Below are positions 1-64,000 of a stretch of 64,000 nt of DNA, in pieces (the stretch's first letter is position 1; the number at the start of each line of letters is the position of its first letter). The position numbers and the translations under genes are program-made. This stretch comes from a virus (lineage: Duplodnaviria; Caudoviricetes), in the IMG/VR virus record IMGVR_UViG_3300028048_000045, positions 160,001-224,000 of that record. One strand, given 5' to 3'. Under the pieces are notes generated by a model that saw nothing but the letters and a program-made list of their open reading frames with translations, did not search any database and had not been told where the DNA came from.

Positions 1-423
1 AAGATCATTATAGATTTCAATGATTGACCACGGTTTAGAAATAATACGACATCTTTCCTGAAGCTGCCAATCATCCCAGCCAGTTACATCTTGAATACGT
101 TTAGTTGTAGTGTGACCTTCTACATTGTAGAAAATCATTTCCGATACTGGTCCATAAAGTTTACACCAGTTATCAATAGCTGCACCAACCAACTGCAACC
201 ACAATGTTGTCTTTCCTGATGCCGACAAACCTAATTCTGTATATGGGAAGTTAAATAACCCACCATTAAGAATAGTTTCATCATGTAGGAAAGAACGTTC
301 AAAGTTACATGACAGAATATCAATAGGTGTCATACCTGTCATCATACCAAATTCAGAATTGAAACTTCCTGCTTTTGCAAAAGTATCATTCACTTTGTTT
401 ACAGTATTTAGAAGAAAACTCAT
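1..423 (-). CDS. RecA/UvsX-like recombinase, N-terminal part (runs off window start)
   Basis: Manual translation from ATG at 423: MSFLLNT...TGMTPIDIL...ELGLSASGKTTLW...IFYNVEG. Shows Walker A and the RecA-type catalytic Glu; GGAGG RBS upstream. Not in the ORF track because it is truncated. Confidence 0.8.
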   Translation of the reverse strand, partial: MSFLLNTVNKVNDTFAKAGSFNSEFGMMTGMTPIDILSCNFERSFLHDETILNGGLFNFPYTELGLSASGKTTLWLQLVGAAIDNWCKLYGPVSEMIFYNVEGHTTTKRIQDVTGWDDWQLQERCRIISKPWSIIEIYNDL

Positions 424-436
424 TCTAAATTACCTC

Positions 437-1270
437 CTACTCTTTCTTTTCATTTAATTTTTCTGTAGTAGTCTTAAGACCGAAGTCGCTTATTGTTTTA
501 GGCACGACATTATTAATCCTTTCTAACTTAGTAGAAGGTTTATTTGTCGAAACTTCCACAATATCATTAGCATGATATATATTTAAAGTAAGTTTTCGAC
601 AACAGGCTTCATCATATCGTTTTAAAGCTTTTTCATATGTATCAGCTCCTAATGGATTCTGACCAGCTCTAATCGTTTCAAGAAGCTTTTGTTCAGCATC
701 TTCATTTTCCTCATATCTGCACCATAGATAATTACGCACATAGTTAATTATGAATGGTAAACATGATGGTTCCGGACGCTTTACTTTTTTATCTTCATTG
801 AAGTAATCTTCTTTAGTATAACCAGAATAATACTTAAATAATAAAGATTTAATATTTTTAGAAGTTTCTGCTACGTAATTTAGATAAATCTTATTAACAA
901 AAATACTAAAAAATGATCTATATTCTTTTCCAGTAGTTAATTCGATTTCAATAAATTGATTTGGACTTAATAAACAATTAATCAATGAACGATAATTGTT
1001 TTTGTAAAGTTCTTTTATAGACGAATCGTTACTAAAAGTAAAATCTTTTGTTGAAAAATTATGTAACTCTTTCAGAATAAAAATATCCAATGCTTCATAA
1101 ATTAAAGACATATCAGATTCTTTTTCTTCAGGAGTTACACTTATAACTGGAGAGCTGTCTTTCTTATGGAATAATTTAGTTTTTAATGAACTTATAATAT
1201 TTCCAAAAAAGAAATTGAATAAAATTGTGACACCGAACATTATTACAATATCGATTAAAGTTATAGTCAT
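437..1270 (-). CDS. hypothetical protein with N-terminal transmembrane helix
   Basis: 277-aa ORF, hydrophobic N-terminus, tight operon packing. Confidence 0.7.
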   Translation of the reverse strand: MTITLIDIVIMFGVTILFNFFFGNIISSLKTKLFHKKDSSPVISVTPEEKESDMSLIYEALDIFILKELHNFSTKDFTFSNDSSIKELYKNNYRSLINCLLSPNQFIEIELTTGKEYRSFFSIFVNKIYLNYVAETSKNIKSLLFKYYSGYTKEDYFNEDKKVKRPEPSCLPFIINYVRNYLWCRYEENEDAEQKLLETIRAGQNPLGADTYEKALKRYDEACCRKLTLNIYHANDIVEVSTNKPSTKLERINNVVPKTISDFGLKTTTEKLNEKKE

Positions 1271-1272
1271 GT

Positions 1273-1941
1273 TTATCTCCCTTTTTGTCCATATGGATCT
1301 TGAAAATTGATTATGTACTGCCCATCATGTATATAAATCGGTTTATCATCTACATCGACAATAATTAATTTATCTTTAATTTTATCATATGTAAAATCGT
1401 GCCACATTTCTACACTAGCTAATACAAAATAATCATTTCCATATGTAACATATTTAGCAAAAGCATACTGTTTTATTTTTTCTACATTATCATTTAAGAT
1501 ATATGAAATGAATTCATCGCTATCTTCAGTAAAATGATAACTTGCTAAATCACAATACAGATCTCCAAATGTATAACCAGCTTTAGCCATCTTATACATT
1601 TTTTCAGTTCTATGTTTTTTAAGAAATTTACAAAGATCATATTTTTGCTGAAGTGTTAATAAAAACCAGAAATGTCTATTAGCAGCACATTGAAAAGCGT
1701 TGTAACAGATCTCCTGCCAGTTTTCACCATCAGTTTCAGAATAACGTTTTTCATATTCCTTAGGAAAGATTATCTTTTTGATAATCTTTCCAGATTCATC
1801 TTTTTCATCAATGAAACCAAATGGTGAAAGTACATATTTGTTACCACAATTACCAGAATTTTTTAAATTCTGTAATGCTATTTCAGGATCTCTGTATCTA
1901 CCTTTACTAGGATTATTATATTGATCCCATTCTGTAATCAT
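1273..1941 (-). CDS. hypothetical protein
   Basis: 222-aa ORF with AAGGA RBS. Confidence 0.7.
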   Translation of the reverse strand: MITEWDQYNNPSKGRYRDPEIALQNLKNSGNCGNKYVLSPFGFIDEKDESGKIIKKIIFPKEYEKRYSETDGENWQEICYNAFQCAANRHFWFLLTLQQKYDLCKFLKKHRTEKMYKMAKAGYTFGDLYCDLASYHFTEDSDEFISYILNDNVEKIKQYAFAKYVTYGNDYFVLASVEMWHDFTYDKIKDKLIIVDVDDKPIYIHDGQYIINFQDPYGQKGR

Positions 1942-1954
1942 GATTAAAGTCCTT

Positions 1955-2395
1955 TTACAATTTCATATCGTCTTTGCGAGATTTTCTAACAACCCCACCT
2001 AATTTATCAGCCCAAGCTTCCCAAGGCTGTTTATAATAAAATTCAAGATCATAATATTTTTTAAAATATCTATATCTGATTCTATCCACAATATTTCCTA
2101 CAACCGATGGTAAACCGATAAATATTAAATACAGTGGTCCAAGCATTAAACTTTGTTTCTGATGACCATGTTCATGTCTAACTGTTATATATCCATAAAT
2201 AGCATCAATATCTAAGAAAATATAATTTCCTAAAGAAACTCCACAATCGAATAAATGGTCTACTAAATAATAAAGAATACCATCTTTACTAACCATTGGT
2301 TTAATCGATTTACGATTTACAATCATTATTACATATGCGATAATGTGCTGTGGAAGTTGCCAAATTTCTGTTAAAATTCTAAGAAATACTTTCAT
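1955..2395 (-). CDS. small zincin-like (HEXXH) membrane-associated protein
   Basis: HEHGH motif, hydrophobic helix, downstream PWEAWAD third-ligand-like motif. Confidence 0.6.
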   Translation of the reverse strand: MKVFLRILTEIWQLPQHIIAYVIMIVNRKSIKPMVSKDGILYYLVDHLFDCGVSLGNYIFLDIDAIYGYITVRHEHGHQKQSLMLGPLYLIFIGLPSVVGNIVDRIRYRYFKKYYDLEFYYKQPWEAWADKLGGVVRKSRKDDMKL

Positions 2396-2397
2396 AA

Positions 2398-3147
2398 TTA
2401 TTTATTCTCCTCTAAGTATTTAGTTATAAACTCATTGTTTATATTATTTAATCTATCACCAAGTAATAGTTGATCCAACTTTTCTTGTGTGATAAGATGT
2501 TTATTGTTTGCAATAATAGTAGTAGGTTTATATTTAAAATTCTCAGGATATTCGAGTTCGTGTCCTTTAGGATAATTCTCGAGATATTCTTTAAATTTAA
2601 TTTTCGTAGTTTCAGGAATAAATTTTTCATATTCTTTATAAAAACGATCATAATCTCCAATAATCAATTCTGGAGGTATATCTAAAACATGATCGTGAAC
2701 TTGAGCGTGAGCTGTTGGGTTTAGTGGTACTAATCCAACCATAAGTTTATAATGAATCAGTGTTGTTTCTTTTTCAACTTCATTTTCTAAAACCCAGTTA
2801 TCTTGATGTTTATCCATTTGCTTATTGATAACAGCTTCTGCATAATCATAAAGTGTAAATGGATGATGGTGAAACTCCAATTTCATTCCATTTTCAAGAC
2901 TATAACCTTTGAAAAATACACATGATTTGACATCAAGTACACGTTTAAACATATCTATAAGCCATTTGTATTCAAATGAATCTCGTATTTCTTTTTCAAA
3001 ATACTTAATCATATCAGACTTATTAGAATCTGTTATATAGAACTTAGGATCAAATGGATCTTTATTAATGACATCATCATCTACTTGAACTTGCAAATTA
3101 TTTGTAGTTTCAATAATTGTAGTTAATGACTTTTCTTCAGTTTTCAT
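2398..3147 (-). CDS. hypothetical protein with HNH-like His motifs
   Basis: LEFHHHP...VPLNPTAHAQVH pattern. Confidence 0.5.
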   Translation of the reverse strand: MKTEEKSLTTIIETTNNLQVQVDDDVINKDPFDPKFYITDSNKSDMIKYFEKEIRDSFEYKWLIDMFKRVLDVKSCVFFKGYSLENGMKLEFHHHPFTLYDYAEAVINKQMDKHQDNWVLENEVEKETTLIHYKLMVGLVPLNPTAHAQVHDHVLDIPPELIIGDYDRFYKEYEKFIPETTKIKFKEYLENYPKGHELEYPENFKYKPTTIIANNKHLITQEKLDQLLLGDRLNNINNEFITKYLEENK

Positions 3148-3207
3148 TTCTTAAACCTTAAATATTATACTGAGCCAATATAAATTAGCTCAGTACAAAT
3201 ATGAAAA

Positions 3208-4371
3208 TTATTTTATAGATGTGTTTTCGAAAATTGGTGTAAGATATACACTATTTTCAGTTTTAAATTTTGCAGTACAAACATCATCAGATTCTACAAT
3301 AATATTTGAAGGGTCGATAACAGAATCGTTAGCCAAAGCTTCAAAATTTTCAATTGTAAGATTGATGAATGCTTTATATAGAATTGTAGCAATATCTACG
3401 GCTTTTACATGATCAGGATTTGTTCCCTGGATTTCAATTTTTGCACTGTCGAATAAGAATGGAAGATAAACTGTTTTAGAAAGTTCTTCACCAGTTTTAG
3501 ACTGTTCATTGGTAAGCTTAATAAATTCAACAAATTTATCATATGCTTCCAGAGATCTTCCAATAAATTTACCATCAGGTGTTTTTGGAGAGAATTTAAG
3601 AGTTGCATAAATGCGGAATTCTTTGAAATTAGTAGGATCATTTCTGAGCAAACCAATATAATTAATAATCATTCCATTAGAATCGAGATCTATACTATCG
3701 TTACCAATTGGATTAAATACGATAGGACCAAGTGTAAATGGTGCAGGTTTAATAAAACCGGCATTAATTCCATTAGTTACACTTCCCGCAACTTTAAGAT
3801 CTTCAGATGTACTGAAACCAGTCATTTTTTCAAAATCGATAAATGGATATTTTTTACCTTCCAAAACCATTGTAAGATATCCATCACAATATCCAGATGT
3901 GTAAACATCGAAATAAATAATCTGAGCATCGTTAAGTTTTTCAGCATAATCAGATTTTACATGTTTGATTATAGAAATGACAGCAGTTGCAAGTTCGAAA
4001 TTTTTAGTAAGAATAGGTTCTTCTTCAATTGTATTCTTTGCTTCATTATATGCTATAACCACATCATTTGCAAAGTTTACATATTCATTAATATTTCGCA
4101 AATCGATCATAAACGATGTGATAGTTCTATCATCTACACTACCAATTTCCTGAGGAAGTCCATTACAGTATCCGTTTTTCAAAATGTTGATAAAGAAATT
4201 TTTAACTGTTTCTCTATCATTTAAAGCCACATGGGCTTCATTATTGAATACATAAAGTGAACCTTTATTATCTTTTGTAGGAATAATTCCAGTTACTTTA
4301 CAAACCGCAGCTTTTGAATTGTCATTTTTGTCATAAAAATGTTTAATTAAAAAAGAATTATAAGCGCTCAT
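3208..4371 (-). CDS. hypothetical protein
   Basis: 387-aa ORF, AGGAG RBS, hairpin downstream. Confidence 0.75.
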   Translation of the reverse strand: MSAYNSFLIKHFYDKNDNSKAAVCKVTGIIPTKDNKGSLYVFNNEAHVALNDRETVKNFFINILKNGYCNGLPQEIGSVDDRTITSFMIDLRNINEYVNFANDVVIAYNEAKNTIEEEPILTKNFELATAVISIIKHVKSDYAEKLNDAQIIYFDVYTSGYCDGYLTMVLEGKKYPFIDFEKMTGFSTSEDLKVAGSVTNGINAGFIKPAPFTLGPIVFNPIGNDSIDLDSNGMIINYIGLLRNDPTNFKEFRIYATLKFSPKTPDGKFIGRSLEAYDKFVEFIKLTNEQSKTGEELSKTVYLPFLFDSAKIEIQGTNPDHVKAVDIATILYKAFINLTIENFEALANDSVIDPSNIIVESDDVCTAKFKTENSVYLTPIFENTSIK

Positions 4372-4476
4372 AATTATCTTTTAACTCCTTATAAATGTAA
4401 GTATATTATAATATAAATTAATTTTTAATGATTTATATACTCTTTTAGGAGAATAAAGAGATTTAAAGGTAAAATT

Positions 4477-5253
4477 ATGGAATTAACTAGACTTATAAAT
4501 AACAACGTTTCCAATACGATTATAGGGAGTAACATAACAGAATATGATCTTAGAAAAGCGCATCCGACAGTTTTAGCATTATTATATCCAAATGATCCAG
4601 CTTTTACATCATTAAGTTCACTTCCAAAAAGTGAATATACTATAAGAATTGGTAATTTAATAAAAGCAAATCCTTTATTAAGAAAGCAAATAGATGCTAA
4701 AATTCTTGAGTTATTTAACAAATTCTTAAAAGTAAATAATATTTCACAAACAAATTTCTTAGGTAGTACACCAGATAGTTTATTAATTGCTAATCAAATA
4801 GCATCAACTACTGTTTTTGATAATATTGCTACATTCAGATGTAAAGAAGGAATTAGTTATACATCATTATTCTATATATCTAAAACTGAATATATTTTAT
4901 TCGATAGAGTAACAAAACGTTTACATATAAAAGGCGTAGGTCAAGAAGAGGAAACAAATAAATACGATTTTGTTAAAATTGTATTGAAAAAGATTTGTTG
5001 TATAATCGATGATTCCATAAATGTTGACAGAATTGAAACTTTACGAAGATTAAAGCAAATAAGATTACAATATCTTACAAATACAAATATCGATATATTT
5101 AGAGATATTAAAAACAAAAATATGCTAAAATATATCGTTGATGGTAGACCTGTTTTTAGTGATGTACCATTAACTGAATCGGAAAATTGTATTTTAGACA
5201 AAAGTAGCAATTATATAAATTTTATATTACCATTAATTCAGATATGTGTATAA
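4477..5253 (+). CDS. small family-B DNA polymerase palm-like protein
   Basis: EYDLRKAHPT resembles PolB motif A and TPDSLLI resembles motif C; only 258 aa. Confidence 0.5.
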   Translation: MELTRLINNNVSNTIIGSNITEYDLRKAHPTVLALLYPNDPAFTSLSSLPKSEYTIRIGNLIKANPLLRKQIDAKILELFNKFLKVNNISQTNFLGSTPDSLLIANQIASTTVFDNIATFRCKEGISYTSLFYISKTEYILFDRVTKRLHIKGVGQEEETNKYDFVKIVLKKICCIIDDSINVDRIETLRRLKQIRLQYLTNTNIDIFRDIKNKNMLKYIVDGRPVFSDVPLTESENCILDKSSNYINFILPLIQICV

Positions 5254-5260
5254 ATAAAAC

Positions 5261-5286
5261 TGTAGGTGGAGATATCTCCACCTACA
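5261..5286. terminator. bidirectional intrinsic terminator
   Basis: Perfect inverted repeat TGTAGGTGGAGATATCTCCACCTACA between convergent genes. Confidence 0.8.
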
Positions 5287-5291
5287 ATATT

Positions 5292-7427
5292 TTATTTTTT
5301 CAAAACATAAATATCTTGATCAAATTCTTTTCTGAAATATTGTACACTGTCATCAAACCCATTTAAACTACTAGGAGCTACTTTCTGATAAGTTGTTCCA
5401 ATTTTTATAAAATAAGTCATCTTCGGATCGAATGTTTCAGAAGATGTATCAATCTGAATATAATTAGCTTTAAAGTCTTTAACTGCAGAATTATAAGGTA
5501 CATATTCATCCTTTGCAGAATTATATGTGAAATACCTATAACCGTCAATCTGACCATTAATCAACATTTGATAATTAAGCTTCATATATTTACTTGATTT
5601 TTTATTAAGTCTGACAACCTGTAATTTGTATCCGTCAGCATTCTCAAATACACCATCGATATTGTTTAAATACCAACGACGTACTGGTTTGAATACATCA
5701 GCATATACATTTTCGAAAGTATGAATATTTCCATTAACTACCAAAATATCATCTGGAGTCCAATGTTTATTACGCATACAATCTTTAGCAGGTTTATCGA
5801 ATACTATATCATTTCTATTTTCAATAACTTCAACATCGTAACTTACTGGAGTAGCAGTATCGAATTGAATAATATTGTAAATACGATCTTTAAATTGAGC
5901 GTTTACAACATTTATAGCTGATGAAACGAAATGATAATTGAATTCTTCTGCACCATAATAATTCTTTATTGCTTCCTGATATTCTTCCATCAATTCAGCA
6001 AATTCTTCATCAGTATAAGTCTTATCAGGTTTAATAAACTCTGATACTGTAGGTAATGTTTCTACACGATGACCAATAATAATTTCCAAATATTTTTTCA
6101 GTTTAGCATATAATTCAGCATACAAAATATCAAATTCAATTGATACATTTTTCAAAATAATAGAATTAGATTTTGATGGGTCAACATCCCAATCTGTTTT
6201 AGAAACTATCTGATTATTACAAATCAAAACAGTTTTATTCTTATCTATGGCATTTGAAAAATTAAGTCTAGTTGTGAGCCAAACTGATTTTGATGGCTCT
6301 GCAGGTTCGCTCTTAAGGAGATTTCCCACAGATAGAGGAGCAATGTGATGAGAAATGATAACATTTTCCCATTTATAGATTTTAATATCGAAGAAATAAG
6401 AATATCCACGAGATTCATAAGGAATATTAAAATTCCAAATAGAGATACCAGCATCATTAATTGTCTTAGATAGGTAAGCATCGGGATTTTTTCCTTCTTT
6501 CATTGAAGTTTGTTGATATGTAGCGTATTTAATTACATTCGGAATGAATATTTGATTTTCAGAAAATTCAGAACGTTTGTAATCTACGATAAGTCCATTA
6601 CAAACAATAAACATATTGTCTAAGTCTGAACATGGAGTGTTATCACTATTAACAAATGTTAGAACAAGATCATCAAACATATGATGGTTGTTGTCACTAT
6701 AGTTTCCTGTAGCGAATACATTTGTTTCATAATTACCTAAACGATATGTGAATTTTCCAAAATTATCATGTACATTATTTTTTACACATCTGTTAGATTC
6801 TTCAAATATTTTACATGGAATAGATTCAAGATTGTATTGACCGTCGCCACGTTTAATATAATGTTCGATATTATCAGAATCGTAATAAACTGTTTCAGGA
6901 ATATCGTAAATATCTTGTACTTTAAACTTATTCCATACTGGATTATCCTGATTAAATAAAAGGCTATCACATACTTTTTCATATGTAGTATTGCCTAAAA
7001 CATAATCATCAGGATCAATATTTCCGACTAATGATGTAAAGATTCCGTGGTTAGTAACACCCATCTGAGGTCTTACCATTCCCATGTTAATCCAGATACC
7101 ATGCAAATTCTTATAATATTCATGTTTCAATCCGTATTTAAACGACAGATATTTTACCATATCTAAATATGTTTCCATTGAGCTGATTACTTCTTTATCA
7201 GCACCAATAAGAATCTGTGATTCTTTTTCAGCAGGATCTACAGAATATTCAAAATTAAAAATATCTACCGTTCTAGTACGTCTCTTTCTTGATAAAAGGG
7301 TATCGAGCGACATAGCTATCGGAGCGATACCCTTATCAAATACGAATACAACTGTTTGTGGATCGAAACAAGTTTTTTCAGAAGGTGCACGGTTGATTAT
7401 TGTTTCATTATAAACAAAATCAGCCAT
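5292..7427 (-). CDS. probable virion structural protein
   Basis: 711 aa, beta-rich composition, in an operon with large structural-like ORFs. Confidence 0.5.
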   Translation of the reverse strand: MADFVYNETIINRAPSEKTCFDPQTVVFVFDKGIAPIAMSLDTLLSRKRRTRTVDIFNFEYSVDPAEKESQILIGADKEVISSMETYLDMVKYLSFKYGLKHEYYKNLHGIWINMGMVRPQMGVTNHGIFTSLVGNIDPDDYVLGNTTYEKVCDSLLFNQDNPVWNKFKVQDIYDIPETVYYDSDNIEHYIKRGDGQYNLESIPCKIFEESNRCVKNNVHDNFGKFTYRLGNYETNVFATGNYSDNNHHMFDDLVLTFVNSDNTPCSDLDNMFIVCNGLIVDYKRSEFSENQIFIPNVIKYATYQQTSMKEGKNPDAYLSKTINDAGISIWNFNIPYESRGYSYFFDIKIYKWENVIISHHIAPLSVGNLLKSEPAEPSKSVWLTTRLNFSNAIDKNKTVLICNNQIVSKTDWDVDPSKSNSIILKNVSIEFDILYAELYAKLKKYLEIIIGHRVETLPTVSEFIKPDKTYTDEEFAELMEEYQEAIKNYYGAEEFNYHFVSSAINVVNAQFKDRIYNIIQFDTATPVSYDVEVIENRNDIVFDKPAKDCMRNKHWTPDDILVVNGNIHTFENVYADVFKPVRRWYLNNIDGVFENADGYKLQVVRLNKKSSKYMKLNYQMLINGQIDGYRYFTYNSAKDEYVPYNSAVKDFKANYIQIDTSSETFDPKMTYFIKIGTTYQKVAPSSLNGFDDSVQYFRKEFDQDIYVLKK

Positions 7428-7440
7428 TTAGTTTCCTCCA

Positions 7441-9393
7441 TTAAAGACTAGTCTGTTCATGATTAATTACATAAGCATCGATATCTGTTGTTGTTAAAAC
7501 ACCATTTGTATCGTTTACCCATTTTGTTAAAATGAAATCATAATCTTTAAGATCATTTACAAGGATAGAAACTGAACGTTCACCAATAGGTGCAATTCTT
7601 CCAGTATCAGTATCACCAGAATTAATTGGGAAATCTGAAATAAGTTTTGTATAAGTTGAATCTTTAACAGAATATACCTGAAGTCTATTAGGCTGCAAAT
7701 AAATTCCGTCTGCAGAAATCTTACGCTTATATCTGTCAACAAATTTAGTTTTTCCAATAAGTCCTCTAGGATTTGTAATCTGGATAGTAAGTGTATTATC
7801 CAGTCTATTAATTTTAGCAATATTACTTAAATCAACAGACGATCTATCATATGTTTCTCTAAGAGTTGTAAGTGCACCATTTTCTTCATATCCATATGAG
7901 CTATTAGATCCATAATTAGCAATAAGAGCACCATTGAATGAACTAGCATCTGCACCAAACTTAACAACAAAGCGGAATTCTTTAGAAGAACCATTTGTAT
8001 AAAGAGTAAATCCAAATGTAGTATCACTACCAACTGTGTAATCCGATTTACAAGTAAATACCATTGACTGGTCATATGTATCGAAAATATATGGACAATC
8101 TGTAAATTCAACAGATAAACCATCACTATCTACTTTCTTGAATGTATTGAAGAAAGCTCTAGTCTTATTTTCAATTTCACCATTTTTATTAAGAGTAAAT
8201 ACTTTAAGTCTGTAAATTCTGTTTTTAATAGCAGAATCTACACCAGTTCCTTGTTCCTGCCACATAACTGGAAGAATCCTATAAATAGTTTCTGTTGTAT
8301 TAGCAACAATCTGGAACTTAATTGTCTTTTCAACAAATGTTCCATAAGGTTTGTTAAATTCATCAACGTTAGCGTAATATCTAATTACAACGTCATGAGT
8401 TTCTCCCTGAGCTTTGTTCTCAGTGCTCCAGTTATCAAGACCTTCAATATCAAGATTAGGTGAATTAAGAGAAACGAGTTTATTAGTTCCATCATTAAAT
8501 ACAACTCTAACCACGAATGAAAGTGTATTCGAAACATCTTCTCCAGCCTGTACAGGATAAATACCATTAGCTGAAGATTGAGAAATATTGTTACGAAGAA
8601 CTGTAACATTGATATCTGAAATAGACTGTGAAGGAACTTCTGTATTAGTTACAGCAGAATCTACAGCCTGGAATAATCTTGTACTAAGTAAAGTTCCATT
8701 ACTATTGAAGAAATCTACCTGATAGAATTCATTATTTTTAATAACTTCAGTCTGTCTGATAGGATCAACTTCTTCTGTAGCAAAAATCTTAGCAGGAAGC
8801 ATACGAGTGTATACTGTTCCAACAGCATTATCGCGCTGTGTAACCATACCAATATTCTGACCAACAAGATTATTATCCTGAATCATACCTGCTACATAAA
8901 TAGGTTTATTGTCTTCATTAAGCTTTTGAGCTTTTACAGTATAGTAAGCATATTCTTTAGGCCAAGTCAATGATGTGTTAGGATACATCATAAGATTTGA
9001 TCTATCGATATACATTGTATAAATGCGTCCGTTATTATAAGCAGACATCAACTGATTCAATACACCCTGAGATTCGTAATAAGCTAAGCGCTCATTAACT
9101 TCTTTTTCTTTAGATGTATAAACATAACGTTCTTCACCAGTGATAGCATCTTTAACAAGTTTACAAAGATAAACATATCTGTCATCATCGTAAAACTGTT
9201 CACCATCATATGGTGTTAACAATGATTTATTCAATTCAATGCGATCAGCCTGTTCAAGATCTTTAATGTATGGATTATCTTTAAATAAACGAATATCAGC
9301 AATATTAGCTGCAAAACGTCCTTTATATCCTTCTTTAGCAAGCTGAGTATAAGCCTGTCTATTAGGACTTGTATCTGAAATTTCTTCAGCCAT
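7441..9393 (-). CDS. probable virion structural protein (Ig-like/beta-rich)
   Basis: 650 aa; VRVVFNDGT and VVIRYY segments resemble Ig-like strands. Confidence 0.5.
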   Translation of the reverse strand: MAEEISDTSPNRQAYTQLAKEGYKGRFAANIADIRLFKDNPYIKDLEQADRIELNKSLLTPYDGEQFYDDDRYVYLCKLVKDAITGEERYVYTSKEKEVNERLAYYESQGVLNQLMSAYNNGRIYTMYIDRSNLMMYPNTSLTWPKEYAYYTVKAQKLNEDNKPIYVAGMIQDNNLVGQNIGMVTQRDNAVGTVYTRMLPAKIFATEEVDPIRQTEVIKNNEFYQVDFFNSNGTLLSTRLFQAVDSAVTNTEVPSQSISDINVTVLRNNISQSSANGIYPVQAGEDVSNTLSFVVRVVFNDGTNKLVSLNSPNLDIEGLDNWSTENKAQGETHDVVIRYYANVDEFNKPYGTFVEKTIKFQIVANTTETIYRILPVMWQEQGTGVDSAIKNRIYRLKVFTLNKNGEIENKTRAFFNTFKKVDSDGLSVEFTDCPYIFDTYDQSMVFTCKSDYTVGSDTTFGFTLYTNGSSKEFRFVVKFGADASSFNGALIANYGSNSSYGYEENGALTTLRETYDRSSVDLSNIAKINRLDNTLTIQITNPRGLIGKTKFVDRYKRKISADGIYLQPNRLQVYSVKDSTYTKLISDFPINSGDTDTGRIAPIGERSVSILVNDLKDYDFILTKWVNDTNGVLTTTDIDAYVINHEQTSL

Positions 9394-9427
9394 TTTATTC
9401 TCCTTACGTTATATTTAATTTCATCAT

Positions 9428-12400
9428 TTAGAGTTTAAATGTATTAGGATAAATGATATTTATCAATTCCTTAGCTTTACGTTTAGCCAAAGCTTTATAA
9501 GTATCATATTGTTCACTATCCAAATTATCATCTAATCCGTCTTTTGATGAAAGGAATTTTATCAATGCATTTTCAATAGATGCATAGTATCCATCTTCAG
9601 CATCGAAATCCATATTGTATACATACTTCAATGGATATATTTTATTAAGTATATATCTAATTCCCAAATATTTGAGAATAGAACAATCTTCAACATATTC
9701 TCTAGCTTTTATCATAAGAGCTTTTTCACAAGCATCTTCTAATATTTCTGAATTCCATCCATAACCAAAATTGACGATATCTACATCTGTTCCAGTCCAT
9801 TTGATTCCTTTTTTATCAGGATCTAATGGGAAATCTATAGGATACAAGATATTAGATAACTTGTTTTGACACATGGCTTTAACTAATTTATCTTCTCCTG
9901 TTGCGAAATCGATAATTAGATCATCTTCAGAATTATCAAAAGTATCCAATAAGATCATATAGAAGAAACTTCTTCTAAGATCGATTGTTGAGCCAGGATA
10001 AATATGTTTTACAGTTCCATCAACTACATTTACTTCTCTAATAGGATTTATAACGTCAGGCATCATACCATCATAATAACGATTAGCATCTATAACGATA
10101 TCCAATCTATCATTAATAATTACATTTTCAAATACTGAGAAGTATTTAAGAACTATAGGATCTATGTCAAGATCTTTGAAACCTTGAGTTTTTGTTTTTC
10201 CAGAATTAGCTAACCAGTTGATATACATCAATTCCAAAGTATCTGAGAAAGCATTTTCAGATTCTGTAGATTCTTCAGGATTTTCAATCTGTTTAACACT
10301 ATCTACATCTGTAACAAATCCATGATTTCCTTTATAAACTTCAAAGAAAATTTTAGCTTTTTGCCAAGCTTCATATTTTTCTTCTTCAGATTTAGAAGGT
10401 CTCTGAATTACATCTTCAAAATTATCAGTTGGTAAAATATCATAACCATGAGCAATTATATAATCGGTATATTCTTTATAATACTGATTAGAATAATTTT
10501 CTTCTTCATCACCAACAAAATCAGAATAATACGGATTCATTTTATAAACAAAATCAACATTCGGTCTATTGGCTTCATTAGGTTTAGAAGGATCGCATTT
10601 CCAAAATATTTCTTCCAAAAGTTTTTCAAAAGCTGTAGGTTGATAAAGATCTATATAGTCTTGAATTTCCGATTCCTTATATTGTAAATTAGTAGTAATC
10701 AGAATAGTTCTTATAGGTCTTGTAATATTATGTACACGAATAAGTTTATCAGACAAAATATCAATATCATAAGCTGACATTTTTTTACCATTGATAAAAA
10801 TATTCATATATTCTGTAGAAACTGGATATTTTAATTCGGATAAATAAATTAAACCATATCTATTATTAATTACAAGATCATCATAACCAACAATAAGAAT
10901 GTTTGTCTTGGTTGAGTTAAACTGAACTGTGAAAATATCGTTTGTAGTAGGCTGAGCTTTCAAAACAATAAATGATGAAGCAATAGCCTTATTTTTTTCA
11001 GGATTAATAAATGTATAATCTTTTCCATAAATCAACTCAAGTCCATTTTTACTAATAATAGGCTCAGAGTTATTGATATAAGGAATAAAATCAATTACTT
11101 CATTAACACCTGTTAATTCATCATATGAATTACCATTACTATCAAGTTTTGTAGTATGATTATAAATAATGTATTTAGAATAAATAGGTATAATCAAATC
11201 ATTATCAGACATGTAAGACTGGTCGATATTTGAATAGATTAATTCTTCAATTACATTATATTGCTTAATAAGAATAAAGAAATATCCTTCAGTTTTTTCA
11301 GCTTCGTACAGTTGAACGTTAATTGTTAATCCGGTTTCATCTCTATCAGTTATATAGAATTTTTTAACCATTCTATAACCAATATTGTCTTTTGTAGGAT
11401 AAACTAAATAATATTCATCTTGTGTAGAATCATACCATTTTTTACAAACCTGTTCAATAGCACAAACATCGTCCGTCAAGAATTCTTCACCAAATGGAAG
11501 TTGATCATAAGTAAATCGTTTAGAATAAACTTTATTACCTTCATCATCATAACCAAGTTCACTAAATTCTGACAAATTAGCTCTGTAAATAGATTTTTCA
11601 CGATAAGTTAAATCAAACTGGAATATCTCTACTGTATTTACACCAGAAACATATTTACCAGTTTCATCTTGAACTAATGGTTTAAAACATGATTTATCAA
11701 TTATGATGTAATCTATATTTGCTTCACGGACTGTTGAATATTTTGTAAAATCAATTAATTGATGATTAACATAAATTTTATAATAAACGTTTTGATTTAC
11801 ATTTTCAATTTTACTTACTGATGTTACTTTTACATCTTCAGCATTTCCATAAACTAAGAAACGCTTGCTAGGATTTTTCCATTGTTCCATAAGACGTCTT
11901 AAAAGTGTAGGACGTTCAGTAATTAATTCCTTAGCTCTAGATGTAGCAGTATTTCTTTCCAGTTTAAGTTTATCATATTTATTAATAGCTTTTTGTACAT
12001 CAAATAAATCGCCATTTTTTGACAAAACTTCTTTGAAACTAGTCTGATATTTTAGATCATCGAAAATTGAATATGTATAATGACCACGCATTCTATCAAC
12101 GCATCGTCTTACACCAAGCATATTTAGAAGATAATAATCATCTCCATAAGAAGAATATGCAACATCATCAACTTTCTTATCAATATCTTCAATAAAGAAA
12201 TCTACTTTATTTTCATCGAAATCAGTTTCTGTTATCGAATATTCAAACGAAAATCTTGATGTTTGAATTATTTTCGAATCATCAATCCTTTTACCATCAT
12301 AGAAAAAAGAAAGGGCAGATTTTGTAATAGGACCGGAAATAATATCAACTTTATAATCATCATTGATGTAAAAGTGCAATTTATTTGTATCTTCGTCAAC

Positions 12401-13393
12401 ATGTGTAATTGCAGGAACTTTATATCTATAAATTACATCATTGAGAATGTAAAATTCCAAATCACCAGAAACGAAAGATACTGGGAAATTAAGAGTCAAT
12501 AAATTACCATTTTTACTAATAGAATCGACAATGAATTCTTCACCATTAACAAAAGCTAATATTTTCTCTTTTACAATTTCCAAATTTCGATGATCGTCAT
12601 ATTTGTATTTACTGTCGGTTAAATCAATAGTTATAGAACTACCATTGATTTTACCACGATGATATAAACATTCTGATCCAGACTGTCTATAGTCGATTGT
12701 AAATACACAATCTATATTAGAATTATCGTCGTAAATATTTCCAGGAATGTATTTTTTAGGAATAAATACATCTGTATACATTTTGTTTGAATAAACAAAT
12801 ACTTCATTATCCGGTATTTTTATACCATTTACATATATAAAAAGAGAAGCAAATTCATTTACAACAAGTTTATCAACTCGCTGTAATGGAAATGAGCTAA
12901 TATCTTTTTCAAGTATTTCTTTATCGCCAAAATGCTGAATTACCGTATTTGTTTCTGGATCTACTGTAGAATTCAATGAAGTAGCTGAATAAAAATGTTT
13001 TTTAGTGATATAAGTATCAGAAATTTCATTTTTATAACAACTTTTATCATTAGTTCTAACTGTTCCACAATTAACATATTTACTATTGATTACAGCATTA
13101 GTCTTAAACTTAAAATAAGGAACCGATACAGATTGAATTTCTTTATCAGATACTTTAGTAGTATCCATAAAAAATTGAGTTAAATCTATATAAGTTCCAT
13201 CATTAAGAAGACCTTTGTTATTATCAAATAAATTTAATTGGGTTTTAAAATCGTTTCTAACATTACCACGTTTTACATACTCTTGACGTACATCAAATAC
13301 ATTATTAGCATCTGATACACGAGTCATTGCTTGCCAAGAGGGATCGTTGTTTCGGAGTATGGTATAGTTACTTTCTGTAAGAATTACACTCAT
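9428..13393 (-). CDS. large probable virion (tail/baseplate) protein
   Basis: 1321 aa with recurring hydrophobic-x-V/I-N-G-x-K turns (IYVNGIKI, AFVNGEE, IFINGKKM). Confidence 0.55.
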   Translation of the reverse strand: MSVILTESNYTILRNNDPSWQAMTRVSDANNVFDVRQEYVKRGNVRNDFKTQLNLFDNNKGLLNDGTYIDLTQFFMDTTKVSDKEIQSVSVPYFKFKTNAVINSKYVNCGTVRTNDKSCYKNEISDTYITKKHFYSATSLNSTVDPETNTVIQHFGDKEILEKDISSFPLQRVDKLVVNEFASLFIYVNGIKIPDNEVFVYSNKMYTDVFIPKKYIPGNIYDDNSNIDCVFTIDYRQSGSECLYHRGKINGSSITIDLTDSKYKYDDHRNLEIVKEKILAFVNGEEFIVDSISKNGNLLTLNFPVSFVSGDLEFYILNDVIYRYKVPAITHVDEDTNKLHFYINDDYKVDIISGPITKSALSFFYDGKRIDDSKIIQTSRFSFEYSITETDFDENKVDFFIEDIDKKVDDVAYSSYGDDYYLLNMLGVRRCVDRMRGHYTYSIFDDLKYQTSFKEVLSKNGDLFDVQKAINKYDKLKLERNTATSRAKELITERPTLLRRLMEQWKNPSKRFLVYGNAEDVKVTSVSKIENVNQNVYYKIYVNHQLIDFTKYSTVREANIDYIIIDKSCFKPLVQDETGKYVSGVNTVEIFQFDLTYREKSIYRANLSEFSELGYDDEGNKVYSKRFTYDQLPFGEEFLTDDVCAIEQVCKKWYDSTQDEYYLVYPTKDNIGYRMVKKFYITDRDETGLTINVQLYEAEKTEGYFFILIKQYNVIEELIYSNIDQSYMSDNDLIIPIYSKYIIYNHTTKLDSNGNSYDELTGVNEVIDFIPYINNSEPIISKNGLELIYGKDYTFINPEKNKAIASSFIVLKAQPTTNDIFTVQFNSTKTNILIVGYDDLVINNRYGLIYLSELKYPVSTEYMNIFINGKKMSAYDIDILSDKLIRVHNITRPIRTILITTNLQYKESEIQDYIDLYQPTAFEKLLEEIFWKCDPSKPNEANRPNVDFVYKMNPYYSDFVGDEEENYSNQYYKEYTDYIIAHGYDILPTDNFEDVIQRPSKSEEEKYEAWQKAKIFFEVYKGNHGFVTDVDSVKQIENPEESTESENAFSDTLELMYINWLANSGKTKTQGFKDLDIDPIVLKYFSVFENVIINDRLDIVIDANRYYDGMMPDVINPIREVNVVDGTVKHIYPGSTIDLRRSFFYMILLDTFDNSEDDLIIDFATGEDKLVKAMCQNKLSNILYPIDFPLDPDKKGIKWTGTDVDIVNFGYGWNSEILEDACEKALMIKAREYVEDCSILKYLGIRYILNKIYPLKYVYNMDFDAEDGYYASIENALIKFLSSKDGLDDNLDSEQYDTYKALAKRKAKELINIIYPNTFKL

Positions 13394-13496
13394 AAATAAC
13401 CCCTTTTTATTAATAAAAACTATATATTAATGTCTTCGAATAAGAATATAGACAGGGTATAAAACCCTGTCTATTTATCGTTTTTATTAAATAAAT

Positions 13497-15272
13497 TTAA
13501 GTTCTTTCAAAGAAATTGAATGTAAAGAAATCAAAATCTTCTTTACTTACAAGTATACGATTATTATACTTCTCAAATTCGTCTGCAGAATTAAAGAATT
13601 GATAATATCTAACATTATTTTCCATAGTAGCCGACCAATGCTGAATATCCTGTAAAATATTTTCGAGATATAACGAACTAATATTAATGATATTTGAGGA
13701 CAGTTTTACTATAATAGAAAATAACTGATCAACGATGTTAGTATATTTTGAAGTATCAAAACCATTTTCCTTATCATTAGCTAATATATATTCCATATCT
13801 TTAGTATTAATTTTAACATCTTTGAAATAAAGACATCTTAGTTCTTCATACAAATGGTGTAAAACATAATCTTTATACATTTCACCAGCTTTTCCATACT
13901 TTATAGCTTTATTTATACAATTAATGAAACAGTTTTCAATCATTTTATATACTTCAAATGGTTTATGCTCAGGATACCATTTATCTAAGAAAATATCCGG
14001 ATTCATATAAATCAAATTGAAGAATTCATTGCGAAGTTCTACAATTTCTTTCATATTCTTAGATATCATTTCGAAAACATTATGCATAGCATTAATATCT
14101 ACAATAAAACTATTATTAGATTTCATATAATCTCTATTCATAGATTCTATAGTCGAAATCATTGTATAAAGTTTTGTTGTAGCAGCTACGCTTGTAGATA
14201 CCGGATCTTTTGGCTGATATGTTTTAATTGTATCATCTTTGTATAAATCTTTTTCATCAGATGCTATATCTGAAAGCATGTCTGTAATCAATTTATAAGA
14301 TGATTGTTTAGTTTGTAAAGCAAAGAAATAATCGTAATTTGTCCTGAACTTAATCAAATAATCTTTGATAACTTTAGCAGTTCTAGAATTATAAATAAAA
14401 AGTTCATTTCTAATGTTTTCAATTACATCATCTGTAACATTTGTAGATACATCTAACCTAGAATATCGTCTAATTATTTCGATTAAACACATTATTAAAA
14501 TATAATTTAAAATAGCTGGTAGATCATAATTTGACAATTCAAGGTTAATATAATAATCTTTTTCAGGATCAGCTCTAGTATTAATTACATCAACCAAAAT
14601 CTGCTTATTACTATCCAATTTCTCATATTCATCTTTAGTATGTCTACCTACAATACTAAAATGATCTAAAAGCTTTAAAGGATCACCGATTAAATTTGTT
14701 CCGGTATTTGATATCGCAACTGGAACAAATTTAAAATTCTTAAGAGATTTTTCCAGCTTGTTCAAAATTTTATTAGAAATAGAATTTACATATTCATCGT
14801 CGATAAGAAAACTAGAAATCGCAGATTCGATACAAATAATAAATGGTTTTTCATTATTGTAATCCAAATCTTCTTTAGTCATTCTAGAATATTCGGCTTC
14901 AAGAATAGGAATAAAATATTTGTATTTGAATGTATTGTAGAAATTGATTTCGAAATTTTTATCAAATACAATACTCATTAATTTTGAAACAATCGGCATT
15001 AATAATTTATCAATAATCAAATCCTTAGATGTATTGAATTCATCATTATCGCGATCATAACAACTAATAGGCAGCACCACAATGTCATTTTTCTTATATT
15101 TTTTACTAAGTTTAAAATATTTACAATTATCCAATGTGCTGGCAAAATAGTCTACATCGGCTTTCTTAAGTAAAAAATGTCTATATGCCCGTTCATATAA
15201 TGATTTAGCATATGGTCTATCCTTAATGATATTTACAAAATCATAAGTGATATATCTAGTTTCTCTTTCCAT
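13497..15272 (-). CDS. hypothetical protein
   Basis: 591-aa ORF. Confidence 0.75.
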   Translation of the reverse strand: MERETRYITYDFVNIIKDRPYAKSLYERAYRHFLLKKADVDYFASTLDNCKYFKLSKKYKKNDIVVLPISCYDRDNDEFNTSKDLIIDKLLMPIVSKLMSIVFDKNFEINFYNTFKYKYFIPILEAEYSRMTKEDLDYNNEKPFIICIESAISSFLIDDEYVNSISNKILNKLEKSLKNFKFVPVAISNTGTNLIGDPLKLLDHFSIVGRHTKDEYEKLDSNKQILVDVINTRADPEKDYYINLELSNYDLPAILNYILIMCLIEIIRRYSRLDVSTNVTDDVIENIRNELFIYNSRTAKVIKDYLIKFRTNYDYFFALQTKQSSYKLITDMLSDIASDEKDLYKDDTIKTYQPKDPVSTSVAATTKLYTMISTIESMNRDYMKSNNSFIVDINAMHNVFEMISKNMKEIVELRNEFFNLIYMNPDIFLDKWYPEHKPFEVYKMIENCFINCINKAIKYGKAGEMYKDYVLHHLYEELRCLYFKDVKINTKDMEYILANDKENGFDTSKYTNIVDQLFSIIVKLSSNIINISSLYLENILQDIQHWSATMENNVRYYQFFNSADEFEKYNNRILVSKEDFDFFTFNFFERT

Positions 15273-15275
15273 TTT

Positions 15276-16625
15276 TTAAAACTCCTTAATTACTCTAAAT
15301 TCGATATAATTGTTTGGATTAATTATTAAATCTTCATCAATAACTTCATTCCACCTATCAATAAAATTATACTTTTGTACATTAGACAAAGATGTTTCAT
15401 TTCTAGTACAAAAATATTCACTTATTGTTTTAAGTCTCTTATACATTTCAGTAGTGTATACTGGCTGTGGTTGATTTTTATCAAAACAAGCTACATATAA
15501 GTTTTTAAGATCACCCATAATATTCATAGCTACGTTATTATGTGTACGCATATGCTCAACGATAGATTTAACATATTGTGTGAAATCTTTAATGTTATCG
15601 CTATTATTCATAATAGCTTTTTTATTACGTTTAACGCTTAATATAGAATCGCAGAATGTAATAACGTTTCTAAGATACTTAACATTTTGTTTGATATTGA
15701 TAAGATTCTGTGTATAATAAAGATTTGAATCAGAAATAATTGATTTAATTTCAGGATATTTTTCTTTATTCTTATCCAAGAACCATCCGAACGATTGTTT
15801 TATTTGTGTAACAAATGCATATCTAATCGAACGTTTGATAATAGTGTATACTAAAGTTGATGCCATAACACCATTTTCTTTCAAATCAATTTCTTCAAAA
15901 ACATCATGATTAATATAATATTTCAAAGCATTATAACCAATATCATCTACTAAAATAGATGATGGTACTTTATCAAATTTAAATTCATTATCAAAAGAAA
16001 ACGTTTTACGAAGTTTTTCAGAAACATAATTTGGTCTGAAAAATAAATCATAAACAGAAATATCACATTTCTCATAATCATTCATTTCGTAAATATTATA
16101 ACGATTGAAAGATATAAATCTTTTTGTACAAAGATGTAAAACATTCAATGTTATTTCGTTTATAGCATCATCGAATTCGCTATAATGATTTATAAAATCT
16201 GTAAAAGCAGTTTCAAATGGAAAAATTGTAGATTTTAATGAAATAGATTCCACAGTATAATTTCGAACTGTCGAAGCCATTTTTGAAAAATAGATTTTAG
16301 CATAAGTTTTATAAAACTTTTCTAAAAATCTGCTATCTATAAAAAATCTGGATACTTCACCGTGTACTATGAAAGTTAAGAATTGAGAAAAAAGTTTATC
16401 AGGAACATTATTGAATAAACAATTAGATGGAAACTTAAAACTTTTTTCATCATGATTATAAAAAACAGTTCCAATGCATGTTTTTCCAAAATATTCAAAA
16501 ATATTAGAATATTTTTTATTACAAGAAAATTTATATGTTCTAGTTGAAAGTATTTTATTTAATGAGGCTTCATTTTTAATTTCCGAATAATTTATAAAGC
16601 CATATGACGGATTTATACAGGCCAT
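15276..16625 (-). CDS. hypothetical protein
   Basis: 449-aa ORF with GGAGG RBS. Confidence 0.75.
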   Translation of the reverse strand: MACINPSYGFINYSEIKNEASLNKILSTRTYKFSCNKKYSNIFEYFGKTCIGTVFYNHDEKSFKFPSNCLFNNVPDKLFSQFLTFIVHGEVSRFFIDSRFLEKFYKTYAKIYFSKMASTVRNYTVESISLKSTIFPFETAFTDFINHYSEFDDAINEITLNVLHLCTKRFISFNRYNIYEMNDYEKCDISVYDLFFRPNYVSEKLRKTFSFDNEFKFDKVPSSILVDDIGYNALKYYINHDVFEEIDLKENGVMASTLVYTIIKRSIRYAFVTQIKQSFGWFLDKNKEKYPEIKSIISDSNLYYTQNLINIKQNVKYLRNVITFCDSILSVKRNKKAIMNNSDNIKDFTQYVKSIVEHMRTHNNVAMNIMGDLKNLYVACFDKNQPQPVYTTEMYKRLKTISEYFCTRNETSLSNVQKYNFIDRWNEVIDEDLIINPNNYIEFRVIKEF

Positions 16626-16696
16626 ATTTTACAATCCTCCTATAAAAAAAGAATGGTATCGAAATGATACCATTCTTTATATTTCAGAATTTAATT

Positions 16697-17374
16697 CTAT
16701 CGAATCATATCACTAAGATTAAATTCAGCAAATACTGAGTTTTTACCAAAGTATTTGTTAAATGCTGAAATAATATCAGCTTTGAATGAATTTAATCGTT
16801 TAATAATAAGTTTACCATATTCTGGAGAATAAGGATCAACCTTTTTAGTATTGAGTTCAGCTTCAATTCTTTCAATTTCTGACCAACTTGAATCGTAAGA
16901 AGAAACTGTATCTTCTTTAAGAATCGATTTAACAGTTGCTTTATTGAAACGTTCATCGTTTGAATCTGCAACCTTGTAGCTTGCACGAATAAATTCAATC
17001 TGATTGTTGATTGTTCTGAGTGCGTCATTTACACTAGAAATTGCTTTTGAGAATGGGTCGGGAACATTATGTGAATATTCAGGATTCATTGTTTTAAGAT
17101 GTTCCTTAGCGATTTCTTCAGCAATTTCTTTGATCGAAGCATTTGGCTTGAATTTGTTTTTATAAGCATTGAAAAGCTTATAAATATCAGATGATGAATT
17201 CATCAAACTAGATCTTGTTATTACAGACAATTCTTTGAGTTCATCACCTTTCATAGCAGCACCAGGAATACGTCTGATAACTGTAAAAGGAATAATGTTG
17301 TGGTACGCATGATAATTATATTCATCCAAACACTGTTTAACGAAGATTTTATCTTCCATTGTCATTTCACTCAT
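16697..17374 (-). CDS. hypothetical protein
   Basis: 225-aa ORF with GGAGG RBS, directly downstream of the RNAP subunit. Confidence 0.75.
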   Translation of the reverse strand: MSEMTMEDKIFVKQCLDEYNYHAYHNIIPFTVIRRIPGAAMKGDELKELSVITRSSLMNSSSDIYKLFNAYKNKFKPNASIKEIAEEIAKEHLKTMNPEYSHNVPDPFSKAISSVNDALRTINNQIEFIRASYKVADSNDERFNKATVKSILKEDTVSSYDSSWSEIERIEAELNTKKVDPYSPEYGKLIIKRLNSFKADIISAFNKYFGKNSVFAEFNLSDMIR

Positions 17375-17392
17375 TTTCGAGTTCCTCCATTT

Positions 17393-18892
17393 TTACGCTT
17401 CTTTTTTAAGTTCAGGATTTCTAAAGTTATGACTTTCCTGTGGAACAAATCCGAACAAGAACATACAAAGATCTTTAGGTAAACCGAAAGCATCATTGTA
17501 AACTTTATATCCAGAAACTTTATCTACTATAAGATGTCTAGGTGAGAATGCTTTTCTAAATGCTTCACACACACCAAGTTCTTTAATACTGTAAAGTGAT
17601 AATGTGTCACCATCGAAGTCACCATTCCATGCAATAAGCGATGTTAACGGAACTTTCATATGATTTTCCCTTGCATTAGGAATAACATCAACAACTCTAA
17701 GCATCTGTAAAGAACCAAGATCCATTGTAGGCGGTCTGTTTACAAGACACCACAATCCATCTTTATTATTGGCTATTAACCATTTCATGGTTTCATACAG
17801 AACCGGATTTAATTCATGAGAATATCTCTCAATATCCATCCATTCTGTAATTTCATAAATAGTTCTATCTACAAATGCATTAGTTGTAACTCCACGTTTC
17901 AAACAGTTAATGATTTCATATTTATACAATTCCAAGAATGCTTTATATGAAATAACAATCTGGTCAATACCATAAGTTTCACCAGTATTTGCAGCGATAA
18001 CCAAACGTGATGACCACGACATCTTAGTACCTTGAATGTTGCGTCTAAGTAACTTTTTCTTCCCATCAAGTTTCTGAATAATCATATCATAAAGACTATA
18101 AAGAGACTGCTGAATAGTATAAAGATACTTATTAATATTCATATACTGATTTGTAATCTCAGATTTAGCAATTAATGAGGCATTATTAATAATAACCGAA
18201 TAGGTTGAATTTATTTTATCATACCTCATTGTTTTTTCAGCAGAATTGATAAATGCTGGTCTCAATTCCTGAGACAATACATTTATCTTAGATGTCCAGA
18301 TTCTGTTTTTAAAATGAATTAAAAATTCAGCTTCTCTAGGTTTTCTTTTAATTTTACCATAATAAGCAATAATTTCTTCATATCTTTTATAGAATTCTGT
18401 CATACCGATTTTTGAGAAAGGATGTTTCTTATCGAATTCAGATGTACCAATCAACAGATTTCCCTGAAGGTCAATGTTATCATTAAATGAAATTATATCA
18501 TCTAATGTCGAAGGACCTATGAGATCTTTAATCTTGGCATAAGCCGATGGCTGAATTACCTTATGTGTTCCGATATTAATCCATCCGTTTTTATCAAACA
18601 GAACATCATAGTTATTTTTTACTATCTGATGACAGATCGGACATTCTTTTCCTTCCCAAATTCTTCCAACATAATGGCCACAGTTAGGTGCACAAGAATA
18701 TTCACTAAGGTCAACATTATCATCAACAAGTTTTCCCATTTTATTTGAATAGAGTCCACCTTCCTGAGGAACAATCTTTTTCTTTACAAATTTAATACCA
18801 TCTTTATTGGATAGAGTTACAGCTTCCCCTTTCAATACCTGGTCAAAATGAATAGCTTCTTGGTTTTGATATCTTAGATATTTTGTTCCCAT
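17393..18892 (-). CDS. phage multisubunit RNA polymerase, beta' N-terminal half (catalytic)
   Basis: Zn-ribbon C..C...C..C, GKKKLLRRNIQG, NRPPTM and the catalytic NGDFDGD motif; ends shortly after the motif, as in split phiKZ/AR9-type RNAPs. Confidence 0.92.
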   Translation of the reverse strand: MGTKYLRYQNQEAIHFDQVLKGEAVTLSNKDGIKFVKKKIVPQEGGLYSNKMGKLVDDNVDLSEYSCAPNCGHYVGRIWEGKECPICHQIVKNNYDVLFDKNGWINIGTHKVIQPSAYAKIKDLIGPSTLDDIISFNDNIDLQGNLLIGTSEFDKKHPFSKIGMTEFYKRYEEIIAYYGKIKRKPREAEFLIHFKNRIWTSKINVLSQELRPAFINSAEKTMRYDKINSTYSVIINNASLIAKSEITNQYMNINKYLYTIQQSLYSLYDMIIQKLDGKKKLLRRNIQGTKMSWSSRLVIAANTGETYGIDQIVISYKAFLELYKYEIINCLKRGVTTNAFVDRTIYEITEWMDIERYSHELNPVLYETMKWLIANNKDGLWCLVNRPPTMDLGSLQMLRVVDVIPNARENHMKVPLTSLIAWNGDFDGDTLSLYSIKELGVCEAFRKAFSPRHLIVDKVSGYKVYNDAFGLPKDLCMFLFGFVPQESHNFRNPELKKEA

Positions 18893-18968
18893 TTCATTTC
18901 TCCTATTACTAAAAATAAAAGAACTAGATATATTTCAATCTAGTCCTCAAATTTAATTTGGTATTGAA

Positions 18969-19895
18969 TTAGAAGCTCATGTTCTGCCAACCATTGTTAT
19001 AATTGTAGTTGCCACCATTGTACATTCCGCCACCAATATTACCGCGTGGAGAACCAAGCAATTGAGAAGCAAGGTTAAGAGCAGTATCAAGTTCAGAAGA
19101 CATCTTGTTAGCAGTGTTACCATAAGATGTAGCACGAACTGCTGGAGTAAGTGTTCTGTTTGCATTATTTGCTACGTTAATTGCAGCGTTTGCAATCTGA
19201 TATACTCCCTGAATTTTTGTATTGTTTGACTTAGATACAACGGATCTAACAATAGAACCGATAAATGGAATAGGAAGAATACTTCCAATTCTGGAAGCGA
19301 TTGATTTAGAATCATCCGCCAATTTATCAGCAACAAATGGTGCAACAAGTGTTGTAAGACCGATGGCTGCACGTGTCTTTGTGAAACTATCAATAGGCAT
19401 AACCTGCATTCCATTAGCTTTAGCTGTAGCCTGATCCATAGTTTTCTTAATAAGAGCATGCGCTGGTGTATAAAGATTTACCAAGTTAACAATGTTTCTG
19501 ATATCGTTAAATGTCATAACACCATTCAATTTTTCATCAATCTTGGCCTGACATTTTCCACCGAAAGCAATAGTATCAACTGCCTGGAAAACTGGTAACG
19601 CAGAAGCAATACCCAAACAAAGCAAATCATTTTTATTAACATGATATGGTGTAGGATCCTTACGATGCTTAAATACATCAGCAATTACTGGGATAGCATT
19701 TGCACCTGTTGTTACAATTGCAGATGTTAATGCTGCTTTCTTTTTACGATTCATGATAATTTTAGCATCAGAATCCCCAGTATTTACAGATTCCTGCTGT
19801 GCTTCAGCACCTTCATACACTGTTTCAGCATTGAAGTCACCATATTTAATTTCTTCTGAATCACCTTTGTTTTCATATGCATTGATCTTTTCCAT
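18969..19895 (-). CDS. hypothetical Ala-rich protein with hydrophobic helices
   Basis: 308 aa, GGGAGG RBS, Gly/Asn-rich C-terminus. Confidence 0.7.
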   Translation of the reverse strand: MEKINAYENKGDSEEIKYGDFNAETVYEGAEAQQESVNTGDSDAKIIMNRKKKAALTSAIVTTGANAIPVIADVFKHRKDPTPYHVNKNDLLCLGIASALPVFQAVDTIAFGGKCQAKIDEKLNGVMTFNDIRNIVNLVNLYTPAHALIKKTMDQATAKANGMQVMPIDSFTKTRAAIGLTTLVAPFVADKLADDSKSIASRIGSILPIPFIGSIVRSVVSKSNNTKIQGVYQIANAAINVANNANRTLTPAVRATSYGNTANKMSSELDTALNLASQLLGSPRGNIGGGMYNGGNYNYNNGWQNMSF

Positions 19896-19912
19896 CTTCT
19901 AATTCCTCCCTT

Positions 19913-21049
19913 TTAGGCGGTAGCCTTTTCATTTTTAACGGTTTCTTTTTTTGTTGGAAGCTCTTTTACTTCAAGCTTTGGCAAAGCTGCTGGTTTTACA
20001 ACCTCAGTATTTCCAGCAACTTTCTTACTTTTAATCATGTTTGAAATTGAAGTTACTGCTACACCACCGATATTTCCATAAACAGAAGTATCAAGCTGTC
20101 CATTAATAGATTTTCTTGTAGCATACTTAGCAATAATTTCATAAGCTTCACAAGGCTGACCTTCAGTGATAGAATATGAACATCCATCGATAGACTTAAG
20201 ATCTTTAATATCTTTAAAGTTTCTTACACTCTGAAGAACAGTTTTGCTTACAGCAGACAATGCACCAAATGATGTCAATGCTTTTACAACACCATTATTC
20301 TTGGCTTTTTCTGGAAGGAATTTGTTAAGAGCATTAGATGCTGCGAATGGAACAACGAATCCAATACCAACATGTTCAGCAGCATACTTAAACTTTTCTT
20401 TATTAATTGCTTTATTAATAAGATCAGCTTCTGCTGATGAAATATTGTTTGGATCAAACAAACCTTCTACAGTATCTTTGTTTCCTGAGAACCAATAAGC
20501 TGATGCGAAATCAACCAATGATCCGACAACACCAACACCAAGAACATTCTTAGTATTGAAATTTTCTGTTTTATGAAGATATGAATCAGAAAGATACTGA
20601 AGTGCAGCACCTGTTGAAATGTTAGCAAGTGCACATCCTGCATTTGTAATATTTTCAGCACGAGATTTTGTTTTATCAAAACCTGTAAGTTTCATAACAA
20701 CCTTTGCTGCTTTTGATCTGTCTTCCATCATAATGGTTGACTTAAACTGTGCGAATGTTTTATTAAGTGCTTCATTACGAGATGCATTTGTAACTGGATG
20801 TGGTTTAACACCATTAACTCCAACTTTTGTAGAATTAGAATGTACAATTCTATTCATATATTCTGAAGCGTCAAAATTGTCATTTCTAACTGGACCTGTA
20901 GGGTTGTTAGATTTAACACTTCCTTCAACATTTGCCTGGCTGACGATTTTATTCAAAGCGTCAGCCTCGACATTAGCTGTAAATTCTTCGCCAAGTACAG
21001 CACGAATTCTTCTACTTGGATCTATTGAATTACCATCATTAATAGCCAT
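19913..21049 (-). CDS. hypothetical Ala/Gly-rich protein with hydrophobic helices
   Basis: 378 aa, GGAGG RBS. Confidence 0.7.
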   Translation of the reverse strand: MAINDGNSIDPSRRIRAVLGEEFTANVEADALNKIVSQANVEGSVKSNNPTGPVRNDNFDASEYMNRIVHSNSTKVGVNGVKPHPVTNASRNEALNKTFAQFKSTIMMEDRSKAAKVVMKLTGFDKTKSRAENITNAGCALANISTGAALQYLSDSYLHKTENFNTKNVLGVGVVGSLVDFASAYWFSGNKDTVEGLFDPNNISSAEADLINKAINKEKFKYAAEHVGIGFVVPFAASNALNKFLPEKAKNNGVVKALTSFGALSAVSKTVLQSVRNFKDIKDLKSIDGCSYSITEGQPCEAYEIIAKYATRKSINGQLDTSVYGNIGGVAVTSISNMIKSKKVAGNTEVVKPAALPKLEVKELPTKKETVKNEKATA

Positions 21050-21084
21050 TTTCGAGGCCTCCTTACAATTAAATTATATAAACG

Positions 21085-23862
21085 TTAATTATTTTGTCCT
21101 AAGAAATCCAACATGATGTTAGTCGCATTAATAAGGAATTTCTGGAATGTACCAAGTTCTGACTGATCAAGAGACTTGTAGTATTCCATTTCTTTCTGCT
21201 TATTAAGGAGATTAATTGTATCATCAGAGTTTCTGTCAGAAAGAGCAGTAATAGAAATTTTCTGAATATTTCTAATAACGTTTCCATTTTCGATATTCAT
21301 CAAACAATCAGGCATAATGTCGAATGTCATGTACTTAGGAGAAATGAATACTTCAAAACCGCGAGACTTAATAAATTCATTTCTTCCCTGCTGAGTTGTC
21401 AAATCATATCTAGACCAGAGATCTCTCTGTTCACGATAACGACTCTGAATTCCCTGAGGTGAGAAATATCTTATATCAAGACGACCTTTTTCTGATGGAA
21501 GAACTCCATCCAATTTTCTTCTTGATGGTGGAAGTATGAATGTCTGCATACATTCGAGTGGCTGACATTTCTTAATCATAGAAAGTTCGAAACCATCGTG
21601 ATTATCAAGCATTCTTACTACTGCAGGTGTCAACAGATTATCTCTATCAAATTCGAATGAGATAGAGTATGGTGTTCCTGGACCATAATTCAATCTATGC
21701 TCTTTAATGATACAAGCACAGATAACCTGAATACCATCATTAACAATTACAGAATTACATTCTGTATACTGTGTGATAATATATTCAACGAATCTCTGAT
21801 TTGCAGGAATTGTTGGATTGCGCAATCTTAAATCGTTTCTGATATATCTTGCAGACAAGATGAACTGTGGGTCATAATTATCTACTGAAATATCAGGCAT
21901 TCTGTTAAGATCTTTATAAATCTGATTTCTGTGAACAGATTTAATATCCTTTTCAGTTTTCTTATCAAGAACTACAACACCAACAAAGTTTGTTGCTGGT
22001 TTTGGAGAATAATAAGTAGAACTTCCAGGACGTTTAGAATCAGGATCGCCTTTTTCAAACATATCAAGATACATCTGTTCAGTTGTGTAACTGATAACAT
22101 AGTTATTAGCAATGTTAATCTTATATCTTGGTTTAATGTAATCAAATGCAATCAATTTCTTCAAAGCGAAAACCGTAGCAATAGCACATTCACGACAAAT
22201 ATCACTATAAATGATACGTGTCTTAATACCATGCTTAGGAACTTTGAACTGGAATGGAAGTTTTCTATTGAACAACAATGGATGATTGTTGTACTGAGAA
22301 GAATCTTCAGTATCAATACAAATTACACGAACGCCAGTACTAAAGTCGATGATTGGATAATATCCGCAAGATTCTTTAATAGAAACTTTACATCTTACCT
22401 GTGACATATCGGCAATTCTTGTAGATTCCATTACCTGTGTAAGAATTCCATAAAATTCAGTTTTCTTGAATTCTGAGAATAAATCTTTCTGTTCATCAAA
22501 GATAGAAGTATTTTCTTCAGCGATATTATCATCAATATCCCAAACACATCTATCAATTCCATACTTAGACTGTTCTGCAGCTTCTTTACGACGCTTTTCT
22601 TTAATAGCTGTAATGTTTTCATCTTCAATATTGTTAGGATCATCTCCAACATTTGAAGTTTCAACAACTGGCTGAATTTCACCATTAAACTTTTTCTGTT
22701 CGATGAGTTCAGCAAATTCACCAGCTACAAGAATCCAAAGTGCAGCTTTAGCAGCAGGATTTTTAAAATCCACATACTTGTAGTATTTACCATATTCAAA
22801 ACAATACTGTTCCTGAATAAGTTTTCTGTCTTCTTTAGATGAATAACCTTCAAGATAATTGATAAGAGCATTTTCTGTAAACGCACTCTGAATTTCAGCA
22901 ACACGTTTCTTAAATGCTTTCTTCATGAAATCTGCAAGACTACCATCTGATTCAGTTTCAAAATATTCTTTTTCTTCTGGTGACAGATTAGGTTCTTCCT
23001 GTTCAGTTTCATGCTTATCCATTTCTTCAACAGCTTTTTCAAGTTTTTCAGTTTCAAATTTTTCTTCTTTTGATTCTTCTTTAACTTCTTCTGTCGATTC
23101 TTCATGAATTTCTTCAGTAGTAGGAGTCACATCAATTGATTCCTCTTCAATCTTAACAGGTTCTGTAGTAGGAGCATCAATTTCAGATTCAGTATCTTCT
23201 TCAAATCCAACATCTTTAATTTCAACTTCTTCAGTTGTTTCTTCAGCGGATTCAGAAGTTTCTTCAGGAATAGATTCGCCTTCAACAGCTTTCATTCCAT
23301 TATCAACTAAATCTTCCAGAATCTTTTCTTCAGATTCAGAATCTTCTTCAGTAGTTGTTGTTTCTTCTTCATCAGTTTCTGCAGCTTCTTCAACATCAGC
23401 AAGCTGACCAATTATAACTGCATCACCTTCATAAAATTCCTTTTCTTCAGATTCAGAAGGTTTATCTTCTACCTTTTCATCTGCAATTTCAGGATTGTCA
23501 TCAATTCCAGGTCTTTCTAATGAATCTGTTTGATCATCTTCATCAACAATTGTTGTTTCATCAAAATCAAACAATTCATCAGAATTATCTTCTTCATTTT
23601 CAACCTTTACAGGTTTGTCATCAGAATCAAATGTGTAATCCGAATAATCTTCAGTAGATTCAGCATCATTTACTGTACCAACTTCTACCTCATTTTCTTC
23701 AAACGGTTCATCTGAAGACCCGAACAAATCATCAACATCGATTGTTCCAGGTTTAAATTTGTCGAAATCATCATCGTCATCAAACGATTTTGCCATTTCT
23801 TCTACCTCCTCATTTGGCGTTTTTACAATTTCCTCTTCTATTTGTTGATCATTCTCAATCAT
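21085..23862 (-). CDS. large protein with about 310-aa highly acidic, likely disordered N-terminus
   Basis: 925 aa; E/D-rich N-terminal third followed by a globular-looking region. Confidence 0.8.
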   Translation of the reverse strand: MIENDQQIEEEIVKTPNEEVEEMAKSFDDDDDFDKFKPGTIDVDDLFGSSDEPFEENEVEVGTVNDAESTEDYSDYTFDSDDKPVKVENEEDNSDELFDFDETTIVDEDDQTDSLERPGIDDNPEIADEKVEDKPSESEEKEFYEGDAVIIGQLADVEEAAETDEEETTTTEEDSESEEKILEDLVDNGMKAVEGESIPEETSESAEETTEEVEIKDVGFEEDTESEIDAPTTEPVKIEEESIDVTPTTEEIHEESTEEVKEESKEEKFETEKLEKAVEEMDKHETEQEEPNLSPEEKEYFETESDGSLADFMKKAFKKRVAEIQSAFTENALINYLEGYSSKEDRKLIQEQYCFEYGKYYKYVDFKNPAAKAALWILVAGEFAELIEQKKFNGEIQPVVETSNVGDDPNNIEDENITAIKEKRRKEAAEQSKYGIDRCVWDIDDNIAEENTSIFDEQKDLFSEFKKTEFYGILTQVMESTRIADMSQVRCKVSIKESCGYYPIIDFSTGVRVICIDTEDSSQYNNHPLLFNRKLPFQFKVPKHGIKTRIIYSDICRECAIATVFALKKLIAFDYIKPRYKINIANNYVISYTTEQMYLDMFEKGDPDSKRPGSSTYYSPKPATNFVGVVVLDKKTEKDIKSVHRNQIYKDLNRMPDISVDNYDPQFILSARYIRNDLRLRNPTIPANQRFVEYIITQYTECNSVIVNDGIQVICACIIKEHRLNYGPGTPYSISFEFDRDNLLTPAVVRMLDNHDGFELSMIKKCQPLECMQTFILPPSRRKLDGVLPSEKGRLDIRYFSPQGIQSRYREQRDLWSRYDLTTQQGRNEFIKSRGFEVFISPKYMTFDIMPDCLMNIENGNVIRNIQKISITALSDRNSDDTINLLNKQKEMEYYKSLDQSELGTFQKFLINATNIMLDFLGQNN

Positions 23863-24281
23863 TTTGTGTGAGAGTCAGAAGAATCTGACTCATTATTAAC
23901 CACCTCCGATTTACCAAACATTTTTTCAAATTCTGGATCATTTGTAATATCATTAGAACCCATATTAACAGGTTCTGTAGTAGCAGGTTGTGTTTTTTGT
24001 TGTGTCGGTTGTGGTGTAATAGGTTTAGGTGAACCGGAAAACCAATTGTCTTCATTTCCACCCTTCTTCCAAGGATCTTTTTGTTCCTGACCAGCATGTC
24101 CAAACATTTTCATAAATGCCGGATCATTTGTAATATCATCTGGTGCAGTTTTTCTATTTTCTTTTTGTTTTGCAATAATATCTAATGGAACCCCATTAGA
24201 ATCCACTCTGACACCTGTAGTTTTAGGTCTTTTTGCTCCCTTCATAGGATCTGACGCAATAAATTGTACATTGTTGTCCAT
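23859..24281 (-). CDS. hypothetical low-complexity protein with duplicated DITNDPxFxKMFG motif
   Basis: 140 aa, GGAGG RBS, motif occurs twice. Confidence 0.7.
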   Translation of the reverse strand: MDNNVQFIASDPMKGAKRPKTTGVRVDSNGVPLDIIAKQKENRKTAPDDITNDPAFMKMFGHAGQEQKDPWKKGGNEDNWFSGSPKPITPQPTQQKTQPATTEPVNMGSNDITNDPEFEKMFGKSEVVNNESDSSDSHTK

Positions 24282-24436
24282 AATAGGATTCCTCCACTTA
24301 AATTTTTATAAAAGTATATAAATTAAAATTACTTTAATATCCCTATACTGCAAATTTAATATATTTTAATATATTACATAATTTAACAAATTAAAGCAAA
24401 AAACATCATTATATATACTAAAATAGGAGAAATTTT

Positions 24437-26041
24437 ATGGATTTTTTTAATTTTTTCCCTAGTTTGGAAAAATCAAATGAAGCATATTTTGGTTTAGATT
24501 CTCCATTATCTCAAGATCTTATTAATTATGCTAGTAAGTTAAAAGAACTAATACAAAATGTAGACGATACCAAATTCAAAAATAGAGAATTTATGAAAAA
24601 AGTAAATTCAATACTTATTGATTTTGGTGAAGCTGTTAAATTAGATGTTAACGCAGAAAGTGTAAAATTCTTATTAATTCCAGATGATACATTAAACGCT
24701 GCAGCTTATCCAATATTTATAAGAGCAAATACAACTGTAAAAGATAAAAATGGTAATATAAATATTGACTTGGATAAAATTATAGATATCGAAGATATCA
24801 TTGTTACATCTGAAGGTTATAAATACCGAAATAGTAAAAATAAACTTTTATGTGTAAAACTTAATAAAGGTTTAATTCAGAAATGTGAACCTGAAATCAT
24901 TGCTGGTGTAATAGCTCATGAATTAGGTCATTGTTTCCAAGATGGTATTTTTGGAGTTTATAAAGATGTTGCAGATATAACATTTTCACAAATGATGACA
25001 GCTAGTGCTCATGCTGTAGAAATGTTTAGAAACAGTATGCCTAAATTCATTCAAGGATTAACTAAGATTGTGGGTTTTAGATTTTTGTTTATAATTTTCA
25101 CTTATTTATGTTTTCCACAATATTTATTCACATCTGGTTTACTTTCCGGATTAGGTGCAAAATTAGCAAAGTTATCTAATAACTTAGCACATAAAAATAC
25201 AACACTACGAATGAAAGATCAGCTTGAGAAAATTGACGATGGTGATGATAAAACTAGATCTAGTTTACAAAATAGCCAAGCAACACAAATATTAACATAC
25301 ATCAATAAAGATAATGATCGTAATAAATTTATTAAAGATCTAGAAAAAAATAATAAAGATGAGTGGAAAATATATTTGGAGAATTGTAAAAACTTAGAAC
25401 CAGTTGGTGGTAAGTTTAAAGAATTCTGGGAAAGAATGGTTCGTAAATTTGACAATATGGATACTAGATTAGTTAGATTACTAACATTATCTAGATTCAC
25501 AAATAAAACTTATTTCAAAGTAACATTCTTCAAGCGATGGGAATTTTTCGCAGATATCTTCGCTACATCATACGGATTTGGACCAGAAACATACAGTTTC
25601 TTATCATCAATAGTTGATGATTATTTGGAAAAAAATAATGGTATGAGTATGTACGATAAATATCATATTTATAAGACATATTTGGAAACTTGTGAATATG
25701 ATGTGCATGGTACAAATAAACAAAGATTACAAAATATGTACACTGATCTTGTACACGAAATTCAAACTAATACACATTTAACTACTGATCAGAAAAAACA
25801 AATTCAATTGCAAATTGATCAATTAACTGCTATAAGTGAACAGGTTTATCAAAATCGTAAATCTAATAGTAAGTCTCTATTTACAAAAGCTTATAACAAA
25901 TTGATTGATGATCGTATTAATGGTATTAGTCATGATACTGAAGAAAAAATATTAAAACCTATTGATGATTTGTGTAAAGAAGTTTTTGTTGGAAAATACA
26001 AAAAAGAAATCCAAAACAGTATTGAGCATTTGATCGTATAA
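24437..26041 (+). CDS. zinc metalloprotease-like protein (HEXXH), possibly virion-associated
   Basis: IAHELGHC plus distal EFFADIFA motif; central hydrophobic segment. Confidence 0.7.
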   Translation: MDFFNFFPSLEKSNEAYFGLDSPLSQDLINYASKLKELIQNVDDTKFKNREFMKKVNSILIDFGEAVKLDVNAESVKFLLIPDDTLNAAAYPIFIRANTTVKDKNGNINIDLDKIIDIEDIIVTSEGYKYRNSKNKLLCVKLNKGLIQKCEPEIIAGVIAHELGHCFQDGIFGVYKDVADITFSQMMTASAHAVEMFRNSMPKFIQGLTKIVGFRFLFIIFTYLCFPQYLFTSGLLSGLGAKLAKLSNNLAHKNTTLRMKDQLEKIDDGDDKTRSSLQNSQATQILTYINKDNDRNKFIKDLEKNNKDEWKIYLENCKNLEPVGGKFKEFWERMVRKFDNMDTRLVRLLTLSRFTNKTYFKVTFFKRWEFFADIFATSYGFGPETYSFLSSIVDDYLEKNNGMSMYDKYHIYKTYLETCEYDVHGTNKQRLQNMYTDLVHEIQTNTHLTTDQKKQIQLQIDQLTAISEQVYQNRKSNSKSLFTKAYNKLIDDRINGISHDTEEKILKPIDDLCKEVFVGKYKKEIQNSIEHLIV

Positions 26042-26051
26042 AAAAAATCAA

Positions 26052-26200
26052 AGCAGAATTATAAGAAACGCATTCGGATTTTATGCATTTACCTAGTATT
26101 CGAGCACTTACGTGACCGGTTTACATGTCCTGTTGCCCCTTTCGGGGACTTGCGTCAAGACTCTCTCCTACTAGGCTGTAAACCTATGATTCTTCTTAGA
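26052..26200 (-). ncRNA. putative pseudoknotted structured RNA of unknown family
   Basis: GC-richer intergenic block with crossing helices (26092-98/26169-75 and 26118-25/26177-84), two GNRA hairpins and a G-U pair that favour the minus strand. Confidence 0.55.
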
Positions 26201-26297
26201 CATAAATAAAATATATAAATGAAAAAATAATATAAATACACACTGGAGGACTTGTTCCTCCAGTGTATTATTTAATATACAACCCAAACCATTTTTT

Positions 26298-27836
26298 TTA
26301 TTTCTTAATAAGAACAGGATCGATTTCAAATGTCATCTTATCCATATCGAATGTTTGATTACACGGACAGATAAAATGACTCAAACCAGGAGCACCAGCA
26401 GACTGACCTTCAATAAAGTTAATCGCACCAATGTAGTCAATTGGGAATTGACGAAGTGTTGTAGAAACTCGTTTTGATTTAGCTGAAGGAGATCCAGGAC
26501 CAGTTTTAGTTACCATCAATAATGTATTTGTTAAAGCATCATCATTACATTCGCTACTGAATTTAGCAATAGTCAAACCAGTTACCTGATGTGAAATCTT
26601 ACCAATAATAGCATTAAGAATCAACGAAGATTTAATTTTAAATACATCCAACAGTCCATCCATAGTTTTAAGTTTGTCAGGAGTGTTCATAAAACGATAA
26701 ATCTTTTCTGTAAACATTACTGTAAATGGAGAAATCAAATATTCACCAAGACGTAAACGTTTATTCTGAAGACCATCGTCTTTAGATGTAAGAGATGCAT
26801 AATTACAGAAGATCCATCTCGCCACAGCATAGATATTTGATCTATCTGTACCAGGAACCAACTGACTTATAATCTCACGAGTGTGATAATCAAGAGAATT
26901 ATTAAATGTTTTAAGAAGAGCAATTCCTTTTTCCATTGACTTCTGAATAGAAATACTTTCTCCTAAAAGCATTGTCCATCGTGTAACATTTCGGATATAA
27001 TCCATATCCATTGAACGTTTTTGAGAAGCAAGGATTGTTGCTACAAATGTACGGAATACATTGTTTTCATCAAATGCTTGCTTGTCAACACCCATATAAA
27101 CCTGACCAAATTTGAATATGTATTGATTTGTTGGGAAAGCTGATAAATCTGGAGTTTTTTCATTTTCGCTTAATGAATATAACTTAATCCATTTATCTAC
27201 TCCGAAATATTCCAAAGTTCTATAGAAACCGAAATATGCGAAGAAATAAATAAGAACAGGAATACATTTACGGGTAACATAAATCATAATTTTAGAAGTG
27301 TTATACTTCTTTCCAAAAATATCAGTAATGATAGTTTTTTGACGTTCGAATTTTATAGCACGAGTCATTGTTTTTAATACTAATACATTTTTCTTAGTAA
27401 ATGTAATAGCATCAATAATCTGAAGTGGACAAGAATACTTGTTTCCTCTTATGTAGAAGTGAGAATTATCAATCAATAATGGAATCCACATTGAGAACGA
27501 TTGATGAAGTGTTGTACCTCCAAATGAACATTCAAAATCAAATATAGCTTCCTTAGCAAATGTATCATTAATATTGATTCTAATTTCATTTTTGTTAGCA
27601 GTCTTCAATGAACCTTCATCATCTTTATCACGTTCCAACATTTTACCACGAGAATCCTGATAATGATATCCTAAATATTTAACATATTCAGGAATCAATT
27701 GACAAACTGCTTTACAAGCATCATCAATATATTTAGTCATCTCGTCTTTTTTACGGATCTCCACAATTAATTTATCATTAAACATTCCATCATTCTTAGA
27801 TGAAAAACCAGAAACAAGTTCTAACGCTGAAGCCAT
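26298..27836 (-). CDS. phage multisubunit RNA polymerase, beta N-terminal half
   Basis: IPLLIDNSHFYIRGNKY matches the beta 'IP...FIINGxE' region; also NKRLRLGEY, TKTGPGS, and LRQF...IG.I...S.GAPGL (region D-like). Confidence 0.85.
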   Translation of the reverse strand: MASALELVSGFSSKNDGMFNDKLIVEIRKKDEMTKYIDDACKAVCQLIPEYVKYLGYHYQDSRGKMLERDKDDEGSLKTANKNEIRININDTFAKEAIFDFECSFGGTTLHQSFSMWIPLLIDNSHFYIRGNKYSCPLQIIDAITFTKKNVLVLKTMTRAIKFERQKTIITDIFGKKYNTSKIMIYVTRKCIPVLIYFFAYFGFYRTLEYFGVDKWIKLYSLSENEKTPDLSAFPTNQYIFKFGQVYMGVDKQAFDENNVFRTFVATILASQKRSMDMDYIRNVTRWTMLLGESISIQKSMEKGIALLKTFNNSLDYHTREIISQLVPGTDRSNIYAVARWIFCNYASLTSKDDGLQNKRLRLGEYLISPFTVMFTEKIYRFMNTPDKLKTMDGLLDVFKIKSSLILNAIIGKISHQVTGLTIAKFSSECNDDALTNTLLMVTKTGPGSPSAKSKRVSTTLRQFPIDYIGAINFIEGQSAGAPGLSHFICPCNQTFDMDKMTFEIDPVLIKK

Positions 27837-27897
27837 TTTTACTTTTAACCTCCCTTATGGATTAATGGTGGGTTTTTAATGAACCCACCAGAAACAT

Positions 27898-29865
27898 TTA
27901 TTTTGTAAATTTTGCTATAAATTCTTCAGGACTTAATACTGGAATTTTATATTTCTTAGCTTTCAACACTTTAGATGTACCAGTTTCAACTGAAACTAAA
28001 TAATCCAAAGATGATGTTACTGAAGAAACAAATGTTAAGTTCGAATCTAATTCGGAAACCTTATTAATAAATTCCTGTTTATTTTTAAATCCTGGAACTT
28101 CTCCAGAAATACAATAAGTTATTTCTGTACCAGTATTTTCTTTAACCTCTTTGAAATATGGCTTGAGAAGTTCATAACACTGTATCAAATCTTCAATATG
28201 TCGTTTATCTTTAAACCAAGCGACAAGTCTTGAATCGAAAACATCTTCTATAACTATTTTCTTATCAAGTTCTTCTTTATATTTCAAGAATTTTTCAACG
28301 GTTGTTAATCCGGCTTTTATCAACATTCCTTCACCAATATAAGGAATGTTAAAATTCGCTAACAGTTTTAATTCTGTCATATTCTTGAAAATATAATCAG
28401 CTGAATCAATAAAATTTACAGTTCGTTTACCACCATTAAAATGCATCATTCCAAATTCAAGTTTATAATCTATAAGATTCATCATCTTTAAGAAACTGAA
28501 GAATGTATAAGGCCATTCTTTGTAACGAATGTAATCTACTATTCCGTTTATTATAGATGGTCCTATATTCTTAACATTCAATCCTGTTAAGAAATCTTCC
28601 AATTTAGATGCATAGATATCTTTACATCCATATTCATTAGGACACATAATATCTTGGTAAACTTTTACAACTGGAGTTCCGCAACACGGACATTTATCGA
28701 TATCAATAAATTTAATTTCTTTTCCTTCTTCATTATATGATTCGACTATTTTTGGAATAACATCATTTGAACGTTTCATTAGAACAGTTGATCCTATTCC
28801 TATTTTCATTCGCTTCATATTCTGATAATTATCCAATGTTGCTCTTTGTACCAATACACCATTAATATAAATAGGTTTAATTTGTGCAACAAATGAAATT
28901 TTCATTCTATTTACAGATGAATGGATATTAATAACTTCTGATGAACCAAATTCTGCTGGTGGTTTAAGAGCCATATTATATCTATTACAAGTTGTAATAG
29001 AATATCTAGAATTTATCATATCATAATTATCTTGACCACCATCAATAGTCAAAATAATTCCATCAGTTTCATATTCCCATTTTTCTCTAAGATTCTGAAC
29101 ATAGTCTTGATAAACTTGCGGAATATTAACTGTTTTCTTCGGAAGAATCATAATAGGTTCAAAATGATTTAAATCTTGAGAAACTTTAATAATTGACAAT
29201 AATTTATCTAACCTATTCTTGAAATTGGGTCTATAAGTATTATCATAATAATGAACGTCATACGTTACAAAGTTAACATATTTTAATTCATCCGATTCTT
29301 CTTTTCGTTTTAAAATACCAGAACAACTATTTCTTAATGGTCCACTGAATTCTCTAGCATATCGTTTAGGAATTATAAATTCTCCACGAAGTTCTGAATT
29401 TGGAATATATTTAGGAATAACTCCTTTAATTTTTATTCCAAATGGTATAAGAGCACCAATAGTTCCATCACCACGTGTTGAAGCTAATTTATAATTTCCA
29501 TCTTGATCATAAACGATTTTTCCAGAAATACCATCAAACTTAGGTTCATACCATAATGAAGGTATACCATCTTCGAAATAAAGATTTGGAAATTTCTGTT
29601 GTATATCGAAAAACCAATCTACTACAGCTTCAGCAGTCTGTTCTTTTTGCATTGATAACATTGGATATTCATGTTCGACAGGAATATCTCTAGTCTGTGT
29701 CTTCGCTCCAACTTGATAAAAATACTGGTTATTCGGATCCAATTCTTTTAATCTTCTTTCTTTAAAATCGAATTCCTCATCAGTCACACCTGTATCTTCA
29801 CCATTATAATATTTCATTCTATAACTATTTAGTTCATCTACGAGTTTATTAACTTCATTAACCAT
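27898..29865 (-). CDS. ligA: NAD-dependent DNA ligase
   Basis: YY...TDEEFD, PMLSMQK, EPKFDG adenylation motif, TRGDG, ETDG, RATLDN, Zn finger, C-terminal BRCT domain. Confidence 0.95.
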   Translation of the reverse strand: MVNEVNKLVDELNSYRMKYYNGEDTGVTDEEFDFKERRLKELDPNNQYFYQVGAKTQTRDIPVEHEYPMLSMQKEQTAEAVVDWFFDIQQKFPNLYFEDGIPSLWYEPKFDGISGKIVYDQDGNYKLASTRGDGTIGALIPFGIKIKGVIPKYIPNSELRGEFIIPKRYAREFSGPLRNSCSGILKRKEESDELKYVNFVTYDVHYYDNTYRPNFKNRLDKLLSIIKVSQDLNHFEPIMILPKKTVNIPQVYQDYVQNLREKWEYETDGIILTIDGGQDNYDMINSRYSITTCNRYNMALKPPAEFGSSEVINIHSSVNRMKISFVAQIKPIYINGVLVQRATLDNYQNMKRMKIGIGSTVLMKRSNDVIPKIVESYNEEGKEIKFIDIDKCPCCGTPVVKVYQDIMCPNEYGCKDIYASKLEDFLTGLNVKNIGPSIINGIVDYIRYKEWPYTFFSFLKMMNLIDYKLEFGMMHFNGGKRTVNFIDSADYIFKNMTELKLLANFNIPYIGEGMLIKAGLTTVEKFLKYKEELDKKIVIEDVFDSRLVAWFKDKRHIEDLIQCYELLKPYFKEVKENTGTEITYCISGEVPGFKNKQEFINKVSELDSNLTFVSSVTSSLDYLVSVETGTSKVLKAKKYKIPVLSPEEFIAKFTK

Positions 29866-30029
29866 ACGCAGATTCTCCTATTTGTTAAAAGAAAAATATA
29901 TAATTAAAGATATTTTACAAGAAAATAAATATATTTGTTTGTAGCTCTGTAAATAAAAAAATAAAAAAAAGAAACCAGAGTAATCTGGTACAGAAAACCC
30001 TTTCGAGTTTTCTGTTTTAAGAATAGATA

Positions 30030-30428
30030 TTAGATTTCGATATAGACAACCCAATCTACTGAATCCTCTTCAATAGGACGATAGATATTATCGGTTACAT
30101 CTACAAAAGATTCGATTTTACAATGGTGAACATCACCATCTTCATCTACCATGTCTACCCATTTGGTAAACACTAATCCATTAAAATCTTTATCTACTCT
30201 TATCGAAATTTCAGGAGATATTCCATCTTCTTCAACTTCATCGAGATCGTTACGGTCAATGATTACCTTATGACCCCAATCTCTAAGCCATGAACAATCT
30301 ACACATACAAGTGTAGTCTTGTTCTTGTTTGGGAGAAGCTCATCGATTTTACAACCGATGAAGAAATCTCCTTCCATGTAATTTTCAGCTGCTTTAGCAG
30401 CTGCTTCAAGAATCTGTTCTTTTTTCAT
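30030..30428 (-). CDS. hypothetical protein
   Basis: Probable start MKKEQ at 30428, downstream of an early-type promoter. Confidence 0.65.
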   Translation of the reverse strand: MKKEQILEAAAKAAENYMEGDFFIGCKIDELLPNKNKTTLVCVDCSWLRDWGHKVIIDRNDLDEVEEDGISPEISIRVDKDFNGLVFTKWVDMVDEDGDVHHCKIESFVDVTDNIYRPIEEDSVDWVVYIEI

Positions 30429-30558
30429 TTGTATTTTTCCCTTGACTATAATTATTTTATTTTGTAAGAGTTTTATAGTCATCCACCCTCATTAATATAA
30501 TATACAAAAAAGAATAATAGATTTACAAAAAAATAGGGATATTTAATCCCTATTCTAT

Positions 30559-30723
30559 TTATTTACTGTTTTTAACTAATTCATGAACATGTCTCTTAAA
30601 ATATTCATATTTTTCGAAACCGTAATAATTTTTATAAAACATTTTCAATACTCCTTTAAGACATTCCGTAGATTTACCATTTCCTCTAGATAAAACTATT
30701 TTCGTTGTAGGTTTATATTCCAT
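30559..30723 (-). CDS. small hypothetical protein (54 aa)
   Basis: Manual translation MEYKPTTKIVLSRGNGKST...; AAGGAG RBS; below the ORF-track cutoff. Confidence 0.55.
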   Translation of the reverse strand: MEYKPTTKIVLSRGNGKSTECLKGVLKMFYKNYYGFEKYEYFKRHVHELVKNSK

Positions 30724-30826
30724 TTAATTCTCCTTAATAAAAAAGGAGGGAACGCACTTAACAACGTTCCCTCCTAATGGCTTAAAGTATGTTATACAGA
30801 ATTCGTCAACGACGCTCTGGAATAAC

Positions 30827-32440
30827 CTAAATCAACATTTGTTTATAAACCTTAATTACATCTCTTACAATAGCAGATTCGTCAACAGGAATTTTTTCTC
30901 CATTGTGTTTTCCACCAAAATCATTATAAATGTAATCATTATGAATAAGGCTTACAATCATATCTTTGATAGGATTTCTTTCATCAGATGTACTTGTTTT
31001 AATTTCAAATACACTTCTGATATTTCGATATTTGATTTCGATCAATTGATTATAATCATAATCATTCTTAAGTTGTTTTAATACACTTACGGATGGAGCT
31101 CTAGTAAATGAATAACTTGCACGTGTTGCTGTTACGAAATGTGGAAGATATTCAATACCAAGATCTTTCATCTTATGAATTAATACGATTACCAATTTAA
31201 CAAACTGATCAAATGTACAAGATCTTACATTATCTACGCCAGAGAAGAATCTAGCAAATACAGTAGATACAATGTTTACTGTGAAATAATGTAACTGATA
31301 ATTCTTTTTATAGAATTCAAATTCTTCCTGAGAAATGTAAACATTATTTCTTCTACAGATACATTCAATAGCATCATCATTAGCATATCTGTTAAGAATA
31401 ACGATAGATTCATCAGTGTTGCGATAGAACATATCGAAAATATCATTTTCCGACAATTTATCTTCATCATCAGATGAATTATCACTATCATTAATTCTGT
31501 AACAATCGTAAGGATTGTTTGCACGAATCTGGAATTCCATAATACTCATACGAGCTACGACTGCAATAAGTTTAATAACAGATTTCTTAAGATCAGCTTT
31601 AGGAATGATCGTTGTTACAATTTTGATAACCAATTCGTCAACAATTGATTCACGAGTTTTATTAAACATAGGGAAACTATCCCAAATACGTTTATTAGAA
31701 GATTCTGTTCGAGAAACAATTCTATCACAATACTGATAGAGTTTATTCATCAAATTAGAACAATTTGTGCCAACAACAATGATCTTAAAGATAGCATCAA
31801 AAATAGTGTACATGAAATTGAATACATCAATATTGAGATCAGAGTTGATAAAGATATAATGTGTACATAATGGGATTGTAAATTTAGTCATGTAAGATGC
31901 TGTATAGATAAGTTTCAAATGTTCATTTGTAAATGTTGTAGCTTCAGCATAATTAGCAGATTCTTTTTCATCTACAGAAACTTCATAATGTTCTTCAACA
32001 TAAGCTTTAATAGCTTCAATGAAATCAACTGTAAATAGAGTCGAAATGAGGAAGTTGATAAAGTTTTCATATTTACCAAAGTCTCTGTGTGCCTCAGCAC
32101 CATACTGCTGTAGAGCATTTTCATCATCAACCTTAACAAATTTCTTAAGATCAATTGCTTTCTTAATAGTGAAATATGAATAAAGAATCCTCATTTTCAG
32201 TTGCGGATCACACTGATTAAGAATCATATTGTTATCATTACATATATCAGTGGCCATTGAAGAATAAACACGTTTCTTACCAATACCTGTAACAAACTTA
32301 TTGTAAACATTAAAATTCTCATTTGCAAAAATTTTATCAAATTCTACAACAATATTTTTATTTCTCTCTTCAAAAGGTTCCAACCTTGCTTTATTAACCT
32401 CATCTTCAGTTACATTAATTGTTTGCAAATACTTAGCCAT
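30827..32440 (-). CDS. probable non-virion RNAP promoter-specificity (sigma-like) subunit
   Basis: About 537 aa, helical, near RNAP and DNA polymerase genes; size and context fit phiKZ gp68/AR9 gp226-type subunits; no diagnostic motif seen. Confidence 0.45.
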   Translation of the reverse strand: MAKYLQTINVTEDEVNKARLEPFEERNKNIVVEFDKIFANENFNVYNKFVTGIGKKRVYSSMATDICNDNNMILNQCDPQLKMRILYSYFTIKKAIDLKKFVKVDDENALQQYGAEAHRDFGKYENFINFLISTLFTVDFIEAIKAYVEEHYEVSVDEKESANYAEATTFTNEHLKLIYTASYMTKFTIPLCTHYIFINSDLNIDVFNFMYTIFDAIFKIIVVGTNCSNLMNKLYQYCDRIVSRTESSNKRIWDSFPMFNKTRESIVDELVIKIVTTIIPKADLKKSVIKLIAVVARMSIMEFQIRANNPYDCYRINDSDNSSDDEDKLSENDIFDMFYRNTDESIVILNRYANDDAIECICRRNNVYISQEEFEFYKKNYQLHYFTVNIVSTVFARFFSGVDNVRSCTFDQFVKLVIVLIHKMKDLGIEYLPHFVTATRASYSFTRAPSVSVLKQLKNDYDYNQLIEIKYRNIRSVFEIKTSTSDERNPIKDMIVSLIHNDYIYNDFGGKHNGEKIPVDESAIVRDVIKVYKQMLI

Positions 32441-32536
32441 TATTTTTAATCCTCCAAAGAATATGTACACTTTCTTGTTAAGGAGAAAATATATAATTAA
32501 AAAAAAAGATAGGATCGATTGATCCTATCTTTAAGC

Positions 32537-32716
32537 TCAGCCAACTCTCATAGAAGTATAACTTCTTTTAAGCTGAGATTCTTTTGTTAATAATGAGAAT
32601 CGAATATCTCTATCAATTCTTACATTATTCTTGTGAAGATTATTAGACACAATCTCCTTGTCCTTATCATTCAGGGACTTCATAGCATCCCTGAAATTCT
32701 TCATTATATCGTCCAT
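32537..32716 (-). CDS. small hypothetical protein (59 aa)
   Basis: MDDIMKNFRDAMKSL...; AAGGAG RBS; own promoter cassette and terminator. Confidence 0.6.
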   Translation of the reverse strand: MDDIMKNFRDAMKSLNDKDKEIVSNNLHKNNVRIDRDIRFSLLTKESQLKRSYTSMRVG

Positions 32717-32871
32717 AATATTTCTCCTTGAATAAAGGAGAAATGTTTTTATTTATTCAACATTTTTAAATTCCTTTATTCATTATTATAATATATCAAC
32801 TAACATAGACCTTTTACAAAAAAGAAAGGAGATTAATCTCCCTTCTATATTTAATAAATGTATATTAACAA

Positions 32872-33012
32872 TTAAAATATACATTTATTTGTGACAGGGT
32901 CTATTCCTGTAATAGAAATAAATTCCTGTCTTGTCACTAATTTGGTCTTAGTGACTGGAAAACCATTGTAGTTTACACTATAATGGTATGTAAACAATTG
33001 TTTACCTTCCAT
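32872..33012 (-). CDS. small hypothetical protein
   Basis: Start MEGKQ after GGAGGTG RBS. Confidence 0.6.
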   Translation of the reverse strand: MEGKQLFTYHYSVNYNGFPVTKTKLVTRQEFISITGIDPVTNKCIF

Positions 33013-33151
33013 AGTTTTCACCTCCTTGGTAAAAGCTATATTTAGAGAGGGCGGTGACACGCCCTCTCTATCTTTTATCCATTATTATAATATATCAAGC
33101 ATCATAGACCTTTTACAAAAAATAGGATCATTATTGATCCTATTTTAAAAA

Positions 33152-33322
33152 CTAAGGCATTATTACACCATACTCATAAAAAGCATATTCTCTAAGAGAC
33201 TCATAGCCTTTAGATTTTATTTCATTATAAAGTTTTTCAGGAATTGGAGGGTTATCACTCTCGATTTCATGTTCCGCATAACTCGTATAACAAGTTTTCG
33301 GATTAATTTTTATTTCTTCCAT
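33152..33322 (-). CDS. small hypothetical protein
   Basis: Start MEEIK after GAGG RBS. Confidence 0.6.
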   Translation of the reverse strand: MEEIKINPKTCYTSYAEHEIESDNPPIPEKLYNEIKSKGYESLREYAFYEYGVIMP

Positions 33323-33384
33323 ATATACCTCTTCAAAAATATAATATATAAAAAAAGTGTGGATAAATATCCACACTTTTATAA

Positions 33385-35193
33385 TTAAGCACAAACTCGT
33401 TTTAATTGATTTTCAACATCGCTAAGAATATCTTCGATATTTGGTAAATCATATAGTTCATGGCAAAGATCGATAATACTAACATCTTTAGTTTGAAGAT
33501 ATTGATTATAATCCTGACCAGTCATTATGAAATTACCATATTGATCTGTAATATTAAGAATACGATATCTCTGATTTTCTCGACCGATTTGATGTTGACA
33601 CATTAGAGACGGATAAAGTGATTTAGCATCCCAGTCTACAACATTTCGGAATATTTTAGTTTTATGACCATTAATTTCTACTGGAGGAACTTCCAATAAT
33701 AATGGATCTTGTACTAAAGCACCATCGAATGATTCTTTAACACCATAATCAATAGTGTTACCCATAACTTGATTATTATCCAAGAATCTATTATAGAACG
33801 CATTCTTAATAATAATACTAACGTTTACACCATTCTTTGTATCTGTATTATCTGCAAGAGATAGATAAGTAATCAAATCATGGTTACGTTCTTCAAGTAA
33901 ATGAAGTAACGCAGTATCACGCATAGAATATTTCAAGAATATTTTGAAATCTTTAACGATAGCATTACGAATGTTATATCCAAAATCAGAAAGATCTACT
34001 TTATTAGCATGAATTTCTTTTTCAGCTATAGCATCCAATTTGTAGCTTCGTTCAATACTTCGTTTACGCAAATTACTATACAACGACATTTGGTCTATGT
34101 AAGTTGTATAGCCTGGAGCAACAATCCAATCCCACAATCTTGAGAAGTGTTTCTTATTTCCAGAATCTTCACCAACATTATAAACTTTCTCTTTTCTCTG
34201 AGGATCTTCATTGAATGAGAATTGTCTATACTGTTCTGGAATATCAGGATGACACCAAAGATTTGTAATATCCAAACCAAGAATCTTTTCACGGCCTAAC
34301 ATGTATTTATTATCATAATTACTGTTCCAAGCCATTGCAAAGTCTGGTTTATCCTGCTGAATCAATTGGTGGAATGCCTGTAACATAGTTCGTTCAGATT
34401 CAAAGAATTTAATATTGATTTTACAATCAGGAATCTTTTCAAAATCTTCACGAATATATTCATTAATGTATCCATCGATATCTTTCTGAACTTCTTGCTG
34501 AACTTCTCTAATTTCATCCAAGAATAAACAAAGTGCATAGAAATGATTCTGTTTATTATTGTAATATGTGATAATTGAAATTGGAGCTAATGGATTATTC
34601 TGATCTACCTGCTCTTTAAAACGATAGATAAAGGTTTCGATATCGTAATAACTTATATTAAGAACGCGAGGAAGTTTACTACCATGTTTTTTCATAAAAG
34701 CAGTTTTATAATAATCTTCAATAGCCAAATCTGCCTCATAGATAAGTGGACTCATGTAAACTTTATTATTCATAAATTTCTTAAAGTTCATTTTATCTAT
34801 TTTAGCCATTTCGGGATTTGTATGATATTTATTAGCTTCAGCTTTTAAACGTTTGTATTCATCGTAAATTCCAAGATATTTACAAATATCACCTTCACGT
34901 TTAGAATACTCTACTGTATGAGGTTCTACTAAATCTCTATCGATATACATCTGATTGTAAGGTTTACAATTTTGTTCATCGATGATTGTATAATATTCGA
35001 TAGTAGGTCTTTCGATTATTTGAATTTCTGATGTATTAGTTTCGTCATCTTTAACGATTTGTATTAAACAATCGTCGGAAACTTTTTCCATGTTAAAATC
35101 CGTATGCGGATTAATTTTATCAGCTCGTCGCCATCGAGCTTTCAAATACATAGAATTCAAAATGTATTTTCCCATAGTTGAATTTTCCTCCAT
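33385..35193 (-). CDS. split family B DNA polymerase, exonuclease plus motif A subunit
   Basis: ExoI YDIET, ExoII AWNSNYD, ExoIII YSMRD, motif A DWDAKSLYPS near the C-terminus; motifs B and C absent. Confidence 0.9.
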   Translation of the reverse strand: MEENSTMGKYILNSMYLKARWRRADKINPHTDFNMEKVSDDCLIQIVKDDETNTSEIQIIERPTIEYYTIIDEQNCKPYNQMYIDRDLVEPHTVEYSKREGDICKYLGIYDEYKRLKAEANKYHTNPEMAKIDKMNFKKFMNNKVYMSPLIYEADLAIEDYYKTAFMKKHGSKLPRVLNISYYDIETFIYRFKEQVDQNNPLAPISIITYYNNKQNHFYALCLFLDEIREVQQEVQKDIDGYINEYIREDFEKIPDCKINIKFFESERTMLQAFHQLIQQDKPDFAMAWNSNYDNKYMLGREKILGLDITNLWCHPDIPEQYRQFSFNEDPQRKEKVYNVGEDSGNKKHFSRLWDWIVAPGYTTYIDQMSLYSNLRKRSIERSYKLDAIAEKEIHANKVDLSDFGYNIRNAIVKDFKIFLKYSMRDTALLHLLEERNHDLITYLSLADNTDTKNGVNVSIIIKNAFYNRFLDNNQVMGNTIDYGVKESFDGALVQDPLLLEVPPVEINGHKTKIFRNVVDWDAKSLYPSLMCQHQIGRENQRYRILNITDQYGNFIMTGQDYNQYLQTKDVSIIDLCHELYDLPNIEDILSDVENQLKRVCA

Positions 35194-35234
35194 CTAATTA
35201 GTTTACATAAATTTATCACACTGTTAATTTAAAA

Positions 35235-35555
35235 TTAGATATTTTCTTTATTTTCAGAAGGTTTTTCTTCTCGAGCTTTAAGTATAATAAATTTATGACT
35301 ATCATCAGGAATTTCAATTATATTAACATCAAATATTTTTCCTTTGTAAATAACCGTATCACCAGTATTCAAATCGATACCATCAAAAAGTTGTTTGAAA
35401 ATTGATACATCGGTATGCTTAAAATCATAAACATAACACTTATCAATATATTTATCGAATTCTTCTTCAGATATAGGCAGTTTTATTGCACGTTTCTGAA
35501 TAATTGTATTTGGAATATAATTCAACACATTAACAAATACTTTTTCAATTTTCAT
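35235..35555 (-). CDS. hypothetical protein
   Basis: 106-aa ORF in operon. Confidence 0.65.
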   Translation of the reverse strand: MKIEKVFVNVLNYIPNTIIQKRAIKLPISEEEFDKYIDKCYVYDFKHTDVSIFKQLFDGIDLNTGDTVIYKGKIFDVNIIEIPDDSHKFIILKAREEKPSENKENI

Positions 35556-35556
35556 C

Positions 35557-36066
35557 TTAATTAATCTCCTTAAAGTTTATCATTTTATTAAATTTAGACA
35601 TCGGAATTATAATAGAGCATTTATCGCCACAATTATTTTTACAACAATCTTCTCGTTGTGGAGAGCAAGGACATTCTGGTCCTACACAATTTTGTGTTAA
35701 ACGCACTACGTTATCTGCACTATTAATATCGACGGTATATTTTTCACTAGCCATCGGATTTGTAATAAAGTTCAATACCATTTCTATGAAATTTTGATCA
35801 TCAATCATTTTCATAACTTCTTCCATAGAAATTTCTTTAGAATCAGGTTCAGTATTAACTCCGAGATAATAAAACCAATTAAAAATATCAATAAAAGACA
35901 TTTTACCAAATATTTCCTGATGATTATAGAAATAATCTACAGCCCGAAGAAACTTATTATCAACTCGTCTGTCACCATCATCAAAGTCAATATTCTTATC
36001 AGTTAAAACTTTATTAAGTTCATTAATTTCGTCTTCAGTAAGACGATCGCTAATTAAATTTTTCAT
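35557..36066 (-). CDS. hypothetical protein with Cys-rich C-terminus
   Basis: CVGPECPC...CCKNNCGDKC. Confidence 0.65.
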   Translation of the reverse strand: MKNLISDRLTEDEINELNKVLTDKNIDFDDGDRRVDNKFLRAVDYFYNHQEIFGKMSFIDIFNWFYYLGVNTEPDSKEISMEEVMKMIDDQNFIEMVLNFITNPMASEKYTVDINSADNVVRLTQNCVGPECPCSPQREDCCKNNCGDKCSIIIPMSKFNKMINFKEIN

Positions 36067-36270
36067 TTAATTACTCCTTTGTATCATTTCAATATTTCTA
36101 TTAAGATTTTCAATTGTTGGACGTTTAACATTAAACGCTTCAGATAACAATTTTCCATAATATGCTGGATCCAACATCAATAACATTGCACCCCAGTAAT
36201 TTCCAAATTCTTGTTTAAATCTATTAAAATCTTCTTCAGATTTAAACTCAAATTTTTCAAAAAGTTCCAT
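36067..36270 (-). CDS. hypothetical protein
   Basis: 67 aa, AAGGAG RBS. Confidence 0.6.
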   Translation of the reverse strand: MELFEKFEFKSEEDFNRFKQEFGNYWGAMLLMLDPAYYGKLLSEAFNVKRPTIENLNRNIEMIQRSN

Positions 36271-36288
36271 CTTAAATTTCTCCTTTTA

Positions 36289-37185
36289 TTATATTTCGTA
36301 ATATTTGTATTTAAAATATGTATGGATTCCACCAGTTAGTTCTACATCGAAATTCAATGTTACGATATTTCGTTCATCATAGCTTTTTGATATAAAACCA
36401 GAAACAATTTTCTTTTGCATGAAATCGTTATGATAGATTAAGAACGGATGATTATTAAATCCATTTAATCTTATTCCACTCATATATTTATTTCTTTCAA
36501 ACACTTCTTCCCAAGTTTTAGGTTCCAAAGTCAAATAAGAAACATTTGAATCTAAATACAAATTGAAAAGGATATCAGTTACAGCATTTTCTCTTTCCAA
36601 TGGAAGAACTTTAAGATTAAATATCTTATCAAGTCTTTCAGAATTTGCTATAAACAATGTATGTTTATATCTATCAAGCGGATTAAATTTAATATTTATT
36701 CCAAATAAATATTGATTTATTCTTCTAGGTGTAGGAAGATTCATAACTTCAAACCCTAAAATAACTTCTTCTTTAATAGCTTGTAACATAAGTTTTGGAA
36801 AAATATACCAAGAATCCAAACATACATCATAAGTTTTAGTTAAGAATGATTTTATAATATCATCGTGACTCATAAGAGATTTAATTCCTAACAAATCACA
36901 AGATGATACTACTATTGGTATAGAAACACGTTCATCATTATCTACAAATAATTTCTGATCTTCTTCACTAATATAAAATTCATCAAATGTTACAGTGCTA
37001 AAAATTTTATAATAATCAAAATTGTCACCATTTTTCGGATTATGAGAAAGAATGAATTCATAAGTACCATTTATTCTTATCATTTGTAATAAACATGGTG
37101 AATTTAAATTATATTTACTTATTACTGTACAGACTTTTTTAAGTTTTTCTATAAGTTTCTTTGTATCTTTTAAAGGTTCATACAT
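36289..37185 (-). CDS. hypothetical protein
   Basis: 298 aa, GGAGG RBS. Confidence 0.7.
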   Translation of the reverse strand: MYEPLKDTKKLIEKLKKVCTVISKYNLNSPCLLQMIRINGTYEFILSHNPKNGDNFDYYKIFSTVTFDEFYISEEDQKLFVDNDERVSIPIVVSSCDLLGIKSLMSHDDIIKSFLTKTYDVCLDSWYIFPKLMLQAIKEEVILGFEVMNLPTPRRINQYLFGINIKFNPLDRYKHTLFIANSERLDKIFNLKVLPLERENAVTDILFNLYLDSNVSYLTLEPKTWEEVFERNKYMSGIRLNGFNNHPFLIYHNDFMQKKIVSGFISKSYDERNIVTLNFDVELTGGIHTYFKYKYYEI

Positions 37186-37211
37186 TTTAAAAACCTCCTA
37201 CAATTATTTTA

Positions 37212-37472
37212 TTAAATATCTTCTTCCATTAATAATATTAATTTTTTGAAAATTTTATCATATAATTTTAATAATTTAAATTTTAGTTTAAATATTTGTT
37301 TACGTTTTTTAACAATCAATTTCCATTTATACTCATCAACATTATCGTTATCATCATACCAAAATAATACATCTTTAAAAAGATGATCGATTTTATATCT
37401 TTCAGTTTCTATACATTTTTGCAATTTAGAAGTACTTTCAGATTTACTAATAGTTTCGCCACCATCTAACAT
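37212..37472 (-). CDS. hypothetical protein
   Basis: 86 aa, GAGG RBS. Confidence 0.55.
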   Translation of the reverse strand: MLDGGETISKSESTSKLQKCIETERYKIDHLFKDVLFWYDDNDNVDEYKWKLIVKKRKQIFKLKFKLLKLYDKIFKKLILLMEEDI

Positions 37473-37591
37473 TTTTTAAACCTCTTAATTATAAATTATC
37501 CATCTTATATTAACCATGTTTTCATTTCATTAAACAAATATATAAATAAAATCTCTGTAGCCCGAAGGCTACAGACAAAATTATTATAAAA

Positions 37592-37909
37592 TTATTGATC
37601 TAGATCATTTCGGACAACATTTGCTGTTATCTCAATACGATATTCTTTTTCAGGTTTTTTATAAGATTCTAAATCGGGAACATAAGGTAAAGGATCGTCA
37701 ATATTCTTTGTAGGAGATAATACTAATTTATCATCAAGACGCTTAATAGATAATTCAGAAATTTGAAAATTTTCATTATCTGGATTTCCTAAAACACGAT
37801 TGGCTAAATCATCGATATGTTTACCGATTTCTTTTTTAATATTTTCTACACTATTAACGTTTGTTTTAAATTCTCTAACAACACGATACCTATTTACTAT
37901 TTGTTTCAT
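37592..37909 (-). CDS. hypothetical protein
   Basis: Start MKQIV after AAGGAG RBS. Confidence 0.6.
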   Translation of the reverse strand: MKQIVNRYRVVREFKTNVNSVENIKKEIGKHIDDLANRVLGNPDNENFQISELSIKRLDDKLVLSPTKNIDDPLPYVPDLESYKKPEKEYRIEITANVVRNDLDQ

Positions 37910-38111
37910 ATAAAACTCCTTTAGCTTTATTACAAGCTTCACATAAATAATATTTATTAAACCTTCCGGTTTCAAATACAAGTTCACCAGATTCAATGTT
38001 TCGTTTACAATTAATACATTTAATGTTTTTATTTTCTAAAATAATTACATTCGCACCATATTTTGCTTTTCCAAATAACTTTTTCTTACTGGGAAGTATT
38101 TTCAATAACAT
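37890..38111 (-). CDS. small Zn-finger protein
   Basis: CINC...CEAC; GGAGG RBS. Confidence 0.6.
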   Translation of the reverse strand: MLLKILPSKKKLFGKAKYGANVIILENKNIKCINCKRNIESGELVFETGRFNKYYLCEACNKAKGVLYETNSK

Positions 38112-38194
38112 AATTTAATAACCCTCCAATAGTATATATTACTATGTGTAATTTAATATAATTATATATTCATTTGGTGTTACATGGAGAAAAT

Positions 38195-39172
38195 ATGAGC
38201 AATGAATTAATAAGTATTATGTTTAATTCACAAAAAATAAAATATTCCGAATTAGACTTATATTTTAAACGAACTGATATTGAAAAAACTATTTACTTTT
38301 GTTTAGATTTTGATTATATTATGGGTAAATATCTTTATGCTATAGATTATGATAAAGATGTTAAATTTACAGAGCAAAATATTAATGAATTTATAACAGA
38401 ATTCTTAAATCTAATAGCACATTATAAAAGATATTTTTATAACAATCTCGATGCTATGAGTTTCTTTTATATAGGAATCAATGTCAATAAATATAAATCA
38501 GATGAAAATATTACAACTTTAATTAAAAAATTAATTCCTTTAATAACAATGATTCCAAGAATTTATATTTATTATTATGATAACTTTAATCAAGGTTTCT
38601 TCATGAAATACAATCTAATACGAACTATTTGTATTAGTCGTTCCGATTCAAATAAAGAAATATTATTCTTCGATTTATGTAAATTCAATATGAATGAATT
38701 AATTTACAAATTAACAAAAAACTATTATTTCTTTGTAAATAATGATGGTATACATCTATATGGATTTAATAATTTTAGAGAAGAAAATTTATCAGATGTC
38801 GAACCATTATACGTTAATACTGTAATTAATTTATTAACTATATATGAAACTTTAAACGAATTACAATTAACTAATAAATTTAAAGTCGATAATATAATCA
38901 TGGATTTTATAAAGAAACACAGAACTGAAGATTTTAATGATATAAAAACCAAATTATTAATAATTAAAAAATTCACAAAAATGAAAAAGATTGAAAATCG
39001 ATTAAAGAAACTAGAAGGTGATTTAAATTCACTAATTTATAAAAACATGATAGAAGTAACTATGAGAAACTGGCGGCATGTTATAAAAGATAATAGTATT
39101 TATAAAGTGAATGAGATATTAAACGTTCCAAAAAATAAACGAATTAATATAGAACTTCTTATGAATTATTAA
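38195..39172 (+). CDS. hypothetical protein, possibly a degenerate PIN/5'-nuclease fold
   Basis: IYFCLDFD and NLIAHYKRYF resemble the N-terminus of FEN/T4 RNase H-like proteins; other catalytic acids not evident. Confidence 0.4.
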   Translation: MSNELISIMFNSQKIKYSELDLYFKRTDIEKTIYFCLDFDYIMGKYLYAIDYDKDVKFTEQNINEFITEFLNLIAHYKRYFYNNLDAMSFFYIGINVNKYKSDENITTLIKKLIPLITMIPRIYIYYYDNFNQGFFMKYNLIRTICISRSDSNKEILFFDLCKFNMNELIYKLTKNYYFFVNNDGIHLYGFNNFREENLSDVEPLYVNTVINLLTIYETLNELQLTNKFKVDNIIMDFIKKHRTEDFNDIKTKLLIIKKFTKMKKIENRLKKLEGDLNSLIYKNMIEVTMRNWRHVIKDNSIYKVNEILNVPKNKRINIELLMNY

Positions 39173-39215
39173 AAAAATAGATGGGATCAAATCCCATCTA
39201 TTAATATTTATTTTT

Positions 39216-40715
39216 TTAAAATGCTGAGTATAAGTTTGCAAGTCGTTCGGATATCTTATAAATATTTTCACTATGCGAAACAATGTTTTGTGTATCAACG
39301 GAAGAAATTTCTTTAAGAGGTATTGCTATATCTATTCCGTCTTCATCGCTTTTTGGTAGATAATTTCGACAATAAACACACTGACCACAGAAACAAAAAC
39401 GTATAACTAAATAAGCACGATCACCACGATATTGTAAATTAATATTTCTAATCGTTATTTCTTGACATGTTGGAATGAAATATTCTTTAAATCTATCATT
39501 TTCTGACAACTGAGAATTTAAAGAATTTATTATTTCCGTTTTAGTAAGTTTAATATAAGGGAATGTTAATGGTGGTAAAGATTTTACAGAATCATTACAA
39601 CAATTACAATTAAATTTTAATACATCATTATAAAGTCTTTTCATTTCAGGAATAAAAGATACTCCTATATCACCACCTATTAAACACATCTCAATTCTTG
39701 TACATCGTTTATAAAATTCTTTACCAAGTAATGCTAATGAAACGATATTATAAGGCTGTTGATTTAAACCCATATAATCATAATCGAAATGAAATGATGT
39801 ATATGATATAAATCTTGGTCTATATAATTTACCCTTAAAAGATCCATTTTTAAAGATATGATACAAATTATAAGTAATTGCTATATCCCTAATTAACAAA
39901 TCAGTTGCATTGTGACTATTGAATGTGTTTACAAGTGGTAATACATTATAACCTTTATTCAATAATTCTAACACTCGACATGTAGAATCTTTACCACCAC
40001 TATATAAAACGGCTATGAATTTATCATTATTATCCATATAGTCTTTAAATGAAAACACCATTTCTCTAAATTTAGGTTTCATTTCACTGTAAATCAATTT
40101 TATAAGATCTTCATCAAGAGTACTATAATTCACACCATAAGAATCGAAACTAAGACTAGTTTTACCTAATTTAAATTGTTGTTGTTTTTCTTTAATTTCT
40201 TCTTTTTCAATATACTTATCTTCTTCATCAGTAGAAATTACATTATGACGATTTTTAAGTCGTCCAATTAAAGTTTCACGTCTAACAGCACTAGATACAT
40301 CTAAATTGAAATCGTCACTTAATGTGTAATATTTCGTACATATAGAATGTATATCTATATCGTTAATAGTATCTTTTTTACCTTCTTGTTTTACAACATT
40401 TATAACAAATGCTAAACGTTGTTGACCTGTTTTCCTATTATCTATTAGAACAAGTTTTGGACGATAACAACAACTCTTATGTTTTAAATCTTCTTGTTTA
40501 TCAGAAAATTCTTTTACAAATACAGATTCATCAGTTACAAATCTATAAGAGTTATTTATTTTATTACATTTTTTAAGTAAACCTCTTTCATCTAAATCTT
40601 TATCACTAGCTTTTCGTTCATCACATAATTCAATTGGATCCTCGATCTGATCCATCTTTCTAGACATACTATCTTTTTTATCAATAGCTGCATCTACACA
40701 CATTTCTTCTGACAT
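39216..40715 (-). CDS. QueC-like PP-loop ATPase with long N-terminal extension
   Basis: AVLYSGGKDST PP-loop, FPYIKLTK, and C-terminal TC...CFCGQCVYC Zn site. Confidence 0.7.
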   Translation of the reverse strand: MSEEMCVDAAIDKKDSMSRKMDQIEDPIELCDERKASDKDLDERGLLKKCNKINNSYRFVTDESVFVKEFSDKQEDLKHKSCCYRPKLVLIDNRKTGQQRLAFVINVVKQEGKKDTINDIDIHSICTKYYTLSDDFNLDVSSAVRRETLIGRLKNRHNVISTDEEDKYIEKEEIKEKQQQFKLGKTSLSFDSYGVNYSTLDEDLIKLIYSEMKPKFREMVFSFKDYMDNNDKFIAVLYSGGKDSTCRVLELLNKGYNVLPLVNTFNSHNATDLLIRDIAITYNLYHIFKNGSFKGKLYRPRFISYTSFHFDYDYMGLNQQPYNIVSLALLGKEFYKRCTRIEMCLIGGDIGVSFIPEMKRLYNDVLKFNCNCCNDSVKSLPPLTFPYIKLTKTEIINSLNSQLSENDRFKEYFIPTCQEITIRNINLQYRGDRAYLVIRFCFCGQCVYCRNYLPKSDEDGIDIAIPLKEISSVDTQNIVSHSENIYKISERLANLYSAF

Positions 40716-40813
40716 TATTATTACTCCTTATATTATTTATTATACACTTAATATATAAATAAAAAAAGAAAGGAGATTTATTCTCCTTTCTTTCATAGAA
40801 CAAACAACAATAG

Positions 40814-41497
40814 TTATTTCAAATCTTTAACAGCTTTGTCAAACTTTTTTGTTAATTCTTTGGTTGTTTCGTTGTAAGAATTGTATTTATCATACACTTC
40901 TTTATCCAACTCACGTCTTCGCTCATTTGTAAAACTTAATGAAAACTTTGATTTAACAAATGAACCAAGATCATTTATACCAAGTGATGTAAAGTGATCT
41001 TCAAAATACTTATAGCATACTTCATTAAATTTAATTGCAATTTGAGAAATCACACTATCAGATTCATCAATTCCGGACTTATTAACATTGTGTAAATCCG
41101 CAAGCTGATAAGATGGTACAAATATTCTTACAAAATGTCTATACTCATGATTAAAGAATGATAACAGATCTTCATCTGTTATGTCTGATTCTAAGTTTAG
41201 AGCTGGATCATAATAAGAATCATGTGCTCTTAGTGAGTGTACATTGAGTGTTTTACCATCCAATACATCGATATAAAATCCAACATAATGAATACCACCA
41301 ACACACCAATCTAATAATAAAGATTGGTTACTTGTTTCTTTTAAGTAAGAAACAATTTGATCTTCATTGTCTTTGAAAGTTAATAATATAACTTTCTTAA
41401 GATAATGAAGAAATGCTTTGTATTTTTCAATAAGTAGTTGTTTCTGTTCGAAAGCATATTTTTTCTCACATTCAACCATCTCATTATACTTTAACAT
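40814..41497 (-). CDS. hypothetical early protein
   Basis: 227 aa, preceded by a conserved promoter-leader cassette. Confidence 0.7.
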   Translation of the reverse strand: MLKYNEMVECEKKYAFEQKQLLIEKYKAFLHYLKKVILLTFKDNEDQIVSYLKETSNQSLLLDWCVGGIHYVGFYIDVLDGKTLNVHSLRAHDSYYDPALNLESDITDEDLLSFFNHEYRHFVRIFVPSYQLADLHNVNKSGIDESDSVISQIAIKFNEVCYKYFEDHFTSLGINDLGSFVKSKFSLSFTNERRRELDKEVYDKYNSYNETTKELTKKFDKAVKDLK

Positions 41498-41514
41498 ATT
41501 TTACCCCTAGTTTG

Positions 41515-41590
41515 TTTATAGATAGTATTCTTTCTATCTTTAATAATATTTAAGAATTCATACAAATTCTATTCATTATTATAATATATA
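41515..41590 (-). promoter_or_regulatory. promoter plus two-hairpin leader cassette, copy 1
   Basis: 76 nt matching 53771-53846 with 2 mismatches; contains TATATTATAATAATG and two hairpins. Confidence 0.75.
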
Positions 41591-41647
41591 AGAAAAATTA
41601 TTTTTTTTTTGTAAAAAAAAGAAAAGGGGTTAAAACCCCAATTCTTT

Positions 41648-41974
41648 CTAGCGACTGTACCGGGCAGGATCATAACCCTGTTTTTCAAACAGGACTGGAT
41701 CCCACTTTGCAGCTCGTCTATAAAGCACGAGCTCACTGATTCCGGTTCCTCGATATTTATCGAGGATATCACGGCAGTGCATACCTGCCCTAAAGTCAGC
41801 TTCAATAGATACCCAATCCGGCTTCTTTCTAGTCGGATCTCCAGCAATAATATTTATGCCATTTTTCTTAGCATAAATCTTGAGTGCAGCATAACTGCAT
41901 CCAATTTCTTTAGCTATCTCACTGAGTGGTTTACTCCAATCAGCGAGCTCATAATGAACACTGTTCTTTGCCAT
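41648..41974 (-). CDS. helix-turn-helix DNA-binding protein
   Basis: PLSEIAKEIGCSYAALKIY HTH and a second HTH-like segment; GC visibly higher than flanks. Confidence 0.7.
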   Translation of the reverse strand: MAKNSVHYELADWSKPLSEIAKEIGCSYAALKIYAKKNGINIIAGDPTRKKPDWVSIEADFRAGMHCRDILDKYRGTGISELVLYRRAAKWDPVLFEKQGYDPARYSR

Positions 41975-42086
41975 ATTTTCCTCCTTATAGCATAAATATA
42001 ATATATTAAAATGGAATATTATTTTACAAAATTCGTTTATTAAACATCTCAATATATCTTAATAAAAAGGGAGGTGATAGTTAATT

Positions 42087-43349
42087 ATGAGTATCCAATT
42101 TAATGATGGACAGCTTCAAGCCATTAAGAAAGCAATCAAATGGTACTTTGTTGATAGTTTTACTCAACAAGTATTTGCTCTTGGTGGCTTGGCTTGAAAA
42201 TCAATTCGAATTGAATAATAAATAATTATCAATCGAGCCGGAACTGGAAAATCCACAACAGTAAATACTATAATTAAGATGTTAGGTATACCAATTAATG
42301 ATGTAATATTTGCAACTTTAACAGCTAAAGCATCATTAGTTCTACGTCTTAAAGGAAACCCCTCTAATACTATTCATAAAACGTTTTATACAGTTTATAA
42401 AAAAGGAAATTCGTTTTTATTCAATAAAAAACATAGAATTCCTTCAAATATAAGATTAATTGTAATAGATGAAGCTTCAATGGTTAATGAAGCTATGCTC
42501 AATGATATACTTTCATTTGGTTTACCGACTATGTTACTTATGGATCCTGGTCAGGTTCCACCTGTTTTTGGTACAAATAAGTATGTTGAAGATCCGAATA
42601 ATCTGGATGTTTTCTTAACACAAGTTATGAGACAGTCTGACGAATCTGGTATTCTTGATCTTGCTATGAAAGCTCGTAATGGTGAACCACTCCCTATGGG
42701 ATATTGTAAAAACTCATTAGTAACAACATTTGATAAAGTACAAGATCATCTTGGAGATTATTCGGTTATTTTATGTTATGCTAATAAAACACGTCGTATA
42801 TTAAATCAAATGGTTAGAGAACAAAAAGGCTATAAATCCATTTATCCTCAAAAAGGTGAAAAAGTTTTATGTCTTTTAAATAACTATAATTATGAACTAG
42901 AATATAATGACGTTCCTATTTATCTAATTAATGGATTAACGGGGTATGTTAAAGAAGATTCCTTTATAGAAGATAAAAACGATATGGAATTATTAAATCT
43001 TAAATTTACTCCAGATTTCTTAATGGACTGTGGAGATCCTAATATGGTTTTTAATTCTGTATGTTTTAGAGAAATATTCGAACAGTATCAGAAAGATCCT
43101 AGTAAAGAAGCATTTATTGAAGAGCTATATAATAATGAACTTGAAGATGATGCTCTTGGTGAAGTTGGTATGATTGATTTTGGTTATGCGTTCACCGTAC
43201 ATAAAAGTCAAGGTTCTGAATACGAACATCCATTAGTAGTAATGGATATACAAGATAGACCCGTAACAGAGTTATTTTATAGTAAATTTTTGTACACAAG
43301 TTTGACCAGAGGAAAAAAAGCCGTTACTGTAGCTTTTATGCATGATTAA
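42087..43349 (+). CDS. Dda/RecD-like SF1B helicase interrupted by a 45-nt insertion in Walker A
   Basis: ATG 42087 with GGAGGTG RBS gives MSIQFNDGQLQAI...LGGLA, then TGA; the same frame resumes AGTGKSTT. Later motifs: TIHK, IDEASM, DPGQVPPV, VMRQ, YAFTVHKSQGSEY, YTSLTR. Confidence 0.9.
42195..42239 (+). other. candidate translational-bypass (hop) element or mini-intron
   Basis: 45 nt with in-frame TGA, TAA, TAA; bounded by Ala codons GCT and GCC; ends can pair (GGCTTGA/TCGAGCC). Confidence 0.7.
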
Positions 43350-43386
43350 AACGAAAAAAATAGGGAGTTTCTCTCCCTATTTTTTT

Positions 43387-44169
43387 TTATTCTTCATTTG
43401 TAGGAAATATATATTCTGTATCACCTATAGTTTTTACAATCCCATTATCTAATAATATTTCATCACCCATATTTTCATATTGATTTAAAATATTCAAATT
43501 TTCATATTCTTCTTGTGTTATGTATTCAAATCTATACCCTTTACTATGCCCACAAACATTTTTAAAGGCAGTTTCTACAAACCACGTATTAAATCCGTGA
43601 TCTCTACACCAAGCACACGCACAACGTGCATATTCTGTAGACCCATTCGGATATATAACTTTCAAAAACTTATTATCAGACTTATTTTTATACTGATCTT
43701 TATAATAAACCCATCTACAATTATCTTTAGTATAACTTTTATCATTATCTATTCTATCTAGTGAGATTTCATTGACTGGATATTTCTTTCTCATTTCTAC
43801 CCATGATGTATATAAAGCATCGTAAAAATCTATAAAATACTTAAATTCATCACTATTAATACCTCTATTAACATAACGATCAGCTTCTTTTTTCTTAGTA
43901 TTAGTAGTTCTATCTCTCATATTTCGCCATCTATTAAAGAATATCGGATCACTCATATGGTTGAAATGATCACAATCTTTATGGAACATACCTTCTAATC
44001 TAAGAACCACATATCGTGCTCGTAGTTTTTCTCTACCACATTTAACACATTTCATTCTATATACTGTGATTTGTTTATTCTTTAAAGGATTTCTAGAATC
44101 TGTCCAAGGTATAATTTCGACACATTTCATATCACCGTAAATATCACCAATATTGATTTCATTTGTCAT
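43387..44169 (-). CDS. free-standing HNH homing endonuclease
   Basis: CVKCG, WRNMRDR, Y..RGI, SLDRIDNDKSYTKDNCRW motifs. Confidence 0.85.
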   Translation of the reverse strand: MTNEINIGDIYGDMKCVEIIPWTDSRNPLKNKQITVYRMKCVKCGREKLRARYVVLRLEGMFHKDCDHFNHMSDPIFFNRWRNMRDRTTNTKKKEADRYVNRGINSDEFKYFIDFYDALYTSWVEMRKKYPVNEISLDRIDNDKSYTKDNCRWVYYKDQYKNKSDNKFLKVIYPNGSTEYARCACAWCRDHGFNTWFVETAFKNVCGHSKGYRFEYITQEEYENLNILNQYENMGDEILLDNGIVKTIGDTEYIFPTNEE

Positions 44170-44221
44170 AAGTTAAAATACCTCCTTACAAATATTATGA
44201 ATAAAATATATAACTATAAAA

Positions 44222-44292
44222 GAAAAGCAGTTACAGTAGCATTTTTAGAATAATATTAAAAAAAATAGGGAGAAAAACTCCCTATTTTTTTT
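44222..44292 (+). repeat. degenerate duplicate of the helicase 3' end and its terminator
   Basis: Encodes KAVTVAFLE* versus KAVTVAFMHD* at about 43317-43349; both are followed by an ATAGGGAG...CTCCCTAT hairpin. Confidence 0.8.
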
Positions 44293-44765
44293 TATAATAA
44301 ATAAAATTTATTAGTAGTATAAATGGTTTTCATTTCTTCATCTATTAAAGATTTCATATTAGTTATTTTTATGAAATATTCAACAAAATTTCTAATATAA
44401 TGTTTATCATATTTTAAACTATATAACGGTGAAATAAGTATTTCTCTACAATAATCATTAAGATTTACAGTCCAAATATTTTTGATATTTTCAGATCCAT
44501 CAATATCATCGAATAGTTTAAGTAAATAATCTAAACGATTCATTAAAATTCTATATTGATTGAATTGATACTTTACGGATTTCTCATCAAAATGTTGATA
44601 TTTTGTATTTCTAAAATATTTTTGTGCTTCTATTAAAAAACGTATACATTTCTTCTTGTATTTTTTCGTTATATTAGATGAACTAGAAAGAACTATATTG
44701 TAAATAAACAATGTTCTTTCAATCAACAAACTTAGTATAAATCTTTTATATTTACATTTATACAT
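44292..44765 (-). CDS. hypothetical protein
   Basis: 157-aa ORF. Confidence 0.55.
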   Translation of the reverse strand: MYKCKYKRFILSLLIERTLFIYNIVLSSSSNITKKYKKKCIRFLIEAQKYFRNTKYQHFDEKSVKYQFNQYRILMNRLDYLLKLFDDIDGSENIKNIWTVNLNDYCREILISPLYSLKYDKHYIRNFVEYFIKITNMKSLIDEEMKTIYTTNKFYLL

Positions 44766-44786
44766 TAGACGGTCTCCATTTTAATA

Positions 44787-45449
44787 TTAGATATTTTCAA
44801 AGAAGTATTTATCGAATATTCGCTGAGTCTTTTTATCAACTTCGAGTTTAAATTCTGAATTTATAAATTCATCATAAGTCATGGTTTTAGATTTAGGTTT
44901 AATAATATTATCATAAATATAATTGTTTATACAACTGATAATATATTGAGAAGGAGTAATATTTTTATTATTGACAACTCGTTTAAAGATTTTATTTTTA
45001 TTAATGGACCAATCATATTTAAAATCTTTAAATATCTGACTTTTTATAATTTGCAAATAATCAGTAACAAATTCTTCATCATTTTCCGAACCATAAATAA
45101 AATGATCAATATCCATTGAATAATTGAAAAATTTATCAGCGACTTTAAATTTAACAACTTTCAATCTAGTTCCAGCATAATCTTCTCTATGTAATTTAAT
45201 ACATGCTATTATATAACAATTTTTCATGCCAGCAGTTACTAATTCGTATCGTTTTTCAATAATTTTGATTTCAACTTCGGTTTTATCTTCTTCAAAATAC
45301 GACTTTAATTCATCATATTCATAATTTAAAATACCTTCCATAAGATTTACGAAATATCTTACAAATCGTCTAGCATCTATAAGTTCAGATATAAAAGCAG
45401 CGTTTTCTCTTTCTTTTAATTTCTCATCTAACGAATATTTGTTTACCAT
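44787..45449 (-). CDS. hypothetical protein
   Basis: 220 aa, GAGG RBS. Confidence 0.65.
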   Translation of the reverse strand: MVNKYSLDEKLKERENAAFISELIDARRFVRYFVNLMEGILNYEYDELKSYFEEDKTEVEIKIIEKRYELVTAGMKNCYIIACIKLHREDYAGTRLKVVKFKVADKFFNYSMDIDHFIYGSENDEEFVTDYLQIIKSQIFKDFKYDWSINKNKIFKRVVNNKNITPSQYIISCINNYIYDNIIKPKSKTMTYDEFINSEFKLEVDKKTQRIFDKYFFENI

Positions 45450-45528
45450 AATTTTACCTCACTTAATATATTTAAATATAATTAAACTAATAAAAAAAGA
45501 AAGGAGAATGAATCTCCTTTCTTTTTTC

Positions 45529-45801
45529 TTAAGCAGCCATCAGGATAGAGTAAGTTGATGGTGATAATTCTTCACCATACTTCTCTTCCATATCATAGGG
45601 ATGAGTCCTATAAAGCTGTTTAATGTCGAGGTACATTTCAGATGCACCTCCGAATGCCCATCCAAATTTTTGGATATAGCTGCTAACTAATTTCTCTATG
45701 AATTTTTTATTCATAAAGAACCAGCTAATAATCTTTTCATCATCAAGTTCATTCTCCTCAATATGAAGATTATTTATAGTTTTTGTAAGATCGATAATCA
45801 T
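45529..45801 (-). CDS. hypothetical early protein
   Basis: 90 aa with own promoter cassette and terminator. Confidence 0.65.
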   Translation of the reverse strand: MIIDLTKTINNLHIEENELDDEKIISWFFMNKKFIEKLVSSYIQKFGWAFGGASEMYLDIKQLYRTHPYDMEEKYGEELSPSTYSILMAA

Positions 45802-45937
45802 AATAATTTCTCCTCGATTATAAGGAGATTTGATTTATTTTAACTTTTTTATATTCTCCTTATTCATTATTATAATATATCAACTAACATAGACCTTTTG
45901 CAAAATATAGGAACCTGGGAAATAATCCCAGGTTCCC

Positions 45938-46075
45938 GTTCGTAATAGATATGCTCCCACGAGAACTATTGATGTTATCGCATTCTCCGTGATCTGGAAC
46001 TTTCACCGTTTCCTCACGTCGGTAACCACACGTGCCGGATCACAACGGAAATAAATCCGTAAAAGGCAACCCGAG
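45938..46075 (-). ncRNA. putative multi-stem structured RNA 3' of a tRNA-like gene
   Basis: GC-rich non-coding block with nested stems (45989-97/46035-43, 46015-19/46030-34, 46045-49/46056-60, 45961-65/45983-87), followed by a terminator at 45911-45935. Confidence 0.45.
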
Positions 46076-46077
46076 AT

Positions 46078-46147
46078 TGGTGAGAGTAGGATTCGAACCT
46101 ACAATTTATATAGATAAGTAAATCTATATCCTAATAATTTACTCACC
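46078..46147 (-). tRNA. tRNA-like gene or pseudo-tRNA, anticodon unassignable
   Basis: Acceptor GGTGAG/CTCACC and canonical T arm GTAGG-TTCGAAT-CCTAC; no D stem; non-7-nt anticodon loop. Confidence 0.5.
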
Positions 46148-46320
46148 TAAGAAATATATAATAAACATCTATAATTAGATGGAAGAAAAATAAATGCACA
46201 ATGTACGACATTAGTGCTGGAGAATTTAATGTTTTTTAAGAGAGGTTTATGCAAAATTACAAAGTTTGATGCATTTTTTGTCAACTAGACCAGAGAGAGT
46301 GTTATATGTGACAAATTAGA

Positions 46321-46409
46321 CGGAGCGTGAAAGATTCGAACTTTCGGAAACCTTACGGAATCGGTAGTTTTCAAGACTACTGCACTCAGCCGGACTATGC
46401 GAACGCTCC
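46321..46409 (-). tRNA. tRNA-Ser (anticodon UGA)
   Basis: GGAGCGT/ACGCTCC acceptor, GTAGT-CTTGAAA-ACTAC anticodon arm, long variable arm, TTCGAAT T loop, G discriminator. Confidence 0.92.
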
Positions 46410-46571
46410 AAATAAATTTGAAATCCTACATTTAACTGAATAAATTCAGTAAATTTTTTAAATGGTTAAGAAACATTAATAAATGATCGGAACCGATTTA
46501 ACTTTTCAATGTATTTTATTCATACTCCCGTCAGAGATAAGACTACGGGGATACGAGATTTCAAATTAATA

Positions 46572-46644
46572 CGTCTCTTCTAGGACTCGAACCTAGGACC
46601 AATAGATTAACAATCTACCCTTCTACCAACTGAAGTAAAGAGAC
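46572..46644 (-). tRNA. tRNA-Asn (anticodon GUU)
   Basis: GTCTCTT/AAGAGAC acceptor, CTTC/GAAG D stem, GTAGA-TTGTTAA-TCTAT anticodon arm, CTAGG-TTCGAGT-CCTAG T arm. Confidence 0.92.
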
Positions 46645-46656
46645 ATAAAAATAAAG

Positions 46657-46746
46657 CGGGTGAGGTGGGATTCGAACCGCACGCCGTTTTCAGACTAGCA
46701 TAAGCAGAATCTGAAGCACTGCACACCAAACACAGTTTGCTCACCC
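46657..46746 (-). tRNA. atypical long-variable-arm tRNA-like gene, possible UCA anticodon
   Basis: GGGTGAG/CTCACCC acceptor, G discriminator, TTCGAAT T loop with bulged stem, GCAGTG-CTTCAGA-TTCTGC arm. Confidence 0.5.
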
Positions 46747-47128
46747 ATATATGTTTAATACATTACTTTGTGGTAATGTATGTAGAAAATTATTATTCCG
46801 AAAGCATACAATTTCAATCAATTACTATCATAAAATGCTGAAATTCGGAATAAGATTGTGAATTTAATATACTTAATTAAAAACGCGTTATTTTCTCACA
46901 AGTATATCTATATGTTATAATATTTTTATAAAAAATGCACATTTTTAAACATATTTTTAAATAATTTAATCATTTTTATAGTATTTAAAACTAAAAATCA
47001 ATTATTTTTAAACTATTGTACTTTACTACATTATAAAATAAATATTTAATTTTTAAAAAATAGATATCTTAAAAATCAATAAATAGTTATTTTGTTTCAT
47101 ATAAATTTATATATTACTCTTTAAATTT

Positions 47129-47515
47129 ATGGAGGATTTAATACTTATGTGTAATGATTTAGTATGTGAAATTACAGAATATATGGATAAATTTAGAGAT
47201 CCTAAACAATGTAATTTGGAATATATGATTACATATATTCTTACAAAAGATGGTAAACCTGAAATAGGAACTTATAACAATGATAAAGATAATGAAAAAT
47301 ATTATTTTTGGTATTTAAGAATTCCTGGTTATACCTGTGCTAATGTAGTTTTCAATAGAAAAGATGATACCGTTGATGAGATTATATTAACAAGACGTGG
47401 TGGAGCTTTTTCTGATGGAATGGAAACAATGTATTTAAATCCAGATAAACTAGAAAAAGAATTAAATAAAATGTTTAAAGGAAAGAAGGTAAACTATTAT
47501 GAACGAAAAGACTAA
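47129..47515 (+). CDS. hypothetical protein
   Basis: First gene of a plus-strand cluster; TATATTAC upstream; true start may be the second Met. Confidence 0.65.
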   Translation: MEDLILMCNDLVCEITEYMDKFRDPKQCNLEYMITYILTKDGKPEIGTYNNDKDNEKYYFWYLRIPGYTCANVVFNRKDDTVDEIILTRRGGAFSDGMETMYLNPDKLEKELNKMFKGKKVNYYERKD

Positions 47516-47810
47516 TGAAGAAAAAATAATTTACTTAGTAACTATCCATTTAACAGAATTAGTATTTATAACTAAGGCTAAAAATGAAAAAGAAGCTAAA
47601 ATTTTTGTAGCTCACCATTTAACTAATAATAAATCTATTTATAAAAATTTAACAGATATTATAAATACACGCAATTACTTAGATTATTTTACAGCAATAC
47701 AATTATCAACTGTTACAAGAATTACGGAAAATACTACAGAAGGAAATGTAACAAATGTAGCTAGAATGATTTATGATCTTGATACAACCGATAATTTAAG
47801 GAGGTTTTGA
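47499..47810 (+). CDS. hypothetical protein
   Basis: 103 aa, overlapping operon arrangement. Confidence 0.6.
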   Translation: MNEKTNEEKIIYLVTIHLTELVFITKAKNEKEAKIFVAHHLTNNKSIYKNLTDIINTRNYLDYFTAIQLSTVTRITENTTEGNVTNVARMIYDLDTTDNLRRF

Positions 47811-47811
47811 A

Positions 47812-48372
47812 ATGACGTACGATCATCATGTTGATGAATTATATGAAAAATATAAATATTACGGTTTTGATGAAGATGTAACCACATTACAATTAATAAA
47901 ACCTGTATATGATCAACCAACTAATATGATTAAAACTAAAATACAACTTTTTAATCATTGTAAATTTGAAGGGTTTTATTTAATCAGATTTCGTTCAGAA
48001 TTCTTAAATGAATTAAAAGAAACTATGATATTCTTTGGAAAAGCTCATAGAACGTTACAAGATAATCTATTCATTATATACTATCATTTAAATTTTGGAT
48101 ATCCACAAACATCTTATAATGAAGTAAAAAAAGTAATAGATGAATATTGTTCTATATATGACGATTTTCAAAAAATTAAGTTTATACAAAGATTACCAGA
48201 ATTAACAATTTGTAAACATGAAGATATTGTTTATATGTTACCTATTGTAGATATTAGATTATCTAAATCGGAATATAAATTACTTGAAAAGTTTTTACTA
48301 AAACAATTAAAACTAGAAAATATTAAAAGAATAGAGTATTATCCTAAAAGAGGATTTTTAAGGAGGATTTAA
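47812..48372 (+). CDS. hypothetical protein
   Basis: 186 aa, GGAGG RBS. Confidence 0.65.
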   Translation: MTYDHHVDELYEKYKYYGFDEDVTTLQLIKPVYDQPTNMIKTKIQLFNHCKFEGFYLIRFRSEFLNELKETMIFFGKAHRTLQDNLFIIYYHLNFGYPQTSYNEVKKVIDEYCSIYDDFQKIKFIQRLPELTICKHEDIVYMLPIVDIRLSKSEYKLLEKFLLKQLKLENIKRIEYYPKRGFLRRI

Positions 48373-48377
48373 ATCAT

Positions 48378-48701
48378 ATGGCTGTAAAATTTAGAAATGG
48401 TGAACACCACCGTAATCCATCAGGTTTTTACAATAAAGTAAAATATTTACTTAGAGAAAGTAAAAGAGATCCTGGAAAATTATATCAATTATTCGGAGAT
48501 ATTTCTTATCATAGAAATGGAGTTGATAATAGATATTTCAATACGATTAGAAACTCGTGGGAATTTGCTTATATAGTAGCTAAAGAAATGATTAAAGATA
48601 ATGTTGATAATCCAAAAGACTATTTAATTTCTATGTATATTTGCGATAGAGAAAATAGAAAACCTTGGTATGATAGAATAGAATTTGTAAAAAAAAAATA
48701 A
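48378..48701 (+). CDS. hypothetical protein
   Basis: 107 aa, GGAGG RBS. Confidence 0.65.
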   Translation: MAVKFRNGEHHRNPSGFYNKVKYLLRESKRDPGKLYQLFGDISYHRNGVDNRYFNTIRNSWEFAYIVAKEMIKDNVDNPKDYLISMYICDRENRKPWYDRIEFVKKK

Positions 48702-48713
48702 GGAGGAAACTTT

Positions 48714-49361
48714 ATGGATGAAGAATATAATCCTGAAAAAGAATCATGGAATGATTACCAACAACGTATAATAGGAGGATATATGGCTATGAATATGGAT
48801 AAAGGCCTTTCGAAATATCTTATACATAAAGATAAAACTCCAAAAATAATATTATTATTCGAAACTATATTTTTATACATTAAAAATACTTTCGTAACCA
48901 TTAAATCGAAAATTTTAGATTTTGTTTCACTACATATTAATACTGTAACAATTAGACCAGCTGCAAGTATGATGACGATAACAGAATCAATGAGCCAATC
49001 TGCTAAGCTTAAAAACCTTAAGCAATTTGCAGAATGGGTGTATAAAAAATGGGCTTATTGGGATGGAGAATTTAACTGGGATTACTTAAATACTTGGTGT
49101 TATGATGATAATCCAGATAATCGTATAGGATGGAGAAAAACATACATAATTACAATTTCTTATCCATCACGTAATGAGTCATATCCGATAGCATTTACAG
49201 ACAAACCATTTTATAAATTAAAATCTAGTCTTTCAGACAATGAAGAAATTACACATAAATATCCTAAATTGTTACAACGTGTAGCAGAATTACAAACTAG
49301 AACAAGAGATGAATCTAAACTTTATCGAAAATATCAAACAGCTATATTCAATGAGGAGTAA
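48714..49361 (+). CDS. hypothetical protein
   Basis: 215 aa, GGAGG RBS. Confidence 0.65.
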   Translation: MDEEYNPEKESWNDYQQRIIGGYMAMNMDKGLSKYLIHKDKTPKIILLFETIFLYIKNTFVTIKSKILDFVSLHINTVTIRPAASMMTITESMSQSAKLKNLKQFAEWVYKKWAYWDGEFNWDYLNTWCYDDNPDNRIGWRKTYIITISYPSRNESYPIAFTDKPFYKLKSSLSDNEEITHKYPKLLQRVAELQTRTRDESKLYRKYQTAIFNEE

Positions 49362-49365
49362 AAAT

Positions 49366-50046
49366 ATGAAAAACTTTTTAGAATCAAAAAAAGGACGATC
49401 TGAAGAATTTCGGATACAAAATGAAATGAAAATTTGTCAACATTTTTCGAATGAAGAACGAAATAATGATAATTGTAAAATCTTATCATTGTTGAAAAAC
49501 GATTTACTTTATTCGTTGAATAAGGAGGAGGACAAATTAATTAAAAGAGCTATCTACGAAATATTAATTAGATATTCTACATTCTTCAATGAACCAGCTT
49601 CTACTAAATATCATGGTGCTTACAAAGGAGGATTAGTAGATCATTCATTAGCAGTGTATCTAGCAGCTATAAGAACATCATTCCATTATGGAATACAAGC
49701 AGATGAAGTTAATCCAATAACATGTTTATTCCATGACATTTGTAAAGTTGGTAAATATAAGCTTGTAAAGGATGATAAAAAAGGCGACAATGGATTCAAA
49801 TACATTTATAACAATGATTATAATGGAATTGAACATGGTGCTGAAAGTTTAAGACGTTTATTAAATATAGACGGTATTAAAGAAATGATATCAGAACCCT
49901 GGCAAATTGCTATCGCATATCATATGGGTGTATTTGGTGTTTCTAATACAGAGATGCAGAATTTTAGCACTATGAGTGAACGATATCCTGAAGTTTTACT
50001 TCTCCATCATGCTGACATGATTGCTACAAAAATCTACGATCTTTAA
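49366..50046 (+). CDS. HD-domain phosphohydrolase (YhaM/3'-5' nuclease-like)
   Basis: PASTKYHGAYKGGLVDHS, LFHDICK, HG..S, IAYHMG, LHHAD. Confidence 0.88.
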   Translation: MKNFLESKKGRSEEFRIQNEMKICQHFSNEERNNDNCKILSLLKNDLLYSLNKEEDKLIKRAIYEILIRYSTFFNEPASTKYHGAYKGGLVDHSLAVYLAAIRTSFHYGIQADEVNPITCLFHDICKVGKYKLVKDDKKGDNGFKYIYNNDYNGIEHGAESLRRLLNIDGIKEMISEPWQIAIAYHMGVFGVSNTEMQNFSTMSERYPEVLLLHHADMIATKIYDL

Positions 50047-50059
50047 AAAGGGGTTAAAG

Positions 50060-50314
50060 ATGAGTATAAGGAAAAATAAAATTTTATCAAATACTAATAT
50101 TAAATCTCTTAGATCTAAAAATTTATACATTATAAATGCTGAAAATCTAAATGATCAATTTTATAAATGTGTTCATGGGTTCTTTTATGTTGATCCTATT
50201 TATAATATATTTTATCATGAATGTAAACTTAAACAAAAAATGGTATATGAGATGTGTTTAAACTGTCCAAAGTTTAAAGAAAAGAAACCAATTAAACTTA
50301 AAAAAGGAGAATAA
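50060..50314 (+). CDS. small Cys-containing hypothetical protein
   Basis: C.H...C...CLNC. Confidence 0.5.
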   Translation: MSIRKNKILSNTNIKSLRSKNLYIINAENLNDQFYKCVHGFFYVDPIYNIFYHECKLKQKMVYEMCLNCPKFKEKKPIKLKKGE

Positions 50315-50318
50315 CCAT

Positions 50319-50564
50319 ATGTATTTATTAAAAATAAATAGACCAGATGATAATGTTTATTGTACAATAACTTATGATCGTGGACAAAAAGGTTATCGAT
50401 TTGTAAATCTATCACACAATCATATTTGTCCATGTGTTTTCAAAACTATAGATGAAGCTTTTAAAGACTTGGATAGAATGAAAAATGAAGGATCGGTTTT
50501 ATCATATAATGTGATTAGTCCATCTTTCAATATAGATTTTGTATTAAAACAGTTATTTGAATAA
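50319..50564 (+). CDS. hypothetical protein
   Basis: 81 aa, AAGGAG RBS, HICPC motif. Confidence 0.65.
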   Translation: MYLLKINRPDDNVYCTITYDRGQKGYRFVNLSHNHICPCVFKTIDEAFKDLDRMKNEGSVLSYNVISPSFNIDFVLKQLFE

Positions 50565-50597
50565 AAAATAAGGGGGAATCATATCCCCCTTATTTTT

Positions 50598-59081: not shown

Positions 59082-59594
59082 TTACACAACTGGTGTTATT
59101 GGATCTATACCGTTATCATCATTAGATGCTTCAATTGGTACAGATTCATCGGTTATTTGAGAATTTGAATTATTTTCACAAAAGTTTTCTACAAGAGCAG
59201 CTCCTACACCTAATATTACAGCCCAAGCATCTTTTCGACGTTGATCTATCATTTTCATAGTTTCGGCATCTCGCTCTCGTTGCCATTTAGCATTCTCAGC
59301 TTCTTGTTCACGTTGATATTTTGTTAATTCGAATTCACGCTCGCGTTGATATTTGGTCAATTCAAATTCCTTAACACTTTGATATTTAGATAATTCGAAT
59401 TCACGTTCACGCTGTAAATTAAGAGATTCGAATTCTTTATCTCTTTGTTTACCAGCTTCAGCAAACATAGTTTCCTGAATTCTAGCTTTATATTCGAGAT
59501 AAATTTTAAAGCTTTCAGGATTTTTAGATAGCTCCATTTCTTCTGGAGTTAATGTAAATTTGTTTTCATTAAGAATTGTTTCATTAGAATCCAT
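59082..59594 (-). CDS. coiled-coil repeat protein with C-terminal hydrophobic helix (paralog B)
   Basis: 11-aa QREREFELTKY repeats and RRKDAWAVILGVGAA; start MDSNE after AAGGAG RBS. Confidence 0.75.
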   Translation of the reverse strand: MDSNETILNENKFTLTPEEMELSKNPESFKIYLEYKARIQETMFAEAGKQRDKEFESLNLQREREFELSKYQSVKEFELTKYQREREFELTKYQREQEAENAKWQRERDAETMKMIDQRRKDAWAVILGVGAALVENFCENNSNSQITDESVPIEASNDDNGIDPITPVV

Positions 59595-59709
59595 AAAGAT
59601 TTTCTCCTTATACATTAATAATAATTCAGAATTCATACGAATTCTTTACATTATAATAATATATAAAGAAAAAAAAAAGAAGGAAATTTCTCTCCTTCTT
59701 TAATAAAAC

Positions 59710-60039
59710 TTAAAGATATTTCATTTCTTTAAGTCTTTTCTTAAGTTGTTTTAACATTCCAGGATGATAATCTTCGATATACTCTTCACAATTATCACCT
59801 TCTTCTTTAGAGAATGTAAAATCTTCTGTTCCAGTATGCCAACCCCAAACAACATCAATCACACCATCGATGATTTTAAATGTAAAAGTTATTTCATTAT
59901 GTAACGTATATGACTTTCCATTTATTATAGCTGATTGACACATAGCTGTGAAATTTTTATGCTCAGGTATTTCTTGTACAGTAATTTCATACTCTACAGT
60001 TTTTGGTACAGAATAAACTATTCCTTCGCCTTTCTCCAT
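59710..60039 (-). CDS. hypothetical protein
   Basis: 109 aa, GGAGG RBS. Confidence 0.65.
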   Translation of the reverse strand: MEKGEGIVYSVPKTVEYEITVQEIPEHKNFTAMCQSAIINGKSYTLHNEITFTFKIIDGVIDVVWGWHTGTEDFTFSKEEGDNCEEYIEDYHPGMLKQLKKRLKEMKYL

Positions 60040-60485
60040 TTTGATAATACCTCCTCAGTTCTTTCAAAAACATATTTGGAAAATTTAGTATTTAAAATAT
60101 CTAGAATTTTAGATTTATCGACTCCTAACTTTTCCATAATAATTTTAAATCGTGATGCGCTTATTAAATTTCCTTTTTCAATAGCTCTTCGCATATTACG
60201 GTATTCAGTTTCAGTGTCAAATAATTCTCTAAATTGTTTTGAAGTAAAATCTTTCAGAGCTTTTTTAACTTCGATTAGTAAAAAATCATCATTAGATTTT
60301 ATTTCCAAATCAAGTGGCTTTTCAATAGTTCTTACATATAATGTACCATCGATATTGTAACAACATTTACATTTTGGAAGATCTTTTGGATCTTTAATAT
60401 TTCCAAGATATCGAAATAGTTCATTTTTGTATTCGAACATATCCCCAGCATTTAATTTTATTTCAATTATGTCATCCATAATCAC
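60018..60485 (-). CDS. hypothetical protein, possible HTH at C-terminus
   Basis: 155 aa, GGAGG RBS. Confidence 0.6.
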   Translation of the reverse strand: MIMDDIIEIKLNAGDMFEYKNELFRYLGNIKDPKDLPKCKCCYNIDGTLYVRTIEKPLDLEIKSNDDFLLIEVKKALKDFTSKQFRELFDTETEYRNMRRAIEKGNLISASRFKIIMEKLGVDKSKILDILNTKFSKYVFERTEEVLSKWRKAKE

Positions 60486-60558
60486 TTACCTCCATAATTA
60501 TAATATATAAAATAAAAATATAAAGATAGGTGGAATATTCCACCTATCTATGGTTTAA

Positions 60559-61158
60559 TTAGTTAGATCCAGTTGATCCATGTCCATTTTCACCACGTCC
60601 ATTAAGGAATTTATCTTCAGAAAATTCTTCAACTTCGTGGAATTTAGCATGCTTAACTGGAGCAAATACAAGCTGAGCAAAACGTTCACCATGTTTAATA
60701 GTGAGTGTCTTTGGAACTTTTCCATTTTCATCAGCTTTAAGAACTGCTGTCGGGATAAGATAAACATTAACTTTAATTTCTCCACGATAGTCAGCATCAA
60801 TTGTTCCAGGAGTATTTGTAATTGTAAGTCCCTGTGATCCGAGACCAGAACGAGGTCTAACCTGTGCTTCAAATCCGAGAGGAATTTTAACACCGATTCC
60901 AGATGGAACAAGTGGAGCAAAATCTCCAGGCTTAAGAACCAAATCAGGACCAGCATTACGAATATCGCAGCCTGCAGCAGGACTTGTTTTATATTCAGGT
61001 AAAAACCGTTCCTTATCCTCACCATCATAGAAATATTTTACTTCTACGTGGAACTTACGCTTAAATTTACGGCGATTTTTAAAGAACGGTCTACGTCTTG
61101 TTTCATTTGATGTTGTTTCTTCAACATTGTCCATTGTCTCTTTCTTTTCCATTTTCAA
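60559..61158 (-). CDS. dut: trimeric dUTPase
   Basis: AAGCD, RPRSGLG, PGTIDADYRGEI, GERFAQLV, RGENGHGSTG. Confidence 0.95.
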   Translation of the reverse strand: MKMEKKETMDNVEETTSNETRRRPFFKNRRKFKRKFHVEVKYFYDGEDKERFLPEYKTSPAAGCDIRNAGPDLVLKPGDFAPLVPSGIGVKIPLGFEAQVRPRSGLGSQGLTITNTPGTIDADYRGEIKVNVYLIPTAVLKADENGKVPKTLTIKHGERFAQLVFAPVKHAKFHEVEEFSEDKFLNGRGENGHGSTGSN

Positions 61159-61185
61159 TTTCCTCCGAAAATGATTTATATTAAT

Positions 61186-61836
61186 TTAATCGTTTAAAAA
61201 TTTAAATTTACCAGCTTTAATAAGCCATGAAAGACCAAAGCAAAGCTGTGCAACAGTTTCAAGAATAAGAGTTATGTATCCTGGCCATTTAAGAATAGAT
61301 TTAAGAAAAATAAAAACTCCACATATTACCATGATAATCGCCAATGCAAAATATAGAAGATTTCTAAATTTCTTTTTATCTGTTATTTCACCAGATGATT
61401 TTGTAAAACGTAATATCATTACTAAGAAACATCCGTATAATGACAATGCCGAAATACCATGAATAACACATGAAATAATATTAGGTAGGCAGAATAGACC
61501 AACTAATTGGAATTTATCTGTACACGAATATAACTGTGTAGGGAAAGCAATAGTCATAAATGAAAATACTGCACATAGTTTAGTTACAATATTATCTACT
61601 TTATCATATCCTTCATATGCCCAGAAATAAATTCCTGTTGTAAACAGTAATCCAATAAGAATTACATTACTGTTTGCAAAGAATGTTGCAGAAATACTGT
61701 ACCACCATGTTGGAGAATTACATTTTGTAATAGCTCCAAGCAATCCAAAACCAATTGAAACAAATGGTAAAACTGTACATAACCAACCAAGGATAAACTG
61801 TTGTTTTCTCATTGTTTTTTCTTCTAATTCAGTCAT
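61186..61836 (-). CDS. multi-pass membrane protein (DUF998/Frag1-like)
   Basis: Six hydrophobic helices; SIS, FPT, IH, E..A motifs. Confidence 0.65.
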   Translation of the reverse strand: MTELEEKTMRKQQFILGWLCTVLPFVSIGFGLLGAITKCNSPTWWYSISATFFANSNVILIGLLFTTGIYFWAYEGYDKVDNIVTKLCAVFSFMTIAFPTQLYSCTDKFQLVGLFCLPNIISCVIHGISALSLYGCFLVMILRFTKSSGEITDKKKFRNLLYFALAIIMVICGVFIFLKSILKWPGYITLILETVAQLCFGLSWLIKAGKFKFLND

Positions 61837-61862
61837 AATTTTTTCTCCTTATATGATTAGAA

Positions 61863-62726
61863 TTATTTTTTTAAATATGGATTTCTAAGGAAAAGAGATT
61901 CAACATATGGAAGATTTTTGAAATATACATTAATCAAAACTCTCCATTCTTTAAGTTTGTGTCCCATCCTCCAGACATCCATATTCTTAATTACTTGATA
62001 ATTAAGTTTAATAGTTCTTTTCTGTTCGAAACCAACAAGATTCATTTTACTAAGAATTCTTGTTTTTTCAATTACAGATAACGATTCATCATTAACAATT
62101 TCGTTAAGAATTGGTAACCATTTTTCTTCAATATTCTTAATATCTTTTTCACGAAGATCTGCGGTAGAAATATTTTCAATAGTAATAGGATGTTTTGTAA
62201 TTGTATGCATAGTTGAGCATGAATTAGCAACTGTTCCTACTTTATAAGTATCGAATTCTTTCCAGAAATCAAAAGATGCTGTAATATCAAGAGTTACTGT
62301 AATATCACGAAGATATTTAGAATTTGGTTCTCCACCATTAATTGTTGTCTGATCATGTGATATCAATCTCTGCATAAGATCTATATCATTTTTACCAATG
62401 ATAGCAACTCTATCAGTTTCAACATTAATGTTGTGATTGTATTCTGGATATTTTTCAGAATCAATTACAGATTTATTAATATTGTAAGTTTGAGTCCAAG
62501 GATTATAATGGATACATTCATTTGTTTTTTCAACAACATGAGTAAGTGTATCGCCTTGAGAAAACAATTTAACTGGATAAGTTTTTAATTTGTTTTCAAA
62601 TTCCTGAGTTCCTGGAATGACATTTGGAACAATATAGCTATCAGCTTTATCCCAAGAATCGTAAGCATTACGCATTCCACGCATTGCTTCTTCCATTCCA
62701 ACGACTTTTAAATGTTCAACTTTCAT
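61863..62726 (-). CDS. ThyX-like (flavin-dependent thymidylate synthase family) protein
   Basis: RGMRN..SWDKADS, KYLR.I, FWKEFDTYKVGTVANSCSTMH, LNY...R.GHKLKEW; resembles phage Thy1-like proteins but the canonical RHRxxS motif is diverged. Confidence 0.65.
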   Translation of the reverse strand: MKVEHLKVVGMEEAMRGMRNAYDSWDKADSYIVPNVIPGTQEFENKLKTYPVKLFSQGDTLTHVVEKTNECIHYNPWTQTYNINKSVIDSEKYPEYNHNINVETDRVAIIGKNDIDLMQRLISHDQTTINGGEPNSKYLRDITVTLDITASFDFWKEFDTYKVGTVANSCSTMHTITKHPITIENISTADLREKDIKNIEEKWLPILNEIVNDESLSVIEKTRILSKMNLVGFEQKRTIKLNYQVIKNMDVWRMGHKLKEWRVLINVYFKNLPYVESLFLRNPYLKK

Positions 62727-62745
62727 TTATCGTTTCTCCTTAAAA

Positions 62746-63351
62746 CTAAGTTGTAATTTTAATAAAATTATGCGGTGTAAGAACTATTTCAAAGTGTAAA
62801 TGAATACCTGTGGCTAAACCAGTATCTCCAATTACACCAATTTTCTGACCCTGCTTAACTTTTTCACCAGTATGTACAACTGTATCACTCATATGAGCAT
62901 AAACAGTATAAGTTCCATTATCATGTTGTAATACAATATATCCGCCATAAACAGGGTGACCTTTATAATATCCGTTCGGAGCTGGCCAATGTTCTATAAC
63001 AATTCCGTCAGCAGCAGCTTTAATTTCTGTATTTTTAGAAATTCCTACTAAATCGTCACCTTTATGAAAAGTTTCAGATGTAATTTCCAAACTTCTAGGT
63101 CCAACTGAAGATGAAACCCATACAGGTTCATTCATAGGCGATTTATAATAATCGTTAAAATATTCATCGATAGTTTTTTCAACAATTACTTCTTTTTCTA
63201 CATATTTAACTTCAGATTTAAAAGCATGTTTACAAATAAAAATAGTAAGACCTAAAGTAGATATCCATAATAGCATAATACTTAAAATATAAGAAATATT
63301 AGTACTTCGATCACTTTTATTACTAAACATTTTAATTAACCTCCATAACAT
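62746..63351 (-). CDS. membrane-anchored M23 peptidase
   Basis: N-terminal TM, HKGDD, YAHM, TGIHLHFE. Confidence 0.9.
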   Translation of the reverse strand: MLWRLIKMFSNKSDRSTNISYILSIMLLWISTLGLTIFICKHAFKSEVKYVEKEVIVEKTIDEYFNDYYKSPMNEPVWVSSSVGPRSLEITSETFHKGDDLVGISKNTEIKAAADGIVIEHWPAPNGYYKGHPVYGGYIVLQHDNGTYTVYAHMSDTVVHTGEKVKQGQKIGVIGDTGLATGIHLHFEIVLTPHNFIKITT

Positions 63352-63450
63352 TAAGTATAAGTGATATATTTAAATATGCGATAATATTTATAAAAATATA
63401 AAACTGGTGGAGCTGCCTAAGCTCCACCGTCAATTAGAAAACATTGGTAA

Positions 63451-64000
63451 TTATTTGCAAAGAATAGCTAATTCTTTTGTTATATCAAAAGATGCTAAAC
63501 TTAAATAATCTTTAATAAGCATATCATTATAAATACCAATTGAAGCTTTTCCAAACAGTAACATAATGATAAAACTAATAGAATGATCTAAACAGAATGC
63601 ACTGTTTTTATTCATTCTCTGAGTAAATTTCATATTAAAGATATTTGCATTAAATTCTGTAGGTTTAATAAAGTTAGGGAATTCTTCACAAAGAATATCA
63701 CACAAAATATCAATAGGGAATTTATCATTATAATTAGCAGATGATGTGAAATCTTTATTAGTCATAATAAAGTTAGATTCACTCATAACAGCATTTTTAT
63801 CTTGAATTAATCTTGATTTTAATGCATATTTAATAGCATCATCATGAGAAATATCAAACATAACTTCCATACAATATGTTTGAAGAATCATTTGAAGTTT
63901 ATTCCAATCTGTTCTAGATGTCTGAATAATAGGGAACATATTATCAATGATTTTAGAATTGATCAATGCATAACATTCTGCCACTTTAGTTACTAAAGAT
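63451..64000 (-). CDS. hypothetical protein, C-terminal part (frame stays open to window end)
   Basis: ORF 63451-63984 has no in-frame stop between its listed start and position 64000. Confidence 0.65.
   Translation of the reverse strand, partial: SLVTKVAECYALINSKIIDNMFPIIQTSRTDWNKLQMILQTYCMEVMFDISHDDAIKYALKSRLIQDKNAVMSESNFIMTNKDFTSSANYNDKFPIDILCDILCEEFPNFIKPTEFNANIFNMKFTQRMNKNSAFCLDHSISFIIMLLFGKASIGIYNDMLIKDYLSLASFDITKELAILCK

What the first reader, a model, noticed from the sequence alone, without database searches (positions are those of the whole stretch)
42087..42260. 45-nt structured insertion splits the helicase Walker A motif: candidate programmed translational bypass
Seen: ...GGT GGC TTG GCT | TGA AAA TCA ATT CGA ATT GAA TAA TAA ATA ATT ATC AAT CGA GCC | GGA ACT GGA AAA TCC. 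Removing 42195-42239 restores GLAGTGKST and a 405-aa helicase whose other motifs are all intact. The take-off codon GCT is followed directly by a stop, and the synonymous GCC precedes the resume codon. GGCUUGA (42191-97) can pair with UCGAGCC (42233-39), bringing the two sites together, and the insert holds the palindrome TCAATTCGAATTGA. Established: T4 gene 60 is decoded by ribosome hopping over 50 nt between matched codons with a stop after take-off, and similar 'byps' occur in Magnusiomyces mitochondria. Inference: a new hop element, or an unusually small excised intron. Three in-frame stops rule out simple readthrough.
Basis: partly seen in the sequence, partly recalled or inferred. Interest (0 to 1): 0.88.

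Follow-up and report, generated by a model that had tools for sequence, protein, structure and literature searches.

The report
Ribosome-hop gap in phage helicase gene
The only RecD-like helicase gene of a 276-kb gut phage is broken inside its ATP-binding loop by 45 untranslatable bases. Relatives carry many different short inserts at the same spot, nearly all beginning with a stop codon, while the gene stays under selection, so ribosomes most likely hop over the gap as in phage T4 gene 60.

Summary
Window 42195-42239 is a 45-nt in-frame insert with three stops, placed inside the Walker A codons of a single-copy SF1B (RecD/Dda-like) helicase. Removing it restores a 405-aa protein.

The main new result is comparative. 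I read the DNA of 13 other interruption alleles in orthologues from pig-gut and other metagenomes. Their inserts are 1, 6, 8, 9, 10, 11, 13, 14 and 35 nt long, and all lie within the same five codons.
- Eleven of the 13 insert types read as DNA (the window's included) begin with a stop codon. The other two begin with AGG, a very rare codon in this genome.
- In seven types, the first triplet downstream that matches the take-off codon's family is exactly the landing site that restores the frame.
- Three clades that share an insert show dN/dS of 0.03-0.10 at dS 0.3-0.75, with no secondary lesions.
- The P-loop codons behind the gap vary only synonymously.

Best reading (about 0.6): programmed translational bypass, or a +1 frameshift for the 1-nt alleles, at a DNA site under nuclease-evasion pressure. 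An HNH cassette sits in the gene's 3' end.

A micro-intron, stop-codon readthrough, reinitiation and an assembly artefact are all disfavoured. Earlier notes from this scan report the same class of insert in SNF2 helicase genes on other DNA.

The parts
42069..42076 (+). Shine-Dalgarno sequence of the helicase gene
   Evidence: Read directly. It is conserved in orthologues.
42087..42194 (+). Helicase part 1: 36 codons from ATG to the take-off codon. It encodes the N-terminal helix, strand beta-1 and the first residues of Walker A.
   Evidence: It aligns residue for residue with the N-termini of uninterrupted orthologues. dN/dS is 0.04-0.15 among interrupted alleles.
42192..42194 (+). Proposed take-off codon GCT (Ala)
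   Evidence: It is the last codon matching the consensus protein. The same codon is the take-off in L045, L010 and L011.
42195..42239 (+). 45-nt coding gap. It is in frame and holds stops at 42195-42197, 42216-42218 and 42219-42221.
   Evidence: It is absent from L018 (99% aa identity) and L008. It is homologous to the shorter inserts of L046, L045, L001 and L044 (alignment A2). It has no other copy in the 276-kb genome.
42201..42214 (+). 14-nt palindrome (possible hairpin) inside the gap
   Evidence: Its core is shared with the 35-nt insert of L046. No function is shown.
42237..42239 (+). Proposed landing codon GCC (Ala, synonymous with the take-off codon)
   Evidence: It is the first GCN triplet in any frame after the take-off codon. 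The same GCT-to-GCC pair occurs in L045 across 14 nt.
42240..43349 (+). Helicase part 2: from the resume codon GGA through the rest of Walker A and all other SF1 motifs to the TAA stop
   Evidence: Pfam AAA_30, AAA_19 and UvrD_C_2. Matches RecD2 3e1s and 9kwf. It is the only copy in the genome. dN/dS is 0.03-0.10 against other interrupted alleles.
43387..44169 (-). Free-standing HNH endonuclease gene, part of a cassette inserted into the helicase 3' end
   Evidence: PHROG HNH endonuclease families, E 3.5e-18. The gene is absent from L015 and present in L018 and L001.
44218..44298 (+). Leftover copy of the original helicase 3' end (last 11 codons plus stop) and its terminator, displaced by the HNH cassette
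   Evidence: It matches the gene ends of L001 and L015 and repeats the terminator hairpin found at 43360-43385.
41648..41977 (-). 109-aa helix-turn-helix-like gene just upstream. It is present in some alleles and absent in others.
   Evidence: It is absent from L015 and L018 and present in L001 at 59% identity. The only match is a weak PHROG hit to a terminase small subunit HTH. No link to the gap is shown.

Best explanation
The 45 nt at 42195-42239 are a coding gap that translating ribosomes skip. This is programmed translational bypassing.

Proposed mechanism (inferred):
- Peptidyl-tRNA-Ala sits on GCT (42192-42194) with TGA in the A site, where decoding is slow.
- The anticodon lets go and the mRNA slides.
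- The same tRNA re-pairs with GCC (42237-42239), the first GCN triplet downstream.
- Decoding resumes at GGA (42240), giving one 405-aa RecD/Dda-like helicase with an intact Walker A.
- Ribosomes that fail to hop terminate and release a 36-aa peptide, so the gap probably also lowers helicase output.

The gap is one allele of a fast-evolving series (0, 1, 6, 8, 9, 10, 11, 13, 14, 35 and 45 nt) at the same five codons in related phages. The 1-nt alleles would be read by a +1 frameshift at a stop or at the rare AGG codon.

Why the site is hit so often is also inferred. The P-loop-coding DNA appears to be a target of a sequence-specific nuclease. Inserts and synonymous changes there would be selected because they destroy the target, and only inserts that ribosomes can hop over survive.

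Shown here: the anatomy, the allele series and the selection. Inferred: the hop itself, its efficiency and the nuclease link.
For: 1. Same site, many inserts. Fourteen interruption alleles were read as DNA: window, L001, L002, L003/L004, L009/L016, L010, L011, L012 and L048-L057, L015, L042/L043/L047, L044, L045, L046. All lie within the codons for Leu-Ala-Gly-Thr-Gly of Walker A. No allele has any other lesion, and both halves are open from the normal start to the normal end.

2. All three frame relations occur (0, +1, +2). In every case, deleting the insert restores the consensus protein. This excludes readthrough and any single frameshift rule.

3. The first codon of the insert is a stop in 11 of 13 types and AGG in the other two. 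AGG makes up 0.12% of codons in this genome.
   - A random triplet of this base composition is a stop with probability 0.08.
   - Within one homologous insert family the first codon reads TGA, TAG, TAA, TGA, TAA (A2).
   - In the L002/L016 family it reads TAA or TGA.
   - So the stop is kept while its spelling changes.

4. Landing sites. In all seven types that have a cognate-family triplet downstream, the first such triplet in any frame is the productive landing site. Four further types have no such triplet within the gap plus 30 nt, and end in GTT or TCT, which allow two-out-of-three pairing.

5. Purifying selection in clades that share an insert:
   - L002 vs L016: dS 0.75, dN/dS 0.095.
   - L012 vs L049: dS 0.49, dN/dS 0.026.
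   - Window vs L001, L044, L045 and L046: dN/dS 0.03-0.07.
   - Under neutrality 3-8 new stops would be expected per pair. None is seen (P 0.0004-0.03).

6. The 13 codons between the resume point and the first internal ATG lie in no ORF with a canonical start in most alleles. Even so, they vary only synonymously among nine alleles.

7. Interrupted alleles dominate their clusters and occur in many samples. Most of the members read in the 265-, 63-, 45- and 39-member clusters have the truncated lengths of interrupted alleles. Ten contigs from different samples were read and share the 6-nt insert.

8. There is only one copy of this helicase in a genome estimated 99% complete.

9. The same signature is described for the homologues of T4 gene 60: a stop or hungry AGG in the A site, matched or wobble take-off and landing codons, and no premature landing triplets (bioRxiv 10.1101/2022.08.31.505936).
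Against: - There is no RNA, ribosome or protein evidence.
- The fold of the gap is not better than shuffles (z -0.9). No covariation could be scored.
- No gene-60-like nascent-peptide signal or correctly spaced Shine-Dalgarno element was identified.
- Four insert types end in codons (GTT, TCT) that are only near-cognate to the Ala take-off codon. The two AGG alleles have no re-pairing option.
- Some database alleles break the rules (inferred from protein only):
  - P0187 (15 members) reads Trp instead of a stop at the first insert codon.
  - P0188 (12 members) seems to carry two separate 1-nt insertions.
  - P0190 has Glu for the P-loop glycines.
  So non-functional alleles probably circulate.
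- Uninterrupted alleles nest within the same 95-99% identity clade (L018, P0132). The N-terminal part shows different divergence from the rest. Recombination could therefore have moved inserts into already diverged genes, which weakens the dating behind the dN/dS argument.
- HNH presence does not correlate with the insert.
Confidence: 0.6

Rival explanations
1. The interrupted alleles are null alleles. A sequence-specific nuclease (homing endonuclease, CRISPR or restriction) repeatedly cuts the P-loop-coding DNA. Sloppy repair leaves small insertions that confer resistance but kill a dispensable helicase. The alleles are too young, or too often refreshed by recombination with intact alleles, to have decayed further.
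For: - The insert is hypervariable among near-identical genes.
- Synonymous variation peaks at the same codons.
- An HNH cassette sits in the gene's 3' end.
- Intact alleles occur in the same clade.
- Rule-breaking alleles P0187, P0188 and P0190 exist.
- Duplicated codons flanking filler are also what repair of a staggered cut would give.
Against: - Null alleles need no stop as their first codon, yet 11 of 13 have one, and the stop is kept while its spelling changes.
- All events are insertions. No deletions are seen.
- Clades that share an insert have dS 0.3-0.75 with dN/dS 0.03-0.10 and no secondary stops.
- The P-loop codons behind the gap change only synonymously.
- Interrupted alleles are the majority form in four database clusters.
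- The genome has a single copy of the helicase.
Confidence: 0.22
2. The gene is expressed as two polypeptides. Ribosomes terminate at the stop and reinitiate just downstream. The 36-aa peptide and the 369-aa remainder then assemble non-covalently, as do genes split by the MobA and MobE endonucleases.
For: - In L001 and L010 a GTG or TTG in the downstream frame overlaps the stop, and gene callers used it.
- Split topoisomerase and ribonucleotide reductase genes in T4-like phages work as two chains.
Against: - Most alleles have no canonical start in the P-loop frame between the last stop and the resume codon. This holds for the window, L002, L016, L003, L011, L012, L042, L044, L045 and L046, read.
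- In L046 only two codons separate a stop from the resume codon.
- No added tails like those of MobA-split genes are present.
- The split would separate strand beta-1 from the P-loop it leads into.
Confidence: 0.07
3. The insert is removed at the RNA level, by a micro-intron, editing or a cut-and-ligate enzyme, before translation.
For: The phage is large and poorly known. The 45-nt insert can pair its two ends.
Against: - No Rfam family matches the region.
- Inserts of 1 to 14 nt with unrelated sequences cannot share a splicing signal.
- The stop-first and matched-codon rules make sense only for the ribosome.
- The fold is not significant.
Confidence: 0.04
4. It is an assembly or sequencing artefact.
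For: None found. Raw reads of this record could not be examined.
Against: Independent assemblies from ENA, JGI and Logan show the same class of insert. Identical inserts recur in different samples: L009 and L016, L003 and L004, L042 and L047, and the ten loci L048-L057.
Confidence: 0.01

Closest known systems
Phage T4 gene 60 50-nt translational bypass and its homologues in the MobA homing-endonuclease element (Huang 1988; Bonocora 2011, both from memory; Manning and Atkins, bioRxiv 10.1101/2022.08.31.505936)
   Same: - A non-coding gap of similar size (45 vs 50 nt) lies early in a phage DNA-metabolism gene, at invariant residues of a catalytic motif.
- A stop (or AGG in some alleles) directly follows the take-off codon.
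[quoted passage not shown]
- The gap holds no premature landing triplets.
- An HNH endonuclease cassette sits in the same gene.
- The insert would disrupt a conserved DNA target without changing the protein.
   Different: - The gene is different (SF1B helicase, not topoisomerase) and the insert sequence is unrelated.
- Take-off is on Ala, or Leu, Gly or Thr in relatives, rather than Gly or Asp.
- The gap length is not conserved and ranges from 1 to 45 nt among near-identical genes.
- No take-off stem-loop, nascent-peptide signal or spaced Shine-Dalgarno element could be shown.
- The HNH gene lies 1.1 kb away at the 3' end, and its presence does not track the insert.
- Bypass is not demonstrated experimentally.
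Streptomyces phage phiHau3 terminase: 10-nt inserts bypassed at a rare UUA codon (Smith 2013; Antonov 2023, PMC10732093)
   Same: Short gaps (10 nt) in an essential phage gene, with a slow-to-decode A-site codon and a nearby landing codon. Bypass rather than frameshift was supported by a junction peptide in E. coli.
   Different: There the A-site codon is a host-regulated sense codon, and the proposed role is regulatory. Here the A-site codon is a stop, the site is the P-loop, and the inserts are hypervariable.
Magnusiomyces capitatus mitochondrial byps (Lang 2014; Nosek 2015, from memory and as reviewed in PMC5009743)
   Same: Many short inserts are tolerated by hopping, imperfect two-out-of-three take-off/landing matches are accepted, and there is little dependence on context.
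   Different: Those inserts are a dispersed repeat family at 81 sites in a mitochondrial genome with an unused A-site codon. Here there is one site in one gene, and the insert has no other copy in the genome.
Synthetic 'stop-hops' in E. coli, with matched codons flanking a stop (Weiss 1987, as cited in PMC5009743 and PMC10732093)
   Same: The L012 / L048-L057 allele is exactly this geometry: take-off CTT, then TAG, then landing CTT, so 9 nt specify one residue. The review states that no natural in-frame stop-hop is known.
   Different: The synthetic hops are low-efficiency laboratory constructs. These are natural alleles kept under selection in many samples.
+1 frameshift sites at a stop or hungry codon (prfB; yeast Ty1 and Ty3; from memory and PMC5009743)
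   Same: The 1-nt alleles put TAA (L003) or AGG followed by C (L015, L042) in the A site, and the next in-frame residue is read from the +1 triplet.
   Different: Re-pairing in the +1 frame is possible only in L003 (GGG to GGT). No upstream Shine-Dalgarno stimulator was seen. These alleles belong to relatives, not to the window.

Membership tests
Programmed translational bypassing (gene-60-type hop), as a mechanism class | A gap interrupts an otherwise intact gene, and deleting it restores the conserved protein | tested here: met
   The result is a 405-aa product collinear with uninterrupted orthologues, with Walker A restored exactly.
Programmed translational bypassing (gene-60-type hop), as a mechanism class | A stop or slow-to-decode codon sits in the A site next to the take-off codon | tested here: met
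   TGA at 42195-42197. It is a stop in 11 of 13 insert types and AGG in 2. The exception is P0187.
Programmed translational bypassing (gene-60-type hop), as a mechanism class | [quoted passage not shown] | tested here: met
   The window has GCT and GCC. Relatives are identical or synonymous in 7 types, near-cognate (GTT, TCT) in 4, and have no match in the two AGG alleles.
Programmed translational bypassing (gene-60-type hop), as a mechanism class | No premature cognate landing triplet inside the gap | tested here: met
   The landing codon is the first cognate-family triplet in any frame in all 7 types that have one.
Programmed translational bypassing (gene-60-type hop), as a mechanism class | A take-off stem-loop or other stimulatory mRNA structure | tested here: inconclusive
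   A stem pairing the two gap ends and an inner hairpin are in the minimum-free-energy fold, but z is only -0.9. The end-pairing is kept in L045. Short alleles have no room for structure inside the gap.
Programmed translational bypassing (gene-60-type hop), as a mechanism class | A nascent-peptide stimulator | not testable with these tools
   The 36-residue N-terminus is the same in interrupted and intact alleles, so no dedicated signal can be inferred from sequence.
Programmed translational bypassing (gene-60-type hop), as a mechanism class | One polypeptide is made from both parts and the mRNA keeps the gap | not testable with these tools
MobA / gene 60 bypass cassette (homologous family) | Inserted in the large topoisomerase II subunit gene with a conserved cassette sequence and added tails | tested here: not met
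   The host gene is an SF1B helicase. The insert is hypervariable and no added tails are present. This is not a member of that family. Only the mechanism is analogous.
SF1B RecD/Dda-like helicase | AAA_30/AAA_19 P-loop core plus the UvrD_C_2 domain, with similarity to RecD2 | tested here: met
   Pfam scores above the curated cut-offs. Matches 9kwf and 3e1s.
Self-splicing intron | A recognisable group I or group II RNA core | tested here: not met
   No Rfam match in 41500-44400. The insert is only 45 nt, and relatives have 1-14 nt.
Stop-codon reassignment (alternative genetic code) | One stop codon is read as sense throughout and the frame opens under that code | tested here: not met
   The gap holds both TGA and TAA. 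TAA ends this gene and 143 of 174 long ORFs. Most relatives' inserts are not multiples of three.

The most novel reading that the evidence does not exclude
Short inserts that begin with a stop codon are tolerated in these phages because their translation system hops readily and with little dependence on context, as Magnusiomyces mitochondria do. The hopping might be helped by a phage factor, for example the tRNA with a six-base anticodon loop at G000:C1:243277-243351. If so, any conserved DNA motif targeted by a nuclease could be disguised by such an insert. The helicase P-loop series (1 to 45 nt, including a natural in-frame stop-hop) would then be one visible case of a general phage strategy that gene callers currently misread as broken genes.
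Probability: 0.15. Interest if true: 0.92.

Novelty: new variant of a known kind. Interest (0 to 1): 0.78.

Why it matters
Natural translational bypassing is documented in only a few places: T4 gene 60 and its homologues, Magnusiomyces mitochondria and, provisionally, the phiHau3 terminase. The 2016 review (PMC5009743) states that shorter counterparts with matched codons were long expected and that no natural in-frame stop-hop is known.

This locus would supply exactly that. It offers an allelic series of gaps (0, 1, 6, 8, 9, 10, 11, 13, 14, 35 and 45 nt) at one site in nearly identical genes. That is a ready-made natural experiment on how gap length, A-site codon and landing match set hop efficiency.

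It also bears on annotation. Hundreds of database entries for this helicase are called as N-terminally truncated proteins that lack their P-loop.

It also bears on phage evolution. A conserved catalytic motif appears to be a DNA-level battleground where inserts and synonymous changes accumulate while the protein stays constant.

Tried and rejected
- **Known phage records.** Megablast against the INPHARED phage collection found nothing.
- **RNA structure.** Folds of the window gap and of six relatives are not better than shuffles, so I make no structural claim.
- **Rfam.** There is no family over the gap, which rejects the intron reading.
- **Repeat element.** Neither the palindrome nor the 45 nt recurs in the window or the genome. 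It is not a dispersed byp-like repeat.
- **Alternative code.** Rejected, because the gap mixes TGA and TAA and most relatives' inserts are out of frame.
- **Reinitiation.** Rejected as a general model, because most alleles have no start codon in the downstream frame.
- **Endonuclease linkage.** tblastn of the window's HNH and upstream 109-aa proteins against all loci, plus PHROG scans of neighbouring genes in eight loci, showed no consistent co-occurrence with inserts. The nuclease-evasion idea rests only on the 3'-end cassette and the synonymous hotspot.
- **Second helicase copy.** None was found.
- **P0044.** This is another truncated call, and it was not inspected because the look-ups were exhausted.
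Full report
**Observation**

- A Shine-Dalgarno sequence (42069-42076) and ATG 42087 open a frame of 36 codons. It ends in GCT (42192-42194) followed by TGA.
- The next 45 nt (42195-42239) are in frame. They hold TGA and a TAA TAA pair, and end in GCC.
- From GGA at 42240 the frame is open for 369 codons to TAA at 43347-43349.
- The downstream part carries Pfam AAA_30, AAA_19 and UvrD_C_2. It resembles RecD2 and a related solved chain, so this is an SF1B RecD/Dda-like helicase.
- Uninterrupted orthologues are 398-405 aa and run straight through the Walker A motif. Removing the 45 nt gives a 405-aa product collinear with them.
- The record is an IMG/VR virus contig of 276 kb with 29% G+C, estimated 99% complete. 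It holds a single copy of this helicase.

**The allele series**

Many database orthologues were called as truncated proteins that start at an internal Met behind the P-loop. Reading their DNA showed that they are interrupted at the same place by quite different inserts.

| Allele (locus:coordinates) | Insert (nt) | Take-off codon | First insert codon | Last insert codon | Note |
|---|---|---|---|---|---|
| window:42195-42239 | 45 | GCT | TGA | GCC | |
| L046:163-197 | 35 | GCG | TAG | TCT | |
| L045:567-580 | 14 | GCT | TAA | GCC | |
| L001:484-496 | 13 | GCG | TGA | GTT | |
| L011:203-213 | 11 | GCT | TAA | GTT | |
| L002:922-931 | 10 | GGC | TAA | GGC | |
| L016:1494-1503 (also L009) | 10 | GGC | TGA | GGT | |
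| L044:132-140 | 9 | GCG | TAA | TCT | |
| L010:2502-2509 | 8 | GCT | TGA | GCT | |
| L012:1151-1156 (same in L048-L057) | 6 | CTT | TAG | CTT | ten samples |
| L003:1470 (also L004) | 1 | GGG | – | – | A site TAA; +1 triplet GGT |
| L015:1500 | 1 | GCC | – | – | A site AGG |
| L042:667 (also L043, L047) | 1 | ACG | – | – | A site AGG |

- All the inserts fall within five codons of Walker A.
- In every allele both halves are open from the usual start to the usual end.
- Close relatives L018 (99% aa identity) and L008, and about twenty more distant loci, are uninterrupted.
- Four contigs that encode the very same downstream protein carry four different inserts.
- Alignment A2 shows the 45-, 35-, 14-, 13- and 9-nt inserts as a nested indel series of one homologous insert.

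**Why this points to the ribosome**

- The inserts come in all three frame relations. Neither readthrough nor a fixed frameshift can serve them all, but skipping the insert always restores the consensus protein.
- Eleven of 13 insert types start with a stop. The other two start with AGG, which is 0.12% of codons here. A random triplet of this composition is a stop 8% of the time.
- Within the homologous family the first codon reads TGA, TAG, TAA, TGA, TAA. In the L002/L016 pair it reads TAA or TGA while 3 of the other 7 insert bases differ. The stop is conserved while its spelling drifts.
- In all seven types that have any triplet of the take-off codon's family downstream, the first one in any frame is exactly the triplet that puts the ribosome back in frame.
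- For the window that triplet is GCC at 42237-42239. L045 uses the same GCT-to-GCC pair across only 14 nt.
- Four types have no such triplet nearby. They end in GTT or TCT, which can pair at two of three positions with an Ala anticodon.
- These are the features described for gene 60 homologues: a stop or hungry AGG, matched or wobble codons, and no premature landing sites. Two-out-of-three matches are also accepted in Magnusiomyces.
- The CTT-TAG-CTT allele has the geometry of the synthetic stop-hop. The 2016 review says no natural case of it is known.

**Selection**

Pairs that share an insert, so that their divergence should postdate it, give the following for the downstream part:

| Pair | dS | dN/dS |
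|---|---|---|
| L002 vs L016 | 0.75 | 0.095 |
| L012 vs L049 | 0.49 | 0.026 |
| window vs L045, L046, L044 | 0.30-0.36 | 0.03 |
| window vs L001 | 0.44 | 0.07 |

- The 36-codon upstream part gives dN/dS of 0 to 0.15 in most pairs. One pair gives 0.34, on five differences.
- With the observed numbers of differences, 3 to 8 new stops per pair would be expected under neutrality. None is present (P 0.0004 to 0.03).
- Among nine alleles of the window's clade, the codons between the resume point and the internal ATG differ at eight codons, always synonymously. In most alleles no canonical start codon could give access to that frame (read).
- The same analysis shows a sharp peak of synonymous diversity at codons 31-45: 13 to 16 extra codon states per ten codons, against about 3 to 4 elsewhere.
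- So the DNA of the P-loop region is diversifying while the protein is held constant.

**Context**

- The gene downstream (43387-44169, minus strand) is an HNH endonuclease.
- Beyond it, at about 44218-44298, lies a leftover copy of the helicase's last codons and terminator. It matches the gene ends of L001 and L015.
- The helicase gene is therefore a homing site.
- However, HNH presence does not track the insert. L018 has the HNH gene and no insert, and L015 has an insert and no HNH gene. Neighbours in other loci have no endonuclease signature.
- The idea that inserts protect a nuclease target, as the gene 60 insert protects against MobA, therefore remains an inference. It rests on the hotspot, not on linkage.

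**Caveats**

- No transcript or protein data could be obtained.
No Rfam family matches.
- Mini-ORF calls in the database reveal alleles that break the rules. I could read these only as protein.
  - One with Trp instead of the first stop (15 members).
  - One that seems to combine two 1-nt insertions (12 members).
  - One with mutated P-loop glycines.
- Dead alleles therefore probably circulate. Recombination, seen as uneven divergence between the two parts, could blur the dating behind the selection tests.

**Verdict**

- The bypass reading is the best-supported explanation (about 0.6).
- The main rival is recurrent inactivation at a nuclease target (about 0.2).
- Reinitiation, RNA-level removal and an artefact are unlikely.
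- The locus is not a member of the gene 60/MobA cassette family, because the gene is different, the insert is unrelated and there are no added tails. It appears to work the same way.
- I found no paper describing it.
- Earlier notes of this scan report the same class of stop-led insert in SNF2 helicase Walker A motifs and other phage genes on other DNA. I did not test those.

Noticed in passing
G000:C1:243277-243351 (outside the window, same genome): ARAGORN finds a tRNA right after tRNA-Leu(taa) with only six bases in its anticodon loop. It is reported as ambiguous between Arg (TCT) and an amber-reading CTA anticodon. An odd anticodon loop could affect frame maintenance or TAG reading. This was not examined further.
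   Followed up: partly
L013:2400-2520, L014:2370-2500, L029:1390-1510: These helicase orthologues have an intact Walker A but no ATG, GTG or TTG start. The conserved N-terminus follows a GGAG box and begins at what looks like an ATT codon, so a non-canonical start may be another way of lowering helicase output.
   Followed up: no
window 43350-44298: An HNH endonuclease cassette is inserted in the helicase 3' end. It brought a new gene end and terminator, and left the old last 11 codons plus terminator at 44218-44298.
   Followed up: yes
window 42177-42221 and 42240-42266 (helicase codons 31-45), compared with L001, L015, L018, L042-L046: There is a sharp hotspot of purely synonymous variation over the P-loop codons. 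All four Gly codons are used at one position among nine near-identical alleles. This suggests selection on the DNA sequence itself.
   Followed up: partly
protein P0188 (12 members) and P0187 (15 members): These are mini-ORF calls. One implies an allele with two separate 1-nt insertions (the L015 type plus the L003 type). The other implies a window-like insert whose first codon reads Trp instead of a stop.
   Followed up: partly
window 41648-41977 (minus strand): A 109-aa helix-turn-helix-like gene lies just upstream of the helicase. It is present in the window and L001 but absent from L015 and L018, so it is a second insertion/deletion polymorphism flanking the helicase.
   Followed up: partly
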